Shown here: positions 1 through 64,000 of the stretch, one piece after another
Layout: the number at the start of each line of letters is the position of its first letter
How positions within the stretch are numbered: the first letter of the stretch is position 1
Origin: a virus
IMG/VR virus record: IMGVR_UViG_3300029787_004704
Location: 32,001 to 96,000 of that record
Direction: 5' to 3' (one strand)
DNA length: 64,000 nucleotides
Position numbers and translations under genes: made by a program
Notes under the pieces: model-generated
What the model was told of the DNA's origin: nothing
What the model saw: the letters and a program-made list of their open reading frames with translations, nothing else
Databases searched by the model: none

Positions 1-1
1 C

Positions 2-964
2 CCTGTAATTTTTATATTCAACAAAGTCTACCATTTGCATAATTTCAATATTTAGATTTGCTAGTAGACCTTTGTCTTGTAATTCTTTTGCACTTACTTT
101 GTTAATCACATCACCTAGTGATACGTGCAAAGATTTAAATTCATAATCTTTTTTTGGTATAGTGCCAGTAAGTCCCCAACGTATAGGAACAAATCCAAAC
201 ACGTTGCTCAGCAGTCTTCTCAAAACATCGGCTTTGGCCATGTGTACTTCATCTACTATCACACACACTAAGTCACGTTTAAATTCTTCAATTAAATTGT
301 CTTCAGCATTTAATCTTTTCTTTTCTAGTATGTTAAGTGATTGCCACGTAGCAATAGTGTGTGTATGTCCAACTTGTTTTCGATCGCCAAAGTATACGCC
401 AACGTCAAGTCCCATGTTAATATAATCTTCTTCAGTTTGTGTAACCAAAGATTTGTTTGGCACAATAATGATGCTTCTACCATATGGCTCAATCAGTTTA
501 CTCAGAGCCGCAGTAATAATAGTTTTACCTGCCGCAGTTGCAACCTCCTGTAAACATTGTGGATTGTTTACAAAGTTGTTAATCACTTCAACTTGATGAT
601 CTCGTAATTCTATAGGTTCACCTGCGTTGTTGTGGCCAGTTGGCCACTTAACATGTTTGAATGTGTCAGTATTCACGGGGTCGAACTTGAGATCATAATG
701 TTGACGTTCATCTTGTAGATCAAATGTGTAATTCATTTGTTCTAGTATAGGCATTATGTCATTCAATAAATTTACATATGTTAGTCCGCCCTGTGTAAAA
801 AATGACACAGTGCCATCCCATCTGCCTAGTCTGACAGCCGGCATATACCTTGCTCCAGGTATCTCATATTTGAATGTGTTGGTAAGTTTACGTCTAGTGA
901 CTAGATCTAGTCCCTCTAGTTTAACATTTACTTCATCTTTTATGACTATATTACAGTGAGGCAT
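2..964 (-). CDS. uvsW: UvsW-like SF2 DNA helicase (partial, runs off window start)
   Basis: Manual translation from ATG at 964: MPHCNIVIKDEVNVK...RLGRWDG...ELRDHQ...ATAAGKT (Walker A)...IVDEVH (DExH)...GLTGT. Absent from the ORF track because it is truncated. Confidence 0.9.
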   Translation of the reverse strand, partial: MPHCNIVIKDEVNVKLEGLDLVTRRKLTNTFKYEIPGARYMPAVRLGRWDGTVSFFTQGGLTYVNLLNDIMPILEQMNYTFDLQDERQHYDLKFDPVNTDTFKHVKWPTGHNNAGEPIELRDHQVEVINNFVNNPQCLQEVATAAGKTIITAALSKLIEPYGRSIIIVPNKSLVTQTEEDYINMGLDVGVYFGDRKQVGHTHTIATWQSLNILEKKRLNAEDNLIEEFKRDLVCVIVDEVHMAKADVLRRLLSNVFGFVPIRWGLTGTIPKKDYEFKSLHVSLGDVINKVSAKELQDKGLLANLNIEIMQMVDFVEYKNYR

Positions 965-970
965 CCGTTT

Positions 971-999
971 ATTATAATTGGAAACCTGTGTTCAGTCAA
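971..999 (-). promoter_or_regulatory. sigma70-type promoter, probably giving a leaderless uvsW mRNA
   Basis: TTGACT-N17-TATAAT-N6-ATG on the minus strand. Confidence 0.75.
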
Positions 1000-1139
1000 C
1001 GATAGTTGCTTAAATGTTTTCGTACCAGTGACTCGCGAACATTGGTCCAAAACCGTGTTTGCCATTCGGTCTTTGCGGTCAGGACCATCTGTTCTGCGTT
1101 TGATATCCGTAGGTCGGATAATTTAAACTGCGATAGCAA
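996..1139 (-). CDS. small hypothetical protein (47 aa, TTG start)
   Basis: Manual translation MLSQFKLSDLRISNAEQMVLTAKTEWQTRFWTNVRESLVRKHLSNYR; fills the gap and overlaps the upstream stop. Confidence 0.5.
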   Translation of the reverse strand: MLSQFKLSDLRISNAEQMVLTAKTEWQTRFWTNVRESLVRKHLSNYR

Positions 1140-1458
1140 TTTCTTCATTCACTTGCTCTTGAGCAACTACTTCTGCTTGTGCTTGTACATCAGCAGTGAT
1201 TTGGTTAGTAGTCTTTGTTGCAATACCTGTGAATCTTGTCACAGTGCCGTCTACTAATACTTTGAATGAACCAGCAGTTTTCCAAGTTACTGAAGCATCT
1301 TCGTCTGTATGCATTTTCTTTACTACACCGTTGATTGTGCCTTCAGCAGTTGTTTTTCCTGTAATGAATTTAAATGAACCTGAACGACCGTTATAAGTTG
1401 TTCCTTCGGTACATATAGTTTCTTGTATTTTATCTAATACTAATTGTGCGTTTGTCAT
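1123..1458 (-). CDS. hypothetical (early-type) protein
   Basis: 111 aa ORF with SD-like AAGGT and its own sigma70 promoter. Confidence 0.75.
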   Translation of the reverse strand: MTNAQLVLDKIQETICTEGTTYNGRSGSFKFITGKTTAEGTINGVVKKMHTDEDASVTWKTAGSFKVLVDGTVTRFTGIATKTTNQITADVQAQAEVVAQEQVNEEIAIAV

Positions 1459-1494
1459 TTGTTGTTACCTTTATAGTTGGTTATTAATAATACT

Positions 1495-1523
1495 ATTATA
1501 TGGTATTTTTCCAAATGCGTCAA
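1495..1523 (-). promoter_or_regulatory. sigma70-type early promoter
   Basis: TTGACG-N17-TATAAT. Confidence 0.75.
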
Positions 1524-1542
1524 CCAGTTGTAAGTGCTTGAT

Positions 1543-2088
1543 TTAATTAAGAAAATCCATACCCACATACAAAGATAATCTGTTGTGAGCAGATGAATTA
1601 GGTTTTACTCCGTGCAATTGAGACTTATTATTTTGCATCAAATACCCTGTGTTAAAGTTGTAGTCAAAATTATATCTTTCAGATCCGTCCATTTGATAAA
1701 ATGTTGTACCGGATTGTCCTTGGTTTTGGCCAAGATATATTTGAAGAGCAACATCTGGTCTAGGATTCTCATCACCATCGATGTGTTCTTTCATATGGAA
1801 GCCAGGCTGGTCATACCATATACGTGGAACATGTAATAATGTGTCACGTTCGAAAAACTTAGTGAAGTATGTTTCGATATATGCTCCATTTAGATATTCA
1901 GCCATTCTATAGAACGAATGCGAAGAAGGACAAGTATTTGCATCTATTACTCCACGTGGAAAATTTTCTTGTTGTCCTTGCACTTGCCAATCAATGTTAT
2001 CAATTGATAGATCAAGTAATAATTCTTGTGTGAACATTTCTTCGACTAAGAATAAATCTCCAGCAGAATCAACGGCTGTAATTTTCAT
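1543..2088 (-). CDS. 2OG-Fe(II) oxygenase
   Basis: HxD (EHIDGD), distal His (LHGV) and RxS (NRLS); start moved to MKITAVDS. Confidence 0.75.
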   Translation of the reverse strand: MKITAVDSAGDLFLVEEMFTQELLLDLSIDNIDWQVQGQQENFPRGVIDANTCPSSHSFYRMAEYLNGAYIETYFTKFFERDTLLHVPRIWYDQPGFHMKEHIDGDENPRPDVALQIYLGQNQGQSGTTFYQMDGSERYNFDYNFNTGYLMQNNKSQLHGVKPNSSAHNRLSLYVGMDFLN

Positions 2089-2089
2089 T

Positions 2090-2452
2090 TTATTTTTTTG
2101 ATTTGGTGGGTTTTCCAATATTTGTTTTAAGGAAGTCTAAAAACCACGGATTGTCTTTGAACACTCCGATTAACCAATTGGAAATAGAGTTGGTTGTTTG
2201 TTCTTCTGCCTCGTCATCCTTAAGGGGTCCACCTGGTTGATTTAAAGATGAATGATACACAATGGCATGCATAACTTCGTGTAACAAAGTATTAGCAAGA
2301 TCATCACCTGCAATTTCTTCTTGCAGTTCTATCTTGTTTTCTCTATTCAAATATTGACCGTAACAATCTGTGTTGTCTTTTTTGAATGAGGCTTTAACAT
2401 ATTCTATATTGATGTCTTTCCAGCCTACTTTTATGTTTGTTGGTTTGCTCAT
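2090..2452 (-). CDS. HExxH zincin-like phage protein
   Basis: TLLHEVMHAI ... EEQ motif. Confidence 0.7.
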   Translation of the reverse strand: MSKPTNIKVGWKDINIEYVKASFKKDNTDCYGQYLNRENKIELQEEIAGDDLANTLLHEVMHAIVYHSSLNQPGGPLKDDEAEEQTTNSISNWLIGVFKDNPWFLDFLKTNIGKPTKSKK

Positions 2453-2472
2453 ATTATATGTGTATTTAATTA

Positions 2473-2501
2473 ATTGTAACTTATTGCCCTCACATTGTCA
2501 A
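2473..2501 (-). promoter_or_regulatory. sigma70-type promoter
   Basis: TTGACA-N17-TACAAT. Confidence 0.65.
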
Positions 2502-2505
2502 GACA

Positions 2506-3486
2506 CTAATCTTCACGGTGTAATGGTAGTGTAATACAGGTCAACCCAGATCCAAAGAAATGACTATGCTCAAAATTTACAAATTCTATATCAAAATTGT
2601 GCTGTTCTAAATTTTTAATGAAGTTTTTTTGTAGTTTTTTTGATGTGTCTGTCATTAAAATTGTAGACTGATCTATGCTTAAACTATTCACTGCTAATAC
2701 AGAATTTTCTTGATCGTCGTCTTGCAATCTACTGTCTATAAATTCTGTTGGTTGTGTAACATGATCAACCTGAACGAATGTCCAATTGGTAAAATAATCA
2801 GGAAAATCTTCTTTGGCATGAAACGTTGCAATTACTCCAGGCCGTAATATATTGAAATGACAGTCAAGGTGGCCTGCAAATTTTGTAGGATTCATTTCGA
2901 TAAATTTTTTATCTGGTAAAATATTTTTCATCCATTCATAACCTAAGTCGTTACTGGCTCCTACCATACTTACAAAAACATGATCATCATGAATGTACAA
3001 ACAAGGACCATCGATGATAGGATCTAAATTTGGTATATCTTGATCCATAAGATCTATTTCATTCACATCATGCAAAGGCATAGGCATAGTCAGCCAACTG
3101 TTGCCTTCTGCTAGTGCAGAACGCATAACATCTCTCCAGTACATGCCAGTAAAAGAAGCTTCCTTGGTCCAACTTGCTGTTTCTATAATTGTGTTGTTTA
3201 CAACAAAAAAATTGTCTGCAGGATTTAGAGGAATTCGATGTCCTATGGTATCAAAATATGGTGTCACAAGTTTTTTATCACAGTTTAAACTTTTTGGACG
3301 AAATATTTTTACACCTAAAGTTTCTAATTTATTTTGAATTTTATTAAGATCAACTTCTGCACGTTCAAGCATTACTTGTAGTTTTGTTTTTTTATATTCG
3401 TCCATTTGAGATAAGACACTGAAATCAACATTGCCTAACATACAACTTTTAAGTTTTTCGTAATGATTATGTATTTTAATTTTCAT
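2506..3486 (-). CDS. amidinotransferase (glycine/inosamine-phosphate amidinotransferase family)
   Basis: HNHYEKLKSCMLG N-terminus, GHLDCHFNILRPG, C-terminal GSGLTCITLPLHRE with catalytic Cys. Confidence 0.8.
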   Translation of the reverse strand: MKIKIHNHYEKLKSCMLGNVDFSVLSQMDEYKKTKLQVMLERAEVDLNKIQNKLETLGVKIFRPKSLNCDKKLVTPYFDTIGHRIPLNPADNFFVVNNTIIETASWTKEASFTGMYWRDVMRSALAEGNSWLTMPMPLHDVNEIDLMDQDIPNLDPIIDGPCLYIHDDHVFVSMVGASNDLGYEWMKNILPDKKFIEMNPTKFAGHLDCHFNILRPGVIATFHAKEDFPDYFTNWTFVQVDHVTQPTEFIDSRLQDDDQENSVLAVNSLSIDQSTILMTDTSKKLQKNFIKNLEQHNFDIEFVNFEHSHFFGSGLTCITLPLHRED

Positions 3487-4030
3487 TTTTAGACCATTGA
3501 TATTTTATTTTGTCTTTGTCTTCAAATATGAAGGGAGTCTTAAGCCAAGCAATTCTTTCTTGTTCTGCTTCTTGACACAAATATTGTTTAGATTTGTCAG
3601 CACCACTAAAATATTCATATATGATCTGACCAAACCAGCCAAAGTGTGCATTGTTGTTCACGTGTATAACTTCTTGGTATTTTGTTTGTTCTGTTTGTGA
3701 TAAAGTTTGCCACCAATCTTGATTTATTTTTGGATCATAATAATTGTGCAATATATCTAGTTTGTATCCTTGTACTTCTATGCTGTTTATTTTTAGATAT
3801 CTGTGTTCACTTTCTTTGCCTCCATTATAATCTATACAAATAACATTCTTGCCACCATCAGGTACAGCATGTTCAAAACGCACCACTTCATTTGTTTTGT
3901 CTCCCGGTGAATATTCTTTTTGATGTACTGTGGTGTTGTTGAATTTTATAGTAATGGATGTGGGAGAAACATCATGGAAAATATCAAAATCAATTTTGTG
4001 ATTGTATATTAATTGGAAATTGCTGTGCAT
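3476..4030 (-). CDS. hypothetical protein
   Basis: 184 aa ORF coupled to its neighbours. Confidence 0.7.
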   Translation of the reverse strand: MHSNFQLIYNHKIDFDIFHDVSPTSITIKFNNTTVHQKEYSPGDKTNEVVRFEHAVPDGGKNVICIDYNGGKESEHRYLKINSIEVQGYKLDILHNYYDPKINQDWWQTLSQTEQTKYQEVIHVNNNAHFGWFGQIIYEYFSGADKSKQYLCQEAEQERIAWLKTPFIFEDKDKIKYQWSKNEN

Positions 4031-4689
4031 TTGTTGTTAAGTTGTTCATAAGTCATCGTAGAAACATTGTCTAAATTTAAGATGTCACTAGGAATATTAC
4101 CTTCTACAAAAGTCCATTGTGTGTTTGGATTATCTTTGATAAATTTTGTAATTTGTCTACCCCATACTGTTTGGTGCACTATTGTTTCCGCACTGTCATA
4201 AGCATTGGTTCCAGTATACACATTTAAATTTGGACCATCTTCTGCACAATCAAAACCTAAACAGATCAAATTTGTATGTCCATCATGTATTGCAATATGC
4301 ATGGCGGTGGTGCCTGCTCCCATATGTGGATTCTCAGGTATCAAATGGCTACTACCTCCCAGTCTAGTCATATTGAAATGGTTGGTGTATACAATATTTT
4401 TTTCTAAGTATTCTGAATCTTTTATTTCTGTATACATTCTTCGGTCGACAACAATTAAAAAATCAGGTTCATAATCTCTGTGCAAAGCATTACAACCATA
4501 AGAGTCTTGCGGTAATTTGTATAGGTCAAATCCAATTCTTGATGGGCCGTTGCCTATGATGTAAGCATCTTTACCTGCAGGATCGTTGTTTACAGTTCGT
4601 GGCATGTATACACGCTCTTCAGTTTTCTTCCCACCCTTGATTATGATTTTGGCGATTATCTCTTCACCTTTGTATTCACTAAGTGCCAT
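4009..4689 (-). CDS. DUF115/Maf- or Cst-like putative glycosyltransferase
   Basis: AYIIGNGPSR, YGCNAL..DYEPDFL..VD, CLGFD motifs. Confidence 0.65.
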   Translation of the reverse strand: MALSEYKGEEIIAKIIIKGGKKTEERVYMPRTVNNDPAGKDAYIIGNGPSRIGFDLYKLPQDSYGCNALHRDYEPDFLIVVDRRMYTEIKDSEYLEKNIVYTNHFNMTRLGGSSHLIPENPHMGAGTTAMHIAIHDGHTNLICLGFDCAEDGPNLNVYTGTNAYDSAETIVHQTVWGRQITKFIKDNPNTQWTFVEGNIPSDILNLDNVSTMTYEQLNNKCTAISN

Positions 4690-5183
4690 TATAAATTTTT
4701 TAAAATATTTTCCGCTGTTGATTGGTCTATGTCTTTTTCGTCCACAAACATTGTTGTTACTTGGCCATCTTCAATTATTGCCGCAAAACGTTTACAACGA
4801 TTTCCCAGTACACCCATGTCTGTTGCTAATCCCATTTGTTCAGCAACTTCGCCAAATGGATCAGCGGCCATTGTTATCTCTGAGCCTTCATGATTCATAT
4901 AATCATCAAATGCAATCATCACATATGGATCATTCATACTCATACAGATAACTTCCTGTATTCCTTTTTTGTACAATGCTCTTTCATGCTTGATAAAACC
5001 AGGCATATGTTTTTCTGTACAACCTGGTGTAAATGCTCCGGGAATTCCAACCAGCACAACTTTGCGATCACCTATGTATTGATCTAGGTTGTGACCTTCA
5101 AATGGAGGGCCTTCTTCGTCGTGTGTTGGTATGAATACTTCTCCTGTTGGCATACCATAACTGTGAAATTCAAATAATGACAT
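4689..5183 (-). CDS. peroxiredoxin (Prx5/redoxin type)
   Basis: PGAFTPGCTEKHMPGF active site, NDPYVM, RCKRFA. Confidence 0.9.
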   Translation of the reverse strand: MSLFEFHSYGMPTGEVFIPTHDEEGPPFEGHNLDQYIGDRKVVLVGIPGAFTPGCTEKHMPGFIKHERALYKKGIQEVICMSMNDPYVMIAFDDYMNHEGSEITMAADPFGEVAEQMGLATDMGVLGNRCKRFAAIIEDGQVTTMFVDEKDIDQSTAENILKNL

Positions 5184-5191
5184 ATACTAAT

Positions 5192-5647
5192 TTATCCTTT
5201 CTGTCTTAACCTGATGTATCTTTTCTTGGTAACAGATTCCCACTTACCAGCTCTGGTTAATTGTTCTTTGATTATTTTTGGCACTACTTTGCCTACATCT
5301 TTGATGTGTGCATTGCCTTTGAAATTGTCCCTTACATATTTCATCAATGTATTTTTTGTGTATGTGCTATTGTTTGTTATGACTTCGTCCATTATCTTTT
5401 TTACTTGCGACAAAGTTTCATACTTGTCTCCTTTACCGTCATTCTTTCTTGCTCTAGCAAATCCTATCCAAGATGGTCTGCCTTCTTGTTCTGCTTTTAG
5501 TTGACTGATTAACAAACGTTTCACAAATAATTTTCCATCTTTGACTGCTTGTTCGTGCGTAGGAATGTCTCTATAATTGTTCCATTCTTCTGTTGTAAAT
5601 TCTGTGTCAGGTTCATCAACCCTTATATAGATATCATCTTCACTCAT
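5192..5647 (-). CDS. hypothetical protein
   Basis: 151 aa basic ORF in operon. Confidence 0.7.
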   Translation of the reverse strand: MSEDDIYIRVDEPDTEFTTEEWNNYRDIPTHEQAVKDGKLFVKRLLISQLKAEQEGRPSWIGFARARKNDGKGDKYETLSQVKKIMDEVITNNSTYTKNTLMKYVRDNFKGNAHIKDVGKVVPKIIKEQLTRAGKWESVTKKRYIRLRQKG

Positions 5648-6339
5648 TGCCAGTGCTCCATTATTGTTGGATCATGTTTTATATCCCCAGGATCTGGTTT
5701 GCCGTGAAACACAGCTACACAACAGTCTTTAGGAATTGGTGCATTCCGTATTTTGTCGTTTGAACGCCTTTGATCTTCTTTCATTAATCCGATTTCCCAT
5801 TTGTAACTCATAATCCAATCATGTGGCCACATACAAGAGTGCGGACGTTCTGCTGTAACATAGTTTTGATCTCCTTGGAATGAACTTTGTATTTTTGATG
5901 GATTATCTTTGAACTTGGCCCACATGTCATCTTCATTGCCTGCAAAAAATTTCATCACAGATGAATTACGCACTTGGTAATCTTTGATTCTGCATCTGTT
6001 GAAGTCTTGTATGATTACAAATGCATCACCTTCAAACTCCCACAAGTGATCAATATTCTTTAGTATAACAACATCTAAGTCCATGAAAATTACTGTTCCT
6101 TCTAACCCAATGTCATTTCTGAACATATGCACTTTGTTCCACCAGGACTTGTATAACGGTGCAACAACAATTTGTTTGATCTCGGGATTGAACCCTGATT
6201 TGTTTGAATCTGTAATCACATGGAATCGCACATCAGTTGAATTTCTTTGAACCATATTGTACAGTGTGTTTACATAACTTGGTGGATACTTGTCACCTGT
6301 GCATACACAAACAAAACTTTTTATCATATGTGCGACCAT
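5644..6339 (-). CDS. GT-A fold glycosyltransferase (GT8-like)
   Basis: WWNKV, FMDLDVVI (DxD), GDQ, VFHGKPDP. Confidence 0.75.
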   Translation of the reverse strand: MVAHMIKSFVCVCTGDKYPPSYVNTLYNMVQRNSTDVRFHVITDSNKSGFNPEIKQIVVAPLYKSWWNKVHMFRNDIGLEGTVIFMDLDVVILKNIDHLWEFEGDAFVIIQDFNRCRIKDYQVRNSSVMKFFAGNEDDMWAKFKDNPSKIQSSFQGDQNYVTAERPHSCMWPHDWIMSYKWEIGLMKEDQRRSNDKIRNAPIPKDCCVAVFHGKPDPGDIKHDPTIMEHWQ

Positions 6340-7217
6340 TGGTTAGTTAAGCCATCATCTAATCTTTGTCGTAGTCTACGCCATGGCACTCCTAGTCTTA
6401 TCTCATCAACGAACCATTCGCAATAACTTAATTTGTTTAACCAGTGTTGTCTGTCGTAATGACGCAATACACTGAGATCAGCATCAAGCGGATTTCCTAC
6501 TTTATAACACAATGAACTTTCATGCACTAGCACAGGCACTCCGGACATAATCGCTTCAATAGCCGGGTTTGAATTATAATTTATCACGCAATATGCAGTA
6601 TCTAATCGTTTGTCAAAATCTACAATATCACCGGACACAAAATTTGGGATGTCTTCTTTTACGTTTGGGTACTTGGTTAATAAAAGTTTTATATCTGATC
6701 TGTGTCTAGGATGTTGTCTTACAATTATTGGTCTGTGACTCTGTGACCTAACGTGTTCAATAGTGTCTTGCAACCATACATCCACAGGACCGCCAGTCCA
6801 TGCTTCTGATTTTGTATTTTGTAAGCAAATGACAATAGGTCCTCCGCCACCCATTTCACGCCATGGCTTTAATGTCAATCCTAGTTTTCTTACTCTGGAG
6901 TCATCTACATGATCAACATCTTGATTAGCAAAATCTGCCTCAGCATTAATTCCGCCGATTCCAATTCTCCATGTTTTATTTCTAATCAATCCACCAACTT
7001 CGATTACAATTATTTGTGCTTTGTTTTTGTAATAATCATAAATTGGTTTACGTCCATACATATTCAACAGCACTGACCATATGACCACAACATCGACTTC
7101 AGGTCTTTTGTCATTTGTGCATACAACATAATCTTCACCTTGAAGTGATTGTATAAATGCATCCATGACAGGTTTACCTGCTTTTGCGGCTGTGTCTTTG
7201 AATACTGCTATTTTCAT
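6324..7217 (-). CDS. GT-B / capsule-modification (KpsS/LipB-like) glycosyltransferase
   Basis: VRQHPRH, NSNPAIEAIMSGVPV, C-terminal R..WL..LSY.EW..EI..G. Confidence 0.6.
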   Translation of the reverse strand: MKIAVFKDTAAKAGKPVMDAFIQSLQGEDYVVCTNDKRPEVDVVVIWSVLLNMYGRKPIYDYYKNKAQIIVIEVGGLIRNKTWRIGIGGINAEADFANQDVDHVDDSRVRKLGLTLKPWREMGGGGPIVICLQNTKSEAWTGGPVDVWLQDTIEHVRSQSHRPIIVRQHPRHRSDIKLLLTKYPNVKEDIPNFVSGDIVDFDKRLDTAYCVINYNSNPAIEAIMSGVPVLVHESSLCYKVGNPLDADLSVLRHYDRQHWLNKLSYCEWFVDEIRLGVPWRRLRQRLDDGLTNQWSHI

Positions 7218-8005
7218 TTCCAGTGATCATGCTCCCATTTTACTTTTAATGACTCTTTACTATTTTTAGCATCTTTTCTGTCACCTTTCAAGTGATCCAT
7301 ATATTCTCCTAATTCTGAATTGACGAAGGGATGCTTAGATCCGCGATATCCTAAAAATCTTCCATCATTAAGATCGTTGTCCAAATACCTTGGTGTTGTG
7401 TCTACCCTGGCCGCATCGTATGTGAAAGAATCTGTAAAGCCTTTAAGATCCATCCAAAGATCTTTGTCATAATATTCTTGCCATCTGTCAAAGAATTTTT
7501 GTGCATGTGGCAGTTCAAGATTGAATGTAATAAATCCTGTTTCGGAGAATCCTTTTTTTGGTCTGCCCAAAAAGGTTGAAAATTTATTGCCAGGTGCTAT
7601 ATGTTCTAACCATGTCATAGGAATGTCCTTGTATGTTACTGTATCAGCATCGACAAATATTAATCTGTCTGTGTTACATTTACTTGCCGCGTCTATCATA
7701 CAAAACACTTTCCATGAAAATCTTACAGCATCATATTCAAATGCTGAACGTAAAGGTTTATCCATACGTGCTTTTATATATTCACTGTTTTTATTGCGGT
7801 CAATAAACTCCTGCAATTTTGGTTGTGTTTCTTTAAGTGTGTAATATTCAGTGTTTGGTGCTTCAATAGATTGCACTAGATCATCAGGATAGTATATTTT
7901 TTTTACTTCTTTCGGCCAATATTTCTCAATTGACTCAATACATCTACGTGCATACACGTTCCAATGTTTTGATCCCCATGTTGTTGTTACTGTAAAACTA
8001 GTCAT
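7214..8005 (-). CDS. GT-A fold glycosyltransferase
   Basis: DAVRFSWKV, FVDADT (DxD), SETGF, DHLKG. Confidence 0.7.
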   Translation of the reverse strand: MTSFTVTTTWGSKHWNVYARRCIESIEKYWPKEVKKIYYPDDLVQSIEAPNTEYYTLKETQPKLQEFIDRNKNSEYIKARMDKPLRSAFEYDAVRFSWKVFCMIDAASKCNTDRLIFVDADTVTYKDIPMTWLEHIAPGNKFSTFLGRPKKGFSETGFITFNLELPHAQKFFDRWQEYYDKDLWMDLKGFTDSFTYDAARVDTTPRYLDNDLNDGRFLGYRGSKHPFVNSELGEYMDHLKGDRKDAKNSKESLKVKWEHDHWK

Positions 8006-8627
8006 TCTTTGTTATAAAATCATGCAAATTTTTTGCAATTAATTCATGTCCTTTTTGATTTGGATGATATTTGTTAGGTTTAATATATTCATTATCTTGA
8101 AATTTTGTAAGTTCTAAAGTTTTGTCATTTGTTTTTGCACCAAACATTTCGGTTGCACTTTGCGGCAAAAATTTCGTTGTGTCGATACCATGATATTTCC
8201 AATCAATATTTGTCCAGCCTTCCATGTAGTAATCTCTATATCCTTTTTGTTGACACATTCTCTGTAGTGCTAGGATTGATATGTTTGCTTTGTGATAATC
8301 CAATTGATCTGATTGCACTTCACCAAAGTAAAATTTTGTTAATGCACTTTTATCTCCTGTTGGTCTTAAAATTTTTGCTTTGTTGTTTTCGAAATACAAA
8401 TACCTTGCAGGATTAGTGATAAAAAATACACATATACAGTCCTCTATTTTTTTCTTCATGAAATCATGTAATTGGATAACCAAAGAATCTATTGTGCTTC
8501 CTTGTTCAGCACAATTAAAAAAATTGTTAGTGTTCAATCTTTCATGTAATAGATCACCAAACGCAAGTTCATGTGATGCAAGTTCAGTACCCACTGGCCA
8601 ACTATCACCAAATACTGCTAGATTCAT
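7998..8627 (-). CDS. SGNH/GDSL hydrolase-like protein (acyl transfer or hydrolysis)
   Basis: FGDSW block I, HPNQKGH block V. Confidence 0.7.
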   Translation of the reverse strand: MNLAVFGDSWPVGTELASHELAFGDLLHERLNTNNFFNCAEQGSTIDSLVIQLHDFMKKKIEDCICVFFITNPARYLYFENNKAKILRPTGDKSALTKFYFGEVQSDQLDYHKANISILALQRMCQQKGYRDYYMEGWTNIDWKYHGIDTTKFLPQSATEMFGAKTNDKTLELTKFQDNEYIKPNKYHPNQKGHELIAKNLHDFITKND

Positions 8628-9307
8628 TGCATTGCCTTTCTTAATCTTTTAACATCATCTGGAAAGAAACATTCTTTAGTTTTGTTATATAACCATTCGT
8701 CTCTTAATTGCACTGATGATGTTCTTATTCTTTTTGCTGTTGAGTCTTGTGTAATTTTTTTTACTTTAATCATAACATCTTCTAAAAATATATATCTGTT
8801 GACTGCCACAGCAAGATCTTTTGTGTAAGAATCAAGACACCAATGGTGGAATTGTGGCGGCCAAAAATAGCCTAGTGCATCACGCCACTGTCTTGCAATA
8901 GTAGGATGTGGACAAGTTTGATATTCAAGTCCATGCTTTTTGCCAGTTGCTGTGCCAATTGCAAATATTCCATCTGGGTGTCGAGACAGTTGATCTAAAA
9001 ATATTTGATCCCAAGAAGTTGTCACAAACTGTGCATCGTCACCTACCATTTTGTACATCTTACTGTGTTCGCTTTCTGCCAACACATTCCAACTCATTAC
9101 TGTGCTTCTGTCAGGGCCTATGTCAACATGACGCAGATTATGTTTTTTATATTCACCTAATGTAGAATCGTCATCATTGAGATAAAATTTTACTTTAATT
9201 TTGTCAGGCCACTTGGCTGTGTCATATGCAGACTGTTCCATGCGTTTTGCAAGATCGGGACGTCCTCTGCTGGGGCAACATATGGTTATATTAGTTTCTT
9301 TGTCCAT
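8624..9307 (-). CDS. GT2-like glycosyltransferase
   Basis: ICCPSRGRPD, YLNDDD, MVGDDA, HWCLD. Confidence 0.7.
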   Translation of the reverse strand: MDKETNITICCPSRGRPDLAKRMEQSAYDTAKWPDKIKVKFYLNDDDSTLGEYKKHNLRHVDIGPDRSTVMSWNVLAESEHSKMYKMVGDDAQFVTTSWDQIFLDQLSRHPDGIFAIGTATGKKHGLEYQTCPHPTIARQWRDALGYFWPPQFHHWCLDSYTKDLAVAVNRYIFLEDVMIKVKKITQDSTAKRIRTSSVQLRDEWLYNKTKECFFPDDVKRLRKAMQ

Positions 9308-10290
9308 GTGGTTGGCGTATGCTCGTTATCAATTTCTATAGGCAAGGAGTAATTGAATTTTCTTATACCTCTTGTCCTAATGTATTGTAACGTATTTTGT
9401 ATGCCTTCTGCAATAGAAACTTTGGTTTTGTAATTGAAGAATTTTCTTATCTTGTCAGATGAACATGTTGCATATTTTACTTCTTTGGGTCTGCCCGGCA
9501 TGTATTCGTGTTCTCCATTGAAACCAGTTGCATTGGCAGTAAGGTTGGCCAGTTCATTTATAGTAACATAATCCTCATCTGGCCCTATGTTAAAAATTTG
9601 GCCAACTGCAGACTCTTCAAAACAAACTTTATCAAACACCTGTAAAGTGTCATCTATATATGAAAAACATCTTTTCTGTTCACCATCGCCATATATTATG
9701 CAAGGTTTTCCCTGTAAGTTTCTGTGTAAGAATATTGATACAACATTTCTAAATGGATCATCATACACCTGATTAGGCCCATAGATATTATGAGGCACAA
9801 CAATAGTCCAGTCTATTCCGTTTACATCGCACAAACATTTGACAGTGTCCTCGGCCGCAACTTTGGCAATGCCATATGGGTCTTCTGGTTCTGGTTTCAT
9901 ATCTTCTGTAAACGGTGGTTCTTGCTTTCCGTAACGAGCCATGGAACTCATGTATACAAAACGGTTAATCTTGTGCTTTATGGATGCGGATAATACGTTT
10001 ACAGTAGCATCAAATGTGTTTCGTGTGACTAGTACCGGCGACACAACACTTAAGCCTTCGTATGCTGTGCAGGCCGCATGAATTACAAGTTCAAATTTTT
10101 CTTTAGCAAACAACTGGTCGAGTGCTGATTGATCACAGCAATCTATTCGTAGTGTTTGAACTTCTGTGAGGTTGTCATCATATCCGCCCACTCCGTTGTC
10201 TATGCCGATCACTGTGTGGCCTTGATTATGATATCTTTTAGCAAGATGTGAACCTACAAAACCTAGCGAGCCTGTAACTAAAATTTTCAT
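9286..10290 (-). CDS. NAD-dependent NDP-sugar epimerase/dehydratase
   Basis: ILVTGSLGFVG, SSMARYG, YGIAK (YxxxK), HNIYGPNQ. Confidence 0.9.
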   Translation of the reverse strand: MKILVTGSLGFVGSHLAKRYHNQGHTVIGIDNGVGGYDDNLTEVQTLRIDCCDQSALDQLFAKEKFELVIHAACTAYEGLSVVSPVLVTRNTFDATVNVLSASIKHKINRFVYMSSMARYGKQEPPFTEDMKPEPEDPYGIAKVAAEDTVKCLCDVNGIDWTIVVPHNIYGPNQVYDDPFRNVVSIFLHRNLQGKPCIIYGDGEQKRCFSYIDDTLQVFDKVCFEESAVGQIFNIGPDEDYVTINELANLTANATGFNGEHEYMPGRPKEVKYATCSSDKIRKFFNYKTKVSIAEGIQNTLQYIRTRGIRKFNYSLPIEIDNEHTPTTWTKKLI

Positions 10291-10832
10291 TCGTACACTC
10301 CTATTGAGGCAACCTGTTGATTAGCAGGACCAAGTATTTCTTCAACTGCTTGTTTGACTCCTGTTGCTCTGTGGAAAAAATCATGAAACAATATTTTTCC
10401 GTCTGAAAGAATGTGTATATTTTTGGTCAATAGTTTCATCCATTCATATGTGTGATTGGCATCAATAAAAATTAAGTCATAAAATTCAGGTAATGGTTTG
10501 TTGTTCAATTCCATCACATAGTTGATTGCATCGGCAGTAACATAATTGATATTGACGTCTACTTTTATATTTTGTTTTGTTTGTAAAATGTTTTCTTCAA
10601 ACACATCTAAAGTTGTGATTGAACCTTTATTTCCTGCGTCGTATTTTGCTTGAGCTATTATGCTTGTTGACAAACCGTGATAAGATCCTAGTTCCAAAAT
10701 GTTATGTGAATTATATGCACACTCATATAGATAATGTGCTTCTATAGGTTGCAACCAACCTTCTATATCTGATTTTATTACACCATTTTCAGTTGGCAAA
10801 TGCAACAGACTTTCGTGGTACTCATTTAACAT
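10287..10832 (-). CDS. class I SAM methyltransferase (Methyltransf_24-like)
   Basis: LELGSYHGLST, DLIFIDANHTY, LFHD. Confidence 0.8.
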   Translation of the reverse strand: MLNEYHESLLHLPTENGVIKSDIEGWLQPIEAHYLYECAYNSHNILELGSYHGLSTSIIAQAKYDAGNKGSITTLDVFEENILQTKQNIKVDVNINYVTADAINYVMELNNKPLPEFYDLIFIDANHTYEWMKLLTKNIHILSDGKILFHDFFHRATGVKQAVEEILGPANQQVASIGVYE

Positions 10833-11454
10833 AGATACAGTCTCTGGTCACTTTCACTGCTCTTTTGTATCCAAGTTCTACTAGCAAATCATGACTGTCG
10901 TTCTTTGTGTACCCGTATGCTTCTGAATTCAACACACATCGTTCTATTATGATCACAGGTGAACAACGCTCTAAAGTTTTCCTTGCTCCATTTAGAACAG
11001 GAATTTCAAGTCCTTCTACGTCTATCTTTAATACATCTATTGTGTCGTAGTTGTGTTCGTCCATTGTTTTCAACACAATGTCGCCTTCATCTCCTGGCCA
11101 CACTCTTGTAGATCCTAGATGTTGCTCGATTGCAACAGCAAGTTTGCCTTTGCCTGGTTTGTCTGCAAGGCCATATTCATGCAGTGTAATATTTGATTTG
11201 CTTTCAGTGTTGATTTTAAAACATTCAATATTGTAATCAGCAGGTTCAAATGCTGTAACTTGTTCGAAGATGTCAGCATAATAGTTTGCCCATCTTCCGA
11301 CATTACCGCCAACATCTATCATGTGCGATCTTCCTTGAGTCAGTTTCAATACTTGTTCATGAATTTTGTTGTCGTGTTCTTTGACATTGCCGCCTACGTG
11401 GTGGACTGGATCGTCACCATCTGGAATATAATAACCGTCTTCTAGAAGTTTCAT
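10822..11454 (-). CDS. FkbM-family methyltransferase
   Basis: IDVGGNVG, AFEP, LKIDVEGLE..VLNGA. Confidence 0.85.
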   Translation of the reverse strand: MKLLEDGYYIPDGDDPVHHVGGNVKEHDNKIHEQVLKLTQGRSHMIDVGGNVGRWANYYADIFEQVTAFEPADYNIECFKINTESKSNITLHEYGLADKPGKGKLAVAIEQHLGSTRVWPGDEGDIVLKTMDEHNYDTIDVLKIDVEGLEIPVLNGARKTLERCSPVIIIERCVLNSEAYGYTKNDSHDLLVELGYKRAVKVTRDCIYVK

Positions 11455-12173
11455 CTAAGTTTTGTATCCATCACATTTACTTTTGGTTCCCAACCTAAAG
11501 CTCTCAATTTCGATGATGGTAAAACATTAGATTCTAATTCAAAATCTTCTCCGTCTGTTACTGGCACGTCGAAGCCATTTTTTGCAACCAGTTGATCCAC
11601 TTTGAATGCAATTCCACAACCACATTCAAACACACCTTTTTCATCTGGATTGTCTATTATGGTTTGTATAGCATTCACAACATCTGCAACATTTATAAAA
11701 TCTCTAGTGTGTGTAGTTGCATATTTTACTATGCCCAATTTGATCTTTGATATCAGCATAGTGTCTCTTGCTCCATCTCCCCACACAGTTGAAAAACGTA
11801 ATCCAACTGATTTTTTAGGAGCCATAAATTCATCCACATACTTGGATAGTGCATATGGATTTCTATGCCATTCTAAACAAGCAGATGACGATGCGTAAAT
11901 TACTCTGATGTTGTGTTCATCACACTGCTCAAACACTTTCCTACATTTAACCACATTTTCGTTCCAATACAAATTAGGATTTTTAAAACTTTCTCGTATG
12001 TCTGCTTTGGCAGCTAGATGTATGCAAAGATCTGATTTAGGATCAATGTCAAAGTTGGCAATGTCTTTGTTGATTAACAAATCCCAACAGTCTACTGTAT
12101 GTCCATTTGCTTCTAAATGATTACGCAGATGTGTGCCAATAAAACCATGTGATCCTGTAAGTGTGATGTGCAT
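11451..12173 (-). CDS. NAD-dependent epimerase/dehydratase
   Basis: TGSHGFIG, HLAA, YASSS, PYALSK, TRDFI. Confidence 0.85.
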   Translation of the reverse strand: MHITLTGSHGFIGTHLRNHLEANGHTVDCWDLLINKDIANFDIDPKSDLCIHLAAKADIRESFKNPNLYWNENVVKCRKVFEQCDEHNIRVIYASSSACLEWHRNPYALSKYVDEFMAPKKSVGLRFSTVWGDGARDTMLISKIKLGIVKYATTHTRDFINVADVVNAIQTIIDNPDEKGVFECGCGIAFKVDQLVAKNGFDVPVTDGEDFELESNVLPSSKLRALGWEPKVNVMDTKLR

Positions 12174-12177
12174 ACGT

Positions 12178-12810
12178 CTATATATAGAAGTTTCTGTTGG
12201 ACGTTAATGATTCTTGATTGTTCACTTTGACTGCTCTTGGAGTCACCACTTGTATGTTACAGTATAGATCTTTCACAAACATGTCAGCGGCAGTCAGACC
12301 TTCTTCATATGCTCCACGTATTAACCGTTCAGCAGTTTTTGGTTTGATTACGTATCCATAGGTGCCTTGTAATTGTTGTTGTCCTTTGCGATAATGTTCT
12401 AGTTTTTGTATGCTAGGTTCTTGTCCTAGATCAGGATCAGGCTCGACAAATCGGTGTTTGTCCAAATGTAGTAGTTCATCAAACGGTGTTTTGTATGAGT
12501 CTGATACCACAATAGAATCGTGTTCAAGTATGACCACTGTTTCATCTAGTTCAACACATTTTTTCCACATTTCCAAATGTGAAATCATGCATCCTCTGAC
12601 ACCACCTTTATTCCATTTTATTTTGTATAACTTTGGCCCGGGAAAATATGGTTGTAAATTTTCTCGTTTGATATATTCATCTGCACGTGAAGGTGTGTAC
12701 CCTTCAAACATCTCAGCGTCTAGGCCATGTGCTTTAGCACTGACCATTGCGTCAATAGCTGGTTGATGTGTGCTTTCAACTTCTCTTAAAAATAATACAA
12801 ACGCTTTCAT
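12178..12810 (-). CDS. GT25-like glycosyltransferase
   Basis: GCMISHLEMW, VILEHD, GTYGYVIKP..A..L, AAD. Confidence 0.8.
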   Translation of the reverse strand: MKAFVLFLREVESTHQPAIDAMVSAKAHGLDAEMFEGYTPSRADEYIKRENLQPYFPGPKLYKIKWNKGGVRGCMISHLEMWKKCVELDETVVILEHDSIVVSDSYKTPFDELLHLDKHRFVEPDPDLGQEPSIQKLEHYRKGQQQLQGTYGYVIKPKTAERLIRGAYEEGLTAADMFVKDLYCNIQVVTPRAVKVNNQESLTSNRNFYI

Positions 12811-13220
12811 TTTTTGATAACGGACCCATGTACTCTTACTCTTATGTGGCCGTTGTAGTAATCATCTGATTCAAGTACACCTCTAGCAAACTGTTCTTTT
12901 GCTTCAAGATAATTGCATTCGCCTTTAGATTTGCATAGATGAATTATTTCTCTTTTGAATTTTTCTTTGCCTAGTTTGTTTACATCTTCGATCAGCAAGT
13001 CACTCGAACCATAATAATCTTGCCAGTCACTTTCTACTGTGTGTCTGCGTTTATTTTTTCTGCCTTTGAGAGGTGGTCTTGACCTTTTGAATTTTGCCAA
13101 TTTCTTCCCCACGTACATTCTACCTGTTGTGGTGTTGGTTATGAGATATACAAATCCCACTACACCGTCTGGTAATGTTTCTACTAGTTCTCCTTGATAT
13201 GTCCAATTGACTTTTGTCAT
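12807..13220 (-). CDS. GIY-YIG-like nuclease domain protein
   Basis: GFVYLITN...MYVGKK...YYGSS...REI...LE...YYN. Confidence 0.75.
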   Translation of the reverse strand: MTKVNWTYQGELVETLPDGVVGFVYLITNTTTGRMYVGKKLAKFKRSRPPLKGRKNKRRHTVESDWQDYYGSSDLLIEDVNKLGKEKFKREIIHLCKSKGECNYLEAKEQFARGVLESDDYYNGHIRVRVHGSVIKK

Positions 13221-13242
13221 GCTTTATTTTATTATATACTAT

Positions 13243-13776
13243 ATGCATGATGCCACACAACCAGTAATCGATAGTATTCTCCAGTGGATGGAAAAGTTTG
13301 TAGAAGTACCACATCCATCATTTGGTAACATGCCTCCATGTCCTTATGCACGGCAATACCGAGTGCAAGACAAGATTAAAATTGTTGAAGCACCGGTCAA
13401 TACCAAAGGCAATCCGCCCGATATTTGGGAGACTGCTGAACAAGTGTTTGAAACATGGAACGATGACTTTGAAGCCATCATTGTGGCACGTGAAAACGTG
13501 GCCCGTCGATATAATAGTGCAGAAATGTTATCGGCTCGAATAAAAGAATTAAATGACAAATACAAATCAAACGATTTAGTGGCCCTGGAAGATCATCCAA
13601 TGGATCCCGAAGTGATTGACGGCGTACAAATGAACCATGGCGGTTTAATTCTTGTTGTAATACAACGTTTGAGCAAGATAAACAAACACTCAGAGATGCT
13701 CAAAGGTGGAGAATACTACGATAAATGGTCGCAAGAAAATTTGGATGATGTTGTAAATTGGCGGTTTAAGAAATAG
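13243..13776 (+). CDS. DUF1415-like protein
   Basis: W...FVE....PPCPYAR, EDHP, ..QRLSKI; probable start MHDATQ. Confidence 0.55.
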   Translation: MHDATQPVIDSILQWMEKFVEVPHPSFGNMPPCPYARQYRVQDKIKIVEAPVNTKGNPPDIWETAEQVFETWNDDFEAIIVARENVARRYNSAEMLSARIKELNDKYKSNDLVALEDHPMDPEVIDGVQMNHGGLILVVIQRLSKINKHSEMLKGGEYYDKWSQENLDDVVNWRFKK

Positions 13777-13954
13777 ACCTCAATGCTTCTAATTTGTCCA
13801 TAGCTGTTGCTAATACATCCAATTTCTTTTCAGCAGTGGCAACATAATCAATATGTTCTGCAACACCTATCTGCTTTTCTAAAAAAATATTAAGATCTGC
13901 TTTGGCAACTTCTATATCACCTTCTAGTTTTTTTATCAATGCTTGTTTAATCAT
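13766..13954 (-). CDS. small helical hypothetical protein
   Basis: 62 aa, strong AAGGAG SD. Confidence 0.75.
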   Translation of the reverse strand: MIKQALIKKLEGDIEVAKADLNIFLEKQIGVAEHIDYVATAEKKLDVLATAMDKLEALRSIS

Positions 13955-14001
13955 TTTATCTCCTTTTTGCTATTGCATACTATTTGCAATACGTTATTCA
14001 T

Positions 14002-14030
14002 AAGAAAAGGAAACACAAGGTTTCCTTCTT
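14002..14030 (-). terminator. hairpin or intrinsic terminator downstream of the ATE-like gene
   Basis: Minus strand AAGGAAAC-CTTGT-GTTTCCTT followed by T-rich tract. Confidence 0.45.
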
Positions 14031-14043
14031 ACTGCTACTTATA

Positions 14044-14721
14044 TTAGAATGTTATCTTAAAGTCAATATCTTTTTGTATTGCCGAATTGTATGCATCTTT
14101 ATCATCACTCCACCCTGATCCAGTCCACCATTCAAATCCAGGAATGGATGCTTTCCATTTGCATGACTTGTCGTAACTGGCTCCTAGATAGAACCATTCA
14201 TAACCTAGTTCATGTGCATGATGTATTTCGTGCCACAGACTGTATTTGCCCAGTTGCAGTTTGAAGTCAGCATAGTTCCACGCCATTTGCCAGTTGTCTA
14301 GACTGTTGATATACGTGGTCCATATGGAGAATCCTATAAGATCATTTTTCAATCTGTACAACCACACAGTGTCTGCATGACCAATATCCTCCAGTGGGTT
14401 TGGTTCCAACATGGTGTAACCGTGATGATCAAGATATGCTTCATATATCGGCATCAATTGAGGCATCATTAATTTTGCTTCTAGACCATAAATTTTTTCA
14501 GCAATTATGTCAGGATCAGTTTTTGGTTTCTTTGCTTTTTTTATAAATCTGTCTATGTTGATTCTAACAGCACGAACTTGTTGCCATGCATCTTCTAATT
14601 GTATAAAACCTTGTGCCAATGCTTCGTCTGATTCTTGGGGGTGTACGTCTGCCCACACTTTCATGAACTGTATGTCTTGTTGATCTAGTTTGCCAAATAA
14701 ATGTTCATACCAAATTTTCAT
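14044..14721 (-). CDS. ATE/Bpt-like aminoacyl-tRNA:protein transferase (GNAT fold)
   Basis: C-terminal LGKYSLWHEIHHAHELGYEWFYLG..Y....KWKA matches the ATE_C signature (SLGxxxxLxxIxxAxxxGxxxxYLGY...YK); N-terminal ALAQGF; probable start MKIWYEH. Confidence 0.7.
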   Translation of the reverse strand: MKIWYEHLFGKLDQQDIQFMKVWADVHPQESDEALAQGFIQLEDAWQQVRAVRINIDRFIKKAKKPKTDPDIIAEKIYGLEAKLMMPQLMPIYEAYLDHHGYTMLEPNPLEDIGHADTVWLYRLKNDLIGFSIWTTYINSLDNWQMAWNYADFKLQLGKYSLWHEIHHAHELGYEWFYLGASYDKSCKWKASIPGFEWWTGSGWSDDKDAYNSAIQKDIDFKITF

Positions 14722-14738
14722 GTGTAAGTATCCTGTAT

Positions 14739-15086
14739 ATGGATATCTATCACATTTTTGCAGATCATCACCCTGAAGTGGATTCTTATGAATTCGCTGA
14801 CAAGATGAGATCATTTTTAGATGGCATGGTGAGTTTAGGAAAAATGCAAAATTACAGATTAACCAGAGCCAAACTAGGCTTCCGTTCTATGGACCTTCCA
14901 GAGTTTCATGTCATGATGGAATTTGTAAACATGCAACAACTGGATGATGCTATGACTTCTGTGTTACGCAACGAAAAAAGTATTGATGAAAAACATGTCA
15001 ACTTCAATCAATTGGTTGATAGTGAAACCATACAACATTTTCTATATAGAGACTTTCCGGATCAGATCGACGACAGCAAATCTTAG
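14739..15086 (+). CDS. DUF6614-like protein (probable dimeric alpha/beta barrel)
   Basis: MDIYHI, RLTRAKLGF, EFHVMME, QLDDA, LYRDFPD motifs. Confidence 0.6.
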   Translation: MDIYHIFADHHPEVDSYEFADKMRSFLDGMVSLGKMQNYRLTRAKLGFRSMDLPEFHVMMEFVNMQQLDDAMTSVLRNEKSIDEKHVNFNQLVDSETIQHFLYRDFPDQIDDSKS

Positions 15087-15103
15087 GTCGGTATAATATA
15101 GTT

Positions 15104-15432
15104 GTGCAAGGCAATCAAGGCACTTCAAAAAAATCTTAGGCAACATAACGTCTCCGAACACAGCGAACTACTCTGTAACAACAGCGGCGAATCGCTTGAC
15201 GTCCAATATTCATACGGTATCTACGTTTACCACCGCGTAGTATAAAAAAAGCGAGACCATAGGTTGGTATAATCCTCCGTTGCAACAATGTCTCTGGATG
15301 CTTGGCTGTGCGACTCACATCAAGAAAAACATTCACCTGGCAACAGGTGGATACTGACTTAACAATCTACATCAAGCAACGGCATTATAAAATGCTCGAG
15401 TGCAAACGAAGAGCGATTGACGTAGTCAATCT
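15104..15432 (+). ncRNA. putative structured non-coding RNA or replication-origin element
   Basis: Long, GC-enriched intergenic stretch with no credible ORF; TATAAT at 15092-15097; about 8 stem-loops including ATTCACCTG-GCAA-CAGGTGGAT and GATTGAC-GTA-GTCAATC. Confidence 0.55.
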
Positions 15433-15660
15433 TTACTTGTTGTCCACTTTGTGAGCATCATAGTCATGCATGAAATCATTTAATGTTATGTCCGCACGTC
15501 TTAGATCAGTGTGTTTTTCAAAAAAGTCAAACAGCAAATTAGCACACTCTTTGGGAGAATGTGTCATCAGCATCTTTTGTAGGACGTAGTTGGTTTTGTT
15601 TCTGCGTTGTTCAGTGTTCAACACCGCATGTTTGGGAACAGGAGCAAAGTTGTTCTTCAT
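15433..15660 (-). CDS. hypothetical protein
   Basis: 75 aa ORF. Confidence 0.6.
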   Translation of the reverse strand: MKNNFAPVPKHAVLNTEQRRNKTNYVLQKMLMTHSPKECANLLFDFFEKHTDLRRADITLNDFMHDYDAHKVDNK

Positions 15661-15702
15661 AGTAGTAGCTATATTAACTGTGTTCCCTATTAAGTTATAG
15701 TA

Positions 15703-16143
15703 TTAAAATTTTATTTTCTGCTTGGCAAACTGTTTGCCAAAACCACCGCCTTTTAGACCCTTTTTCTTGAACTCTTTTTCTTTGGCGTTTATCTGGTCAA
15801 TCATTTGTGCTATTAGTCCACGCACATATTTTGAATTAGGCTTGCCCCCTTGCACAATTTTGTCTGGTTCAACATTTAAGCCAAAACTTTTGATACCTGC
15901 TTTTTTAGCCACTCCTTCGGCCCAATCAGCAAAAAATGGAGCTATTGCTAGGTCTGGATTGTCGTTCAATGCTTTGTTTAATTTAGAGTTAAGATCGTTC
16001 AGCATGGTTTCCATGTCTTGTAGTTTTGCTGTAAGTGGAATAGGGCCTTTTAGCGAATCTGCGGCTTGCCCAATGCCTTGTGCGGCAGTGCCTAACGCGG
16101 CACCAACTTTGGGGTCATATTCAAATAGGTCTAAAAGTTTCAT
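15703..16143 (-). CDS. hypothetical late (virion-associated?) protein
   Basis: MKLLDLFE N-terminus typical of T4-like internal/late proteins; TAAATA 5 nt upstream of the ATG. Confidence 0.65.
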   Translation of the reverse strand: MKLLDLFEYDPKVGAALGTAAQGIGQAADSLKGPIPLTAKLQDMETMLNDLNSKLNKALNDNPDLAIAPFFADWAEGVAKKAGIKSFGLNVEPDKIVQGGKPNSKYVRGLIAQMIDQINAKEKEFKKKGLKGGGFGKQFAKQKIKF

Positions 16144-16151
16144 ATCAATAT

Positions 16152-16388
16152 TTATAGTAAAGGCAGTTTAGTGTTCTTTGTGTTCTCTATGTTCTGTTTT
16201 ACAAGTTCAGCCATCATGGATCTGTCTTCAGGCCCTAGCAAAAATGCTGTGTTGTAATCCAACGACCCACGCATGTACCAACACAATTTAATAAGTTCAT
16301 CCTTTAAATTTTTGTTTGTGTTTTCAAGTTCTTTAAAATATTCTTCAAGTTCAGAAGGCGAGAGAGTTAGGATCTTGATACGAAAAAA
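16152..16388 (-). CDS. gp51-like baseplate/tail assembly domain, probably reached by -1 frameshift from the upstream gene
   Basis: Open frame FFRIKILTLSPSELEEYFKELENTNKNLKDELIKLCWYMRGSLDYNTAFLLGPEDRSMMAELVKQNIENTKNTKLPLL* with no start before its second half. Confidence 0.6.
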   Translation of the reverse strand, partial: FFRIKILTLSPSELEEYFKELENTNKNLKDELIKLCWYMRGSLDYNTAFLLGPEDRSMMAELVKQNIENTKNTKLPLL

Positions 16389-17230
16389 TTGGAGTTATCC
16401 ATTGATATAGGAGCGTCAAACGACGCTGGAGCACCTTTTTCTATTTGTTCCTTTGTTGGTGTAATAGTAATAGGTTTAATTCTGCCTAAATCTTTTTGTA
16501 CATCTAATCTTTTTTTAATTTTGTCGGCAGTGGCACCATCCATGTTGTCCACAAATTCTTCAATGTAAACACGATCAGTGATAGTTTGTCCATCAGCTGT
16601 GACCTCCAAAATAGATTCTTTCATGTTAGCCAAAGTTAAGTTGGTCATATGGCCAAATATTTCAGCAAATTTTTCCTGTTTTTGTGATGCATTTAATTCA
16701 TTGGTATCAATGACTTGTGTTATAATTCTTTGTTGTTCAAAGGTGCGTAATTGTAAGTTTGTGAGTTGACGATAACTCATTGGCTTTATTTTGAAAGACA
16801 CTTTGTCTGCAGGCACATATCCATCAAATGGTGTCTTGTCAATTTTATCTCCTGCTGTACGCAAATCAACATTGTAGACTACTTTGTCTTCTGTGTTGGG
16901 AATAGTCACATTGATATCCATCATGTGGCCATAAGTTGCAATACGTATAGCAATCATTATGGAGTCTAAATCTAACACCGGCATCATCCATGGATCTTTG
17001 ATTCCTGGCACACATGAACGTATGACATTTATTGTTGATTCTCCGTTTAACAGTGCGTCTGGTGTATTCATGGTCATTTCATCTTTAGCAGTCATAGGAT
17101 ATACTGCAAGTTCTTTTTCGTTGTCAAATACTAAAGCTCCTTCAGGATACCAATCACCATTAGATGGCAGAGTTGTGTATATTGCTGGTTGCCTAAAGAA
17201 CTTTGCTAAAGGGTTTTGTGAAGTTGTCAT
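16367..17230 (-). CDS. gp26-like baseplate hub / tail assembly chaperone
   Basis: NPLAKFFRQP...LPSNG...VYPMTAKDE...PDALLNG...IAIRIATYG; C-terminal NFF. Confidence 0.8.
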   Translation of the reverse strand: MTTSQNPLAKFFRQPAIYTTLPSNGDWYPEGALVFDNEKELAVYPMTAKDEMTMNTPDALLNGESTINVIRSCVPGIKDPWMMPVLDLDSIMIAIRIATYGHMMDINVTIPNTEDKVVYNVDLRTAGDKIDKTPFDGYVPADKVSFKIKPMSYRQLTNLQLRTFEQQRIITQVIDTNELNASQKQEKFAEIFGHMTNLTLANMKESILEVTADGQTITDRVYIEEFVDNMDGATADKIKKRLDVQKDLGRIKPITITPTKEQIEKGAPASFDAPISMDNSNFFVSRS

Positions 17231-17243
17231 AATTTATAGTCCA

Positions 17244-17268
17244 TAAATACTTACTATAACAATATTTA
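17244..17268. promoter_or_regulatory. crossed divergent T4-type late promoters
   Basis: TAAATA at 17244-17249 (+) and TAAATA on the minus strand at 17263-17268. Confidence 0.55.
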
Positions 17269-17280
17269 TGTACGTATAAA

Positions 17281-19290
17281 ATGGCTAGTTTTAAAGAGGT
17301 TGATATAGAAGGTGTTCAGGTAAAGGTTCCTCAAGATGGTTTTGCATCTGAAGAAACTCTACAAGAATTGGTAAAAGCACTGGGTGGGCGTAGTGCCGCC
17401 AGTGGTGGTACCGGTGGAGCCAAAGCACTGGCCGGAGCCACAAAAGGAGCAGGCAAAGACGTAAAAGCATTTGGTAAATCTTTGTTCAAAATGAATCCTG
17501 CCCTTAATGCCTTGGAAACAGGATTTAATCTGTTGGGATCTGCTATCACAGGGGCAACTGGTTTAGTAAAGTCAATGGCAACAGCCGATGGTTCGTTTCA
17601 ATCTCTAGGTGCTGTGGTAGATTTTTCAACTGCCCAAATCACAAAATTTACTAATATGATTCCTATATTTGGAGGATTTTTTACAGCCGTGGCAGAATCT
17701 TCGGCCGAGATGGTGAAACTTAAATTGGCATTTATGGATCTCCAAAGAGACACATTCCAGGGTCTGTCTGAAGCAGGTTTTAGATTGAATGGAAATTTAG
17801 GTGATACCTTAACCACAGTTTTAGCGGCGAATATCAGTTTGGATCAGTTTGGAAATATAGTTGGTGAAAACACTGATGGTTTGAGAATATTTGGTGGTAC
17901 AATTAATAATGCCGCAGACCAATTTGCAAACAGATTAGGAAGGCTAACTGATCAAGGATCAGATGTGGGTATGGGATTGCGTCTGCTAGGATTAAATTCA
18001 ACAGCTATTGCTGAAGAATTTGCCGACTTTGTTACAACAAACAGATTGAATGCATCTTTAATGACTGGCAATGAACGGCAGTTGAATGATCAGTTGCTTA
18101 AACGTACTAAGAATGAAAGAATAATAACTGAATTGTCTGGCAAGAGCATCAAAGAACAACGTGCGGCACAAATGGCAGCTGTGGCTGATTCTGCCTTCCA
18201 GGCCGCTTTGGTAGGCATGGGAGAACAGGGAGCAGAATTGACCACATTTGTGGCAGGATTGCCAGGACCAATAGGTGATGCTGTGAAACAGATTATTGCA
18301 TTCGGCACAGTGACTGATGAACAGTCAGCAAGACTGATAGCAACTATACCAGGGTTAAGAGAAACTCTTGAAAATAATATTGAAGGCATCAAAAGCGGAA
18401 ATATAAGTTCAAGCAAAGCAGTGGCAGACACAATCCAATTGGGGCAGAATGCAATTGAAGACGGCAACGGTTTGTTCTTGGCAAAAATATCCATGATTGA
18501 TCCTGCCTTTGCCGCAGTTGCTGATTTTATCATGCAAGGAAGAGCGTCGGCAATACAACTTGAAAATATCAACGATGTGTTAGGTACTTCGTTCACTGAG
18601 CTTGGTCAGGCACAAGAAGAGTTTAATGCACAACATGATGAACAACTTAAGATAGCAGAGGATCTAGCCAAACAGGGCAAATTGAACGAAGAAAATCTTA
18701 GAGCGGCAGGCATGGATGATAAAACGATCGGTATATTGTTAAATGCTGTAAAAGTAGAAGATGCTGTGGGGACGTTCCAAGCAGGATTATTCCAAACAAC
18801 AAATAATCTTGGTCTGTTGGATGACGGAATTACTGGATTGATTGATACTTTAAACAAGATGCTTAGAATGATTGATCCTAATTACGTAAACCCTAACGAA
18901 TTAGCCAGACGAACAAAGGAAGTGGCAGAAAAGGGCGGAGATCAATTATTTGATCCGCTACCAGGTATGGTGTCACCTCTAGAAACAGATTTTAGAAAAG
19001 CAAGATTTGGAGGAGACATACAACAGCAAACAGAGGCATTGGTCGCTGAGGTAGGAATAAAGACAGTTGAGGCCGCAGTACAAGGCGGAAGTATGAACGC
19101 TGACGAGGTTAGGGAGTACAAGGATAATATGAAGGTCTTTGACCGTGAGTATGATGAGGATGGCAAGGTTATAACAAACGGATCTGGACCAAACATGCAA
19201 ACAACTAATGACATATTGATTGATATCAATAAAAATATCAAAAAAAACAATACAGAAATCCACGGAGGCCTACTAAACACCAAGAATTAA
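17281..19290 (+). CDS. putative tape-measure / baseplate hub protein
   Basis: 669 aa, Ala/Gly-rich and helical, ASEETL N-terminal motif, adjacent to the gp26-like gene. Confidence 0.6.
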   Translation: MASFKEVDIEGVQVKVPQDGFASEETLQELVKALGGRSAASGGTGGAKALAGATKGAGKDVKAFGKSLFKMNPALNALETGFNLLGSAITGATGLVKSMATADGSFQSLGAVVDFSTAQITKFTNMIPIFGGFFTAVAESSAEMVKLKLAFMDLQRDTFQGLSEAGFRLNGNLGDTLTTVLAANISLDQFGNIVGENTDGLRIFGGTINNAADQFANRLGRLTDQGSDVGMGLRLLGLNSTAIAEEFADFVTTNRLNASLMTGNERQLNDQLLKRTKNERIITELSGKSIKEQRAAQMAAVADSAFQAALVGMGEQGAELTTFVAGLPGPIGDAVKQIIAFGTVTDEQSARLIATIPGLRETLENNIEGIKSGNISSSKAVADTIQLGQNAIEDGNGLFLAKISMIDPAFAAVADFIMQGRASAIQLENINDVLGTSFTELGQAQEEFNAQHDEQLKIAEDLAKQGKLNEENLRAAGMDDKTIGILLNAVKVEDAVGTFQAGLFQTTNNLGLLDDGITGLIDTLNKMLRMIDPNYVNPNELARRTKEVAEKGGDQLFDPLPGMVSPLETDFRKARFGGDIQQQTEALVAEVGIKTVEAAVQGGSMNADEVREYKDNMKVFDREYDEDGKVITNGSGPNMQTTNDILIDINKNIKKNNTEIHGGLLNTKN

Positions 19291-19299
19291 ATTAAATAG

Positions 19300-19328
19300 T
19301 TGCAATTAGGAGCAAACTAAGGTATAAT
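19300..19328 (+). promoter_or_regulatory. sigma70-type promoter of the portal gene
   Basis: TTGCAA-N17-TATAAT-N7-ATG. Confidence 0.65.
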
Positions 19329-19335
19329 ACAACAT

Positions 19336-21051
19336 ATGGCATGGAAAAAATATTTTAATCTTGTACAACCAGACGGTTCAATGTCGCCAGTAAGTGGCAC
19401 CAATACTGCCAATGGTGGTGCAATGATGGGCAAGAGAAACTACACTTCATATCTACCAGAAGTGTACACAGGACATCCAAACAGACAAGAACGTTACTAT
19501 CAATATGATTCAATGGATCAAGATTCAGAAGTAAATGCGGCATTGGATATCATTGCAGAATTCTGCACACAGAATAACGAAAAAACAAAAACACCTTTCA
19601 CTATACAGTACAAAACAGAGCCAACAGAATCAGAAGCAATGATTTTGAATGATGCAATCAAGCAATTCACATCATTGAATGATTGGAGCAGAAGAATGTT
19701 CCGTATGTTCCGAAACACATTAAAGTATGGTGATTCATTTTTTATTAGAGATCCTGAAACACAACAATTGATTCATGTGGCGGCTACAAAATGTGAAAAA
19801 ATTATTGTGAATGAATCCAAAGGCAAAACACCTGAACAGTATGTGTTCAAAGATTTAAACTTAAATCTAGAATCATTGTCAGCATCGCAAGTAGCGGCCA
19901 ATGTAACATATTCTTCACCGGGTGCTTCTGCTATTATTGATCAAGGATATGGCAAGTCAGGTGGAGCATATTCAGGACCAGGCACATATGGCACAGGCGG
20001 TTCAGGCAGATTCGAAAGCACACAGAATCAATATGCAATTGATGCCAATCATGTTACTCATATGAGCATGTCAGAAGGACTTGATGCAAACTTCCCATTT
20101 GGTACATCCATACTGGAAACTGTGTTCAAAACATTCAAGCAGAAAGAAATGCTGGAAGATGCTATCATCATATACAGAGTACACAGAGCACCTGAACGTA
20201 GAGTGTTTTATATTGATGTAGGCAACATGCCAACACATATGGCCATGGGTTTTGTTGAAAGAGTCAAAAATGAAATTCACCAAAGACGTATTCCATCTGT
20301 GAGCGGTGGACAGAATTCAGTGGATGCAACATACAATCCGTTAAGCATAAACGAAGATTATTTCTTCCCACAAACAGCAGAAGGTAGAGGCTCTAAAGTG
20401 GAAACATTGCCAGGTGGCACAAACCTAGGTGAAATTGATGACTTAAGATACTTTACTAATAAACTGTATCGTGCTTTGAGGATTCCAAGTGCTTATTTGC
20501 CCACAGGCCCAGATGATGGTGCCAACCCACAATACTCAGATGGTAGAGTAGGCACAGCATATATTCAAGAATTAAGATTCAACAAGTATTGTGAAAGATT
20601 GCAGGACATTGTTATTCCGCCAATCAATCATGAGTTCAAGTTGTTCCTTAAACAAAGAGGCATTAACATAGACACATCATTGTTTGATGTAAAACTTACA
20701 CCACCACAAAACTTTGCCGCATACAGACAGATTGAACTAGACAATCAACGTGTACAAGCATTCACACAGATAGAGCAAGTACCATATTTGAGTAAAAGAT
20801 TTGCTTTACAAAGATTCTTAGGATTGAGTGAACAAGAACTTGCTAAAAATATGGAGATGTGGGCAGAAGAAAAAGGCGAATCAATGGACAATGCTGTCAA
20901 AGGTGAAGATCTACGTAATGTAGGAGTCACTGGCGGCGATCTTAACACAGACATATCAGATCAAACTCAACCCGATGAAGCACCAGAAGGTCCAGGACCA
21001 GGCGAAGAAGGTGGCGAACTCGAAGCTGGCGATGATGATATTGAGATCTAG
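19336..21051 (+). CDS. portal protein (T4 gp20-like)
   Basis: LEDAIIIYRVHRAPERRVFYIDVGNMP, EDYFFP...GRGSKVETLPGG. Confidence 0.95.
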   Translation: MAWKKYFNLVQPDGSMSPVSGTNTANGGAMMGKRNYTSYLPEVYTGHPNRQERYYQYDSMDQDSEVNAALDIIAEFCTQNNEKTKTPFTIQYKTEPTESEAMILNDAIKQFTSLNDWSRRMFRMFRNTLKYGDSFFIRDPETQQLIHVAATKCEKIIVNESKGKTPEQYVFKDLNLNLESLSASQVAANVTYSSPGASAIIDQGYGKSGGAYSGPGTYGTGGSGRFESTQNQYAIDANHVTHMSMSEGLDANFPFGTSILETVFKTFKQKEMLEDAIIIYRVHRAPERRVFYIDVGNMPTHMAMGFVERVKNEIHQRRIPSVSGGQNSVDATYNPLSINEDYFFPQTAEGRGSKVETLPGGTNLGEIDDLRYFTNKLYRALRIPSAYLPTGPDDGANPQYSDGRVGTAYIQELRFNKYCERLQDIVIPPINHEFKLFLKQRGINIDTSLFDVKLTPPQNFAAYRQIELDNQRVQAFTQIEQVPYLSKRFALQRFLGLSEQELAKNMEMWAEEKGESMDNAVKGEDLRNVGVTGGDLNTDISDQTQPDEAPEGPGPGEEGGELEAGDDDIEI

Positions 21052-21063
21052 GTAAATACTGTC

Positions 21064-21291
21064 ATGCAACTATTTGAGTTTTTTACAGAATTAGATCAAG
21101 ACAGATACAACAGCGATATGGACATCACTGTGTACGAAAAGAGCGATACAAGAAAATCTAAACTCACACTAGAAATGTTAAATCAACTTAGACATCACAT
21201 GCAGTCACGCAGACAAGAAAAAGTCAAAGCAATGGAACTGTATCAAAAAATGTACGGTGGCTCAGTTGGCGACTCAGCTGAAGTAGCCTAG
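21064..21291 (+). CDS. small head-module protein
   Basis: 75 aa, DTRKSKLTL..LNQLR...MYG; TAAATA-N5-ATG. Confidence 0.7.
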   Translation: MQLFEFFTELDQDRYNSDMDITVYEKSDTRKSKLTLEMLNQLRHHMQSRRQEKVKAMELYQKMYGGSVGDSAEVA

Positions 21292-21310
21292 TACTAATTA
21301 ATCTACATCA

Positions 21311-22171
21311 ATGGCAGGAAGAAGAGCACAGTGGAGACTCGCATCAGCACAAGCGGCTGTTCGTGGAGAAAAAACAGTATCCTTGTATGGCAAGACAGGT
21401 GAAATATCTGCATGGCTCAATCCTGAACAACTTAAAGACCCTAAAAAAACTCTTGCAGAACTTGAAAAAATTACAAAAAAATCTCACAAAGCAGAGATAC
21501 CAAAATCAGAACCTATACCACCCAAAGACACTGCATACAAACCAGACGGTGAAGTGTGTTTCCTAATAGCCAACGGTGAATCAAGACGTGCATTTGATCT
21601 GAACAAACTTAAAGGCAAAGGATACATTGTAGGAATGAATGTGTTGCCTGTGGTAGAAGATTTTTGGCCTGACATGTTGGTCAGTGTGGATATTGCTACG
21701 GTCAAATGGTTGAGTGAAAAAGATGTGCCAGCAAAACTTGAACATTGGAGTTATCCGCGAGGCGGAGTAAAAGATCCTAGGATCAAAAGAATAGCAAAAG
21801 ACTGGGGTTGGTCATCAGGCCCAACAGCAACAAGAATAGCACTTGAATACAAACGGTTTAAAACACTGTACATCCTAGGCATGGATTTTTTCGGCATAAC
21901 TGCTACAGGCGAAGTTGATGAGAAAAAAGGCGACAAATTAAACAACATGTACAAAGGACAAGAAAGATACCGCAAAGCCAACTCAAGCAGAACCTATTTT
22001 GGCAACTGGCAGAATCAAATGGAAACTAACACCAAGAATCATCCTGATGCTAAATTTTACCATGTAGTGCTGGATAATCAAAAATCACCCAATAAACTAG
22101 CACAAAAGTCCAATTGGATAGACATAAATTATAGTATATTTGAAGAACATCTTCAAAAAATGTCAAAATGA
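21311..22171 (+). CDS. DUF115/Maf-like putative glycosyltransferase within the head module
   Basis: FLIANGESR, GMN...PDMLVSVD, GWSSGPTA, YILGMD; paralog of 4009..4689. Confidence 0.6.
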   Translation: MAGRRAQWRLASAQAAVRGEKTVSLYGKTGEISAWLNPEQLKDPKKTLAELEKITKKSHKAEIPKSEPIPPKDTAYKPDGEVCFLIANGESRRAFDLNKLKGKGYIVGMNVLPVVEDFWPDMLVSVDIATVKWLSEKDVPAKLEHWSYPRGGVKDPRIKRIAKDWGWSSGPTATRIALEYKRFKTLYILGMDFFGITATGEVDEKKGDKLNNMYKGQERYRKANSSRTYFGNWQNQMETNTKNHPDAKFYHVVLDNQKSPNKLAQKSNWIDINYSIFEEHLQKMSK

Positions 22172-22242
22172 GCCTCTTAAAAAGGTCTTAACTCCTTGCA
22201 ACCTTAAATACAACACCTAACAACCAACCAAAGGAGACAATC

Positions 22243-23148
22243 ATGTCTAAATTTGAAAAACTCCTGGACTTGCTTGTGAATGAGCAAAAGGATGAAGCTG
22301 AAAAAGTATTTCATGAAATAGTTGTCGAAAAATCAAGACAAATTTATGAAGGCATCCTTGCTGACGAAGAAGCAACAGAGGACACAGCTAAAGACGCTGA
22401 AGAAGTTGAAGAAGCATCGGACAAAGATGAAGATGCCGAAACTGAAGCAGTAGACGAAGCAAAAAAAGATGATGACGACGAAGACGATAAAGATAAAGAA
22501 GAAGTTGATGAAACTTCTGATGAAGAAGTCGACGAAGCATCTGAAGAAACTATCGAAGAAATTGGCGGAGACGCTACAGACGATTTAATATCAGATATCG
22601 AAGCAGAAGCAGAAGGCGACGACATGGCTGACATGGGAGATGAAAATGGCGACATGGACATGGACGGTGACGGCGATGCAGATCCTGAAGCAGAAGAAAT
22701 GTTCGAACCATTAGAAAAAGAACTTGACGCTCTAAAAGCCGAGTTTGCTAAAATGATGGACAGCGACGAAGAAGGTGAAGCTGAAGAATCAGTAAATCCT
22801 TTCGAAGACGCAGAACCAAAAGATGCTGATACTATTGTTAAAGAATATGCAAACATGGTTAAAGACGGACACGGTGCAGAGAAAAAAGGCTCTGAATCAG
22901 GTGCGGATAATAAAAAATCAGTGGTTGCTAAGAAAAACAAACCAATGAATAATGCATCTCCAGTAAAAATGGACCAAGGCGGCGAAGAAAAAGGCGGCGT
23001 TGGAAAAGCACTTACAGGTGACACAGCGAAACCTATGGGCGGATCTTATAAAAATGCAGGTGGAATTAATAAAGTTTCAACTGAAAAAACTCCAGCACCA
23101 CAGAACGACACTGGATCAACTGACAAGTCACCAGTTGCTACAAAGTAA
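22243..23148 (+). CDS. acidic prohead core protein
   Basis: Very D/E-rich, between portal and protease, AAGGAG SD. Confidence 0.7.
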   Translation: MSKFEKLLDLLVNEQKDEAEKVFHEIVVEKSRQIYEGILADEEATEDTAKDAEEVEEASDKDEDAETEAVDEAKKDDDDEDDKDKEEVDETSDEEVDEASEETIEEIGGDATDDLISDIEAEAEGDDMADMGDENGDMDMDGDGDADPEAEEMFEPLEKELDALKAEFAKMMDSDEEGEAEESVNPFEDAEPKDADTIVKEYANMVKDGHGAEKKGSESGADNKKSVVAKKNKPMNNASPVKMDQGGEEKGGVGKALTGDTAKPMGGSYKNAGGINKVSTEKTPAPQNDTGSTDKSPVATK

Positions 23149-23160
23149 GGAAATAGGATA

Positions 23161-23784
23161 ATGCAAGTACTATCGGAACGATTAACATTTGATCAAGCAC
23201 AAGTTGTGGTTGAATCAAGTAACGAAGGTAAGGACTTGTACATGAAAGGCATTTGCATTCAAGGTAACGTTAAAAATGCAAACCAAAGAGTGTATCCTAC
23301 TTCGGAAATTAGTAAAGCAGTACAAAAAGTATCCGAACAAGTTGCCGGGGGCTCAAGTGTCCTCGGCGAGGTTGACCATCCAGAAGATCTCAAAATCAAT
23401 TTAGATAGAGTATCTCACATGATTACAAGCATGTGGATGGAAGGCCATAACGGATATGGAAAATTAAAGATTCTCCCAACACCAATGGGAAAATTAGTAG
23501 AAACAATGTTACAATCAGGCGTAAAATTAGGCGTATCATCCAGAGGATCAGGCAACGTAGACGAGGCATCAGGGAACGTATCAGAATTTGATATTATTAC
23601 CGTGGATGTTGTGGCTCAACCATCGGCTCCCAATGCTTACCCAACTCCAATTTATGAAGGTCTCCTTAATATGAGACACGGTCATAAACTAATGGGAATT
23701 GCGAAAGCGGCAAGAGAAGACAGTAGAGTTCAAAAACATCTAAAAGAAGGAGTGATCCAATTAATAAAGGATCTTAAACTATAA
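23161..23784 (+). CDS. prohead protease (T4 gp21-like)
   Basis: NANQRVYP, LGEVDHP, LGVSSRGSG, DVVAQPSAPNA. Confidence 0.95.
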   Translation: MQVLSERLTFDQAQVVVESSNEGKDLYMKGICIQGNVKNANQRVYPTSEISKAVQKVSEQVAGGSSVLGEVDHPEDLKINLDRVSHMITSMWMEGHNGYGKLKILPTPMGKLVETMLQSGVKLGVSSRGSGNVDEASGNVSEFDIITVDVVAQPSAPNAYPTPIYEGLLNMRHGHKLMGIAKAAREDSRVQKHLKEGVIQLIKDLKL

Positions 23785-23794
23785 GGAGAAAATT

Positions 23795-24862
23795 ATGCTA
23801 GAAGTAATCAAACAACTCCTTGACAAAGACCTGGTAAACGAAGAAACTCGTGCCGAAATACAAGAGGCATGGGATCAGAAGTTATCAGAAGTCAAAGAAG
23901 AAGCAAAAACCGAAGTAAGAGAGGAATTTGCAACAAGATACGAGCATGACAAGTCCGTAATGGTAGAAGCAATGGACCGACTAGTCAACGAAGCTCTGCA
24001 AAAAGAAATTGCAGAATTTGTTGAAGATAGAAAACAACTAGCGGCCCAAAGAGTAATGTACAAAAGAGGTGTTAAACCACACATGGAAACACTTCAAAAG
24101 TTTGTTACTCGTCAACTTGCAACTGAAATGGCTGAGTTACAAGCAGATAGAAAATCAATGGCAGAGCAAATTAAAACTCTAGAAGCATTTGTTACATCAA
24201 CACTTGCTAAAGAGCTTAATGAGTTTGAAAGTGATAAACGATCTGTTGTAGAAACTCGCGTAAAACTAGTTAAAGAAGCAAAAGAAAAATTTGCTCAAAT
24301 TAGAAACGCATTCATTAAGAAAGCAAGTAAAATTGTAGAACAAGTAGTAAGTGAGAATATCACTAAAGAGATGACACAATTTAAAGATGACATCAAAACT
24401 GCTAGGGAAAACAATTTTGGACGTAAGATTTTTGAAGCATATACTTCAGAATATCTAACTTCATACCTGCATGAGACTTCTGAAATTCGTAAATTGCAGA
24501 AACAACTCGACGAGACCACAGCACAAGTTGAAGAGAACGAAAAACTTCTTGAGTCTGAGAAAATCGAAAAACATAAGATTGAATCAAGACACAGAAGAGA
24601 TAAAGTTCTTAACGAAATGTTAGGTCCACTTTCAGGTGATAAGAAAGAAGTTATGGGCAATCTGTTAGAAACAGTTCAAACAGACAACCTAAAAACAGCT
24701 TTCACAAAATATCTTCCACACGTAATGAAAGACGCTAAAAAAGCTTCAATCATAAGTGAGTCAAGAACAGAAAAAACAGGCGATAAAACACAGGCAAACA
24801 CACAGGCAAAAGAACAAGACGCGGATGTATTAAGCATTCGTAAATTAGCAGGTATAAACTAA
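23795..24862 (+). CDS. prohead scaffolding protein (T4 gp22-like)
   Basis: Coiled coil, directly upstream of the MCP. Confidence 0.85.
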   Translation: MLEVIKQLLDKDLVNEETRAEIQEAWDQKLSEVKEEAKTEVREEFATRYEHDKSVMVEAMDRLVNEALQKEIAEFVEDRKQLAAQRVMYKRGVKPHMETLQKFVTRQLATEMAELQADRKSMAEQIKTLEAFVTSTLAKELNEFESDKRSVVETRVKLVKEAKEKFAQIRNAFIKKASKIVEQVVSENITKEMTQFKDDIKTARENNFGRKIFEAYTSEYLTSYLHETSEIRKLQKQLDETTAQVEENEKLLESEKIEKHKIESRHRRDKVLNEMLGPLSGDKKEVMGNLLETVQTDNLKTAFTKYLPHVMKDAKKASIISESRTEKTGDKTQANTQAKEQDADVLSIRKLAGIN

Positions 24863-24875
24863 GGAGAAACAAAAC

Positions 24876-26051
24876 ATGACATCCCAATTGCTAGAACATA
24901 AATGGCAAGAAACTAAAGGCGCTTTAATGGAAGGCGTTGAAGGTTCTAAAGCCAAAAACTTGGATGTGGTCTTAGAGAATACACGCAAATACTTGTCAGA
25001 GCAGGCAACTTCTGGAGCTACTGGTTCCGGTAACGTTGCAACTCTAAACAGAGTAATTTTGCCTGTAATTCGTAGGGTCATGCCAACAGTGATTGCTAAC
25101 GAGCTAGTAGGTGTACAACCTATGACTGGCCCAGTTGGTCAAATTCACACATTGAGAGTTAGATATGCTGACGCAACTACCGGCGGTGCTACAAACATCG
25201 CAGCTGGTGACGAAGCATTATCACCTTTCAAAATTGCATCATCTTATTCAGGTAACGACAGTGACCCGGCTAAGGGTGCATCAACAGCTACTTTAGAAGG
25301 TACTGCAGGTAACAGATTAAACGTGCAGATCCTAAAACAAGTAGTAGAAGCTAAATCAAGAAAACTATCTGCAAGATGGACTTTTGAAGCGGCTCAAGAC
25401 GCACAAGCACAGCAAGGTGTTGATATTGAAGCAGAAATCATGGCGGCATTAGCTCAAGAGATTACTGCTGAGATCGACCAAGAAATAATCGGCTCTCTAA
25501 GAACATTAGCGGGTTCGGCAGCTGCGGCTTTTGATCAATCTGCTGTTTCAGGTACAGCAACATTCGTTGGTGACGAACATGCGGCTCTAGCTGTACTGAT
25601 CAACCAACAAGCAAACTTAATTGCACAAAGAACAAGACGTGGTGCAGGTAACTATGCTGTTGTTTCATCTGAAGCACTAACAATCTTACAATCTGCTACA
25701 ACTTCAGCGTTTGCTAGATCTACAGAGGGTGTATTTGAAGCACCAACTAACACTAAGTTTGTTGGAACTTTGAACAACTCAATGAGAGTCTACGTAGACG
25801 GTTATGCAGCTACAGGAACAGATGTATTAGTAGGATACAAAGGACCATCAGAAGCAGATGCTCCAGCGTTCTATTGCCCATACATACCGTTAATGAGCTC
25901 AGGCGTTGTACTGGATCCGTCTACATTCGAGCCGGTAGTAAGTTTCTTAACTAGATATGGATACACTGAGTTATCAAACACAGCATCATCTCTAGGTAAT
26001 GCGGCTGACTATCTTGCTAGAATTAGCATCAGTAACGTATCATTCAAATAA
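24876..26051 (+). CDS. major capsid protein (T4 gp23-like)
   Basis: VGVQPMTGPVGQI, SRKLSARWTFEAAQD, AFYCPYIPL, TRYG. Confidence 0.97.
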   Translation: MTSQLLEHKWQETKGALMEGVEGSKAKNLDVVLENTRKYLSEQATSGATGSGNVATLNRVILPVIRRVMPTVIANELVGVQPMTGPVGQIHTLRVRYADATTGGATNIAAGDEALSPFKIASSYSGNDSDPAKGASTATLEGTAGNRLNVQILKQVVEAKSRKLSARWTFEAAQDAQAQQGVDIEAEIMAALAQEITAEIDQEIIGSLRTLAGSAAAAFDQSAVSGTATFVGDEHAALAVLINQQANLIAQRTRRGAGNYAVVSSEALTILQSATTSAFARSTEGVFEAPTNTKFVGTLNNSMRVYVDGYAATGTDVLVGYKGPSEADAPAFYCPYIPLMSSGVVLDPSTFEPVVSFLTRYGYTELSNTASSLGNAADYLARISISNVSFK

Positions 26052-26066
26052 TTTTATTTGAATACT

Positions 26067-26094
26067 AGAAGGGGGGCCATTGTGCCCCTCTTCT
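26067..26094 (+). terminator. terminator hairpin after the MCP
   Basis: AGAAGGGGGGC-CATTGT-GCCCCTCTTCT. Confidence 0.7.
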
Positions 26095-26127
26095 CTTGAG
26101 TTCAGTATACTTCAATAAATACTTCAT

Positions 26128-28536
26128 ATGAAGATTATCCAAGGACAGGAAAAAGTAATTCTACGAGCAGTTTCGCCGGACGGGGGAACTACATCAGGAG
26201 ATTTGTTAACAGCTTTTGCAGAAGATAGTGGCACAACAGGTATTAGAATTTCCAATCTAGAAGTAGAAACACAAACAACACTTAACAGCACAACAACCAC
26301 AATTGAAGATTCGTTTTTAGAAGTAAACAGAAATAATTCAACAGCAGACAGTGAAGATTCAGGAATATTTTTCAATAGAGGATCTGTTGATCATGCACTA
26401 TTATATTGGGACGCAGGTGATGATAATTTTGTAGTAGGGACTACAACACATGAATCAACAGTAACAGCAATTTCAAATGTTACTCTCGGACAACTCAAAG
26501 TTGCCACAACCCCAAGTCATGCAAATCATGCCGCAAGTAAAAGTTATGTTGATTCAAAAACAATCACAGTAGCAGGAGACAACAGTGCGGCTATCACAAT
26601 AGATTTTGATGATGCAGAATTAGTATTATCAGGAGGAACTAGTATAACCACTGCCACCACAGCAGGAGGTAACGCTTTTGAGATAAGTGTTGATGCCGCA
26701 ATGACAGGAATCAACTCAATAACATCAGCCTCGGCTGAAAATATTACATTAGTAGCACAAAGTAATTTGATTGTGATCGACGATACAATCACATTTAATT
26801 CACAATTAGCATCAGATCCAAGTGCGGCAAGCATTGCCAAACTGTATGCTAAATCTCCTTCAATAGGCGGCACAGGATTATACGTAATTCATAGTGGTGT
26901 CAATGGTGGCGAATCGACAGAGATTATGGGTCAAACAAGTAACAATCTAGTTGTGTTTGGAGATGACTCAACTACAATGGAAATTTTGATTCCAGATGTT
27001 CCTTTGACTGTAAGTGGAGGTAACAGCATAACAACTTCTACTTCAAGTACACAAACTTTGACAGTAGCATTAGACAATCAGATTTTTGTAAATGAAATAT
27101 CATCAAACGACTCAACAGGCGTTACTCTCAAGGATGATTTATTATTAGCAGGAACGTTGAGAGCCGAAGATTCTACTAACATAAGTGTTGATGGAGGTAT
27201 GCAGATTAGTGGTGTGGTTACTGGATTAACTATAGAAGCAACAGGTGACACAGCGGCCAATGACAATGCCGCAATGGGATATACAGCCGCAGAAGGTTTG
27301 ATATTGACTGGACAAGGATCTACAAATGATGTAACAATTAAAAATGATGCTGATGCTGATGTAATTGAAATACCAACTGGTACAACCAATGTAACTATTG
27401 CAGGAACACTAGGAACAGGTGGATCTATTACTGCTACAGGCTCATTCATAATTGGCTCAGCTGACATGAACGAGGCCGACCTTGAAAAATTAGACGGAAT
27501 CACAAACGGTACAGTAGCGGCATCCAAAGCAGTTGTTGTAGATGCAGACAAAGATGCATCAGGATTTAGAAACGTTACAGCAACTGGTTCATTCATAATT
27601 GGCTCAGCTGATATGAACGAAACTGATCTAGAAAAACTAGACGGAATCACAAACGGCACAGTGGCGGCAAACAAAGCAGTTGTAGTTGATGCCTCGAAAG
27701 ACATCGGCACATTTGGAACAATTACTGGCAGTGCTTTAGTAGTTGAAACTATATCTTCAGCAGACTCAACCAGTGTATTTTTTAATGATGGGATTACCAT
27801 AGCAGGCTCGATCAAAGCAGATGATTCTGCTACAATTAATATTGATGATGGACTTGACGTCGAAGGTGCTGTAACTTTAGGTTCAACAGTATCGCTAGGT
27901 GACACTATGAGTATACCTGATTCTGTCAAAATATTGTTTGGTACAGGTAATGATTTAGAAATTTTCCATGATGGTACTGATAGTGTTATTAAAGATGGCG
28001 GAGCTGGCTCACTTGAAATTAGAGCCACAGATTTAAAAATTAACAACAGTGCTAACAATCACAATATGATCAAAGCAATTGATGGTGGTACTGTTGAACT
28101 TTATCATAATAATGTTAAAAAAATAGAAACCACTGCTACTGGCGTCACAGTGACAGGCGGAATAACATCTTCAGGGGCAACCATAATGACACCAGTAGAT
28201 GATTTAGCAACATCAACCACTGCTTTGTCATTGACTGCAACAGTTCATTCACTTGCAGTAGGTGAAGCCAATTACACTTTGGCCGCAGGTACAGAAGGAC
28301 AAATTATGCACTTTGTGATTGCAGGCGGCGACTCTGTGATAGGTAATGTTGCAAACACAACTGTGACAATATCTCAGGTTAGAGACCCAGATGATGGAGA
28401 TGTGTTGGCCACTTATGCATGGAGTCCATTTATAGGAAATCAAGCAGGCGATTCAACAACACCTAAACGTACACTGGCAACCTGTGTGTTTGCCAATGGT
28501 GCTTGGAACCTAGATCAATATAACGATATCACATAA
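26128..28536 (+). CDS. virion fibre/decoration protein
   Basis: 802 aa, T/S/G/A/D-rich; shares DLEKLDGITNGTVAASKAVVVD repeats with the next ORF. Confidence 0.7.
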   Translation: MKIIQGQEKVILRAVSPDGGTTSGDLLTAFAEDSGTTGIRISNLEVETQTTLNSTTTTIEDSFLEVNRNNSTADSEDSGIFFNRGSVDHALLYWDAGDDNFVVGTTTHESTVTAISNVTLGQLKVATTPSHANHAASKSYVDSKTITVAGDNSAAITIDFDDAELVLSGGTSITTATTAGGNAFEISVDAAMTGINSITSASAENITLVAQSNLIVIDDTITFNSQLASDPSAASIAKLYAKSPSIGGTGLYVIHSGVNGGESTEIMGQTSNNLVVFGDDSTTMEILIPDVPLTVSGGNSITTSTSSTQTLTVALDNQIFVNEISSNDSTGVTLKDDLLLAGTLRAEDSTNISVDGGMQISGVVTGLTIEATGDTAANDNAAMGYTAAEGLILTGQGSTNDVTIKNDADADVIEIPTGTTNVTIAGTLGTGGSITATGSFIIGSADMNEADLEKLDGITNGTVAASKAVVVDADKDASGFRNVTATGSFIIGSADMNETDLEKLDGITNGTVAANKAVVVDASKDIGTFGTITGSALVVETISSADSTSVFFNDGITIAGSIKADDSATINIDDGLDVEGAVTLGSTVSLGDTMSIPDSVKILFGTGNDLEIFHDGTDSVIKDGGAGSLEIRATDLKINNSANNHNMIKAIDGGTVELYHNNVKKIETTATGVTVTGGITSSGATIMTPVDDLATSTTALSLTATVHSLAVGEANYTLAAGTEGQIMHFVIAGGDSVIGNVANTTVTISQVRDPDDGDVLATYAWSPFIGNQAGDSTTPKRTLATCVFANGAWNLDQYNDIT

Positions 28537-28594
28537 TATCCCCCATAATAGATAACCCGGCCAACGAGTTGCTTTGGATTAAATACACTCATAC

Positions 28595-31500
28595 ATGACC
28601 AAACAACGTATTCAAATAGGTGCTATTAACTCTGGATCCGGCGATACCTTAAGAGCCGCGATGATAAAAATCAATAACAACTTTGATGAGTTGTATGATT
28701 TACAGGGACAAGACTCTAGTGGTCAGGGCATTGATATAAATGGAAACACAATCACATCAAATTTTGAAGACACTGACATAACATTATCACCAAACGGCAC
28801 AGGTGACATTGTAATGGATGGTGATCTTGTTGTTACTGTTATAAAATCAGATGATTCTACAGAAGTTAAAATAAGTGATTCATTGAACGTCACAGGCACA
28901 GTGACAGCAACAGCATTTGTTGGTGATGGATCAGGACTTACAGGAGTAAGTGGTAGTGGTGGTGGCGGCGGTGACTCTACAGAAGTTTACACAAATATTT
29001 TAAGATCAAATGACTCCACTGCTATCCAAGTTGCAGACAATTTAGTACCAACAGCAGATGACACTTTCAGTTTAGGTACAGCAGACAAAAAATGGTCAGC
29101 AGTGCATGTTTCCGGAGGCACTATATTCTTAGGAAACTTACAGATCAAAGATTCAGGATCAAATTCATTACAAATTTTAAGGTCAGACGGGTCTACTACG
29201 GCGGCAGTTGAATCTACAAGCACAACATTGAATGTTGTAGGTGATGACTCCACTGACATGGAAATTGTAGTTGGCACAGATAGATTACATTTCCAAGGTG
29301 GCACAAACATTGAAACATCCACAGACAGTGGTGCACAACTTACAATATCTACAAGTAACACTCCAACATTCAGTGGCACAGTCACAGCAGGTGGATTAAC
29401 AATTGGATCAGCAGTAATTAATGAAGCAGAACTAGAAACTATTGATGGTGTCACAGCAGGCACTGTGGCAGCTTCCAAAGCAGTGATTGTTGATGCCAAC
29501 AAAGACGCGGCATCATTTAGAAACATTACTGCCACTGGTGCAGTAACAGGTGGCTCTTTTGTAATTGGATCTGCAGACATTAGTGAAGCAGATCTAGAAA
29601 AACTAGATGGAATAACAAATGGAACTGCCGCGGCAAATAAAGCAATAGTAGCTGATGGCAACATTGATGTTACTGCAATTAGAAATCTTACACTAACAGG
29701 AAACATACAGGTTGGTGGCGACATGACTGTGAGTGGCACAACTACATCAGTCAACACAACAAATTTAGAAATATCAGATGCACTATTAGAACTAAACAAA
29801 AATAACTCAGGTGGTGCAGATACTGATGCTGGACTATTAATACAAAGAGGATCTGCAGGCAACAATGCCGCGTTTTATTGGAATGAAGGTGCTGACAAAT
29901 TCAAAGCAGTATTAACCACATCGGCAGCCACAGCAAGTGCAGTCACTGACTCAAGCACAGCAACCATTGTTGCAAATCTTGAAGGAGCAGTAACAGGCAA
30001 TGCCGACACAGCAACAGCTTTAGCCACAGCAAGGAATATTGGTGGTGTTAGTTTTGACGGTACTGGAAATATAAATTTACCTGGTGTAAACACTGCCGGT
30101 GACCAAGACACAAGTGGAACTGCCGCAATAGCAACTAAGATTATAGTAACTGATAACGAAAGTACAAATGAAAATAATGTAATTTTGTTTGCGTCTAGCG
30201 TAGGTGATTCGAGTACTGCAAGTGGAAGTGGCGTAGAATCTGATGGTAACATGACATACAATCCCAGCACAGGCAAAATCACTGCTACTGGATTTATAGG
30301 TGCTGTAACTGGTGATGTTACAGGTGATGTTACAGGTAATGCCGACACAGCAACAGCTTTAGCCACAGCAAGAACAATAGGTGGTGTGTCATTTGATGGC
30401 ACAGGAAATATTAACTTGCCAGGAGTTAACACTGCTGGTAACCAAAATACAAGTGGAACAGCCGCGATAGCAACCCTTGTAACAGTAACTGACAACGAAA
30501 ACACAAATGAAGAAAATGTTGTTACATTCGTTGCTGGTGCAGATGCAGATGGTGGCAATGTTGGCCTTGAGTCAGATGGAAACTTTACATATAATCCAAG
30601 CACAGGGGCAGTAACAGCAACAAAATTCAAAGGTGATGGATCAGAACTTACTGGAATAAGCGGTGGTGGTGGATCAAGCACATTGAACGTTGTTGGTGAT
30701 GATTCAACTGACATGGAAATTACGCTTGGAACAGATAGATTATATTTCCAAGGTGGCACAAATATTTCAACGTCAACAGACAGTGGGGCACAACTAACAA
30801 TTACTGTTGCTGATGCTCCAACATTTAGTGGTGCAGTCACTGCCGCTGGATTTACAATAGGCAGTGCCGCTATTAACGAATCGGAACTTGAAACAATTGA
30901 TGGTGTCACAGCAGGTACTGTGGCCGCAAGTAAAGCTGTCGTAGTTGACTCGAACAAAGATGCAACAGGATTTAGAAACGTTACAGGCACAGGAGATGTC
31001 GAAGGTGCAAGTTTAACTGTTACAAGTGGCGTTGCCATTACAGCATCAAGTGGCGATGTTACTGTTGCGAATGCAACATCAAATAAAGATTTAATATTCA
31101 CAGTAAATGATGGTGGCTCTGCTACTGAGGTAATGAGATTAGATGGTGATGTGTCAGCATTATTAGTGGCGTCTGGGAAAGAATTGAGATTTGCAGACTC
31201 CGGAGAAAAAATATCAGGTGACGGCACTGACTTAACCATTGCATCAGGAGCCAAAATAAACCTAACAGCAACATCGGATGTTGTTGTTCCAGCTAACGTA
31301 GGAATTACATTTGGCACTGGCGAAAAAATTGAAGGCGACAACACAGACTTAACTATTACTTCAGGTGCTAAAATTAATTTGGCAGCTACTTCAGATGTAC
31401 ATATTCCAAATGATGTTGGTATTGTGTTTGGTGGAGATTCAGAAAAAATTGAAGGAGATGGAACGGACTTAGTCATATCTGCAAATAATTTAACAGTTGA

Positions 31501-34500
31501 CGCGGCCGCTGATATAATTTTAGACGCAGGTGGCAATGACTTCCAATTCAAAGCAGGTGGCACTCACATATTAAGCATTGTGAATTCATCTAGTGATGTC
31601 ATAATCAAACCTATCGCTGATGCAAAAGATATAATATTGCAACAAAGAGATGGCACAGAAGTTGCTCGCGTTGAAGACAACGGAACATTCAATATTGTCA
31701 CAGACAAATTAGCAATAAATGGCACAGCGGTTACATCAACTGCCGCAGAGTTAAATTTTGTTGATGGCAGTACAGCAGGCACTGTGGTGGCATCTAAAGC
31801 AGTGGTTGTCGATTCAAACAAAGATGCTGGAGACTTCCGTAACTTAACTGGAGTAACTTTAAAAGGAACAACTTCATTACAAACACCATTGATTGAATTC
31901 ACTGATGGCGACAATGCAATTACTATTGCAAATGGAGGTGGTATTACTGCTAATACAAGTTTAACATTGGCAAGTGGTGCAACTGTTACAGCAATACTTG
32001 ATGAAGATAATTTTGCATCAGATTCTGACACTGCATTGGCAACACAACAATCAATCAAAGCATACGTTGGATCACAAACAGGATCATCAATCAGTATGAG
32101 AGTTGCTGGTTCATCAGATTCAACACAGGCAAACATTGATTTATCAAGCAATGAAGAATTCAGATTAATTGGTGGCAACAGTATTACAACAACCATAGGT
32201 AGCACTGCTGACAACACAATGACTGTGGCACTGGATGATAATATTGCAATAGATGAACTCAGTGCTAAAGATTCATCGAATATCCAAATTAAATCACCTA
32301 TACTTGCTGACAGTACAATAACTTCAGGAGCAATCACATCTTCAGGTGTTGTCACAGCAACTGGATTTACTATTGGATCTGCCGCAATAAATGAAACAGA
32401 ACTAGAAACTATCGATGGCATCACAGCAGGTACAGTTGCCGCGTCGAAGGCGGTCATTGTAGATTCAAATAAAGATGTTACTGGTTTTAGAAATGTTACC
32501 GGCACAGGTGATGTTGAAGGTGCAAGTTTAACAGTTTCAAGTGGTGTGGCAATAACTGCATCAAGCGGTGATGTCACAGTTGCTAACGCAACTTCAGACA
32601 AAGATTTAATATTCACGGTTAATGATGGTGGCTCGGCTACTGAAGTGTTTAGACTTGATGGTGATGTATCAGCTATGTTGATAGCATCAGGAAAAGAATT
32701 AAGATTTGCTGACTCAGGAGAAAAAATATCAAGTGATGGTACAGACTTAACTATCGCATCCGGTGCCAAAATTAATCTAGGAGCAACATCAGATGTTCAT
32801 TTAGCCAACGATATTGGATTGGTGTTTGGTGATGCTGGTGAAAAAATTGAAGGTGATGGTACGGACTTAACCATTACAGGTAACAATATTAAATTGACTG
32901 CCACAGCAGATGTAGTGATACCGGCCAACGTTGGAATCACGTTTGGTACAGGAGAAAAAATTGAAGGTGACAGCACAGACTTAACTGTGACTTCAGGTGG
33001 GAAGATAAATTTAACAGCAACATCAGATGTTCATATTCCAAATGATGTTGGTATTGTGTTTGGTGATGCGGCAGAAAAAATTGAAGGTGACGGAACAGAC
33101 TTAACCATAACAGGAAACAATATTAAATTAACTGCCGCGGCTGATATTGTTGTGCCGGCTAATGTTGGAATTACATTTGGCACCGGCGAGAAAATTGAAG
33201 GCGATAGTACAGATTTAACTGTCACATCCGGAGCAAAAATTAATCTTAATGCAACTTCTGATATTCACATTCCAAATGATGTTGGTATTGTATTTGGTGG
33301 CGCATCGGAAAAAATTGAAGGTGATGGCACAGACCTAGTCATATCAGCAAACAACTTGACTGTAGATGCCGCGGCCGACATAATACTTGATGCAGGTGGC
33401 AATGACTTCCAATTTAAAGCAGGCGGAACGCATATATTAAGTGTAGTGAATTCGTCAAGTGACGTAATAATTAAACCAATTGCTGACGCAAAAGATATCA
33501 TATTCCAACAAAGAGATGGCACAGAAGTTGCAAGGGTAGAAGATAATGCAACATTCAATGTTGTAACTGGTAAACTGGCAATTAATGGCACAGCAATTAC
33601 ATCAACGGCCGCTGAACTTAACCTAGTTGACGGCATCACAGCAGGAACAGTATCTGCCAGTAAGGCAGTAATTGCTGACTCTAATAAAGATGCATTAGGA
33701 TTTAGAAATATTTCAGCAACGGGTACCGCTGAGATAGGCGGTGATTTACAAGTTGGCGGAAACTTCACAGTATCTGGAACAACTACATCAGTTAATACAA
33801 CCAACATAGAAATCCAAGACGCATTGTTAGAATTAAACAAAAATAACTCAGGTGGTGCTGATGTTGATGCTGGAATATTCATACAACGTGGTTCGGCAGG
33901 TAACAATGCAGTATTATATTGGAATGAAGGAGATGACACATTTAAAGCAGTGTTGTCCAACTCAGTTGCAACTGCTGACGCAGTAACAGATTCGTCTTTT
34001 GCAGGATTAGAAGTAGGATCGCTCACTGTAAACGCTGGAGTGGCAATCACAGCATCGAGTGGTGATGTTACTGTTGCTAATGCAACATCAAATAAAGATT
34101 TAATATTCACTGTAAATGATGGTGGTTCAGCAACAGAAGTAATGAGACTAGATGGAGATGTATCGGCTATACTAGTTGCATCAGGAAAAGAATTAAGATT
34201 TGCTGACTCAGGAGAAAAAATATCAGGTGATGGTACAGACTTAACCATTGCATCAGGGGCTAAAATTAATTTATCAGCAACTTCAGATGTTGTTATACCA
34301 GCAAACGTAGGAATAACATTTGGTGATGGTGAAAAAATTGAAGGTGATGACACAAACATTACAGTCACTTCAGGTGGCGCAATCAACTTAACTGCAACAA
34401 CAGATGTTGTTGTACCTGCCAATGTTGGAATTACATTTGGTACAGGTGAAAAGATTGAAGGCGACAACACAGACTTAACTGTGACTTCAGGTGCTAAAAT

Positions 34501-37500
34501 TGTATTAGCGGCAACAAGTGATGTTGAAATACCAGCAAATGTAGGAATAACATTTGGTACAGGAGAAAAAATTGAAGGTGACAATACAGACTTAACTATC
34601 ACGTCGGGTGCTGACATAACCTTGGCGGCAACAGCAGATGTTAACATACCAGTCAATGTTGGCCTACGTCTAGGTGATGGTGGTGAGAATATCGAAACAG
34701 ATAACACAGATTTAACAATTACTTCAGGTGGAAAAATTAATTTAGCAACTGCTTCAGATGTACACTTAGCCAACGATAAAGGAATAGTGTTTGGTGATGC
34801 CGGTGAGAAAATTGAAGGTGATGGCACCGACTTAACTATATCGTCAAGTGCAAAATTAAATTTAACAGCATCATCAGATGTACACATTCCAAAAAACATA
34901 GGATTAGTTTTTGATGATAATGCTAGTGAAAAAATTGAATCAGATGATACAGATTTAACTATTGCATCAGGTGCCAAAATTAATTTAAATGCAACTTCAG
35001 ATGTTCACATTCCAAATGATGTAGGAATAGTATTTGGCGGTGCTTCTGAAAAAATTGAAGGTGATGGAACTGACTTAGTCATATCAGCTAACAACTTGAC
35101 TGTTGATGCGGCAGCTGATATTATACTTGACGCTGGTGGCAATGACCTTCAATTTAAAGCAGGTGGCACACATGTCTTGAGTATTACAAATTCATCCAGT
35201 GATGTTATCATTAAACCAATTGTAGATGCAAAAGATATTATATTCCAGCAAAGAGATGGAACAGAGGTTGCTCGTATTGAAGACAATGCAACATTTAATG
35301 TTGTCACAGGCAAGTTAGCAATCAATGGCACAGCAATTACATCAACTGCCGCTGAACTAAATGCACTAGATGGCATTACTGCTGTTGTTGGTGAACTTAA
35401 TGCTCTGGATATAGGTAGTACCGCTGTTGGAACTGCTGTTGCATCTAAGGCAGTGATACTAGATTCAAATAAAGATTATACTGGCATAAGAAACTTAACT
35501 ACAACTGGTTCATTCATAATTGGTAATGCGGACATGAATGAAACTGATCTAGAAAAACTAGATGGTATCACAAACGGAACTGTGGCAGCTAACAAAGCAG
35601 TTGTTGTTGATGGTGACAAAGACGCTGGTTCATTTAGAAATATTACAGCAACAGGTACAGTAACCACAGCAATACTGGATGTAAACTCAATTAAATCAAC
35701 TGATTCATCTAACATACGTATTGATGAAGGCCTTGATGTAGTAGGTGGATTATTCCTTTCAGAAATAAATTCAATAGATTCAAGTGCAATTGAAGTAAAT
35801 GAAGTTACTAATTTCAATGCAAACGTAGTTGTCAAAGCAGATGTAACAACAACTGGTTCATTTATTATTGGCTCAGCGTCAATGAATGAAACTGATTTAG
35901 AAAAATTAGATGGCATTACAAATGGTGCTGGTGCGGCAAACAAAGCATTGGTGTTAGATGGAAGTGCTGATGTGGCATCTGGCTTAAGAAACTTAACAGC
36001 AAGTGGCACTATTACAGGTGGCACAATCACATTAGATGGAGGATTTTCGGCAACAGAATCAAGTGGTGATGTCACAGTTGCTAATGCAACATCAAACAAA
36101 GATTTAATATTCACTGTAAACGACGGTGGCTCTGCTACTGAAGTGTTTAGACTTGATGGTGATGTGTCAGCACTACTAGTTGCGTCTGGGAAAGAATTGA
36201 GATTTGCTGATTCAGGCGAAAAAATATCAGGTGATGGCACAGATTTAACTATTGCATCAGGAGCCAAAATTAATTTAACTGCCACTTCAGATGTTGTTGT
36301 ACCAGCAAACGTAGGAATAACATTTGGTACAGGTGAGAAGATTGAAGGTGATAACACTGATCTTACAATAACATCAGGTGCAAAAATTAATTTAGCCGCA
36401 ACATCAGATGTTCACATTCCAAATGATGTTGGTATTGTGTTTGGTGGTGATTCAGAAAAGATCGAAGGTGATGGCACTGACTTAGTCATATCAGCAAATA
36501 ACCTCACAGTGGATGCCGCGGCTGACATTATACTTGATGCCGGTGGCAATGACTTCCAATTCAAAGCAGGCGGCACTCACATATTAAGTGTAGTAAACTC
36601 ATCCAGTGATGTTATTATTAAACCAATTGTAGATGCAAAAGATATTATATTCCAACAGAGAGATGGAACAGAAGTTGCTCGTGTAGAAGACAATGGTACG
36701 TTCAATGTTGTTACCAGCAAGTTAGCAATAAACGGTACAGCAATTACTTCAACGGCCGCTGAACTAAATGCACTAGATGGCATTACTGCTGTTGTTGGCG
36801 AACTTAATGCACTAGACCTTGGCAGCACAGCAGTTGGAACTGCTATTGCATCCAAAGCTGTTATTTTAGATTCAAACAAAGATTATACTGGGTTAAGAAA
36901 CGTCACACTATCAGGTGAACTTGATGCAGGAAGTTTAGATATATCAGGTGATGCTGACATAGACGGTACTTTAGAAACAGACGCATTAACAATTGGCGGC
37001 ACTGCTATCGCAGATGTAATTGCAGGAACCACAGTCAACCTTGCCACACTAGCGTCAACTGTCACTATTACAGACAACGAATCAACCAATGAAAACAATG
37101 CTTTAGTCTTTACTGCCGGCGGCGATACAGATGGTGGTAACCTTGGATTAGAATCAGATGGTACATGTACATACAATCCAAGCACAGGTAAAATAACTGC
37201 CACAGGATTTGTAGGTGACTTAACAGGAACGGCATCTGCCGCTCAATACTCTGACTTGGCAGAACGTTATCATGCTGATGCTGTGATGGAAAAAGGTGAC
37301 ATTGTTGAGATAGGTGGCGAAAATGAAATTACTAAGTCTACACAAGCAGTAAGTCCAGATGTGTTTGGTGTAATATCTCATGAGGATCAAGCGGCATTTA
37401 AAATGAATGACGGACTTCCTGATGATACTCACCCACTAGTGGCACTAACTGGAAGAGCAGATGTAAAAGTGATAGGACCAATCAACAAAGGCGACAGACT

Positions 37501-37642
37501 TGTCACATCATCTACACCAGGCGTTGCACGTAAGGCATTGATGTCTGAATGCACAGCATTTACAGTAATTGGTAGAGCGTTACAAGATAAAACAACAGAA
37601 GATATTAGCGTTGTTTTATGTTATGTGAACGCAAAATCTTAA
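28595..37642 (+). CDS. giant repeat-rich tail fibre with a C-terminal chaperone/peptidase-G2-like domain
   Basis: N-terminal GDTLRAAMIKINNNFDELY (baseplate-attachment motif); about 20 KIEGD..DLTI units; C-terminal AQYSDLAERY...VALTGR..VKV.G.I.KGD.LVTS. Confidence 0.8.
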   Translation: MTKQRIQIGAINSGSGDTLRAAMIKINNNFDELYDLQGQDSSGQGIDINGNTITSNFEDTDITLSPNGTGDIVMDGDLVVTVIKSDDSTEVKISDSLNVTGTVTATAFVGDGSGLTGVSGSGGGGGDSTEVYTNILRSNDSTAIQVADNLVPTADDTFSLGTADKKWSAVHVSGGTIFLGNLQIKDSGSNSLQILRSDGSTTAAVESTSTTLNVVGDDSTDMEIVVGTDRLHFQGGTNIETSTDSGAQLTISTSNTPTFSGTVTAGGLTIGSAVINEAELETIDGVTAGTVAASKAVIVDANKDAASFRNITATGAVTGGSFVIGSADISEADLEKLDGITNGTAAANKAIVADGNIDVTAIRNLTLTGNIQVGGDMTVSGTTTSVNTTNLEISDALLELNKNNSGGADTDAGLLIQRGSAGNNAAFYWNEGADKFKAVLTTSAATASAVTDSSTATIVANLEGAVTGNADTATALATARNIGGVSFDGTGNINLPGVNTAGDQDTSGTAAIATKIIVTDNESTNENNVILFASSVGDSSTASGSGVESDGNMTYNPSTGKITATGFIGAVTGDVTGDVTGNADTATALATARTIGGVSFDGTGNINLPGVNTAGNQNTSGTAAIATLVTVTDNENTNEENVVTFVAGADADGGNVGLESDGNFTYNPSTGAVTATKFKGDGSELTGISGGGGSSTLNVVGDDSTDMEITLGTDRLYFQGGTNISTSTDSGAQLTITVADAPTFSGAVTAAGFTIGSAAINESELETIDGVTAGTVAASKAVVVDSNKDATGFRNVTGTGDVEGASLTVTSGVAITASSGDVTVANATSNKDLIFTVNDGGSATEVMRLDGDVSALLVASGKELRFADSGEKISGDGTDLTIASGAKINLTATSDVVVPANVGITFGTGEKIEGDNTDLTITSGAKINLAATSDVHIPNDVGIVFGGDSEKIEGDGTDLVISANNLTVDAAADIILDAGGNDFQFKAGGTHILSIVNSSSDVIIKPIADAKDIILQQRDGTEVARVEDNGTFNIVTDKLAINGTAVTSTAAELNFVDGSTAGTVVASKAVVVDSNKDAGDFRNLTGVTLKGTTSLQTPLIEFTDGDNAITIANGGGITANTSLTLASGATVTAILDEDNFASDSDTALATQQSIKAYVGSQTGSSISMRVAGSSDSTQANIDLSSNEEFRLIGGNSITTTIGSTADNTMTVALDDNIAIDELSAKDSSNIQIKSPILADSTITSGAITSSGVVTATGFTIGSAAINETELETIDGITAGTVAASKAVIVDSNKDVTGFRNVTGTGDVEGASLTVSSGVAITASSGDVTVANATSDKDLIFTVNDGGSATEVFRLDGDVSAMLIASGKELRFADSGEKISSDGTDLTIASGAKINLGATSDVHLANDIGLVFGDAGEKIEGDGTDLTITGNNIKLTATADVVIPANVGITFGTGEKIEGDSTDLTVTSGGKINLTATSDVHIPNDVGIVFGDAAEKIEGDGTDLTITGNNIKLTAAADIVVPANVGITFGTGEKIEGDSTDLTVTSGAKINLNATSDIHIPNDVGIVFGGASEKIEGDGTDLVISANNLTVDAAADIILDAGGNDFQFKAGGTHILSVVNSSSDVIIKPIADAKDIIFQQRDGTEVARVEDNATFNVVTGKLAINGTAITSTAAELNLVDGITAGTVSASKAVIADSNKDALGFRNISATGTAEIGGDLQVGGNFTVSGTTTSVNTTNIEIQDALLELNKNNSGGADVDAGIFIQRGSAGNNAVLYWNEGDDTFKAVLSNSVATADAVTDSSFAGLEVGSLTVNAGVAITASSGDVTVANATSNKDLIFTVNDGGSATEVMRLDGDVSAILVASGKELRFADSGEKISGDGTDLTIASGAKINLSATSDVVIPANVGITFGDGEKIEGDDTNITVTSGGAINLTATTDVVVPANVGITFGTGEKIEGDNTDLTVTSGAKIVLAATSDVEIPANVGITFGTGEKIEGDNTDLTITSGADITLAATADVNIPVNVGLRLGDGGENIETDNTDLTITSGGKINLATASDVHLANDKGIVFGDAGEKIEGDGTDLTISSSAKLNLTASSDVHIPKNIGLVFDDNASEKIESDDTDLTIASGAKINLNATSDVHIPNDVGIVFGGASEKIEGDGTDLVISANNLTVDAAADIILDAGGNDLQFKAGGTHVLSITNSSSDVIIKPIVDAKDIIFQQRDGTEVARIEDNATFNVVTGKLAINGTAITSTAAELNALDGITAVVGELNALDIGSTAVGTAVASKAVILDSNKDYTGIRNLTTTGSFIIGNADMNETDLEKLDGITNGTVAANKAVVVDGDKDAGSFRNITATGTVTTAILDVNSIKSTDSSNIRIDEGLDVVGGLFLSEINSIDSSAIEVNEVTNFNANVVVKADVTTTGSFIIGSASMNETDLEKLDGITNGAGAANKALVLDGSADVASGLRNLTASGTITGGTITLDGGFSATESSGDVTVANATSNKDLIFTVNDGGSATEVFRLDGDVSALLVASGKELRFADSGEKISGDGTDLTIASGAKINLTATSDVVVPANVGITFGTGEKIEGDNTDLTITSGAKINLAATSDVHIPNDVGIVFGGDSEKIEGDGTDLVISANNLTVDAAADIILDAGGNDFQFKAGGTHILSVVNSSSDVIIKPIVDAKDIIFQQRDGTEVARVEDNGTFNVVTSKLAINGTAITSTAAELNALDGITAVVGELNALDLGSTAVGTAIASKAVILDSNKDYTGLRNVTLSGELDAGSLDISGDADIDGTLETDALTIGGTAIADVIAGTTVNLATLASTVTITDNESTNENNALVFTAGGDTDGGNLGLESDGTCTYNPSTGKITATGFVGDLTGTASAAQYSDLAERYHADAVMEKGDIVEIGGENEITKSTQAVSPDVFGVISHEDQAAFKMNDGLPDDTHPLVALTGRADVKVIGPINKGDRLVTSSTPGVARKALMSECTAFTVIGRALQDKTTEDISVVLCYVNAKS
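31030..36780 (+). repeat. four nested super-repeats within the giant fibre gene
   Basis: Each starts SSGDVTVANATS.KDLIFTVNDGG, holds 3, 6, 8 and 3 units of about 39 aa, and ends DAGGND.QFKAGGTH...QQRDGTEVAR. Confidence 0.85.
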
Positions 37643-38061
37643 ACTATTAAATCTAAAATCGTTTGTAATTTTGTTTCAATTTGCTTGTTTTGTAAAGTTT
37701 TTCTCACACCTTCATGCAAAGGCAAAGGCCAAGCGTTTACACTGACCCATGCATAACCACTGTGTTCTACATTTAATTTTGGAACAAATTCTGTATCAAC
37801 CACACAAACAAAAGTGTGAAATTTAAACCTTGTGTCTTTGGAGACAAATAATTCTAACGGAATAGTTTTTGATATTGTTGGTTGAAAGCCTAACTCTTCG
37901 ACAATTTCTCTTTGAAGTCCTTGCCATGGAGTTTCTGTTTCGTGTGTTGAGCCACCAACCATACCCCATGTGCCTTTTTGTTTTTGTTGTCTGTTAAGAA
38001 ATAAAAACCGTTTTGATGATTTTGCATAGAACAAACAACCTGATGCTGTAATTTCACTCAT
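37639..38061 (-). CDS. NUDIX hydrolase
   Basis: WGMVGG.....ET...LQREIVEELG Nudix box. Confidence 0.85.
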   Translation of the reverse strand: MSEITASGCLFYAKSSKRFLFLNRQQKQKGTWGMVGGSTHETETPWQGLQREIVEELGFQPTISKTIPLELFVSKDTRFKFHTFVCVVDTEFVPKLNVEHSGYAWVSVNAWPLPLHEGVRKTLQNKQIETKLQTILDLIV

Positions 38062-38076
38062 GTAATATTTTATGCT

Positions 38077-39570
38077 TTAAAATGTGATAGACCAAGTTCC
38101 TGGCTCGTAAAATCCTTCATATGATTTTACCCAAATAGACCCAGTCCATTTGTATTGAATTCCAGTTGTTACATTGGTAACATATTGCACTCTGGTAAAG
38201 GAACTGTCACCATTAACCATGCCAGCAGTGCTGTCAACAAAAGTTGATGAATCTAATAATCCAAGACCTAGTTGAGTTGAATCATCTGAGTTAGCGTTAA
38301 AATCTACAATCCATTCAGTACCAACTTTTTCTATAATATCATTTGCTTGTGCAACAAGACTTCCCCATGGTGTGGTTTTATTTGCATCAAGAGTTGTTGA
38401 ACTTCCTATATCATCTGTAAGCAGATATCTTGTGCCTGCAACGTCATTGGTTGCATTATATGTCTGAGGATTAATTACAGCATCAACGGCATTGATAGTA
38501 TTTGTTGGAGTAGTGTCTTCATCTATTGTAATTAACATTGTTAATTCATCTTGCGGATCTAGTGCGATAGTGCCAGTCACTTCAACAATAATATCATCAC
38601 CATTTATAGTCGTGGCTGATTGTTGTAACTGTATTGTTGATAATCCGCCTCTAAATTGTTTAGAGTACAATGATTCTAGTTGTAACCAATTGGTGCGATT
38701 TCCATGCGTTGTATCTTGTTTGAATGCTTCATTATTTTTGTTATTCATGTGTCGTGTGTCGTTGCCCATTTGACTCAACAATGTTACTCTATTACCCAAT
38801 ACTAACAATCCATATTGTCCTGGAGTAACAAACTGTCTTGAAATTAAACTTTCACCTAATATACCATCCACGTCAACTGTGCCTGCTTCTTCATCATATA
38901 TACTCATGATAATTTTTTCTATTACACCTAATTTTTTTAGTTTGGCAGGTGGTGAAATAAAAATTGGTGTTCTAAAATCTAGTGTTGCTACATCAATATC
39001 ATCAGCAATTCCGGCCGGGATTGCCCTTGACGAAAAGTTTATGTTGGTAAGTTCTACAAATGACAATGAAGTCCAATCTAAAAAATTATCAGTAGTTTGC
39101 AATTCAAGTGCTGGATTGAATAATACTAAAATTTGTTCTAGTATTTGCAGTTTTTGATCTGTGTTGGTTGAAAAAATATCAGCTCTAAACGACAGTTCAA
39201 ATGGTGTAGGCATAATTCTCTCAATGGTATGAGCCTGTCCAGGCTGTGCTGTGTATGTTTGTGTAGCATCATCGAACTGTCTTTCGCGAATATGTTTTTT
39301 ATCAATGTGATATGGATTATACATTCTTTCTCTATCATATCTCATATCTGTAATATAACAAGAAATTTGTGGTGCTGGAATTAAAGTATTCTCAGATCCT
39401 TTTCTGATAATCTGTGCTACCTGTTTACTCATGTCGCCATATTTGACAGGCACTTGCAAAGTTTCAGACACGCCCTTAGAGTTTTTACCAGTCACATAAG
39501 AAAAATTACTCATCATGCGTATGAATTGTAAAATGTATCTTCTTATTTGAGCATCGTAAAAATGTTGCAT
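38077..39570 (-). CDS. tail terminator / sheath stabiliser (T4 gp15-like)
   Basis: FYDAQIRRY, VPVKYGD, MPTPF, QKLQILEQILVLFNP. Confidence 0.85.
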   Translation of the reverse strand: MQHFYDAQIRRYILQFIRMMSNFSYVTGKNSKGVSETLQVPVKYGDMSKQVAQIIRKGSENTLIPAPQISCYITDMRYDRERMYNPYHIDKKHIRERQFDDATQTYTAQPGQAHTIERIMPTPFELSFRADIFSTNTDQKLQILEQILVLFNPALELQTTDNFLDWTSLSFVELTNINFSSRAIPAGIADDIDVATLDFRTPIFISPPAKLKKLGVIEKIIMSIYDEEAGTVDVDGILGESLISRQFVTPGQYGLLVLGNRVTLLSQMGNDTRHMNNKNNEAFKQDTTHGNRTNWLQLESLYSKQFRGGLSTIQLQQSATTINGDDIIVEVTGTIALDPQDELTMLITIDEDTTPTNTINAVDAVINPQTYNATNDVAGTRYLLTDDIGSSTTLDANKTTPWGSLVAQANDIIEKVGTEWIVDFNANSDDSTQLGLGLLDSSTFVDSTAGMVNGDSSFTRVQYVTNVTTGIQYKWTGSIWVKSYEGFYEPGTWSITF

Positions 39571-39571
39571 C

Positions 39572-40723
39572 TTAATTGTCCGCTTGTGGTTTTAATAGTT
39601 TACTTAATGCAACACGTTCATTTGTAGTGCTTGAACCATCTTCCAATGTTGTTGTATTTGAGTTATTAATGAAACTTGATTTTTCTGTGCTTCTTGTGTT
39701 GTTTTGTGACATAGTCATTCTGACATTGTCTTCTATTTTTACAAAGCGTCTTCCATCAAATCTAAACAGTCTATTTGGTGCATAATCAGTACGCAAGAAG
39801 AACATGCCTTCAACCGGACTGTTTGGAAATGAAGTACCAAATGTGACTGTTTCGCCATTTGCATGAATACCATCACCAGTTAAGTATCCTTCGATATAAC
39901 CATTTGATTGTGGACTACCATAAACTTTGTCAACGTTAATGTGCCCTGTGCTTGTTAAAAGGTCGGCATCATCTACAGTAACAAGTGCAACTTTACCTTC
40001 TTCATCTGTAGGCATAACATGGAATTGTTGTGTGTTGTATCCTGACAATGGTGCGTCAGTTTCTGCCTGTGTCACTATCGCATCATTAATTTCTAGTTCT
40101 TTGTCTCTTGTTTTCTGATCAGTGTTTTCATCTTTGTCACCTAGTATATCTCTAAATTCTTGTGCGTCAGTTATACCTTTGACTCTAACTCTATATAAAT
40201 GTGGCCACCATGTTCTTGAATAACCTTCTGATGCTCTTGATACATCTTCAACCACGTAATATCTTTTTAATGTTTCGGTGTCAGTTTCGTCTAATGAATG
40301 GTCATCTTTTAAATGTGGCAACTCAATAACATCGCCTGACATAATTTTTCTACCCAGTGCTTCTACAATATCTTTAATATGAAATGTCATGAATAATTGG
40401 TCGTTTTGCAAGAACAGACCAAATTGTGACAGATCAAAATCTATATCTGATACATTGTATATTACTCTTGTGTGATAAACATCCTGATCATATTTTCTGT
40501 CTCTGTTTTCCAAGAACAACATGTCTTGTATAGCCAGTTCGTTGAGACCATCACCTGATCTCTGCGGTTGTGTAGCATCCTCAGATGAGCCTTGATCGTT
40601 GGGTGAAATGTATTTGTGTATGTAGGCATCTGTACCACCTATCTGAAACATTTCAGATATGTTGCGATCTATAAAAGCATAATCATTACCTTTTTCTGGT
40701 TTGAATAGTGATAGTCTAGGCAT
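39572..40723 (-). CDS. neck / head closure protein (T4 gp14-like)
   Basis: QDMLFLENRDRKYD, FDLSQFGLF, GDVIELPHL. Confidence 0.8.
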   Translation of the reverse strand: MPRLSLFKPEKGNDYAFIDRNISEMFQIGGTDAYIHKYISPNDQGSSEDATQPQRSGDGLNELAIQDMLFLENRDRKYDQDVYHTRVIYNVSDIDFDLSQFGLFLQNDQLFMTFHIKDIVEALGRKIMSGDVIELPHLKDDHSLDETDTETLKRYYVVEDVSRASEGYSRTWWPHLYRVRVKGITDAQEFRDILGDKDENTDQKTRDKELEINDAIVTQAETDAPLSGYNTQQFHVMPTDEEGKVALVTVDDADLLTSTGHINVDKVYGSPQSNGYIEGYLTGDGIHANGETVTFGTSFPNSPVEGMFFLRTDYAPNRLFRFDGRRFVKIEDNVRMTMSQNNTRSTEKSSFINNSNTTTLEDGSSTTNERVALSKLLKPQADN

Positions 40724-40767
40724 ATAACATATTTACCGTCCTTATCAATACGCCTATAAATAGTAGT

Positions 40768-41553
40768 ATGGCAGACACAGCATTATCCGAGGCAACTAAT
40801 AATCAGATCAACGCGGCAAAGCAAGAAATCTATGATTATGTTAAGATACGTTTGGGTGATGGAATGGTCGAAGTTGAACTTGATCCTAAACACCTAGAAA
40901 ATGCATTTGTTACTGCTGTTGACAAATTTAGACAGCGTTCATCCAATTCTGCAGAAGAATCATATGGTTTTTTAGAGTTACAGAAAGATCAAACAGAATA
41001 CACAATGCCAGCTGAAGTGATTCACGTCAGTAGAATTTACAGAAGAACAGTAGGTGGAGCATCATCGTCAGAGGGTGGATCTACATTTGATCCTTTTGAG
41101 TTGGCATACACCAACATATATTTGTTGCAGACAGGACGTATAGGAGGACTAGCAACATATGATATGTTTGCAGGATACCAGGAATTGGTTGCAAGAATGT
41201 TTGGTGGATTTATCAATTTTAAATACGACCAACCTACAAGACGATTACAGATATTTAGGCGACAAAAGGCAGCTGAAACTGTATTAATTGAGCAATACAA
41301 TCACAGACCAGATTTCATATTACTCACTGACATATATGCAAAGCCTTGGATCAGAGATTACACACTAGCTATTGCTAAATTTACACTGGGCGAGGCTCGT
41401 TCTAAGTTTACAACCATTGCAGGACCACAAGGTGGTGGACAACTTAATGGTGATGCACTCAAGGCAGAAGCACAAAATGAGATGCAGATACTTGATCAAC
41501 AAATAGGAAACTATCAAGAAGGTGGCACCCCACTTTCATTCACAATAGGTTAA
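40768..41553 (+). CDS. neck protein (T4 gp13-like)
   Basis: RLGDGMVEVEL, WIRDYTLA..K..LG.ARSKF..GPQGG..LNG. Confidence 0.85.
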   Translation: MADTALSEATNNQINAAKQEIYDYVKIRLGDGMVEVELDPKHLENAFVTAVDKFRQRSSNSAEESYGFLELQKDQTEYTMPAEVIHVSRIYRRTVGGASSSEGGSTFDPFELAYTNIYLLQTGRIGGLATYDMFAGYQELVARMFGGFINFKYDQPTRRLQIFRRQKAAETVLIEQYNHRPDFILLTDIYAKPWIRDYTLAIAKFTLGEARSKFTTIAGPQGGGQLNGDALKAEAQNEMQILDQQIGNYQEGGTPLSFTIG

Positions 41554-41582
41554 TTGACACATCACACATATTATTGTATAAT
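41554..41582 (+). promoter_or_regulatory. consensus sigma70 promoter, leaderless dNMP kinase
   Basis: TTGACA-N17-TATAAT-N6-ATG (41589). Confidence 0.8.
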
Positions 41583-41588
41583 GTGAGC

Positions 41589-42179
41589 ATGATCATAGGA
41601 GTATGCGGATTAATTGGTTCAGGTAAAGACACAATCGCAGAACATCTTATCAAACAACACAAGTTTCACAAGACATCATTTGCAGACAAACTGAAAGACG
41701 CAGTTGGTTCTATGTTTGATTGGGACCGTGACATGCTAGAAGGCAAAACAGAACCCAGTAGACAGTGGCGAGAACAACCAGATCCCTTCTGGACTGCTGA
41801 AGCAGGATTTGATGTATCGCCAAGATACTTGCTACAAAGGTTCGGAACAGAATGTATGCGTGAAGGATTTTTTGATGGCATCTGGGTGAGTCTAACCAAG
41901 AAGAAAATACTAGACAATCCTGACATTAGTTGGGTAATACCAGATGTAAGATTTCCAAATGAGATATCTATGATTAGAAACATAGGCGGACAAATTTGGA
42001 GAGTGCAACGAGGTACAGATCCTGACTGGGTTCATGATTATGTTGAAGGAAACAAAGAACCTAACGGTGTGCATCCTTCCGAATGGAGATGGTTAAATGA
42101 ACCATATGATGCCTTGATCCAAAACAATGATACTATTGGAGCATTACAAGAAGATGTTGATAGTCTTTTAGGATTCTAG
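41589..42179 (+). CDS. deoxynucleoside monophosphate kinase (T4 gp1-like)
   Basis: GLIGSGKDT, SFADKLK, PRYLLQRFGTE, DVRFPNE, HPSE. Confidence 0.92.
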   Translation: MIIGVCGLIGSGKDTIAEHLIKQHKFHKTSFADKLKDAVGSMFDWDRDMLEGKTEPSRQWREQPDPFWTAEAGFDVSPRYLLQRFGTECMREGFFDGIWVSLTKKKILDNPDISWVIPDVRFPNEISMIRNIGGQIWRVQRGTDPDWVHDYVEGNKEPNGVHPSEWRWLNEPYDALIQNNDTIGALQEDVDSLLGF

Positions 42180-42541
42180 TTGTCAGCAATCAAATCACCT
42201 TGACGCCAACCTTGTTTTTTTACATGTAACAATCTATTGCAATTTGCACACACAGTCTTTAGGTTGCTTGTGTTGTTATTGCTCATGTTGCCATCGACAT
42301 AATGCACATCAAGTTGATATGGATGTTGTGCGTTGAAGCCACACATTTCACAACTGTTTCTTTTTGTATATCCTGAACGTTGCCACGCAGGTGTTGATAT
42401 TGTAGATGAATTTGACTTTCTTATACAAGAGTCGCATTTTTTTCTGTAATAAATTTTGTCACCACGACGGTAATTGTATGCCGCAGGCTTGCTGTGACAT
42501 TCTTGACACAATGGTCTTGTTTGTTTTTTATCATTAAACAC
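42176..42541 (-). CDS. Zn-finger HNH-like protein
   Basis: Four CxxC pairs, LDVHYVDGNMSNN..NLKTVCANC; probable GTG start 5 nt after TAAATA. Confidence 0.7.
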   Translation of the reverse strand: MFNDKKQTRPLCQECHSKPAAYNYRRGDKIYYRKKCDSCIRKSNSSTISTPAWQRSGYTKRNSCEMCGFNAQHPYQLDVHYVDGNMSNNNTSNLKTVCANCNRLLHVKKQGWRQGDLIADN

Positions 42542-42654
42542 GCATATATTTATAAGCACCTTTCCGGTGCTCTTTAAATATGGCAATTTTGAGTATATAA
42601 ATCAGTCCTAATAGGTAAATATTCATAACGAATGTTTTTAAGGAGTAAAACAAA

Positions 42655-45600
42655 ATGGCATTAACATCACCAGGAGTAGAGGTATCCGTAGTAGACGAAA
42701 GTTTTTACGTCCCCGGTATACCAGGAGCAGTACCACTAGTTGTAGTTGCAACTGCTCAAGACAAAACATCAGGTACAGGTAGCGGCACAGCATCTGGTAC
42801 ACTGAGCGGCAACGCAAACGAAATATTTTTAATATCGTCACAGAGAGAATTAACTCAAACGTTTGGCGATCCAACATTTTACACAGACGCATCAGGAACA
42901 CCTATACAAGGTTATGAACTGAATGAATATGGCCTCCAAGCGGCTTACTCCTTCCTTGGAATTGCCAACAGAGCGTTTGTGATTAGAGCGAACATTGACA
43001 CTTCAGAATTAACCGGATCAGCAGATGCACCTGGTGGCACACCTAATGATGGTTTTTATTGGTTAGACCTAGCAAGTACAAACTGGGGAATCAAAGAGTG
43101 GAGTGAATCAACACAATCATTTACATCAAAAACACCAATCTTTATCACATCAACTGATGATGTGACTGGTTCACCTGCGGCACCTATTGCGGCAAAAGGA
43201 TCAATTGGTGATTACGCGATTGTGGCAACAAATCCTTTCAATAGATTATTTTACAAAACAAGATCAAACACTTGGGTAAGAGTTGGATCAGCTGATTCAG
43301 CTACAAAAGATGCATCATGGTCATCATCACATCCGATAGTGACAGGAACAGCAACGAATCCGACAATAACAAATTCAGAATCAGTTACAATTAACGGAAG
43401 CACTGTTTCATCACTAGGTACAACTGTGGCAACATTTGCATCAGCAATTAACAGTGAAGGCATTGAAGGTGTACAAGCGGCAGCTGTCGATGGAAAACTA
43501 GAAATATATGCGATTCCAGTAGCGTCAGGCGGAGACTCATCATCTTTGGCAGTAGGTGCTGTTGAATTAGATGAAGCTTCAGGAACACCTTTTGCAGATG
43601 CCGGAATAGCAGTAGGCACAGCAAACAGATTGTTTCCACCAAAAGTTTTCATAGGAACACACACTGAAGACTTTGGTTTCAGATCTGGAGATACTAGATC
43701 AAGACCAAGTGGATCTGTTTGGATACAACAAACAGCACCAAACAGTGGAGCAACCATATCAGTTAAAAAATATTCAGAAACTAATGGACAATTTGAATCA
43801 GTAAATGCACCTGTGTTTAAAACACACGAACAGGCATTACAACAACTTGATAAAGCAGGTGGCGGTTCAAACCTTACAGTGAATGATGTAATGGTACAAG
43901 TTAACACTACTGAAGATGAATGGGGCGATTCAACTAGAGATTCAGGCGAATTGATAGATTATGTTTTATTCAGAAGAGCAGTTGGAATTGGATCAAAAAC
44001 AAATATTACCTCAAATAAAATTACAACAAAAGCATCTGCAATTACAGCCACTGGTACTGTACGTATGGCAGAGACTATGGTCAACAATGCTACACAAACA
44101 AACAGTCTTTCAAATTTATTAAATGAAAAAACTGTAAGTGTAAGTGGTACAGATGCTGATGATGTTGTAGCTGGAATACAAGCGGCAGGATTTAAACATG
44201 TGTCAGCATCATATGACGCGACTACAAAAAGAATCACTGTATCCCATGACAAAGGTGGAAACATTTACTTTACAGATACTTCCAACAATCCAATGGGTGA
44301 CTTAGGATTTAATTCTACATTTGCAAACACTTACGGTGACAACACAAGCCTAAGTGCAGAGAAAATTGCAAACTTGTACACAGCGCCAACAGGTGACAAA
44401 GATGACTATTCAACAATCACAAGTAGTGATGGATTTTCATTTGTGGCATCCAATTGGCAACCAGTACAAAACACACCAGACTCAGGCACTACTTACACAG
44501 CAATACAAAGTGTAAATGAGCCATCAAAAGATCCGGCTAACAATCAACTTTGGTACAATACAACTGTTGATGAAGTAGATATTTTGATACATGATGGATC
44601 AGCATGGACAGGATACCAAAACGTATCATCAGATGCTAGAGGATTCAATTTAGCAAATACAGATCCAAAAGGTCCACAGGTTGTTGCAACTGAACCAACT
44701 ACACAGTCAGATGGTACAGCACTAGTAGACGGCGATCTTTGGTTGAATACATCAGATTTAGAAAATTATCCAAAACTTTACAGATATGATTCATCACAAG
44801 ATAATGGGCAAGAGTGGGTGTTAATTGACAACACAGACCAATCAGGACAGGACGGAATACTGTTTGCAGACTTTAGATTCCATACAGATCAATCTAAAGA
44901 TGTAGTAACTGAAGAGTCTTTGATTACTGACTTGTTAACATCAACTTACACTGATATTGATGCACCAACATCGGCTTTATATCCAAAAGGAATGTTAGGA
45001 TTTAATCTAAGACGTTCTGGATACAATGTTGCTAGATTCAAAAAAGATTACTTCACAAGAACTAACTTTGCAAGTGTTGTAACATATCCAGATCTACCTA
45101 CAGAAAAAGATGCATGGGTTTCTGAATCACCATTGAAAACAAATGGTGCACCAAACATGGGTAGGAAGGCACAGAGAGCAGTTGTTGTAGAAGCATTGAA
45201 ATCAACAGTAGCATCTACCACAGCACTAAGAGAAGAACAAAGAGAATTTAACTTGTTGGCAGCTCCGGCGTATCCAGAGTTAATTCAAGATTTAGAAACT
45301 CTTAATGCAGACAGAAAAGACACAGCATTTGTTGTTGGAGATACTCCATTCAGATTAGAAGCAACTTCAACTGCGGTTACAAACTATGCAAACAACACAG
45401 CAGGTGCGGCAGACAACGGAGAAGATGGACTGTTAACTACAGATTCATTCACTGGCGTTTATTATCCTTCAGGATTTACAACTGCTAACAGCGGTGAATC
45501 AGTTGCTGTTCCGGCTTCACACATGATGCTGAGAACGATTGCATTTAATGACCAAGTAGCATTTCCATGGTTTGCACCAGCAGGTATAAGACGTGGTAAA

Positions 45601-46098
45601 GTTGACAATGCATCATCAGTTGGATTTATTAACTCTGAAGGTGAGTTTGAAACTACACAGGTGTCAAATGGATTGAGAGATTCACTTTACAGTGTAAACA
45701 TTAACCCAATATCATTTGTGACAGGTGCAGGACTTACTGTATTTGGACAAAAAACAAGACAACTTACAGCATCAGCACTTGACAGAGTGAATGTTGCTAG
45801 ACTAGTTGCATTTGTTAGATTGAACTTAGATAAAATTGCAAGACCATTTATCTTTGAACCAAATGATACACTTACTAGAAATGAAATCAAACAATCAGTT
45901 GAGTCATTCTTGTTAGAATTAACTTCACAGAGAGCATTGTTTGACTTTGCTGTTGTGTGTGATGAAACTAACAACACACCTGGCAGAATTGATAAGAATG
46001 AATTGTATGTTGATGTAGCCATAGAGCCAGTCAAAGCAGTTGAGTTTATCTTCATTCCAGTAAGATTGAAAAACACAGGAGAAATTGGCGCCCTTTAG
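42655..46098 (+). CDS. tail sheath protein (T4 gp18-like, enlarged)
   Basis: MALTSPGVEV.VVDES, PWFAPAG..RG, FGQKT, LDRVNVARL, FEPND, VCDETNNTP. Confidence 0.95.
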   Translation: MALTSPGVEVSVVDESFYVPGIPGAVPLVVVATAQDKTSGTGSGTASGTLSGNANEIFLISSQRELTQTFGDPTFYTDASGTPIQGYELNEYGLQAAYSFLGIANRAFVIRANIDTSELTGSADAPGGTPNDGFYWLDLASTNWGIKEWSESTQSFTSKTPIFITSTDDVTGSPAAPIAAKGSIGDYAIVATNPFNRLFYKTRSNTWVRVGSADSATKDASWSSSHPIVTGTATNPTITNSESVTINGSTVSSLGTTVATFASAINSEGIEGVQAAAVDGKLEIYAIPVASGGDSSSLAVGAVELDEASGTPFADAGIAVGTANRLFPPKVFIGTHTEDFGFRSGDTRSRPSGSVWIQQTAPNSGATISVKKYSETNGQFESVNAPVFKTHEQALQQLDKAGGGSNLTVNDVMVQVNTTEDEWGDSTRDSGELIDYVLFRRAVGIGSKTNITSNKITTKASAITATGTVRMAETMVNNATQTNSLSNLLNEKTVSVSGTDADDVVAGIQAAGFKHVSASYDATTKRITVSHDKGGNIYFTDTSNNPMGDLGFNSTFANTYGDNTSLSAEKIANLYTAPTGDKDDYSTITSSDGFSFVASNWQPVQNTPDSGTTYTAIQSVNEPSKDPANNQLWYNTTVDEVDILIHDGSAWTGYQNVSSDARGFNLANTDPKGPQVVATEPTTQSDGTALVDGDLWLNTSDLENYPKLYRYDSSQDNGQEWVLIDNTDQSGQDGILFADFRFHTDQSKDVVTEESLITDLLTSTYTDIDAPTSALYPKGMLGFNLRRSGYNVARFKKDYFTRTNFASVVTYPDLPTEKDAWVSESPLKTNGAPNMGRKAQRAVVVEALKSTVASTTALREEQREFNLLAAPAYPELIQDLETLNADRKDTAFVVGDTPFRLEATSTAVTNYANNTAGAADNGEDGLLTTDSFTGVYYPSGFTTANSGESVAVPASHMMLRTIAFNDQVAFPWFAPAGIRRGKVDNASSVGFINSEGEFETTQVSNGLRDSLYSVNINPISFVTGAGLTVFGQKTRQLTASALDRVNVARLVAFVRLNLDKIARPFIFEPNDTLTRNEIKQSVESFLLELTSQRALFDFAVVCDETNNTPGRIDKNELYVDVAIEPVKAVEFIFIPVRLKNTGEIGAL

Positions 46099-46158
46099 AA
46101 AGGCGTAACAAGAATAATACTATAGAGCATAGTAAATACAATTAGGAGAAAAAACAAA

Positions 46159-46779
46159 ATGGCAATATCAACACTTTCAAAGTTTACAGTACCTTTAGCA
46201 AGTAACCAGTCTTCAAATACGCAAGGCTTGTTAATGCCAAAATTACAATATCGCTTTAGGGTGATACTTGAAGGATTTGGTGTGTCAACTCCTAGATCAG
46301 AACTTACTAAGCAAGTTGTAGATGTTACAAGACCTAACATTACTTTTGACCAAATCACACTTGATGTTTACAATTCAAGAGTGTACATGGCAGGTAAACA
46401 CACTTGGGATCCAATTACTCTTAATGTAAGAGATGATGTCAACAACGAAGTTACAAAACTTGTTGGTGAGCAATTACAGAAACAATTTGATTTCTTTGAA
46501 CAATCATCTGCCGCTTCTGGTATTGATTACAAATTCACAGGTAGAATAGAAATGCTAGACGGTGGTAACGGTGCCGACACAGTAAACGTTCTAGAAACTT
46601 ATGAATTATATGGTTGTTACCTAGACAACGTTCAATATGGAACAATGGCATATGCTACTTCAGAGCCTGTACAGATTACAATGTCAATCAGATATGACAA
46701 TGCAATCCAAACTCCAAGAGGATCAGGCGTTGGAGCAGACGTGGCTAGAACACTTGGAACTGCTGTAACAGGCGGTTAA
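46159..46779 (+). CDS. tail tube protein (T4 gp19-like)
   Basis: PKLQYRFRV, AGKHTWDPI, IRYDNA; follows the sheath. Confidence 0.9.
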   Translation: MAISTLSKFTVPLASNQSSNTQGLLMPKLQYRFRVILEGFGVSTPRSELTKQVVDVTRPNITFDQITLDVYNSRVYMAGKHTWDPITLNVRDDVNNEVTKLVGEQLQKQFDFFEQSSAASGIDYKFTGRIEMLDGGNGADTVNVLETYELYGCYLDNVQYGTMAYATSEPVQITMSIRYDNAIQTPRGSGVGADVARTLGTAVTGG

Positions 46780-46815
46780 TAAACCACCCACATCTTAAGT
46801 CAATAAATATCTTAT

Positions 46816-48174
46816 ATGAACTTTAGACAGTTATTTCTTGACCAGTTAGTCAACGGCGATACCATGAAGGATTACAAACATGCGGCTCGCTTGTACCTTG
46901 ATGAAGCGTTCAGACTGTCACCAAAAAATAGATTCTTATATCATGTAGTATTCAACATCAATCCTTTAGCCGCAGGCAACATGCTCAACAGAGCAAAAGG
47001 AGAGCAGATTGAACTAGGTATGCTTGTTAAAAGTGTTGATTTGCCTGCTTATCAGTTTAATGTTGAAATGAAAAATCAATACAACTATAAAAACTATGTG
47101 CAGACTGGAATTACCTATGAGCCAGTGACAATGACACTTCATGATGACATGGGTGATGTTGCAACAGCATTTTTTAAATCATATTATCAACATTATATGA
47201 CTGATACATTACATCAACAAGGTGAATACAACGCAATAAAATTCGATAACAAGAATACACCCGAGCCTGCCGCAGGTAGATGGGGTATGGACAACGGCGA
47301 GGACGAAAGATTTTTAAATTCTATTTCAATCTTTCAATTGCATAGACAGAGATTTACAGAATTTAGATTGATGAATCCAATTATAAATGATTATAGAAAT
47401 GGTTCGATGGATCAAGCTGATGGTGGAGGTATATCTGAACAATCCTTTAGTGTGTCTTATTCTGGTGTGCTAATTGAAGCAGGTGCAGTGCGTAGAGACA
47501 ACCCACAAGGGTTTGCAGTATTACATTACGATCGTTCACCTTCACCTATTTCACCACTAGGTGGCGGTACTGATTCTATATTTGGATCAGGTGGTGTGTT
47601 AGCAGGAATTTCTACAGCATTTGGATTAGCCAAGTCAGGCAATTTTTTAGGTGCATTGTTATCTGGAGTAACTACATACAAAACTATTAAACGTGGCAAA
47701 GCAACCCGCGGAGTCAAAGAAGAAATATTTGGACTTGCTGGTACTTTTCTAACCGGAGCTGTAAACAATCTAGGAGCAACCAGTAGGCCGGGAGTACAGT
47801 TCCCCAAAGACACAAGAAAAAGAAGACGCACAGCATTACCTATTGATTCTCAATTGAACAACGTAATCAAACAAAATACAACAAAGAAAACAGATAAAGA
47901 AATATTCTTAGCAGGCAATCAAGTAGCTGATTATTTGTCTTTAGACACCAATGCAAAATTAAAATTTGCAAAATTTGAAACTTTTAGACGTGACGTAAAT
48001 GTAGATGTGTCGTCTGTAGATGCAGAATGGAAAAAACTTTCAACTGAACAACAAAATAATTACTTGGAATTAACTCCAAATGAAGCAAAAAAACTTGTCA
48101 AAGATGGATCGCTAGTATACAAAGTATCCAAACAAAAATATAATGCTGTAATATCACAGCAAGGAAACACCTAA
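46816..48174 (+). CDS. baseplate tube cap/initiator (gp48/gp54-like)
   Basis: Tube-like fold motifs VKSVDLP..NQYN..YEPVTMTLHDD. Confidence 0.65.
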   Translation: MNFRQLFLDQLVNGDTMKDYKHAARLYLDEAFRLSPKNRFLYHVVFNINPLAAGNMLNRAKGEQIELGMLVKSVDLPAYQFNVEMKNQYNYKNYVQTGITYEPVTMTLHDDMGDVATAFFKSYYQHYMTDTLHQQGEYNAIKFDNKNTPEPAAGRWGMDNGEDERFLNSISIFQLHRQRFTEFRLMNPIINDYRNGSMDQADGGGISEQSFSVSYSGVLIEAGAVRRDNPQGFAVLHYDRSPSPISPLGGGTDSIFGSGGVLAGISTAFGLAKSGNFLGALLSGVTTYKTIKRGKATRGVKEEIFGLAGTFLTGAVNNLGATSRPGVQFPKDTRKRRRTALPIDSQLNNVIKQNTTKKTDKEIFLAGNQVADYLSLDTNAKLKFAKFETFRRDVNVDVSSVDAEWKKLSTEQQNNYLELTPNEAKKLVKDGSLVYKVSKQKYNAVISQQGNT

Positions 48175-48602
48175 TGGCGTATAGATCAGCAACACCAGGA
48201 GACACATCATCATCTACAGCGGCAAAATCTTTAAGTAATTTAGGTGTAACAACAGCAACAGGCACAGAAGCCACAGTTCAATTTTTATCTGGAATAGGAG
48301 AAGAGAAAGTAGAACTTAATGCTGGAGAATATGATGCGGCTGTGGCATTTTTTGAAAACAGAGATTACGACAGATTAGCGGCAGAGTCAATTGCATATGT
48401 GTTGATGCGTCAAGCAAAAATAGATAATGTAAACGTATTCAAAATATTAGACACCCTAGAAGCACAAGCATCCAAAGATCCTGTGACTCTTAACAATCTT
48501 GTTGGAGAAATATTAAACCTAAACAGATTTAAAACGTCAATCCTTGGATATAAATCTGCTGGTCCACAAAACACATTGGCAAAAAGAAACATCAAGGCAT
48601 AA
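48174..48602 (+). CDS. hypothetical structural-module protein
   Basis: 142 aa, translationally coupled. Confidence 0.65.
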   Translation: MAYRSATPGDTSSSTAAKSLSNLGVTTATGTEATVQFLSGIGEEKVELNAGEYDAAVAFFENRDYDRLAAESIAYVLMRQAKIDNVNVFKILDTLEAQASKDPVTLNNLVGEILNLNRFKTSILGYKSAGPQNTLAKRNIKA

Positions 48603-48605
48603 TGT

Positions 48606-49028
48606 ATGGCACGTTGGGCACAAGGATTATATCAGCCTAAGCATGTTGACAAATATATAGGAAAAAAAACTCCTAGATACAGATCATCATGGGAATGGGC
48701 ATTTATGAATTTTTGTGACAACAATCCTTCGGTAATGCAGTGGGCGTCGGAGTCAATTCAAATTCCTTATAGACATCCACTCACAGGCAAGAACACAATT
48801 TATGTGCCTGACTTTTTTATTGTGTATAATAGTAAAAACAAAAAAAGAATTGCCGAATTGATCGAAGTTAAACCTAATAATCAAGCAAAGTTAGAAAATA
48901 TCGGAAAGAATATACAAAACCAAGCGGCATATATTGTGAATAAAGCCAAATGGGAAGCCGCAGGTAAATGGTGCAAGAACAAAGGCATTCGTTTCCGCAT
49001 ACTGACCGAGAGTGATATCTTTAAATAG
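48606..49028 (+). CDS. head completion nuclease (T4 gp4-like, TnsA-like)
   Basis: YRSSWE..FM.FCD, WASE, YVPDF, IEVKP, AKWEAA. Confidence 0.9.
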   Translation: MARWAQGLYQPKHVDKYIGKKTPRYRSSWEWAFMNFCDNNPSVMQWASESIQIPYRHPLTGKNTIYVPDFFIVYNSKNKKRIAELIEVKPNNQAKLENIGKNIQNQAAYIVNKAKWEAAGKWCKNKGIRFRILTESDIFK

Positions 49029-49032
49029 ACAG

Positions 49033-49548
49033 ATGACGAAAAAACTTGAAGAAATATTTGATCTTGAACAGGACAGTACGTCTCAAACTGCAGATGATAT
49101 GCGTGAATCATTAGAAGTTGAACAAGCTGAAAAAGATAATGCTGAAGCAGATATAATGATTAGAGAAAAAGTTGCAGTTGATAAGATTGATGCCGCACTA
49201 CCACAGGTAGGTGGGTTGGAAGATGACAAAGAGATCGATGAGTATGCACAAGAATCCTTTCAAGCATACAAAGATTTAATGGACCTGGGCATGAATATTG
49301 AACCTAGGTTAGCAGGACGTATTATGGAAGTTGCTTCAAGCATGATGAATAATGCTATTACGGCAAAAAATTCAAAAATTGACAAAAAATTGAAAATGAT
49401 TGAACTGCAACTGAAAAAAGAGAAGTTGGATCAAGGAAAACCTGAAGAAGAAGTAGTATCGGGCACAGGATCAGTGGTTGCAGACCGTAACGAACTGATC
49501 AAACAGATCCTAGCGAACAAACCTCAAGATGACAAGGAAGATAAATAA
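49033..49548 (+). CDS. terminase small subunit (T4 gp16-like)
   Basis: MTKKLEE.F..., helical, DRNELIKQI tail; upstream of TerL. Confidence 0.65.
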   Translation: MTKKLEEIFDLEQDSTSQTADDMRESLEVEQAEKDNAEADIMIREKVAVDKIDAALPQVGGLEDDKEIDEYAQESFQAYKDLMDLGMNIEPRLAGRIMEVASSMMNNAITAKNSKIDKKLKMIELQLKKEKLDQGKPEEEVVSGTGSVVADRNELIKQILANKPQDDKEDK

Positions 49549-49554
49549 TATAGT

Positions 49555-50148
49555 ATGAAAACATTCAGAGAACTATTAGCCGAATCAACTAAAACTTATG
49601 CAGTCCGTGTAAAGATTGCAGGCGACTTACCAGAAGCATTTGAGAAAAAGTTTAAAGACTACATGACAAAGTATGAAGTAGTTGAATTCAAGAAGGTTGG
49701 AAGCACGCCAGTACAAGAACACCCACATGAATTTCCAAGAATAAAAAATAAAGAAGTAGCAATATTTGATGTTGAAACATCTTATCCTATGTCATTCCCG
49801 CAACTTGAAGGCGTACTTGCTGAGCAGTTTGGTTTATCATTGGATCATGTTAAAGTAAAGCATCCAGCAGACGTAACAGAAATTATGCCTGATGACGAAG
49901 GTGAGTATGAATCAAAGTTAATGGATAATGAATACAAAGATTCTCCAAAAACAGAACCAACTTTTGGAGATGAGTACAACATGAGTCTGTTTAAAGAATT
50001 AATGAAGGATCGCTCAGAACAATCTGCAACGCAAGAAGCAGGCAAACTAATAAGCATGGGTGATGAGCAAGGCGAAACACTGTTAAAACGTGAAGACAAG
50101 AATCCAGAAGGTGTACAAGCTGGATCAATCACAAGACACTCCAAATAA
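49555..50148 (+). CDS. hypothetical late protein
   Basis: MKTFRELLAES N-terminus, late promoter. Confidence 0.7.
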   Translation: MKTFRELLAESTKTYAVRVKIAGDLPEAFEKKFKDYMTKYEVVEFKKVGSTPVQEHPHEFPRIKNKEVAIFDVETSYPMSFPQLEGVLAEQFGLSLDHVKVKHPADVTEIMPDDEGEYESKLMDNEYKDSPKTEPTFGDEYNMSLFKELMKDRSEQSATQEAGKLISMGDEQGETLLKREDKNPEGVQAGSITRHSK

Positions 50149-50166
50149 TCCACAGTAAATACAGGT

Positions 50167-51747
50167 ATGGGACAAAGTTTACAAGGTAATCTCACCAAAA
50201 AAGCACACACTAAGCAAAAGTTTACTGAAGAACACATTCTTGAACTGAACAAGTGTATAGATCCTAAGTCTGGTCCTTTGTATTTCTTACAAAATTACTG
50301 TATGATACAACATCCTACAAAAGGTTCTATGAAATTTGATATGTTCAAGTATCAACAAGGATTAGTAGACACCTATCACAACAATAGATTTGCTATTGCT
50401 ATGTTACCGAGACAAACAGGCAAAACAACTTGTGCGGCCGCTTACCTAATATGGTATGCTATGTTTGTGCCTGACTCACAAATACTGATAGCGGCACATA
50501 AATTTACTGGTGCTCAAGATATCATGAACAGAGTGAGATTTACATATGAAAACTTACCTGATTTTTTACGTGCTGGAGCATATTCATACAACAGAAATAC
50601 ACTTGAGTTTGATAATGGGTCCAGAATCAAAGCAACTACAACTACTGAGAACACTGGTAGGGGTATGTCACTATCATTAATATATTGTGATGAGTTTGCT
50701 TTCGTACAACCACCACTCAAAGCAAAAGAGTTTTGGACTTCATTGGCACCAACACTGGCAACTGGTGGTAAATGTATAATAACTTCTACACCTAACTCGG
50801 ATGAGGATCAATTTGCCCTTATATGGAAAGAAGCAAATAAGAAACTAGATGAATATGGCAACGAAATGCCTATAGGTAGAAACGGCTTTGCCGCTTTCAA
50901 GGCATCTTGGCGAGAACACCCAGATAGGACAGAACAATGGGCAAAAGAAGAACGTGCTAGAATAGGCGAAGAAAGATTTAGGCGTGAACATGACTGTGAA
51001 TTCTTAATTTATGACGAAACTTTAATTAAACCAACAAAATTAGCGGACCTCGAAGGCGTAGATCCTATTTCACGTCATGGTCATGTACGCTGGTACAAAA
51101 AGGTTAAAAAAGGTTGTGCTTATATTGTGTCTTTAGATCCTAGTTTAGGTACAGGCGGAGACTATGGAGCAATACAAGTTTTTGAATTGCCTACAATGAC
51201 GCAAGTTGCTGAGTGGCAACATAACAATACTCCGATTCAAGGCCAAATTCGCATCATGAAACAGATGATAGACCAAATTGCAGAAGATCTGAAAGGCTTT
51301 GGAGTGAGTCAGCCTGAAATTTACTACTCTATTGAAAACAACACCATAGGAGAAGCAGGGTTAATTGCTATTTCTGACATAGGTGAAGAAAACATACCAG
51401 GACAAATGCTGTCTGAGACAGCAAAAAAAGGACATGTACGCAGATTTCGTAAAGGTTACAACACAACACACAACTCAAAAATGAGTGCCTGTGCAAAATT
51501 CAAACAGATGCTGGAAGGTGACTCAATGAAGATACAATCTAAGAATCTTGTGTCAGAATTAAAGAATTTTGTTGCATCCGGCAACTCATACAAAGCAAAA
51601 CCAGGCGAGCATGATGACTTAGTCATGTCTACACTACTTGCTGTGCGTATGGCAAGCACAGTATCTTCGTGGGATCAGAAACTTTTTGAAAGATTACGTG
51701 ATTCTGAAGAAGAAATAATGATGCCTATGCCTATTATCATCACTTAA
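50167..51747 (+). CDS. terminase large subunit (T4 gp17-like)
   Basis: PRQTGKTT Walker A, LIYCDEFAF Walker B, ITSTPN, HDDLVM nuclease motif. Confidence 0.97.
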   Translation: MGQSLQGNLTKKAHTKQKFTEEHILELNKCIDPKSGPLYFLQNYCMIQHPTKGSMKFDMFKYQQGLVDTYHNNRFAIAMLPRQTGKTTCAAAYLIWYAMFVPDSQILIAAHKFTGAQDIMNRVRFTYENLPDFLRAGAYSYNRNTLEFDNGSRIKATTTTENTGRGMSLSLIYCDEFAFVQPPLKAKEFWTSLAPTLATGGKCIITSTPNSDEDQFALIWKEANKKLDEYGNEMPIGRNGFAAFKASWREHPDRTEQWAKEERARIGEERFRREHDCEFLIYDETLIKPTKLADLEGVDPISRHGHVRWYKKVKKGCAYIVSLDPSLGTGGDYGAIQVFELPTMTQVAEWQHNNTPIQGQIRIMKQMIDQIAEDLKGFGVSQPEIYYSIENNTIGEAGLIAISDIGEENIPGQMLSETAKKGHVRRFRKGYNTTHNSKMSACAKFKQMLEGDSMKIQSKNLVSELKNFVASGNSYKAKPGEHDDLVMSTLLAVRMASTVSSWDQKLFERLRDSEEEIMMPMPIIIT

Positions 51748-51768
51748 ATTCGTATAAATACGTATATA

Positions 51769-52155
51769 ATGGCAAACAAGTTAACAGTATCTGACAACAC
51801 ATCTATTTCGATGCCAATGCGTAATCTTATCAGCATTGTGGTCGCAGTTGGTATGGGCGTTTGGGCCTATTTTGGGATTGTAGAAAGAATAACCAAGATA
51901 GAAACTGAACTGCAATTAATAGAACAAGACCTATCAGCGGCAACTGAATTCATTGCAGGAGTTCCAAAAGGTGATATGGTGTCTCCACAAATTCAAGAAC
52001 TTTATATGCTGGTTGAATATCTTGCTGAGTCTACTGAAAAATTAAAAGAACAGATGGAAGCAGAAATCCCCATGATACTTAAAAATGATATGATAATACA
52101 ATTTCATGAAGAGAGATTGATAGATCTAGAAGAGCGAAAGAATGGGAATCATTGA
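51769..52155 (+). CDS. membrane-anchored coiled-coil protein
   Basis: One TM segment LISIVVAVGMGVWAYFGIV. Confidence 0.6.
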   Translation: MANKLTVSDNTSISMPMRNLISIVVAVGMGVWAYFGIVERITKIETELQLIEQDLSAATEFIAGVPKGDMVSPQIQELYMLVEYLAESTEKLKEQMEAEIPMILKNDMIIQFHEERLIDLEERKNGNH

Positions 52156-52372
52156 GACAGTCATTATCCTTAGTTTATACGTCTATGACGGCGGTAACAA
52201 AACTATAGAAGGCTGGTATCATCAAGACAATTTAAGCACTTGTTTATCAGCAAAAAGAACTGCAGAAAGAAACTCAGGAAATCAGGTACAATATACTTGC
52301 AGTTTGGAAAAATGTTCAATGACCACAGATCAAACTGGCGTAAAACATTGTGATAAGATAATAAAAGAATAA
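52142..52372 (+). CDS. small Cys-containing exported protein
   Basis: Hydrophobic N-terminus, 4 Cys. Confidence 0.55.
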   Translation: MGIIETVIILSLYVYDGGNKTIEGWYHQDNLSTCLSAKRTAERNSGNQVQYTCSLEKCSMTTDQTGVKHCDKIIKE

Positions 52373-52380
52373 GTATTGAT

Positions 52381-53925
52381 ATGGACTTATCAGCAGTAGC
52401 ATCAGATCTATTTGACGAGATTAAATCACGTTATACTAACCTCACACTGGGCGATGATACAGCACAAGTTACGACTGATCCGCAGTTAGCACGTTTTTTC
52501 AAGTTCAATTTTAATGATAATCCAATCAGTATAGCAGTAGATGAAACTGAATTGCGTTTGATCTACAACAGAGACATAACTGATATGCTTGACGAAGAAC
52601 AAGAATCAGATTGGTATAATTTTTGTAGAACCATGCGTGAATTTGCTGTGACACACAATTTAGGATTCAAGCCACAAGACATAGAAAAATTAGATCTCGA
52701 ACAAGGCGATTTTGAATTCATGTCGCAAGTAAATACAGTTAAGGAAAGCAAAATGCACGGAACAAGTAAAACATCATACGATAAACTAGATAAAACTAAG
52801 ATGATCGTACGTCATTCGAAAAAAGTTGACGAAGATGTACCTGGTGCACGTTCAAGAAACATATCAGCAATTTTTATTGAGAACGCCCAAGGGGAAAGAT
52901 TCCGTTTTCCATACAATTATCTAGCAGGTGCTAGAGCAATGATGATGCATGTTGCCAAAGGTGGCAATCCATACGATGAGATTGGTGAATCTATTGTAAG
53001 TAAAGTGGATGAAATTGCACAACTTAAGAAATTCTCTAACTATGCTGTAAGGCAAGGACTAGTAGATGAAACTACTTTACCATATGTTGAAGCGGCAACC
53101 GACAAAATTAAAGAAGCAAAGAAAACACTTCACAGGTTATCAAAAGAAACTGCATATGAACAAGCAGTCGAAAGTCTGAATGCACAGGAAAATGACTTAC
53201 AAGAAGATGATATAAATGATTTAAAGAAAATGTTTACTAAAGAAACATTTGATGAAGACATTGTTGATGCATTTAAATTTTTACCAGTTAACGAATTCAA
53301 AAAAGACGATGATGAAGAAGAAATAGACTTTAAAGCAATGACAGGCACAGCAATGAGAACAGCTCCATACGTGAACAAATGGCTTGCTAATCCAGAGAAT
53401 GCATTGATCCTTAAAAAAGATGATTCATATGATAAACTTCAAAACAATCTAAGAAGTCAAATGAAAGACACTGAGCAAAAACTTGCCGCTGTGATGCGTG
53501 ATATTGCAACAAGATTTTTATCAGCTGATCCACAAGATGACGAAGTGGCAAACTTTGCTTCAGAAATGGAAACAAAACTTGCGGCAGCTGGAGAATTATT
53601 CAATAAACAAGATCCTAACATGAAAACACTGAAAGGTGTTGCTATGCAGTTGGCAAATAGATATCTACAAGATATGAAAAAAATACAACAGGACGCAGAA
53701 TACAAAGATGAAGTAAGAAAGTCGCCGGAAGATGTCAAAGCATTCAAAAATATCAAAGGTAAAGACATAGAAAAAGGCAAACTTACAAAACAATACAAAA
53801 GAAAATACAAAGACGAATCATCACAGTTTGAAGCATGGTTAGACACAAAAGTTGCTGAAATGGAAATTGCTTTAGAGTCAGATGAAATTGTCAAATCAGA
53901 ATATCAAGATCCCTACACAGTTTAA
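52381..53925 (+). CDS. hypothetical late protein (514 aa)
   Basis: GARSRNISAIFIENAQGERF, LAGARAM..HV..GG.PYD; TAAGTA-N5-ATG. Confidence 0.7.
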   Translation: MDLSAVASDLFDEIKSRYTNLTLGDDTAQVTTDPQLARFFKFNFNDNPISIAVDETELRLIYNRDITDMLDEEQESDWYNFCRTMREFAVTHNLGFKPQDIEKLDLEQGDFEFMSQVNTVKESKMHGTSKTSYDKLDKTKMIVRHSKKVDEDVPGARSRNISAIFIENAQGERFRFPYNYLAGARAMMMHVAKGGNPYDEIGESIVSKVDEIAQLKKFSNYAVRQGLVDETTLPYVEAATDKIKEAKKTLHRLSKETAYEQAVESLNAQENDLQEDDINDLKKMFTKETFDEDIVDAFKFLPVNEFKKDDDEEEIDFKAMTGTAMRTAPYVNKWLANPENALILKKDDSYDKLQNNLRSQMKDTEQKLAAVMRDIATRFLSADPQDDEVANFASEMETKLAAAGELFNKQDPNMKTLKGVAMQLANRYLQDMKKIQQDAEYKDEVRKSPEDVKAFKNIKGKDIEKGKLTKQYKRKYKDESSQFEAWLDTKVAEMEIALESDEIVKSEYQDPYTV

Positions 53926-53933
53926 GTAATAGC

Positions 53934-54587
53934 ATGAGCAAAGTACTATGTGCTGGTTGCAGTCACACTCGCGAATTTTATTGGGATCCTTGGCCTGCCT
54001 ATATAGACAACTCTGTCAATATTGGCATACGTGGAGCGGGACCAGATCTTATTTCCAAACGAGTAATTGTTGAACTTGCCACAAATGAATATACACATTT
54101 AATAATACAATGGCCTGATCCTAACAGATGGGATCTATATATTGAAGATAAAGCACATGCCTTTGAGGCATTACCTATCAGTGGTATGCAACAGAGCCAA
54201 AAACGGACTTTCAGTAATTTAGATGGCAATGAAGTTGACATAGACGGATATTGCACACCTGGCAGTGAACACAGAGGATACATGAAGACATATTATAAAC
54301 AGTATTATTCACCAAAACAGCATCAGATTAACTTTTGGAATTGTGTTTTAAATGTGCAGTTGTTGTGTGAGAAACTTGATATAAAATATGCCTGGACCAC
54401 TGTGCTAGATCTTTATGAGTATGGAGATTGCCCTTTTGATTTCGTCGACCAAACAAAATTTATACAACCTACCGGCATGATAAATCATCTTACAAATCAA
54501 GGGTTTAGTGTCACCAACGATCACTTTTCTACAGAAGCACACAAAGAATGGTCAAAAATAATTAAATCAGGCTTGACTTTAGATTAA
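53934..54587 (+). CDS. SGNH-like protein
   Basis: AGCSHT, N.GIRGAG, IQWP..NRWD, DHFSTEAH. Confidence 0.6.
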   Translation: MSKVLCAGCSHTREFYWDPWPAYIDNSVNIGIRGAGPDLISKRVIVELATNEYTHLIIQWPDPNRWDLYIEDKAHAFEALPISGMQQSQKRTFSNLDGNEVDIDGYCTPGSEHRGYMKTYYKQYYSPKQHQINFWNCVLNVQLLCEKLDIKYAWTTVLDLYEYGDCPFDFVDQTKFIQPTGMINHLTNQGFSVTNDHFSTEAHKEWSKIIKSGLTLD

Positions 54588-54600
54588 AATTATATATACT
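54573..54600 (+). promoter_or_regulatory. sigma70-type promoter of the SSB gene
   Basis: TTGACT-N16-TATACT. Confidence 0.6.
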
Positions 54601-54657
54601 GTTATGTGTAGTGATACGCATTAGGCAAAACAAAAGCAAACATAGGAGGCTTACATT

Positions 54658-55647
54658 ATGGCAACACTAGCAGAAATAAGAGCAAAATTGCAGGCTCAAA
54701 CATCAAAACCTTCAGGTGAAGGCGGCGGTGACAACGCAATATACCCACACTGGAACATAGGAGAAAACACTGAAGCAGTGGTTAGATTCCTTCCAGATTC
54801 AGACCCAAACAACACATTTTTCTGGACTGAAAGAGCAATGATCAAATTGCCATTCAATTCAATAAAAGGTGAACCAGGATCGGCTCCAGTTATAGTACAA
54901 GTTCCTTGTATGGAAATGTATGGAGATGCTTGTCCAGTACTGGCGGAAGTAAGACAATGGTTTAAAGACAAATCATTAGAAGACATGGGTAGAAAATATT
55001 GGAAAAAACGTTCTTACATTTTCCAAGGATTTGTTGTATCTTCACCAATGCAAGAAGAAGCAAGTCCAGAAAATCCAATTAGAAGATTCATAATTGGTCC
55101 ACAAATATTCAACATTATTAAGAGTGCTTTGATGGATCCTGAAATGGAAGATCTTCCAACTGACTACACAAGAGGTGTTGACTTTAGAATTAACAAAACT
55201 ACAAAGGGTGGTTATGCTGATTATTCAACATCCAAATGGTCAAGAAAAACTTCACCATTAACAGCAGAGCAACAATCTGCAATTGACACAAATGGTCTAC
55301 ACAACTTAGGTGACTATCTACCAAAGAAACCATCAGAAGTAGAAATAAAAGTTATTGAAGAAATGTTTAGAGCATCTGTAGATGGCGAAGCATATGATAC
55401 TGAAAAATTTGGACAGTATTATAGACCATATGGTGTAAAAGCACCAGCAACAAGCACACCAGCACCGGTACAAACTCCTGCACCAGCAGTAGCAGAGCCT
55501 GTGACTGAAACAGTTGCTCCAGTGGTTGCACCAGAACCAGTAGCAGTAGAGACAGCACCAGTTACTCCTACAACTGAGCCTGCTCCTGAAACAGGGTCAA
55601 AAGCAGAAGACATTCTTGCAATGATCAGAGCAAGACAACAAAAGTAA
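54658..55647 (+). CDS. single-stranded DNA binding protein (T4 gp32-like)
   Basis: MATLAEIRAKL, VRFLPD, CPV, YWKKRSY, GYADYSTS; Pro/Ala/Thr linker. Confidence 0.9.
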   Translation: MATLAEIRAKLQAQTSKPSGEGGGDNAIYPHWNIGENTEAVVRFLPDSDPNNTFFWTERAMIKLPFNSIKGEPGSAPVIVQVPCMEMYGDACPVLAEVRQWFKDKSLEDMGRKYWKKRSYIFQGFVVSSPMQEEASPENPIRRFIIGPQIFNIIKSALMDPEMEDLPTDYTRGVDFRINKTTKGGYADYSTSKWSRKTSPLTAEQQSAIDTNGLHNLGDYLPKKPSEVEIKVIEEMFRASVDGEAYDTEKFGQYYRPYGVKAPATSTPAPVQTPAPAVAEPVTETVAPVVAPEPVAVETAPVTPTTEPAPETGSKAEDILAMIRARQQK

Positions 55648-55655
55648 ATCAATTA

Positions 55656-55673
55656 GGGGGAGGTAACTCCCCC
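55656..55673 (+). terminator. GC hairpin after the SSB gene
   Basis: GGGGGAG-GTAA-CTCCCCC. Confidence 0.65.
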
Positions 55674-55674
55674 G

Positions 55675-55703
55675 TTGACACAATGTACAAAAGTTCGTAT
55701 AAT
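55675..55703 (+). promoter_or_regulatory. perfect consensus sigma70 promoter of uvsX
   Basis: TTGACA-N17-TATAAT. Confidence 0.85.
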
Positions 55704-55720
55704 ATATTGAAGAGGTAGAT

Positions 55721-56824
55721 ATGGTAAAACCATTTGACGTAACAAAGTTTAGAAAAAATATTACAAAAAGCATCGATGGCCTTGGTATAGGATTTAATGA
55801 TCCTACAGATTGGATTTCTACAGGCAATCATGCATTAAATTATTTGATATCAGGAGATTTTTACAAAGGCATTCCGTTAGGAAAAGTAACAGTGTTTGCA
55901 GGAGAATCTGGTTCCGGAAAATCTTATATTTGTTCAGGTAACATTATAAGGGAAGCACAAAAACAAGATATATTTGTCATTCTAGTAGATTCGGAAAATG
56001 CACTTGATGAAGCATGGTTAAAAGCAGTAGGTGTTGATACATCAGAAGAAAAACTGTTAAGACTAGGAATGAGTATGATTGATGATGTTGCAAAAACAAT
56101 ATCTAATTTTGTTAAAGAGTACAGAGCAGATTATGGCGACAAAGATCCAGCAGACAGACCAAAAGTACTATTTGTTTTAGATTCACTAGGCATGATGATG
56201 ACTCCTACAGATGTTGATCAATTCAACAAAGGTGACATGAAAGGTGACTTAGGTCGTAAGCCTAAAGCATTAACGGCACTGGTAAGAAACTGTGTCAATA
56301 TGTTTGGCACATTGAATGTTGGAATGGTTGCAACTAACCATACGTATGCATCACAAGATATGTTTGATCCTGATGACAAAATATCGGGTGGACAAGGATT
56401 TGTGTATGCATCGAGTATTGTAGTTGCAATGAAAAAACTAAAACTTAAAGAAGATGAAGCAGGCAATAAAATTACAGATGTAAGAGGTATTAGAGCGGCC
56501 TGTAAAGTTATGAAAACAAGATTTGCAAAGCCTTTTGAAGGTGTGCAAGTTAAGATTCCGTATGAAACAGGCATGGATCCCTATTCAGGACTTGTTGATC
56601 TGTTTGAAAAGAAAGGCCTAATTACACAACAAGGCAACAGATTGAAATATATAACTGCAGATGGTACAGAAGTTCTTGATTACAGAAAGGCTTGGACAGG
56701 CGATAAACTAGATATTGTCATGCAAGAGGTAAGTAACCAAGTTGCTATCATTGATGATACAGAAACAAACGATTTAGAAGAGGCAGTACAAACACAACAA
56801 GATGGAGATACAGATGCTAATTGA
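55721..56824 (+). CDS. uvsX: RecA-like recombinase UvsX
   Basis: GESGSGKS, VDSENALD, VLDSLG, TNHTY, SGG.G..YASS. Confidence 0.92.
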   Translation: MVKPFDVTKFRKNITKSIDGLGIGFNDPTDWISTGNHALNYLISGDFYKGIPLGKVTVFAGESGSGKSYICSGNIIREAQKQDIFVILVDSENALDEAWLKAVGVDTSEEKLLRLGMSMIDDVAKTISNFVKEYRADYGDKDPADRPKVLFVLDSLGMMMTPTDVDQFNKGDMKGDLGRKPKALTALVRNCVNMFGTLNVGMVATNHTYASQDMFDPDDKISGGQGFVYASSIVVAMKKLKLKEDEAGNKITDVRGIRAACKVMKTRFAKPFEGVQVKIPYETGMDPYSGLVDLFEKKGLITQQGNRLKYITADGTEVLDYRKAWTGDKLDIVMQEVSNQVAIIDDTETNDLEEAVQTQQDGDTDAN

Positions 56825-57056
56825 TATGTGGGGCCTTATGAAGGCATATGTCAGTGTGAAGGAAAGAGATATTGTGGCTACTAAATTTGTTGATATTGCT
56901 TTAGACAACGGAGTATCAGACAGTGAACTGCAAGAATTAATTGGCATGGACGATGAACTGGATGAAGCAGTTAGAGAAATTCTTTCCGATGATGAAGATC
57001 AAGCAGATTACGATTACAGCGATGATTACGCCGGCGAAATATCAGATGATTATTAA
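56802..57056 (+). CDS. small acidic hypothetical protein
   Basis: 84 aa between uvsX and uvsY. Confidence 0.65.
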   Translation: MEIQMLIDMWGLMKAYVSVKERDIVATKFVDIALDNGVSDSELQELIGMDDELDEAVREILSDDEDQADYDYSDDYAGEISDDY

Positions 57057-57514
57057 TGGCAAATTGGTTTTCCATAGTCAGTTCAGATATCTCTAAGATA
57101 CCAGACGCAATCTTACATTATGAATCAGAGTTGGACAAAGCGGCTGTGGAAGTTAAACTTCACGGCAATTTAGAAAAACAATCAGCATCCATGCCGGGTG
57201 TTGTTGAAGAACGATTCAGACAACTTCAGGAAGTAGAAGGTATTCTCAAACATTTAGAAATACAACATCGCAGACTCAGAACAAAACACTATAAAAAATA
57301 TTTGGAAAATTATCAACGTGCTCTCACATCACGCGACGCTGAAAAGTATGCAGAAGGTGAAGATGAAGTGTGTGACTATGAAGCAATAGTAAATGAATGG
57401 GCATTATTAAGAAACAAATGGCTGGGTGTCATTAAGGCACTTGACCAAAAACAATGGCATATAACCAATATTGTAAAACTTAGAGTAGCAGGGATGGAAG
57501 ATGCCAATCTATAA
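57056..57514 (+). CDS. uvsY: recombination mediator UvsY
   Basis: YLENYQRALTSRDAEKY..GE, K.W.I.NIVKLRVAG; synteny. Confidence 0.8.
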   Translation: MANWFSIVSSDISKIPDAILHYESELDKAAVEVKLHGNLEKQSASMPGVVEERFRQLQEVEGILKHLEIQHRRLRTKHYKKYLENYQRALTSRDAEKYAEGEDEVCDYEAIVNEWALLRNKWLGVIKALDQKQWHITNIVKLRVAGMEDANL

Positions 57515-58028
57515 AGAAGTACATTTAGAAACTGACTTTGATTTTATATTGTCGCAAGATTATGATACTCATTATGGATCTTGCATATCACACCAAGTGC
57601 ATGAATTGAAAGATATACATGACAGATTTGGCGGAATGCCCGACACTTATGATCAAAACAATACGCAAATAAGTCAACTATGGTTTGAAGATGGACAATT
57701 AGATTTTACTGACATTAGTAAACAACTAGGAATAGATATTGTAACAGTAAGTGCAATTAGATTAAAACCAGGTAACACTATTCCTTTGCATAGAGACACA
57801 TTTTACAAAATTAAAACGCAGTTTCCAGACGATGAACGAGCAAGAGTACGAGCAAACATAAACTTGGAAACATGGAAAACTGGACACATTATTCAATACA
57901 ATGACAAAGTTATTACTGGATGGAAACAAGGTGATGGACATCTTTGGGATTCAGGAATAGAACATCTAGGAGCAAACTGTGGCATGGAATCAAAATACAG
58001 TTTGCAAGTTTCCGGATTTTTACTGTAA
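57501..58028 (+). CDS. cupin / 2OG-Fe(II) oxygenase-like protein
   Basis: PGNTIPLHRD, W..GD, EHLGANCG...KYSLQVSG. Confidence 0.7.
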   Translation: MPIYKEVHLETDFDFILSQDYDTHYGSCISHQVHELKDIHDRFGGMPDTYDQNNTQISQLWFEDGQLDFTDISKQLGIDIVTVSAIRLKPGNTIPLHRDTFYKIKTQFPDDERARVRANINLETWKTGHIIQYNDKVITGWKQGDGHLWDSGIEHLGANCGMESKYSLQVSGFLL

Positions 58029-58688
58029 AAATTTTAATCTTTTTGACAAATCTGGGTAATAAGATTTTGCCGGACTAAGCACATCACCATTGTGTTTTGG
58101 CAACTTATCCATCAGCAATATTCCTAAAGCACAATCTTCCGGAATCATGTTGTAATGATATCCTGTACGTCTGAAAACAGGTTGAGCAGTCCATTTATTC
58201 CATAGAGAATAATCACGGCCATCATGCCTTGATGCAATTAACCAGTCATACAGATCAACATTGTCGGTTAGTATTGCACCGCCTTTGCCTATTTTTAATT
58301 GTTTTTGATATTGAAAACTGCAACACATATCATAACCATCATTATACATACCGGAAGTAAATCTAGTTGCCGCATCTATGATAGAAGTATCGCCTAATTG
58401 GTATGTGCCACTCCAATTTACATCTGACCATGCAAACGGAATATTAAGATTATACAAAGTCATAGGTACACTTACATAGGTGTTTTTAGGACATGTCATT
58501 TGCATTGGTATTCCTTGTTCTAAATAATAACGTAAACAAAGTTCTAATGCATGAGTGTTTGAATCTACGACAACACACATAGGAGCATTAGTATAGGAAC
58601 ATATTTTCCGTTCAAACATATGGATTATGTCAAACGGATCTTCGAAAGTATATCCTGCTTTTATGAGTTGATCTAGTTCAGTACGCAC
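58020..58688 (-). CDS. DegT/DnrJ/StrS-family PLP aminotransferase (short form)
   Basis: FE..I..Y, VDSNTHALEL, IDAA, SFQYQKQLKIGKGGAILTD (PLP Lys). Confidence 0.8.
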   Translation of the reverse strand: MRTELDQLIKAGYTFEDPFDIIHMFERKICSYTNAPMCVVVDSNTHALELCLRYYLEQGIPMQMTCPKNTYVSVPMTLYNLNIPFAWSDVNWSGTYQLGDTSIIDAATRFTSGMYNDGYDMCCSFQYQKQLKIGKGGAILTDNVDLYDWLIASRHDGRDYSLWNKWTAQPVFRRTGYHYNMIPEDCALGILLMDKLPKHNGDVLSPAKSYYPDLSKRLKFLQ

Positions 58689-58714
58689 AAAATTAATTAT
58701 TCATAATTACAAGC

Positions 58715-59953
58715 ATGTCTAAACCGAATGACACATATTGTCCATTACCATTTGTTGCGACAACAACATCTCCTGATGGATATTGCAGATTGTGTTGTGA
58801 AAGCACAATTCCTTATTACACTAAAGTAACTGATTTAAAACAGTGGTGGACCAGTGATACTATAAAAGAAATCAGGCGGAAAATGTTGCAAGGAGAACAT
58901 GTGAAAGATTGCGAAGTGTGTTACAAAGAAGAAAAAACATTAGGAACATCTTTGCGAACACAAGAAATTTCACATTGGGGTAAAATTGAACAGGCCACTG
59001 AATTGCCAATATATTTGGATATGAAATTGGGAAATTTTTGCAACTTTAGATGTCTCATGTGTGATCCTCTAAGCAGTAACAGAATTATGAACGAATGGCG
59101 TGAATTAGGATGGGATAAAGAATTACCATTTAGAGAAGCCTCAGTAAACCATCATGACATATCGACAGCATGGAGCACAGATTGGAGTTGGCCTAATGAA
59201 TTAGAATTTTGGAAAATTGTACAAGAGTGTATAATTTCCGGAGGTAAAAAATTAAAATTTACCGGAGGCGAACCTTTTTTAAATCCCCATGTGTTAAAAA
59301 TAATATCTTCTGTTGATAAAGATGTTGATATGCGATTTACAACCAACGGATCAATTTGGAATAGCAAAATAGAAAATGCATTAAAAAACAGAAGTGATTT
59401 ACATATTGTTGTGAGTATTGAAGGCACAAGATTAGTAAATGATTATATAAGAGACGGCAGTGAATATGATGTTATTCTAGAAAATTACAATCAAATGCAA
59501 AAATACTGTAAAACTATATGTTGGCAAACATCGTTTGGAGCAATAAATTTACAAGACATGCCAGATTTCATTGCACAATGTATAGAAAAAAAACAGCATA
59601 TTGCATTAATAGAAATACGTGGACCTGAATTTATGCAGATTACAGCATTAACTAAACAAGCTAGAAAGCAAACTATAGAAAAACTGAATCACTTAAAAAG
59701 CACCATTACAACAGGAATGTTAGGACAGACTAAGGTAGATCTCACAGCAAATAATGAGACAGTACAAAAATTATTCGCACACACAGATGAAGCAAAAATG
59801 TCTTCTGAGATCGATTCATTAATAAAAATTATCGAGAGTAGTCTTGAGATATCGCAATCTAGTAAACCACTGATAAATTATTTGTCTACATTGGATAAAT
59901 CTCGTAGTAAAGATTATAAATCCATCCTGAAGCACAGTGATTTCAACCCATAA
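58715..59953 (+). CDS. radical SAM protein with N-terminal SPASM/twitch domain
   Basis: YCPLPF..CRLCC..CEVCY; CNFRCLMC; FTGGEP; TTNG. Confidence 0.9.
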   Translation: MSKPNDTYCPLPFVATTTSPDGYCRLCCESTIPYYTKVTDLKQWWTSDTIKEIRRKMLQGEHVKDCEVCYKEEKTLGTSLRTQEISHWGKIEQATELPIYLDMKLGNFCNFRCLMCDPLSSNRIMNEWRELGWDKELPFREASVNHHDISTAWSTDWSWPNELEFWKIVQECIISGGKKLKFTGGEPFLNPHVLKIISSVDKDVDMRFTTNGSIWNSKIENALKNRSDLHIVVSIEGTRLVNDYIRDGSEYDVILENYNQMQKYCKTICWQTSFGAINLQDMPDFIAQCIEKKQHIALIEIRGPEFMQITALTKQARKQTIEKLNHLKSTITTGMLGQTKVDLTANNETVQKLFAHTDEAKMSSEIDSLIKIIESSLEISQSSKPLINYLSTLDKSRSKDYKSILKHSDFNP

Positions 59954-59966
59954 TAATTACAACACA

Positions 59967-60641
59967 ATGAAAGTTTATGTAGGATACGACACCAGAGAGG
60001 ATATTGCTTATCAAGTGTGTGAGCATTCGATCAAACGGCGTAACGGCAAAACTGATGTAGTTGCTCTTAAGCAATCAGAATTAAGAGAACAAGGTTTATA
60101 CACACGAGAAATAGACAAATTATCATCTACTGAATTTACATTTACGAGATTTTTTATTCCTTATCTACAAAAATACAAAGGATGGGCAGTTTTTTGTGAC
60201 TGCGATTTTGTATGGAAGATATCTCCTAGTGAATTAGAAAAATTTTGTGATGACACAAAAGCAGTGGTATGTGTGCAACATGACTATACTCCTGAAGAAG
60301 GTACAAAAATGGATGGACAAATACAATTACAATATCCTAGAAAAAATTGGAGTTCGATGGTGTTATGGAACTGTGGACATCCTTCTAATAAAAAACTTAC
60401 ACCAGAACTTATAAACAGAGAAACAGGCAAATATTTGCATAGATTTTCGTGGCTTGATGATTCTGAAATAGGTGAGTTGCCTTATGAATATAATTGGTTA
60501 GTGGGTTGGTATACAGAAACAGAGACACGCAAGCCTAAAATTTTGCACTACACAGAAGGCGGGCCTTGGTTTGAAAATTATAGAGAATGTGAATATTCTG
60601 ATGATTGGAAAAAGGAACTTATTAACCTATTCAGTTCATAA
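59967..60641 (+). CDS. GT-A fold glycosyltransferase
   Basis: YVGYD.RE, STEFTFTRF, FCDCDF, YPRKNWSS, HYTEGGPW. Confidence 0.8.
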   Translation: MKVYVGYDTREDIAYQVCEHSIKRRNGKTDVVALKQSELREQGLYTREIDKLSSTEFTFTRFFIPYLQKYKGWAVFCDCDFVWKISPSELEKFCDDTKAVVCVQHDYTPEEGTKMDGQIQLQYPRKNWSSMVLWNCGHPSNKKLTPELINRETGKYLHRFSWLDDSEIGELPYEYNWLVGWYTETETRKPKILHYTEGGPWFENYRECEYSDDWKKELINLFSS

Positions 60642-61363
60642 TGTCTAAATTAAGCATATTACAAAATGCAGGCCAGATCTTCCACAAGCCATATCCTCAT
60701 ATCATTATTGAAAATGCTTTGCCAGAAAAACTTTTTAATGAATTACACAGTACTCTTCCAGAAACATATGTAGCAGGAAAACCCTTGGGTCCTGATCATA
60801 GCAGGAGAGTTAAATTTCATGTGCTAGATGAAGACAAATGGCCTATTACTGATGTATGGAGAGATTTTTTTGAATATCATACATCACGTGAGTTTTTTGA
60901 CGAAGTGCTAGATTTGTTCGGCGACCATGTGTCACTATTGCCTATTCAGCCATCAAAAATTATCACAGGCAGAGGTAAAAAATATTCGAACAATATTAAT
61001 TGCTATCAAGACTGTCAATTTGTTAGACATGATGTGATGCCTGAAGGCGAAACCACACGCACTCCACATTTTGATAATTTGTTTGAAATATTTGCTGGAC
61101 TTTTGTATTTCAAACATGATTCAAGCACCGGTGGTGATTTTCACATACATGAACAAACACAACTGCCAACCATGGGCGGAAAAAACAATGCTATTACCAA
61201 TGCTGGCCCTATTTTTAGGACTGCTCCATATAAAAATAATACAGTTGCATTGTTCCTAAATAGCCGCTATGCTATACATTCAGTTGAGCCTAGATCCGGA
61301 ATACAACTTCCAAGATGGAGCGTCAACATTATAGGTAGGTATACAAATGCAAAAATGGTTTAA
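60641..61363 (+). CDS. 2OG-Fe(II) oxygenase
   Basis: PYPHIIIENAL, PHFDN, GGDF, IHSVEPR, RWSVN. Confidence 0.75.
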   Translation: MSKLSILQNAGQIFHKPYPHIIIENALPEKLFNELHSTLPETYVAGKPLGPDHSRRVKFHVLDEDKWPITDVWRDFFEYHTSREFFDEVLDLFGDHVSLLPIQPSKIITGRGKKYSNNINCYQDCQFVRHDVMPEGETTRTPHFDNLFEIFAGLLYFKHDSSTGGDFHIHEQTQLPTMGGKNNAITNAGPIFRTAPYKNNTVALFLNSRYAIHSVEPRSGIQLPRWSVNIIGRYTNAKMV

Positions 61364-61366
61364 TAA

Positions 61367-63079
61367 ATGTGTGGCATATACGGAATAACAGAACGTAATC
61401 CTGAATTCATAAATTCATACATCAAGCAGTGTTCACACAGAGGACCGGATGGTTACAGTATTTGGTATGACGATGATATCAGTCTAGGACATAACTTATT
61501 AGCAATTACATCTGATCCTGCACAAGGAAAACAACCTGTGGAAACAAGACATGGAGTATTAACCTACAATGGAGAGATATTCAATTATGCAGATCTAATA
61601 AAAGAAATAGAATGGAGTCCACAGACAACTTGTGACACAGAATATCTTTCACATGCATTAGGCACAATGCCACATGAAGTAGTCAATGACAAAATTGATT
61701 CAATGCACGCCTACGCATATTACAATAAAGCAAAGAAGCATTTGATCCTAAGTAGAGATCATGCAGGAATAAAACCTTTGTATTATGCTGAGATCCCACA
61801 AGGGTTAGTATTCGGTTCAGAGATAAAAGGTATGATTAACAAAGTGCCAAATGGACGATGCATAGACGACTTTGCCGCGGCCGCAATGAGTTATTCTGGT
61901 ATTAATCCAACTAGGAATACATTGTTTAAAAACATTAAAAAAGTTATGCCTGGCGAAACATTAGTGTATGATGTTGCTAACAAAAGATTTATTCATTCTT
62001 ATCAAAAAGTTATTACACCTACTTCCAAGGGCAAATTAGATTTAGAAGAGTTCAGGCATGAAGCACATGAAACTGTAAAAATGAGTACATTGGGTCTGAG
62101 AAAATTTGGTGTGTTTTTGTCAGGTGGTTTAGATTCTACACTGGTTGCATACGAGTTAAAAAAGATTCTAGGTGACCTTGATTCGTTTACAAACAAGATG
62201 GAACCAAATGTTCGTATAGGAGAGGACTTTAATGATGACGCAAATTGTGCCAAACGTTTTGCTGAAGATTACAATCTGAATCATCATAGTATTGTTGTTA
62301 CACCAGAAACAGTAAAACAAAGTTGGAATGCAAGTATGCACACCATGGAGCAACCTGTGTATAATATTAGTATTCCTATGTATTATCAAACAAACAAATA
62401 TCTTAGTGAACGTGGTGTTGTTGTAACAATGGCAGGAGATATGGGCGATGAATTGCTAGGAGGATATGCCAAGTATTGGAAACTGCGAAATGACCCGCCC
62501 AAAGACTTTAAGGATATGATTTGGAAATGGATGCACAGAATCAAACGTCCGGTACAATTAACCAGCAAGATAAATCCTAGAGACATACACTCAGAACTGT
62601 GTAAAGTTATTCCCGAAGATATCTGGAATCCCCAAGATCCAATTAATTCATATATGGCTGTTGATTGTATCACGCAAGTGCCTGAAGAATTTTTCTCACG
62701 CAATGATAAATTTGGAATGCAGTTTTCTATGGAAGGCAGATTTCCTTTGGCAACAAAAAGATTTATGAAATACTGTATGAATATGCATTCACAGTACAAA
62801 ATAGGCAAAAATAAAACAGATACAAAGTTGCCTACCAAACTTGCATACAAAGGTTACATGCCAGATTACATCATAGACAAAATGAAAACAGGATGGACGG
62901 TGCCATTGATTTATTGGTTGGGAAATATGCCAGAACTAAATGACTGGGCAATGAGTTATATGCTCAAAGAAGACTGTTTGAAAAAACAAATATCCATGAA
63001 AAACTGGGACAACAAAAAGACCAGAGTAGTAAGTTGGATGATGCGTTCATGGGCACAAATTTACGATATACAGTCATAA
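61367..63079 (+). CDS. asparagine synthase-like glutamine amidotransferase
   Basis: MCGI Ntn N-terminus, HRGPDG, YNGEIFN, RDHAGIKPLYY, LSGGLDS, GDELLGGY. Confidence 0.9.
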   Translation: MCGIYGITERNPEFINSYIKQCSHRGPDGYSIWYDDDISLGHNLLAITSDPAQGKQPVETRHGVLTYNGEIFNYADLIKEIEWSPQTTCDTEYLSHALGTMPHEVVNDKIDSMHAYAYYNKAKKHLILSRDHAGIKPLYYAEIPQGLVFGSEIKGMINKVPNGRCIDDFAAAAMSYSGINPTRNTLFKNIKKVMPGETLVYDVANKRFIHSYQKVITPTSKGKLDLEEFRHEAHETVKMSTLGLRKFGVFLSGGLDSTLVAYELKKILGDLDSFTNKMEPNVRIGEDFNDDANCAKRFAEDYNLNHHSIVVTPETVKQSWNASMHTMEQPVYNISIPMYYQTNKYLSERGVVVTMAGDMGDELLGGYAKYWKLRNDPPKDFKDMIWKWMHRIKRPVQLTSKINPRDIHSELCKVIPEDIWNPQDPINSYMAVDCITQVPEEFFSRNDKFGMQFSMEGRFPLATKRFMKYCMNMHSQYKIGKNKTDTKLPTKLAYKGYMPDYIIDKMKTGWTVPLIYWLGNMPELNDWAMSYMLKEDCLKKQISMKNWDNKKTRVVSWMMRSWAQIYDIQS

Positions 63080-63858
63080 GCAAATCCACTTCTCATTTCT
63101 TCTAATGTAAATTGATTATAAGACAGGTGCCATAACCATGGTTCTCTATCGGCATGTTTTGGCGTTTCTATTTTTGATAGATCTTGTTCAGCGACTTGGT
63201 AAGCAGAACACTCTGTTCCACAAAAAACAGGAATGCCTTCACACACTGCATCAATGGCCACAGATGAGTTGAATGTCACGACAGCCCATGCATCTGCTAG
63301 GTCTTCTGTAAGTGGGTTTTGTTGTTTGTTTTTGTTAAAACCACTCAAGGTAGTAATACCATTTTTCTCTGATACTTGCGGATTCATAGGTTTGTCTCTG
63401 ACTACTATTTCACGGTCTGTGTGCTGTTGTAAGGTCTTAATTGACGCCTCTAACCAATCTTGACTATCAAAGTACCATTCGATAGCTCCGGTGGGCGGAC
63501 ACACTATTATTTTACTGCCTGAGGTGCGCCATGGTTTTATAGGTCTAAAAAAATTCTTTTCATAACGATGTTTTGGCACACTTTTTAAATCACTGTTAAC
63601 ATGAGCATTTTTGGTAATTCTGTACCAAGCAGGATTTTTATCGTGACCTGCTTTAAAGTATGCGTGGTCGGCGAAATAATAAGATTTGGCACGTTTCATC
63701 ATATCGCCGGAACCACGCAATATTCCAAAGAAAAAATAATCCTCTTCAGGCATATCTTTATCGTTGGGAATAGGATTTATAATTTGGCCTTTCGTACCAT
63801 CGGCCCAAGCTTGTACTATTTTTTCAGTACGTGATCTCATTGTTCTAACGCATTTCAT
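63061..63858 (-). CDS. KpsS/LipB-like putative glycosyltransferase
   Basis: VRDKP, TFNSSVAIDAVCEGIPV, REPWLWHLSYNQFTLEEMRSG; paralog of 6324..7217. Confidence 0.6.
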   Translation of the reverse strand: MKCVRTMRSRTEKIVQAWADGTKGQIINPIPNDKDMPEEDYFFFGILRGSGDMMKRAKSYYFADHAYFKAGHDKNPAWYRITKNAHVNSDLKSVPKHRYEKNFFRPIKPWRTSGSKIIVCPPTGAIEWYFDSQDWLEASIKTLQQHTDREIVVRDKPMNPQVSEKNGITTLSGFNKNKQQNPLTEDLADAWAVVTFNSSVAIDAVCEGIPVFCGTECSAYQVAEQDLSKIETPKHADREPWLWHLSYNQFTLEEMRSGFAYDCIS

Positions 63859-64000
63859 AAAACTGTGTAAACATCTCCTCGAATAATCCTGATTTAATTT
63901 CTTGTTGAGTGTATTGATGCCAACTCAGTGTGGCCAACCATTCTTCGCGATTATCACTGAACACAGGATTGCCAAAATTTTCAATTGATTGTGCCACAGG
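63845..64000 (-). CDS. C-terminus of a further KpsS/LipB-like paralog (partial)
   Basis: Manual translation ...PVFSDNREEWLATLSWHQYTQQEIKSG...R*. Confidence 0.55.
   Translation of the reverse strand, partial: PVAQSIENFGNPVFSDNREEWLATLSWHQYTQQEIKSGLFEEMFTQFYEMR

Follow-up and report, generated by a model that had tools for sequence, protein, structure and literature searches.

A predicted structured RNA family outside Rfam in uncultured jumbo T4-like phages, upstream of the gp26 module

Positions 15104-15432 (plus strand) of the window, by which we mean the whole stretch of 64,000 nt of phage DNA that was analysed, almost certainly form a stand-alone structured non-coding RNA gene of an undescribed family. 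The family is found neither in Rfam nor in any other catalogue that we searched; judging by the contigs on which it occurs, its carriers are a clade of uncultured jumbo T4-like phages, which have it upstream of the gp26 module. The initial annotation of this DNA had proposed a novel structured non-coding RNA here, and the comparison bears this out: many related phages share the element, compensatory changes preserve its helices, no ORF accounts for it and it belongs to no Rfam family. What the RNA does we infer from its parts and setting. The reading that we favour, with about as much doubt as confidence, is that the RNA acts in trans as an RNA or RNP scaffold, with short AGGC repeats and a duplicated word, X, as recognition sites.

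Locus and parts of the RNA gene

The window stems from an IMG/VR virus record of 107,868 nt with a completeness of 26% (CheckV), which at this length implies a jumbo phage. T4-type portal, Gp23 capsid, terminase and tail genes are present in the record. Its capsid protein shares 65-69% identity with the jumbo myophages Phosso, Vibrio phage 2.275.O, PA5oct and XaC1, and its baseplate hub about 28-30% identity with Atu_ph07, Phosso, GAP32 and PA5oct. The window is thus a fragment of a jumbo T4-like phage. Inside the structural gene block, an ORF of 3015 aa runs without interruption on the plus strand (28595-37642). The RNA element sits between convergent protein genes, and a divergent strand switch lies near 17250. 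No tRNA or tmRNA gene was detected in the 64-kb window (ARAGORN). The features of the locus are as follows.

12807-13220, minus strand: stand-alone GIY-YIG gene, upstream of the RNA element
14739-15086, plus strand: DUF6614 gene, immediate upstream neighbour of the RNA element
15070-15097, plus strand: sigma-70-like promoter (-35 at 15070-75, 16-nt spacer, -10 TATAAT at 15092-97), a consensus match only (10/12)
near 15104, plus strand: transcription start as predicted from the promoter consensus match
15104-15147, plus strand: A-rich single-stranded leader with three AGGC copies (15109-12, 15118-21 and 15138-41)
15148-15202, plus strand: 5' domain of three nested helices, P1, P2 and P3, by covariation
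15148-52/15198-202, plus strand: P1 (ACGTC/GACGT), by covariation
15162-66/15192-96, plus strand: P2, by covariation
15173-76/15181-84 plus 15171/15186, plus strand: P3, by covariation
15167-70 and 15187-91, plus strand: near-invariant internal loop of the 5' domain
15221-15240, plus strand: P4 hairpin (15221-25/15236-40), with a counterpart of different sequence in the sister subclade
15253-15299, plus strand: reduced central domain with helix 15253-57/15290-94; the closing helix has a different sequence in the sister subclade
15272-75 with 15296-99, plus strand: tentative 4-bp pseudoknot, proposed by analogy with a covarying pseudoknot of larger clades
15301-15324, plus strand: module 1, in which segment Y (15301-10) pairs with X copy 1 (15317-24) around the loop 15311-15
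15331-15352, plus strand: 9-bp hairpin with a GCAA (GNRA) tetraloop between the two modules, by covariation
15353-15376, plus strand: module 2, with conserved GACU and AUCUA stretches followed by X copy 2 (15369-76)
15394-15414, plus strand: hairpin with a tandem G-A internal loop, a 2-bp stem and a GCAA tetraloop, by covariation
15415-15431, plus strand: terminal 7-bp hairpin with a GNA triloop, followed by a T-rich tail; a terminator-like match
15433-15660, minus strand: gene of a 75-aa protein, convergent neighbour downstream of the RNA element
downstream of the RNA element, with the hub gene: gene of a 146-aa protein
16367-17230, minus strand: baseplate-hub gene gp26, downstream of the RNA element

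Several observations of the initial annotation recur in this list. The TATAAT is the -10 part of the promoter-like match, and the pairings ACGTC/GACGT (P1), CTACG/CGTAG (P4) and GAGAC/GTCTC (15253-57/15290-94), the hairpins at 15301-24 and 15331-52, the triloop hairpin at 15415-31 and the 8-nt repeat at 15317 and 15369 are all present. The element was also described as GC-richer than its flanks, and its GC content is indeed 0.40-0.435 compared to 0.35-0.385 on either side. As to coding capacity, the longest ORFs in the element have 47 and 50 aa on the plus strand and 66 aa on the minus strand; none of them is conserved, and no ORF keeps its frame between the clades compared, in agreement with the earlier statement that a credible ORF is lacking.

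Promoter-like matches of up to 11/12 recur at a constant distance upstream of the RNA core in most clades, and the promoter-like and terminator-like sites both have the correct orientation. The terminal hairpin abuts the stop codon of the convergent 75-aa gene and is the probable 3' end or terminator of the predicted transcript. The 75-aa protein itself had no PDB sequence match of note (best E 0.044) and was assigned to no family; its protein-atlas matches were weak and unnamed, with a score of 0.78 against a lead threshold of 0.9.

Distribution and gene neighbourhood

Relatives were first recruited by searching IMG/VR contigs with the two flanking proteins. Two short patterns from invariant stretches of the RNA then gave 19 and 42 IMG/VR stretches, about 49 contigs overall. 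In metagenomes the 3' pattern was found in 72 stretches, 8 of them chance-like, and about 64 metagenome contigs were recovered. These RNAs fall into at least six clades and measure 335-450 nt overall, the window's clade being the short one at about 335 nt and the others having 410-450 nt. The window's RNA recurs with 99% identity in one contig and with about 72% nucleotide identity in the sister subclade. In one clade, where the identity of the 75-aa protein is down to 38-40%, both ends of the RNA are still conserved. Of 13 loci with long flanks, 11 have the hub gene downstream of the RNA.

Beyond uncultured phages the family is nearly absent from the collections searched. In 596 Gb of prokaryote genomes (GTDB), the 5' pattern with its 19 fixed bases had 18 matches, compared to roughly 22 estimated by chance. 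Seventeen of these were rejected, being without the flanking helices of the family; most of them lie in GC-rich, apparently coding sequence. The sole true member is locus L083 (JBMOJS010000364.1, 2059 nt), a contig binned in a Pseudobdellovibrionaceae MAG; the RNA there is probably no bacterial gene but belongs to phage DNA that was binned with the MAG. Among GenBank phages, no similar DNA was found for the window's RNA, for its 6-kb surroundings or for two other clade representatives. A covariance model of the 5' domain (R1) had no match in the jumbo relatives Atu_ph07, PA5oct, Vibrio phage 2.275.O, Phosso and XaC1, nor in Melnitz-3. Just past the hub gene, PA5oct (L088, 6540-7204) and Atu_ph07 (L087, 5843-6951) have stretches that are gene-poor or hold tiny hypothetical ORFs; the same model had no match in them. 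The four ncRNAs of PA5oct that were defined by RNA-seq map elsewhere in its genome (PMC7318152). In the literature, the family is undescribed in PMC2864571, in PMC10690425, in 2026 bioRxiv preprints and in what keyword searches returned; fragments of it are possibly contained in the supplementary catalogue of PMC10690425, which comprises short IMG/VR candidate RNAs.

The genes around the RNA are less constant than the RNA itself: flanking genes swap between clades and the RNA stays. A GIY-YIG gene is divergent from the RNA gene in 39 loci, and this layout is probably the ancestral arrangement. The flanking GIY-YIG proteins have 137 aa, belong to PF19835, consist of the catalytic domain only and occur in one to three copies (window 12807-13220; L041, L045, L046, L050, L065). 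The best GenBank relative is from the Methylophilales phage Melnitz-3, with 59% identity. Many cyanophage homologues of this protein carry the annotation 'NAD synthetase'.

A second neighbour is a three-gene cassette that encodes a DUF6875/DUF1415-like protein of 189 aa, an ATE_C/Acetyltransf_6-like (FemAB-like) GNAT protein of 256 aa and a DUF6614 protein of 115 aa. It lies upstream of the RNA in the window's clade (13207-15086) and in the sister clade, downstream in part of another clade (L043, L049, L054, L061, L063, L064 and L066), and it is absent from the other clades. The adjacency of cassette and RNA may reflect a functional link, or the flanks of the RNA may be insertion hot spots for cargo carried by homing endonucleases. 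The duplication of AAATCTTAGG that the initial annotation had pointed out, a 10-nt direct repeat (15078-15087 and 15130-15139), extends over the stop codon of DUF6614 and over the third AGGC motif. Only the closest relatives of the window share it, and it may be the scar of a cassette insertion.

This neighbourhood bears on the idea of a cis-acting untranslated region, in which the element would be a long 3' UTR or terminator region of the convergent flanking genes, or else the leader of the ATE_C-like gene. The element does abut the stop codons of both neighbours, and in the downstream cassettes of the seven loci of one clade the ATE_C-like GNAT gene is co-directional and begins about 30 nt past the RNA. 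However, the RNA persists where its flanking genes change and has its own promoter-like site at a constant distance, and in both the window's clade and the sister clade a convergent gene lies downstream, which leaves no cis target to regulate there. We regard a cis-acting role as highly improbable overall, although the RNA may serve as a leader in the seven loci with the ATE_C-like gene.

Covariation and the folded strand

Folding energy alone is weak evidence, and hence the case for structure rests on covariation. The initial annotation had looked to both. The predicted fold of the plus strand (-83.9 kcal/mol, z = -1.78) is better than most shuffles, with 3 of 100 equally good, and in this respect adds little; the minus strand is no better than shuffles (z = +0.18). 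Covariation in relatives, in contrast, was found in the 5' domain, in the 3' hairpins and in the centre of the larger clades.

In the 5' domain, the three nested helices are 99.4% paired in 33 sequences. When 51 distinct sequences were aligned to the covariance model, 99.7% of the cells were paired compared to 84.8% in shuffles. Seven of the 15 pairs are changed on both sides, one of them occurring as all four Watson-Crick types; the covariation score is 0.443 versus 0.140, and none of 500 shuffles was as good. Slid controls reached at most 46% paired. Sequences recruited with the 3' pattern, and hence unselected for the 5' domain, fit it equally well. Two hairpins that had been drawn inside P1 (ACAG/CTGT and AGCGG-CGAA-TCGCT) give way to P2 and P3, which covariation favours. 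A reading of the domain as a T-arm, or as the AGCGG-CGAA-TCGCT hairpin, was rejected because it fails in clades with a changed P2.

In 16 sequences, pairing is complete (100%) throughout the 3' part, which comprises the GNRA, tandem G-A and terminal hairpins, and in five pairs both partners have changed. Three pairs of the GNRA hairpin (15331-52) are changed on both sides in one alignment (A3), and other clades have a 9-bp helix with 10 extra pair types. In the hairpin at 15394-15414, pairs at both levels covary (UA/CG and CG/UA), and its equivalent in other clades has a different stem sequence. This helix overlaps the pairing GCATT/AATGC (15382-95) of the initial annotation, which is deleted in L122 and L145 and was dropped. 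The terminal stem is invariant in two clades, with a varying middle loop base; in other clades, covariation is seen in its upper 4 bp, and the GNA triloop is confined to two clades. The module 1 hairpin is present in the MFE fold and is kept in the sister subclade via changed bases, including U-G to C-G.

The centre differs most between clades. In the larger clades, it contains an 11-bp helix whose loop pairs with a strand further downstream as a 7-bp pseudoknot. A 4-bp hairpin encloses a second pseudoknot, and there is a mini-hairpin with a UACG or GNRA loop. Over 36 sequences this centre is 95.1% paired, 22 of 32 pairs are changed on both sides, and in five of five measures it beats all 500 shuffles. 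At the position of P4, the sister subclade has a hairpin with an internal G-C to A-U change in L128, and clades other than these two have a GGAG/CUCC hairpin. The shorter centre of the window's clade (15203-15299) retains one hairpin and a closing helix, possibly along with 4 bp left over from the pseudoknot; the central-domain model for this clade draws on two sequence types only and hence has weak support. As predicted from this comparison, the window's RNA is a reduced variant that is without most of the pseudoknotted centre of other clades. The loss of the core in this variant means either that a function shared by all clades is independent of the core, or that the window's RNA works differently.

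Is the folded molecule RNA, and which strand is it? G-U cells are frequent on the plus strand (for example, in 24 of 36 sequences at one pair), and C-A cells, which would signal folding of the minus strand, are nearly absent. GNRA and UACG loops occur on the plus strand only. The G-U pairs together with the GNRA and UNCG loops indicate that the plus strand is the folded one and that the molecule is RNA.

These signatures weigh against a replication origin, which the initial annotation had raised as its alternative in the form of a transcript-primed origin with DNA hairpins. Here, a promoter-driven transcript would prime the leading strand, as in T4 oriF/oriG and ColE1, the AGGC repeats would be iterons and the hairpins would form in single-stranded DNA. 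Several features are in line with such a reading: the promoter-like site (a consensus match), direct repeats that contain AGGC, with a spacing of 9-11 bp and an A-rich run after them, and a fixed position near the divergent strand switch at about 17250. T4 oriF adjoins genes 25 and 26, which also counts for it. The likeness to T4 oriF/oriG and to ColE1 RNA II extends to a non-coding transcript at a fixed intergenic site, with a promoter that is here a consensus match, and ColE1 RNA II is likewise structured and several hundred nucleotides long. However, the GC skew of the plus strand is -0.075 to -0.106 over 15000-15400 (about -0.1 over 15100-15400), so that the transcript is C-rich rather than G-rich, the opposite of an RNA prone to R-loops, and it lacks a G-rich stretch that would form a hybrid. 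The helices keep the RNA signatures, and the GNA triloop, which had been taken as a DNA hairpin type, is confined to two clades. The distance between AGGC copies differs from clade to clade, and one copy falls within the folded part. A DNA unwinding element would have no use for pseudoknots or an invariant internal loop, and covarying helices occupy the region where an RNA-DNA hybrid would form. An origin is thus very unlikely.

The element matches no RNA family searched, in line with the initial annotation, which had recognized no tRNA, tmRNA, RNase P, hammerhead or group I core in it: ARAGORN found neither tRNA nor tmRNA, and none of the 4227 covariance models of Rfam 15 reached its gathering threshold in the whole window or in nine other RNA-bearing loci. 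At E up to 10, only chance matches of snoRNA type appeared, outside or across the element. Models for ribozymes, riboswitches, T-box and Csr/Rsm RNAs had no match. The central core was also considered as RNase P J11/12 with CR-IV, and this was rejected since there is neither a P4 sequence nor an Rfam match.

In most clades, stretches of invariant unpaired bases accompany two covarying pseudoknots. A pseudoknotted fold might position invariant unpaired nucleotides for self-cleavage, ligation or some other catalysis, or for binding of a small molecule, and a ribozyme or ligand-binding RNA is the main rival to a scaffold, although a fairly unlikely one. It would be in line with the near-invariant internal loop of the 5' domain and with the GNRA loops, which are typical of tertiary contacts. 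Against it, the ribozyme and riboswitch models of Rfam gave no match even at E up to 10, the window's clade has lost the best conserved core but retains the rest, there is no downstream gene to regulate in the window's clade and in the sister clade, and a hypervariable duplicated X is unexpected for a catalytic core.

AGGC repeats, the X element and a possible function in trans

Two short sequence elements stand out from the folded body. In 63 distinct RNAs, AGGC occurs 2.7 times per 56-nt leader compared to 0.22 expected, an enrichment of about 12x, and 0.68 times per 30-nt linker after P1; it is under-represented in the remainder of the RNA. There are 2-4 copies in the leader and 2-6 per RNA. 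The complement GCCU occurs 0.08 times per RNA. The near absence of GCCU, together with the enrichment of AGGC in an unpaired leader, indicates that AGGC is kept free of internal partners. The arrangement resembles the CsrB/RsmZ sponges, which display several unpaired copies of a short motif, with the complement avoided within the present RNA. However, those RNAs present GGA in hairpin loops, whereas AGGC lies in linkers, in 2-6 copies, next to a large folded body.

The second element, X, is a word of 7-10 nt. The RNA comprises two similar modules, each of them a conserved stretch with X after it; the GNRA hairpin lies between the two copies, which are 50-60 nt apart. Both copies are identical in each RNA and diverge between clades, such that 14 distinct repeated words were found; in the window, X is the 8-mer at 15317-24 and 15369-76. 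Each copy is a possible partner of the segment 15301-10 in the window's clade, and the two conformers, with conserved helices enforced, have -74.0 and -72.0 kcal/mol. The switch that the initial annotation had suggested for this segment is compatible with the small difference of 2 kcal/mol and with the identity of the X copies across clades. An internal partner for X was found only in the window's clade; in other clades candidates do not covary, and X copy 1 lies in a hairpin loop. Complementary sites for X were looked for within 4-10 kb of the RNA, and none is recurrent.

A trans-acting scaffold is favoured because a cis target is absent in most clades, AGGC is spared internal pairing and the X copies are held identical. 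It seems plausible that the host polymerase would transcribe the RNA early in infection and that the RNA would then act in trans as a folded scaffold. The exposed AGGC repeats could be recognition sites for an outside protein, and the two identical X elements could be recognized by a nucleic acid or by a sequence-specific protein. In the window's clade, 15301-10 might either mask X copy 1 or pair with copy 2, providing an on/off switch.

X would also suit a template RNA, on which a polymerase or reverse transcriptase jumps between the X copies, as in DRT2, or on which X delimits a short cDNA, as in UG27 arrays. Identical words 50-60 nt apart around a stable hairpin, matching within each RNA and diverging between clades, are what such a template would show, and DRT2 and the phage-borne UG27 likewise have a structured ncRNA with short repeated motifs flanking a hairpin (bioRxiv 10.64898/2026.09.22.753630). 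However, the present RNA is single and no array of units of about 150 nt, the unit length varies (50, 52, 55 and 56-60 nt) and keeps no reading frame, and no reverse transcriptase is among the conserved neighbours. PF00078 (reverse transcriptase) is also absent from the 107,868-nt record, which is weak evidence as the record covers about 26% of the genome. A template function is extremely improbable.

Barely probable, too, is a new RNA-guided system, in which the X pair would be programmable guides, the RNA would direct a phage protein such as the GIY-YIG nuclease to a matching sequence, and 15301-10 would be an anti-guide switch in the window's clade. Unlike the guides of IscB and TnpB (omega RNA, HEARO), the RNA has no RuvC-type nuclease next to it, its neighbours being GIY-YIG, DUF6614, the 75-aa protein and the hub, and it has no match among the Rfam models.

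For a scaffold that presents X to one partner, the nearest likeness of the duplicated word may be found in RNAs of the S. aureus RNAIII type, long structured RNAs with their own promoter (here a predicted one) that show the same short sequence repeatedly. The repeated seeds of RNAIII are C-rich, invariant and aimed at Shine-Dalgarno sequences. In contrast, X has 7-10 nt and is clade-variable, no target was found for it, and the RNAs are not homologous. By analogy, such repetition of an identical seed is what one would expect where one target has to be matched by both copies. The identity of X within each RNA and its divergence between clades point to a specific outside partner and offer a handle for experiments.

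As a whole, the RNA is reminiscent of GOLLD and ROOL in that it is large, phage-encoded, stand-alone, pseudoknotted, known from metagenomes and without an assigned function. It differs from them in having no match to an Rfam model and in its smaller size (335-450 nt), and GOLLD and ROOL are often found near tRNA genes, whereas the present window has none. To our knowledge, large, intricately folded and strongly covarying RNAs are rare, and nearly all known classes are a ribozyme, a riboswitch or the core of an RNP. Here, an RNA of 335-450 nt with several pseudoknots keeps a fixed genome position across a whole phage clade behind an apparent early-type promoter. With a covariance model of the family, phage annotations could be corrected where they now have a gap or spurious small ORFs at this position.

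Some X words also recur outside the RNA. In L043, L049, L063 and L064, the same strand carries three further copies of the clade's X word 0.7-0.9 kb downstream of the RNA, at about +1130 to +1346 from its core, and in L057 it recurs once, at +1131 from the core. As these contigs are closely related, the recurrences may be due to chance.
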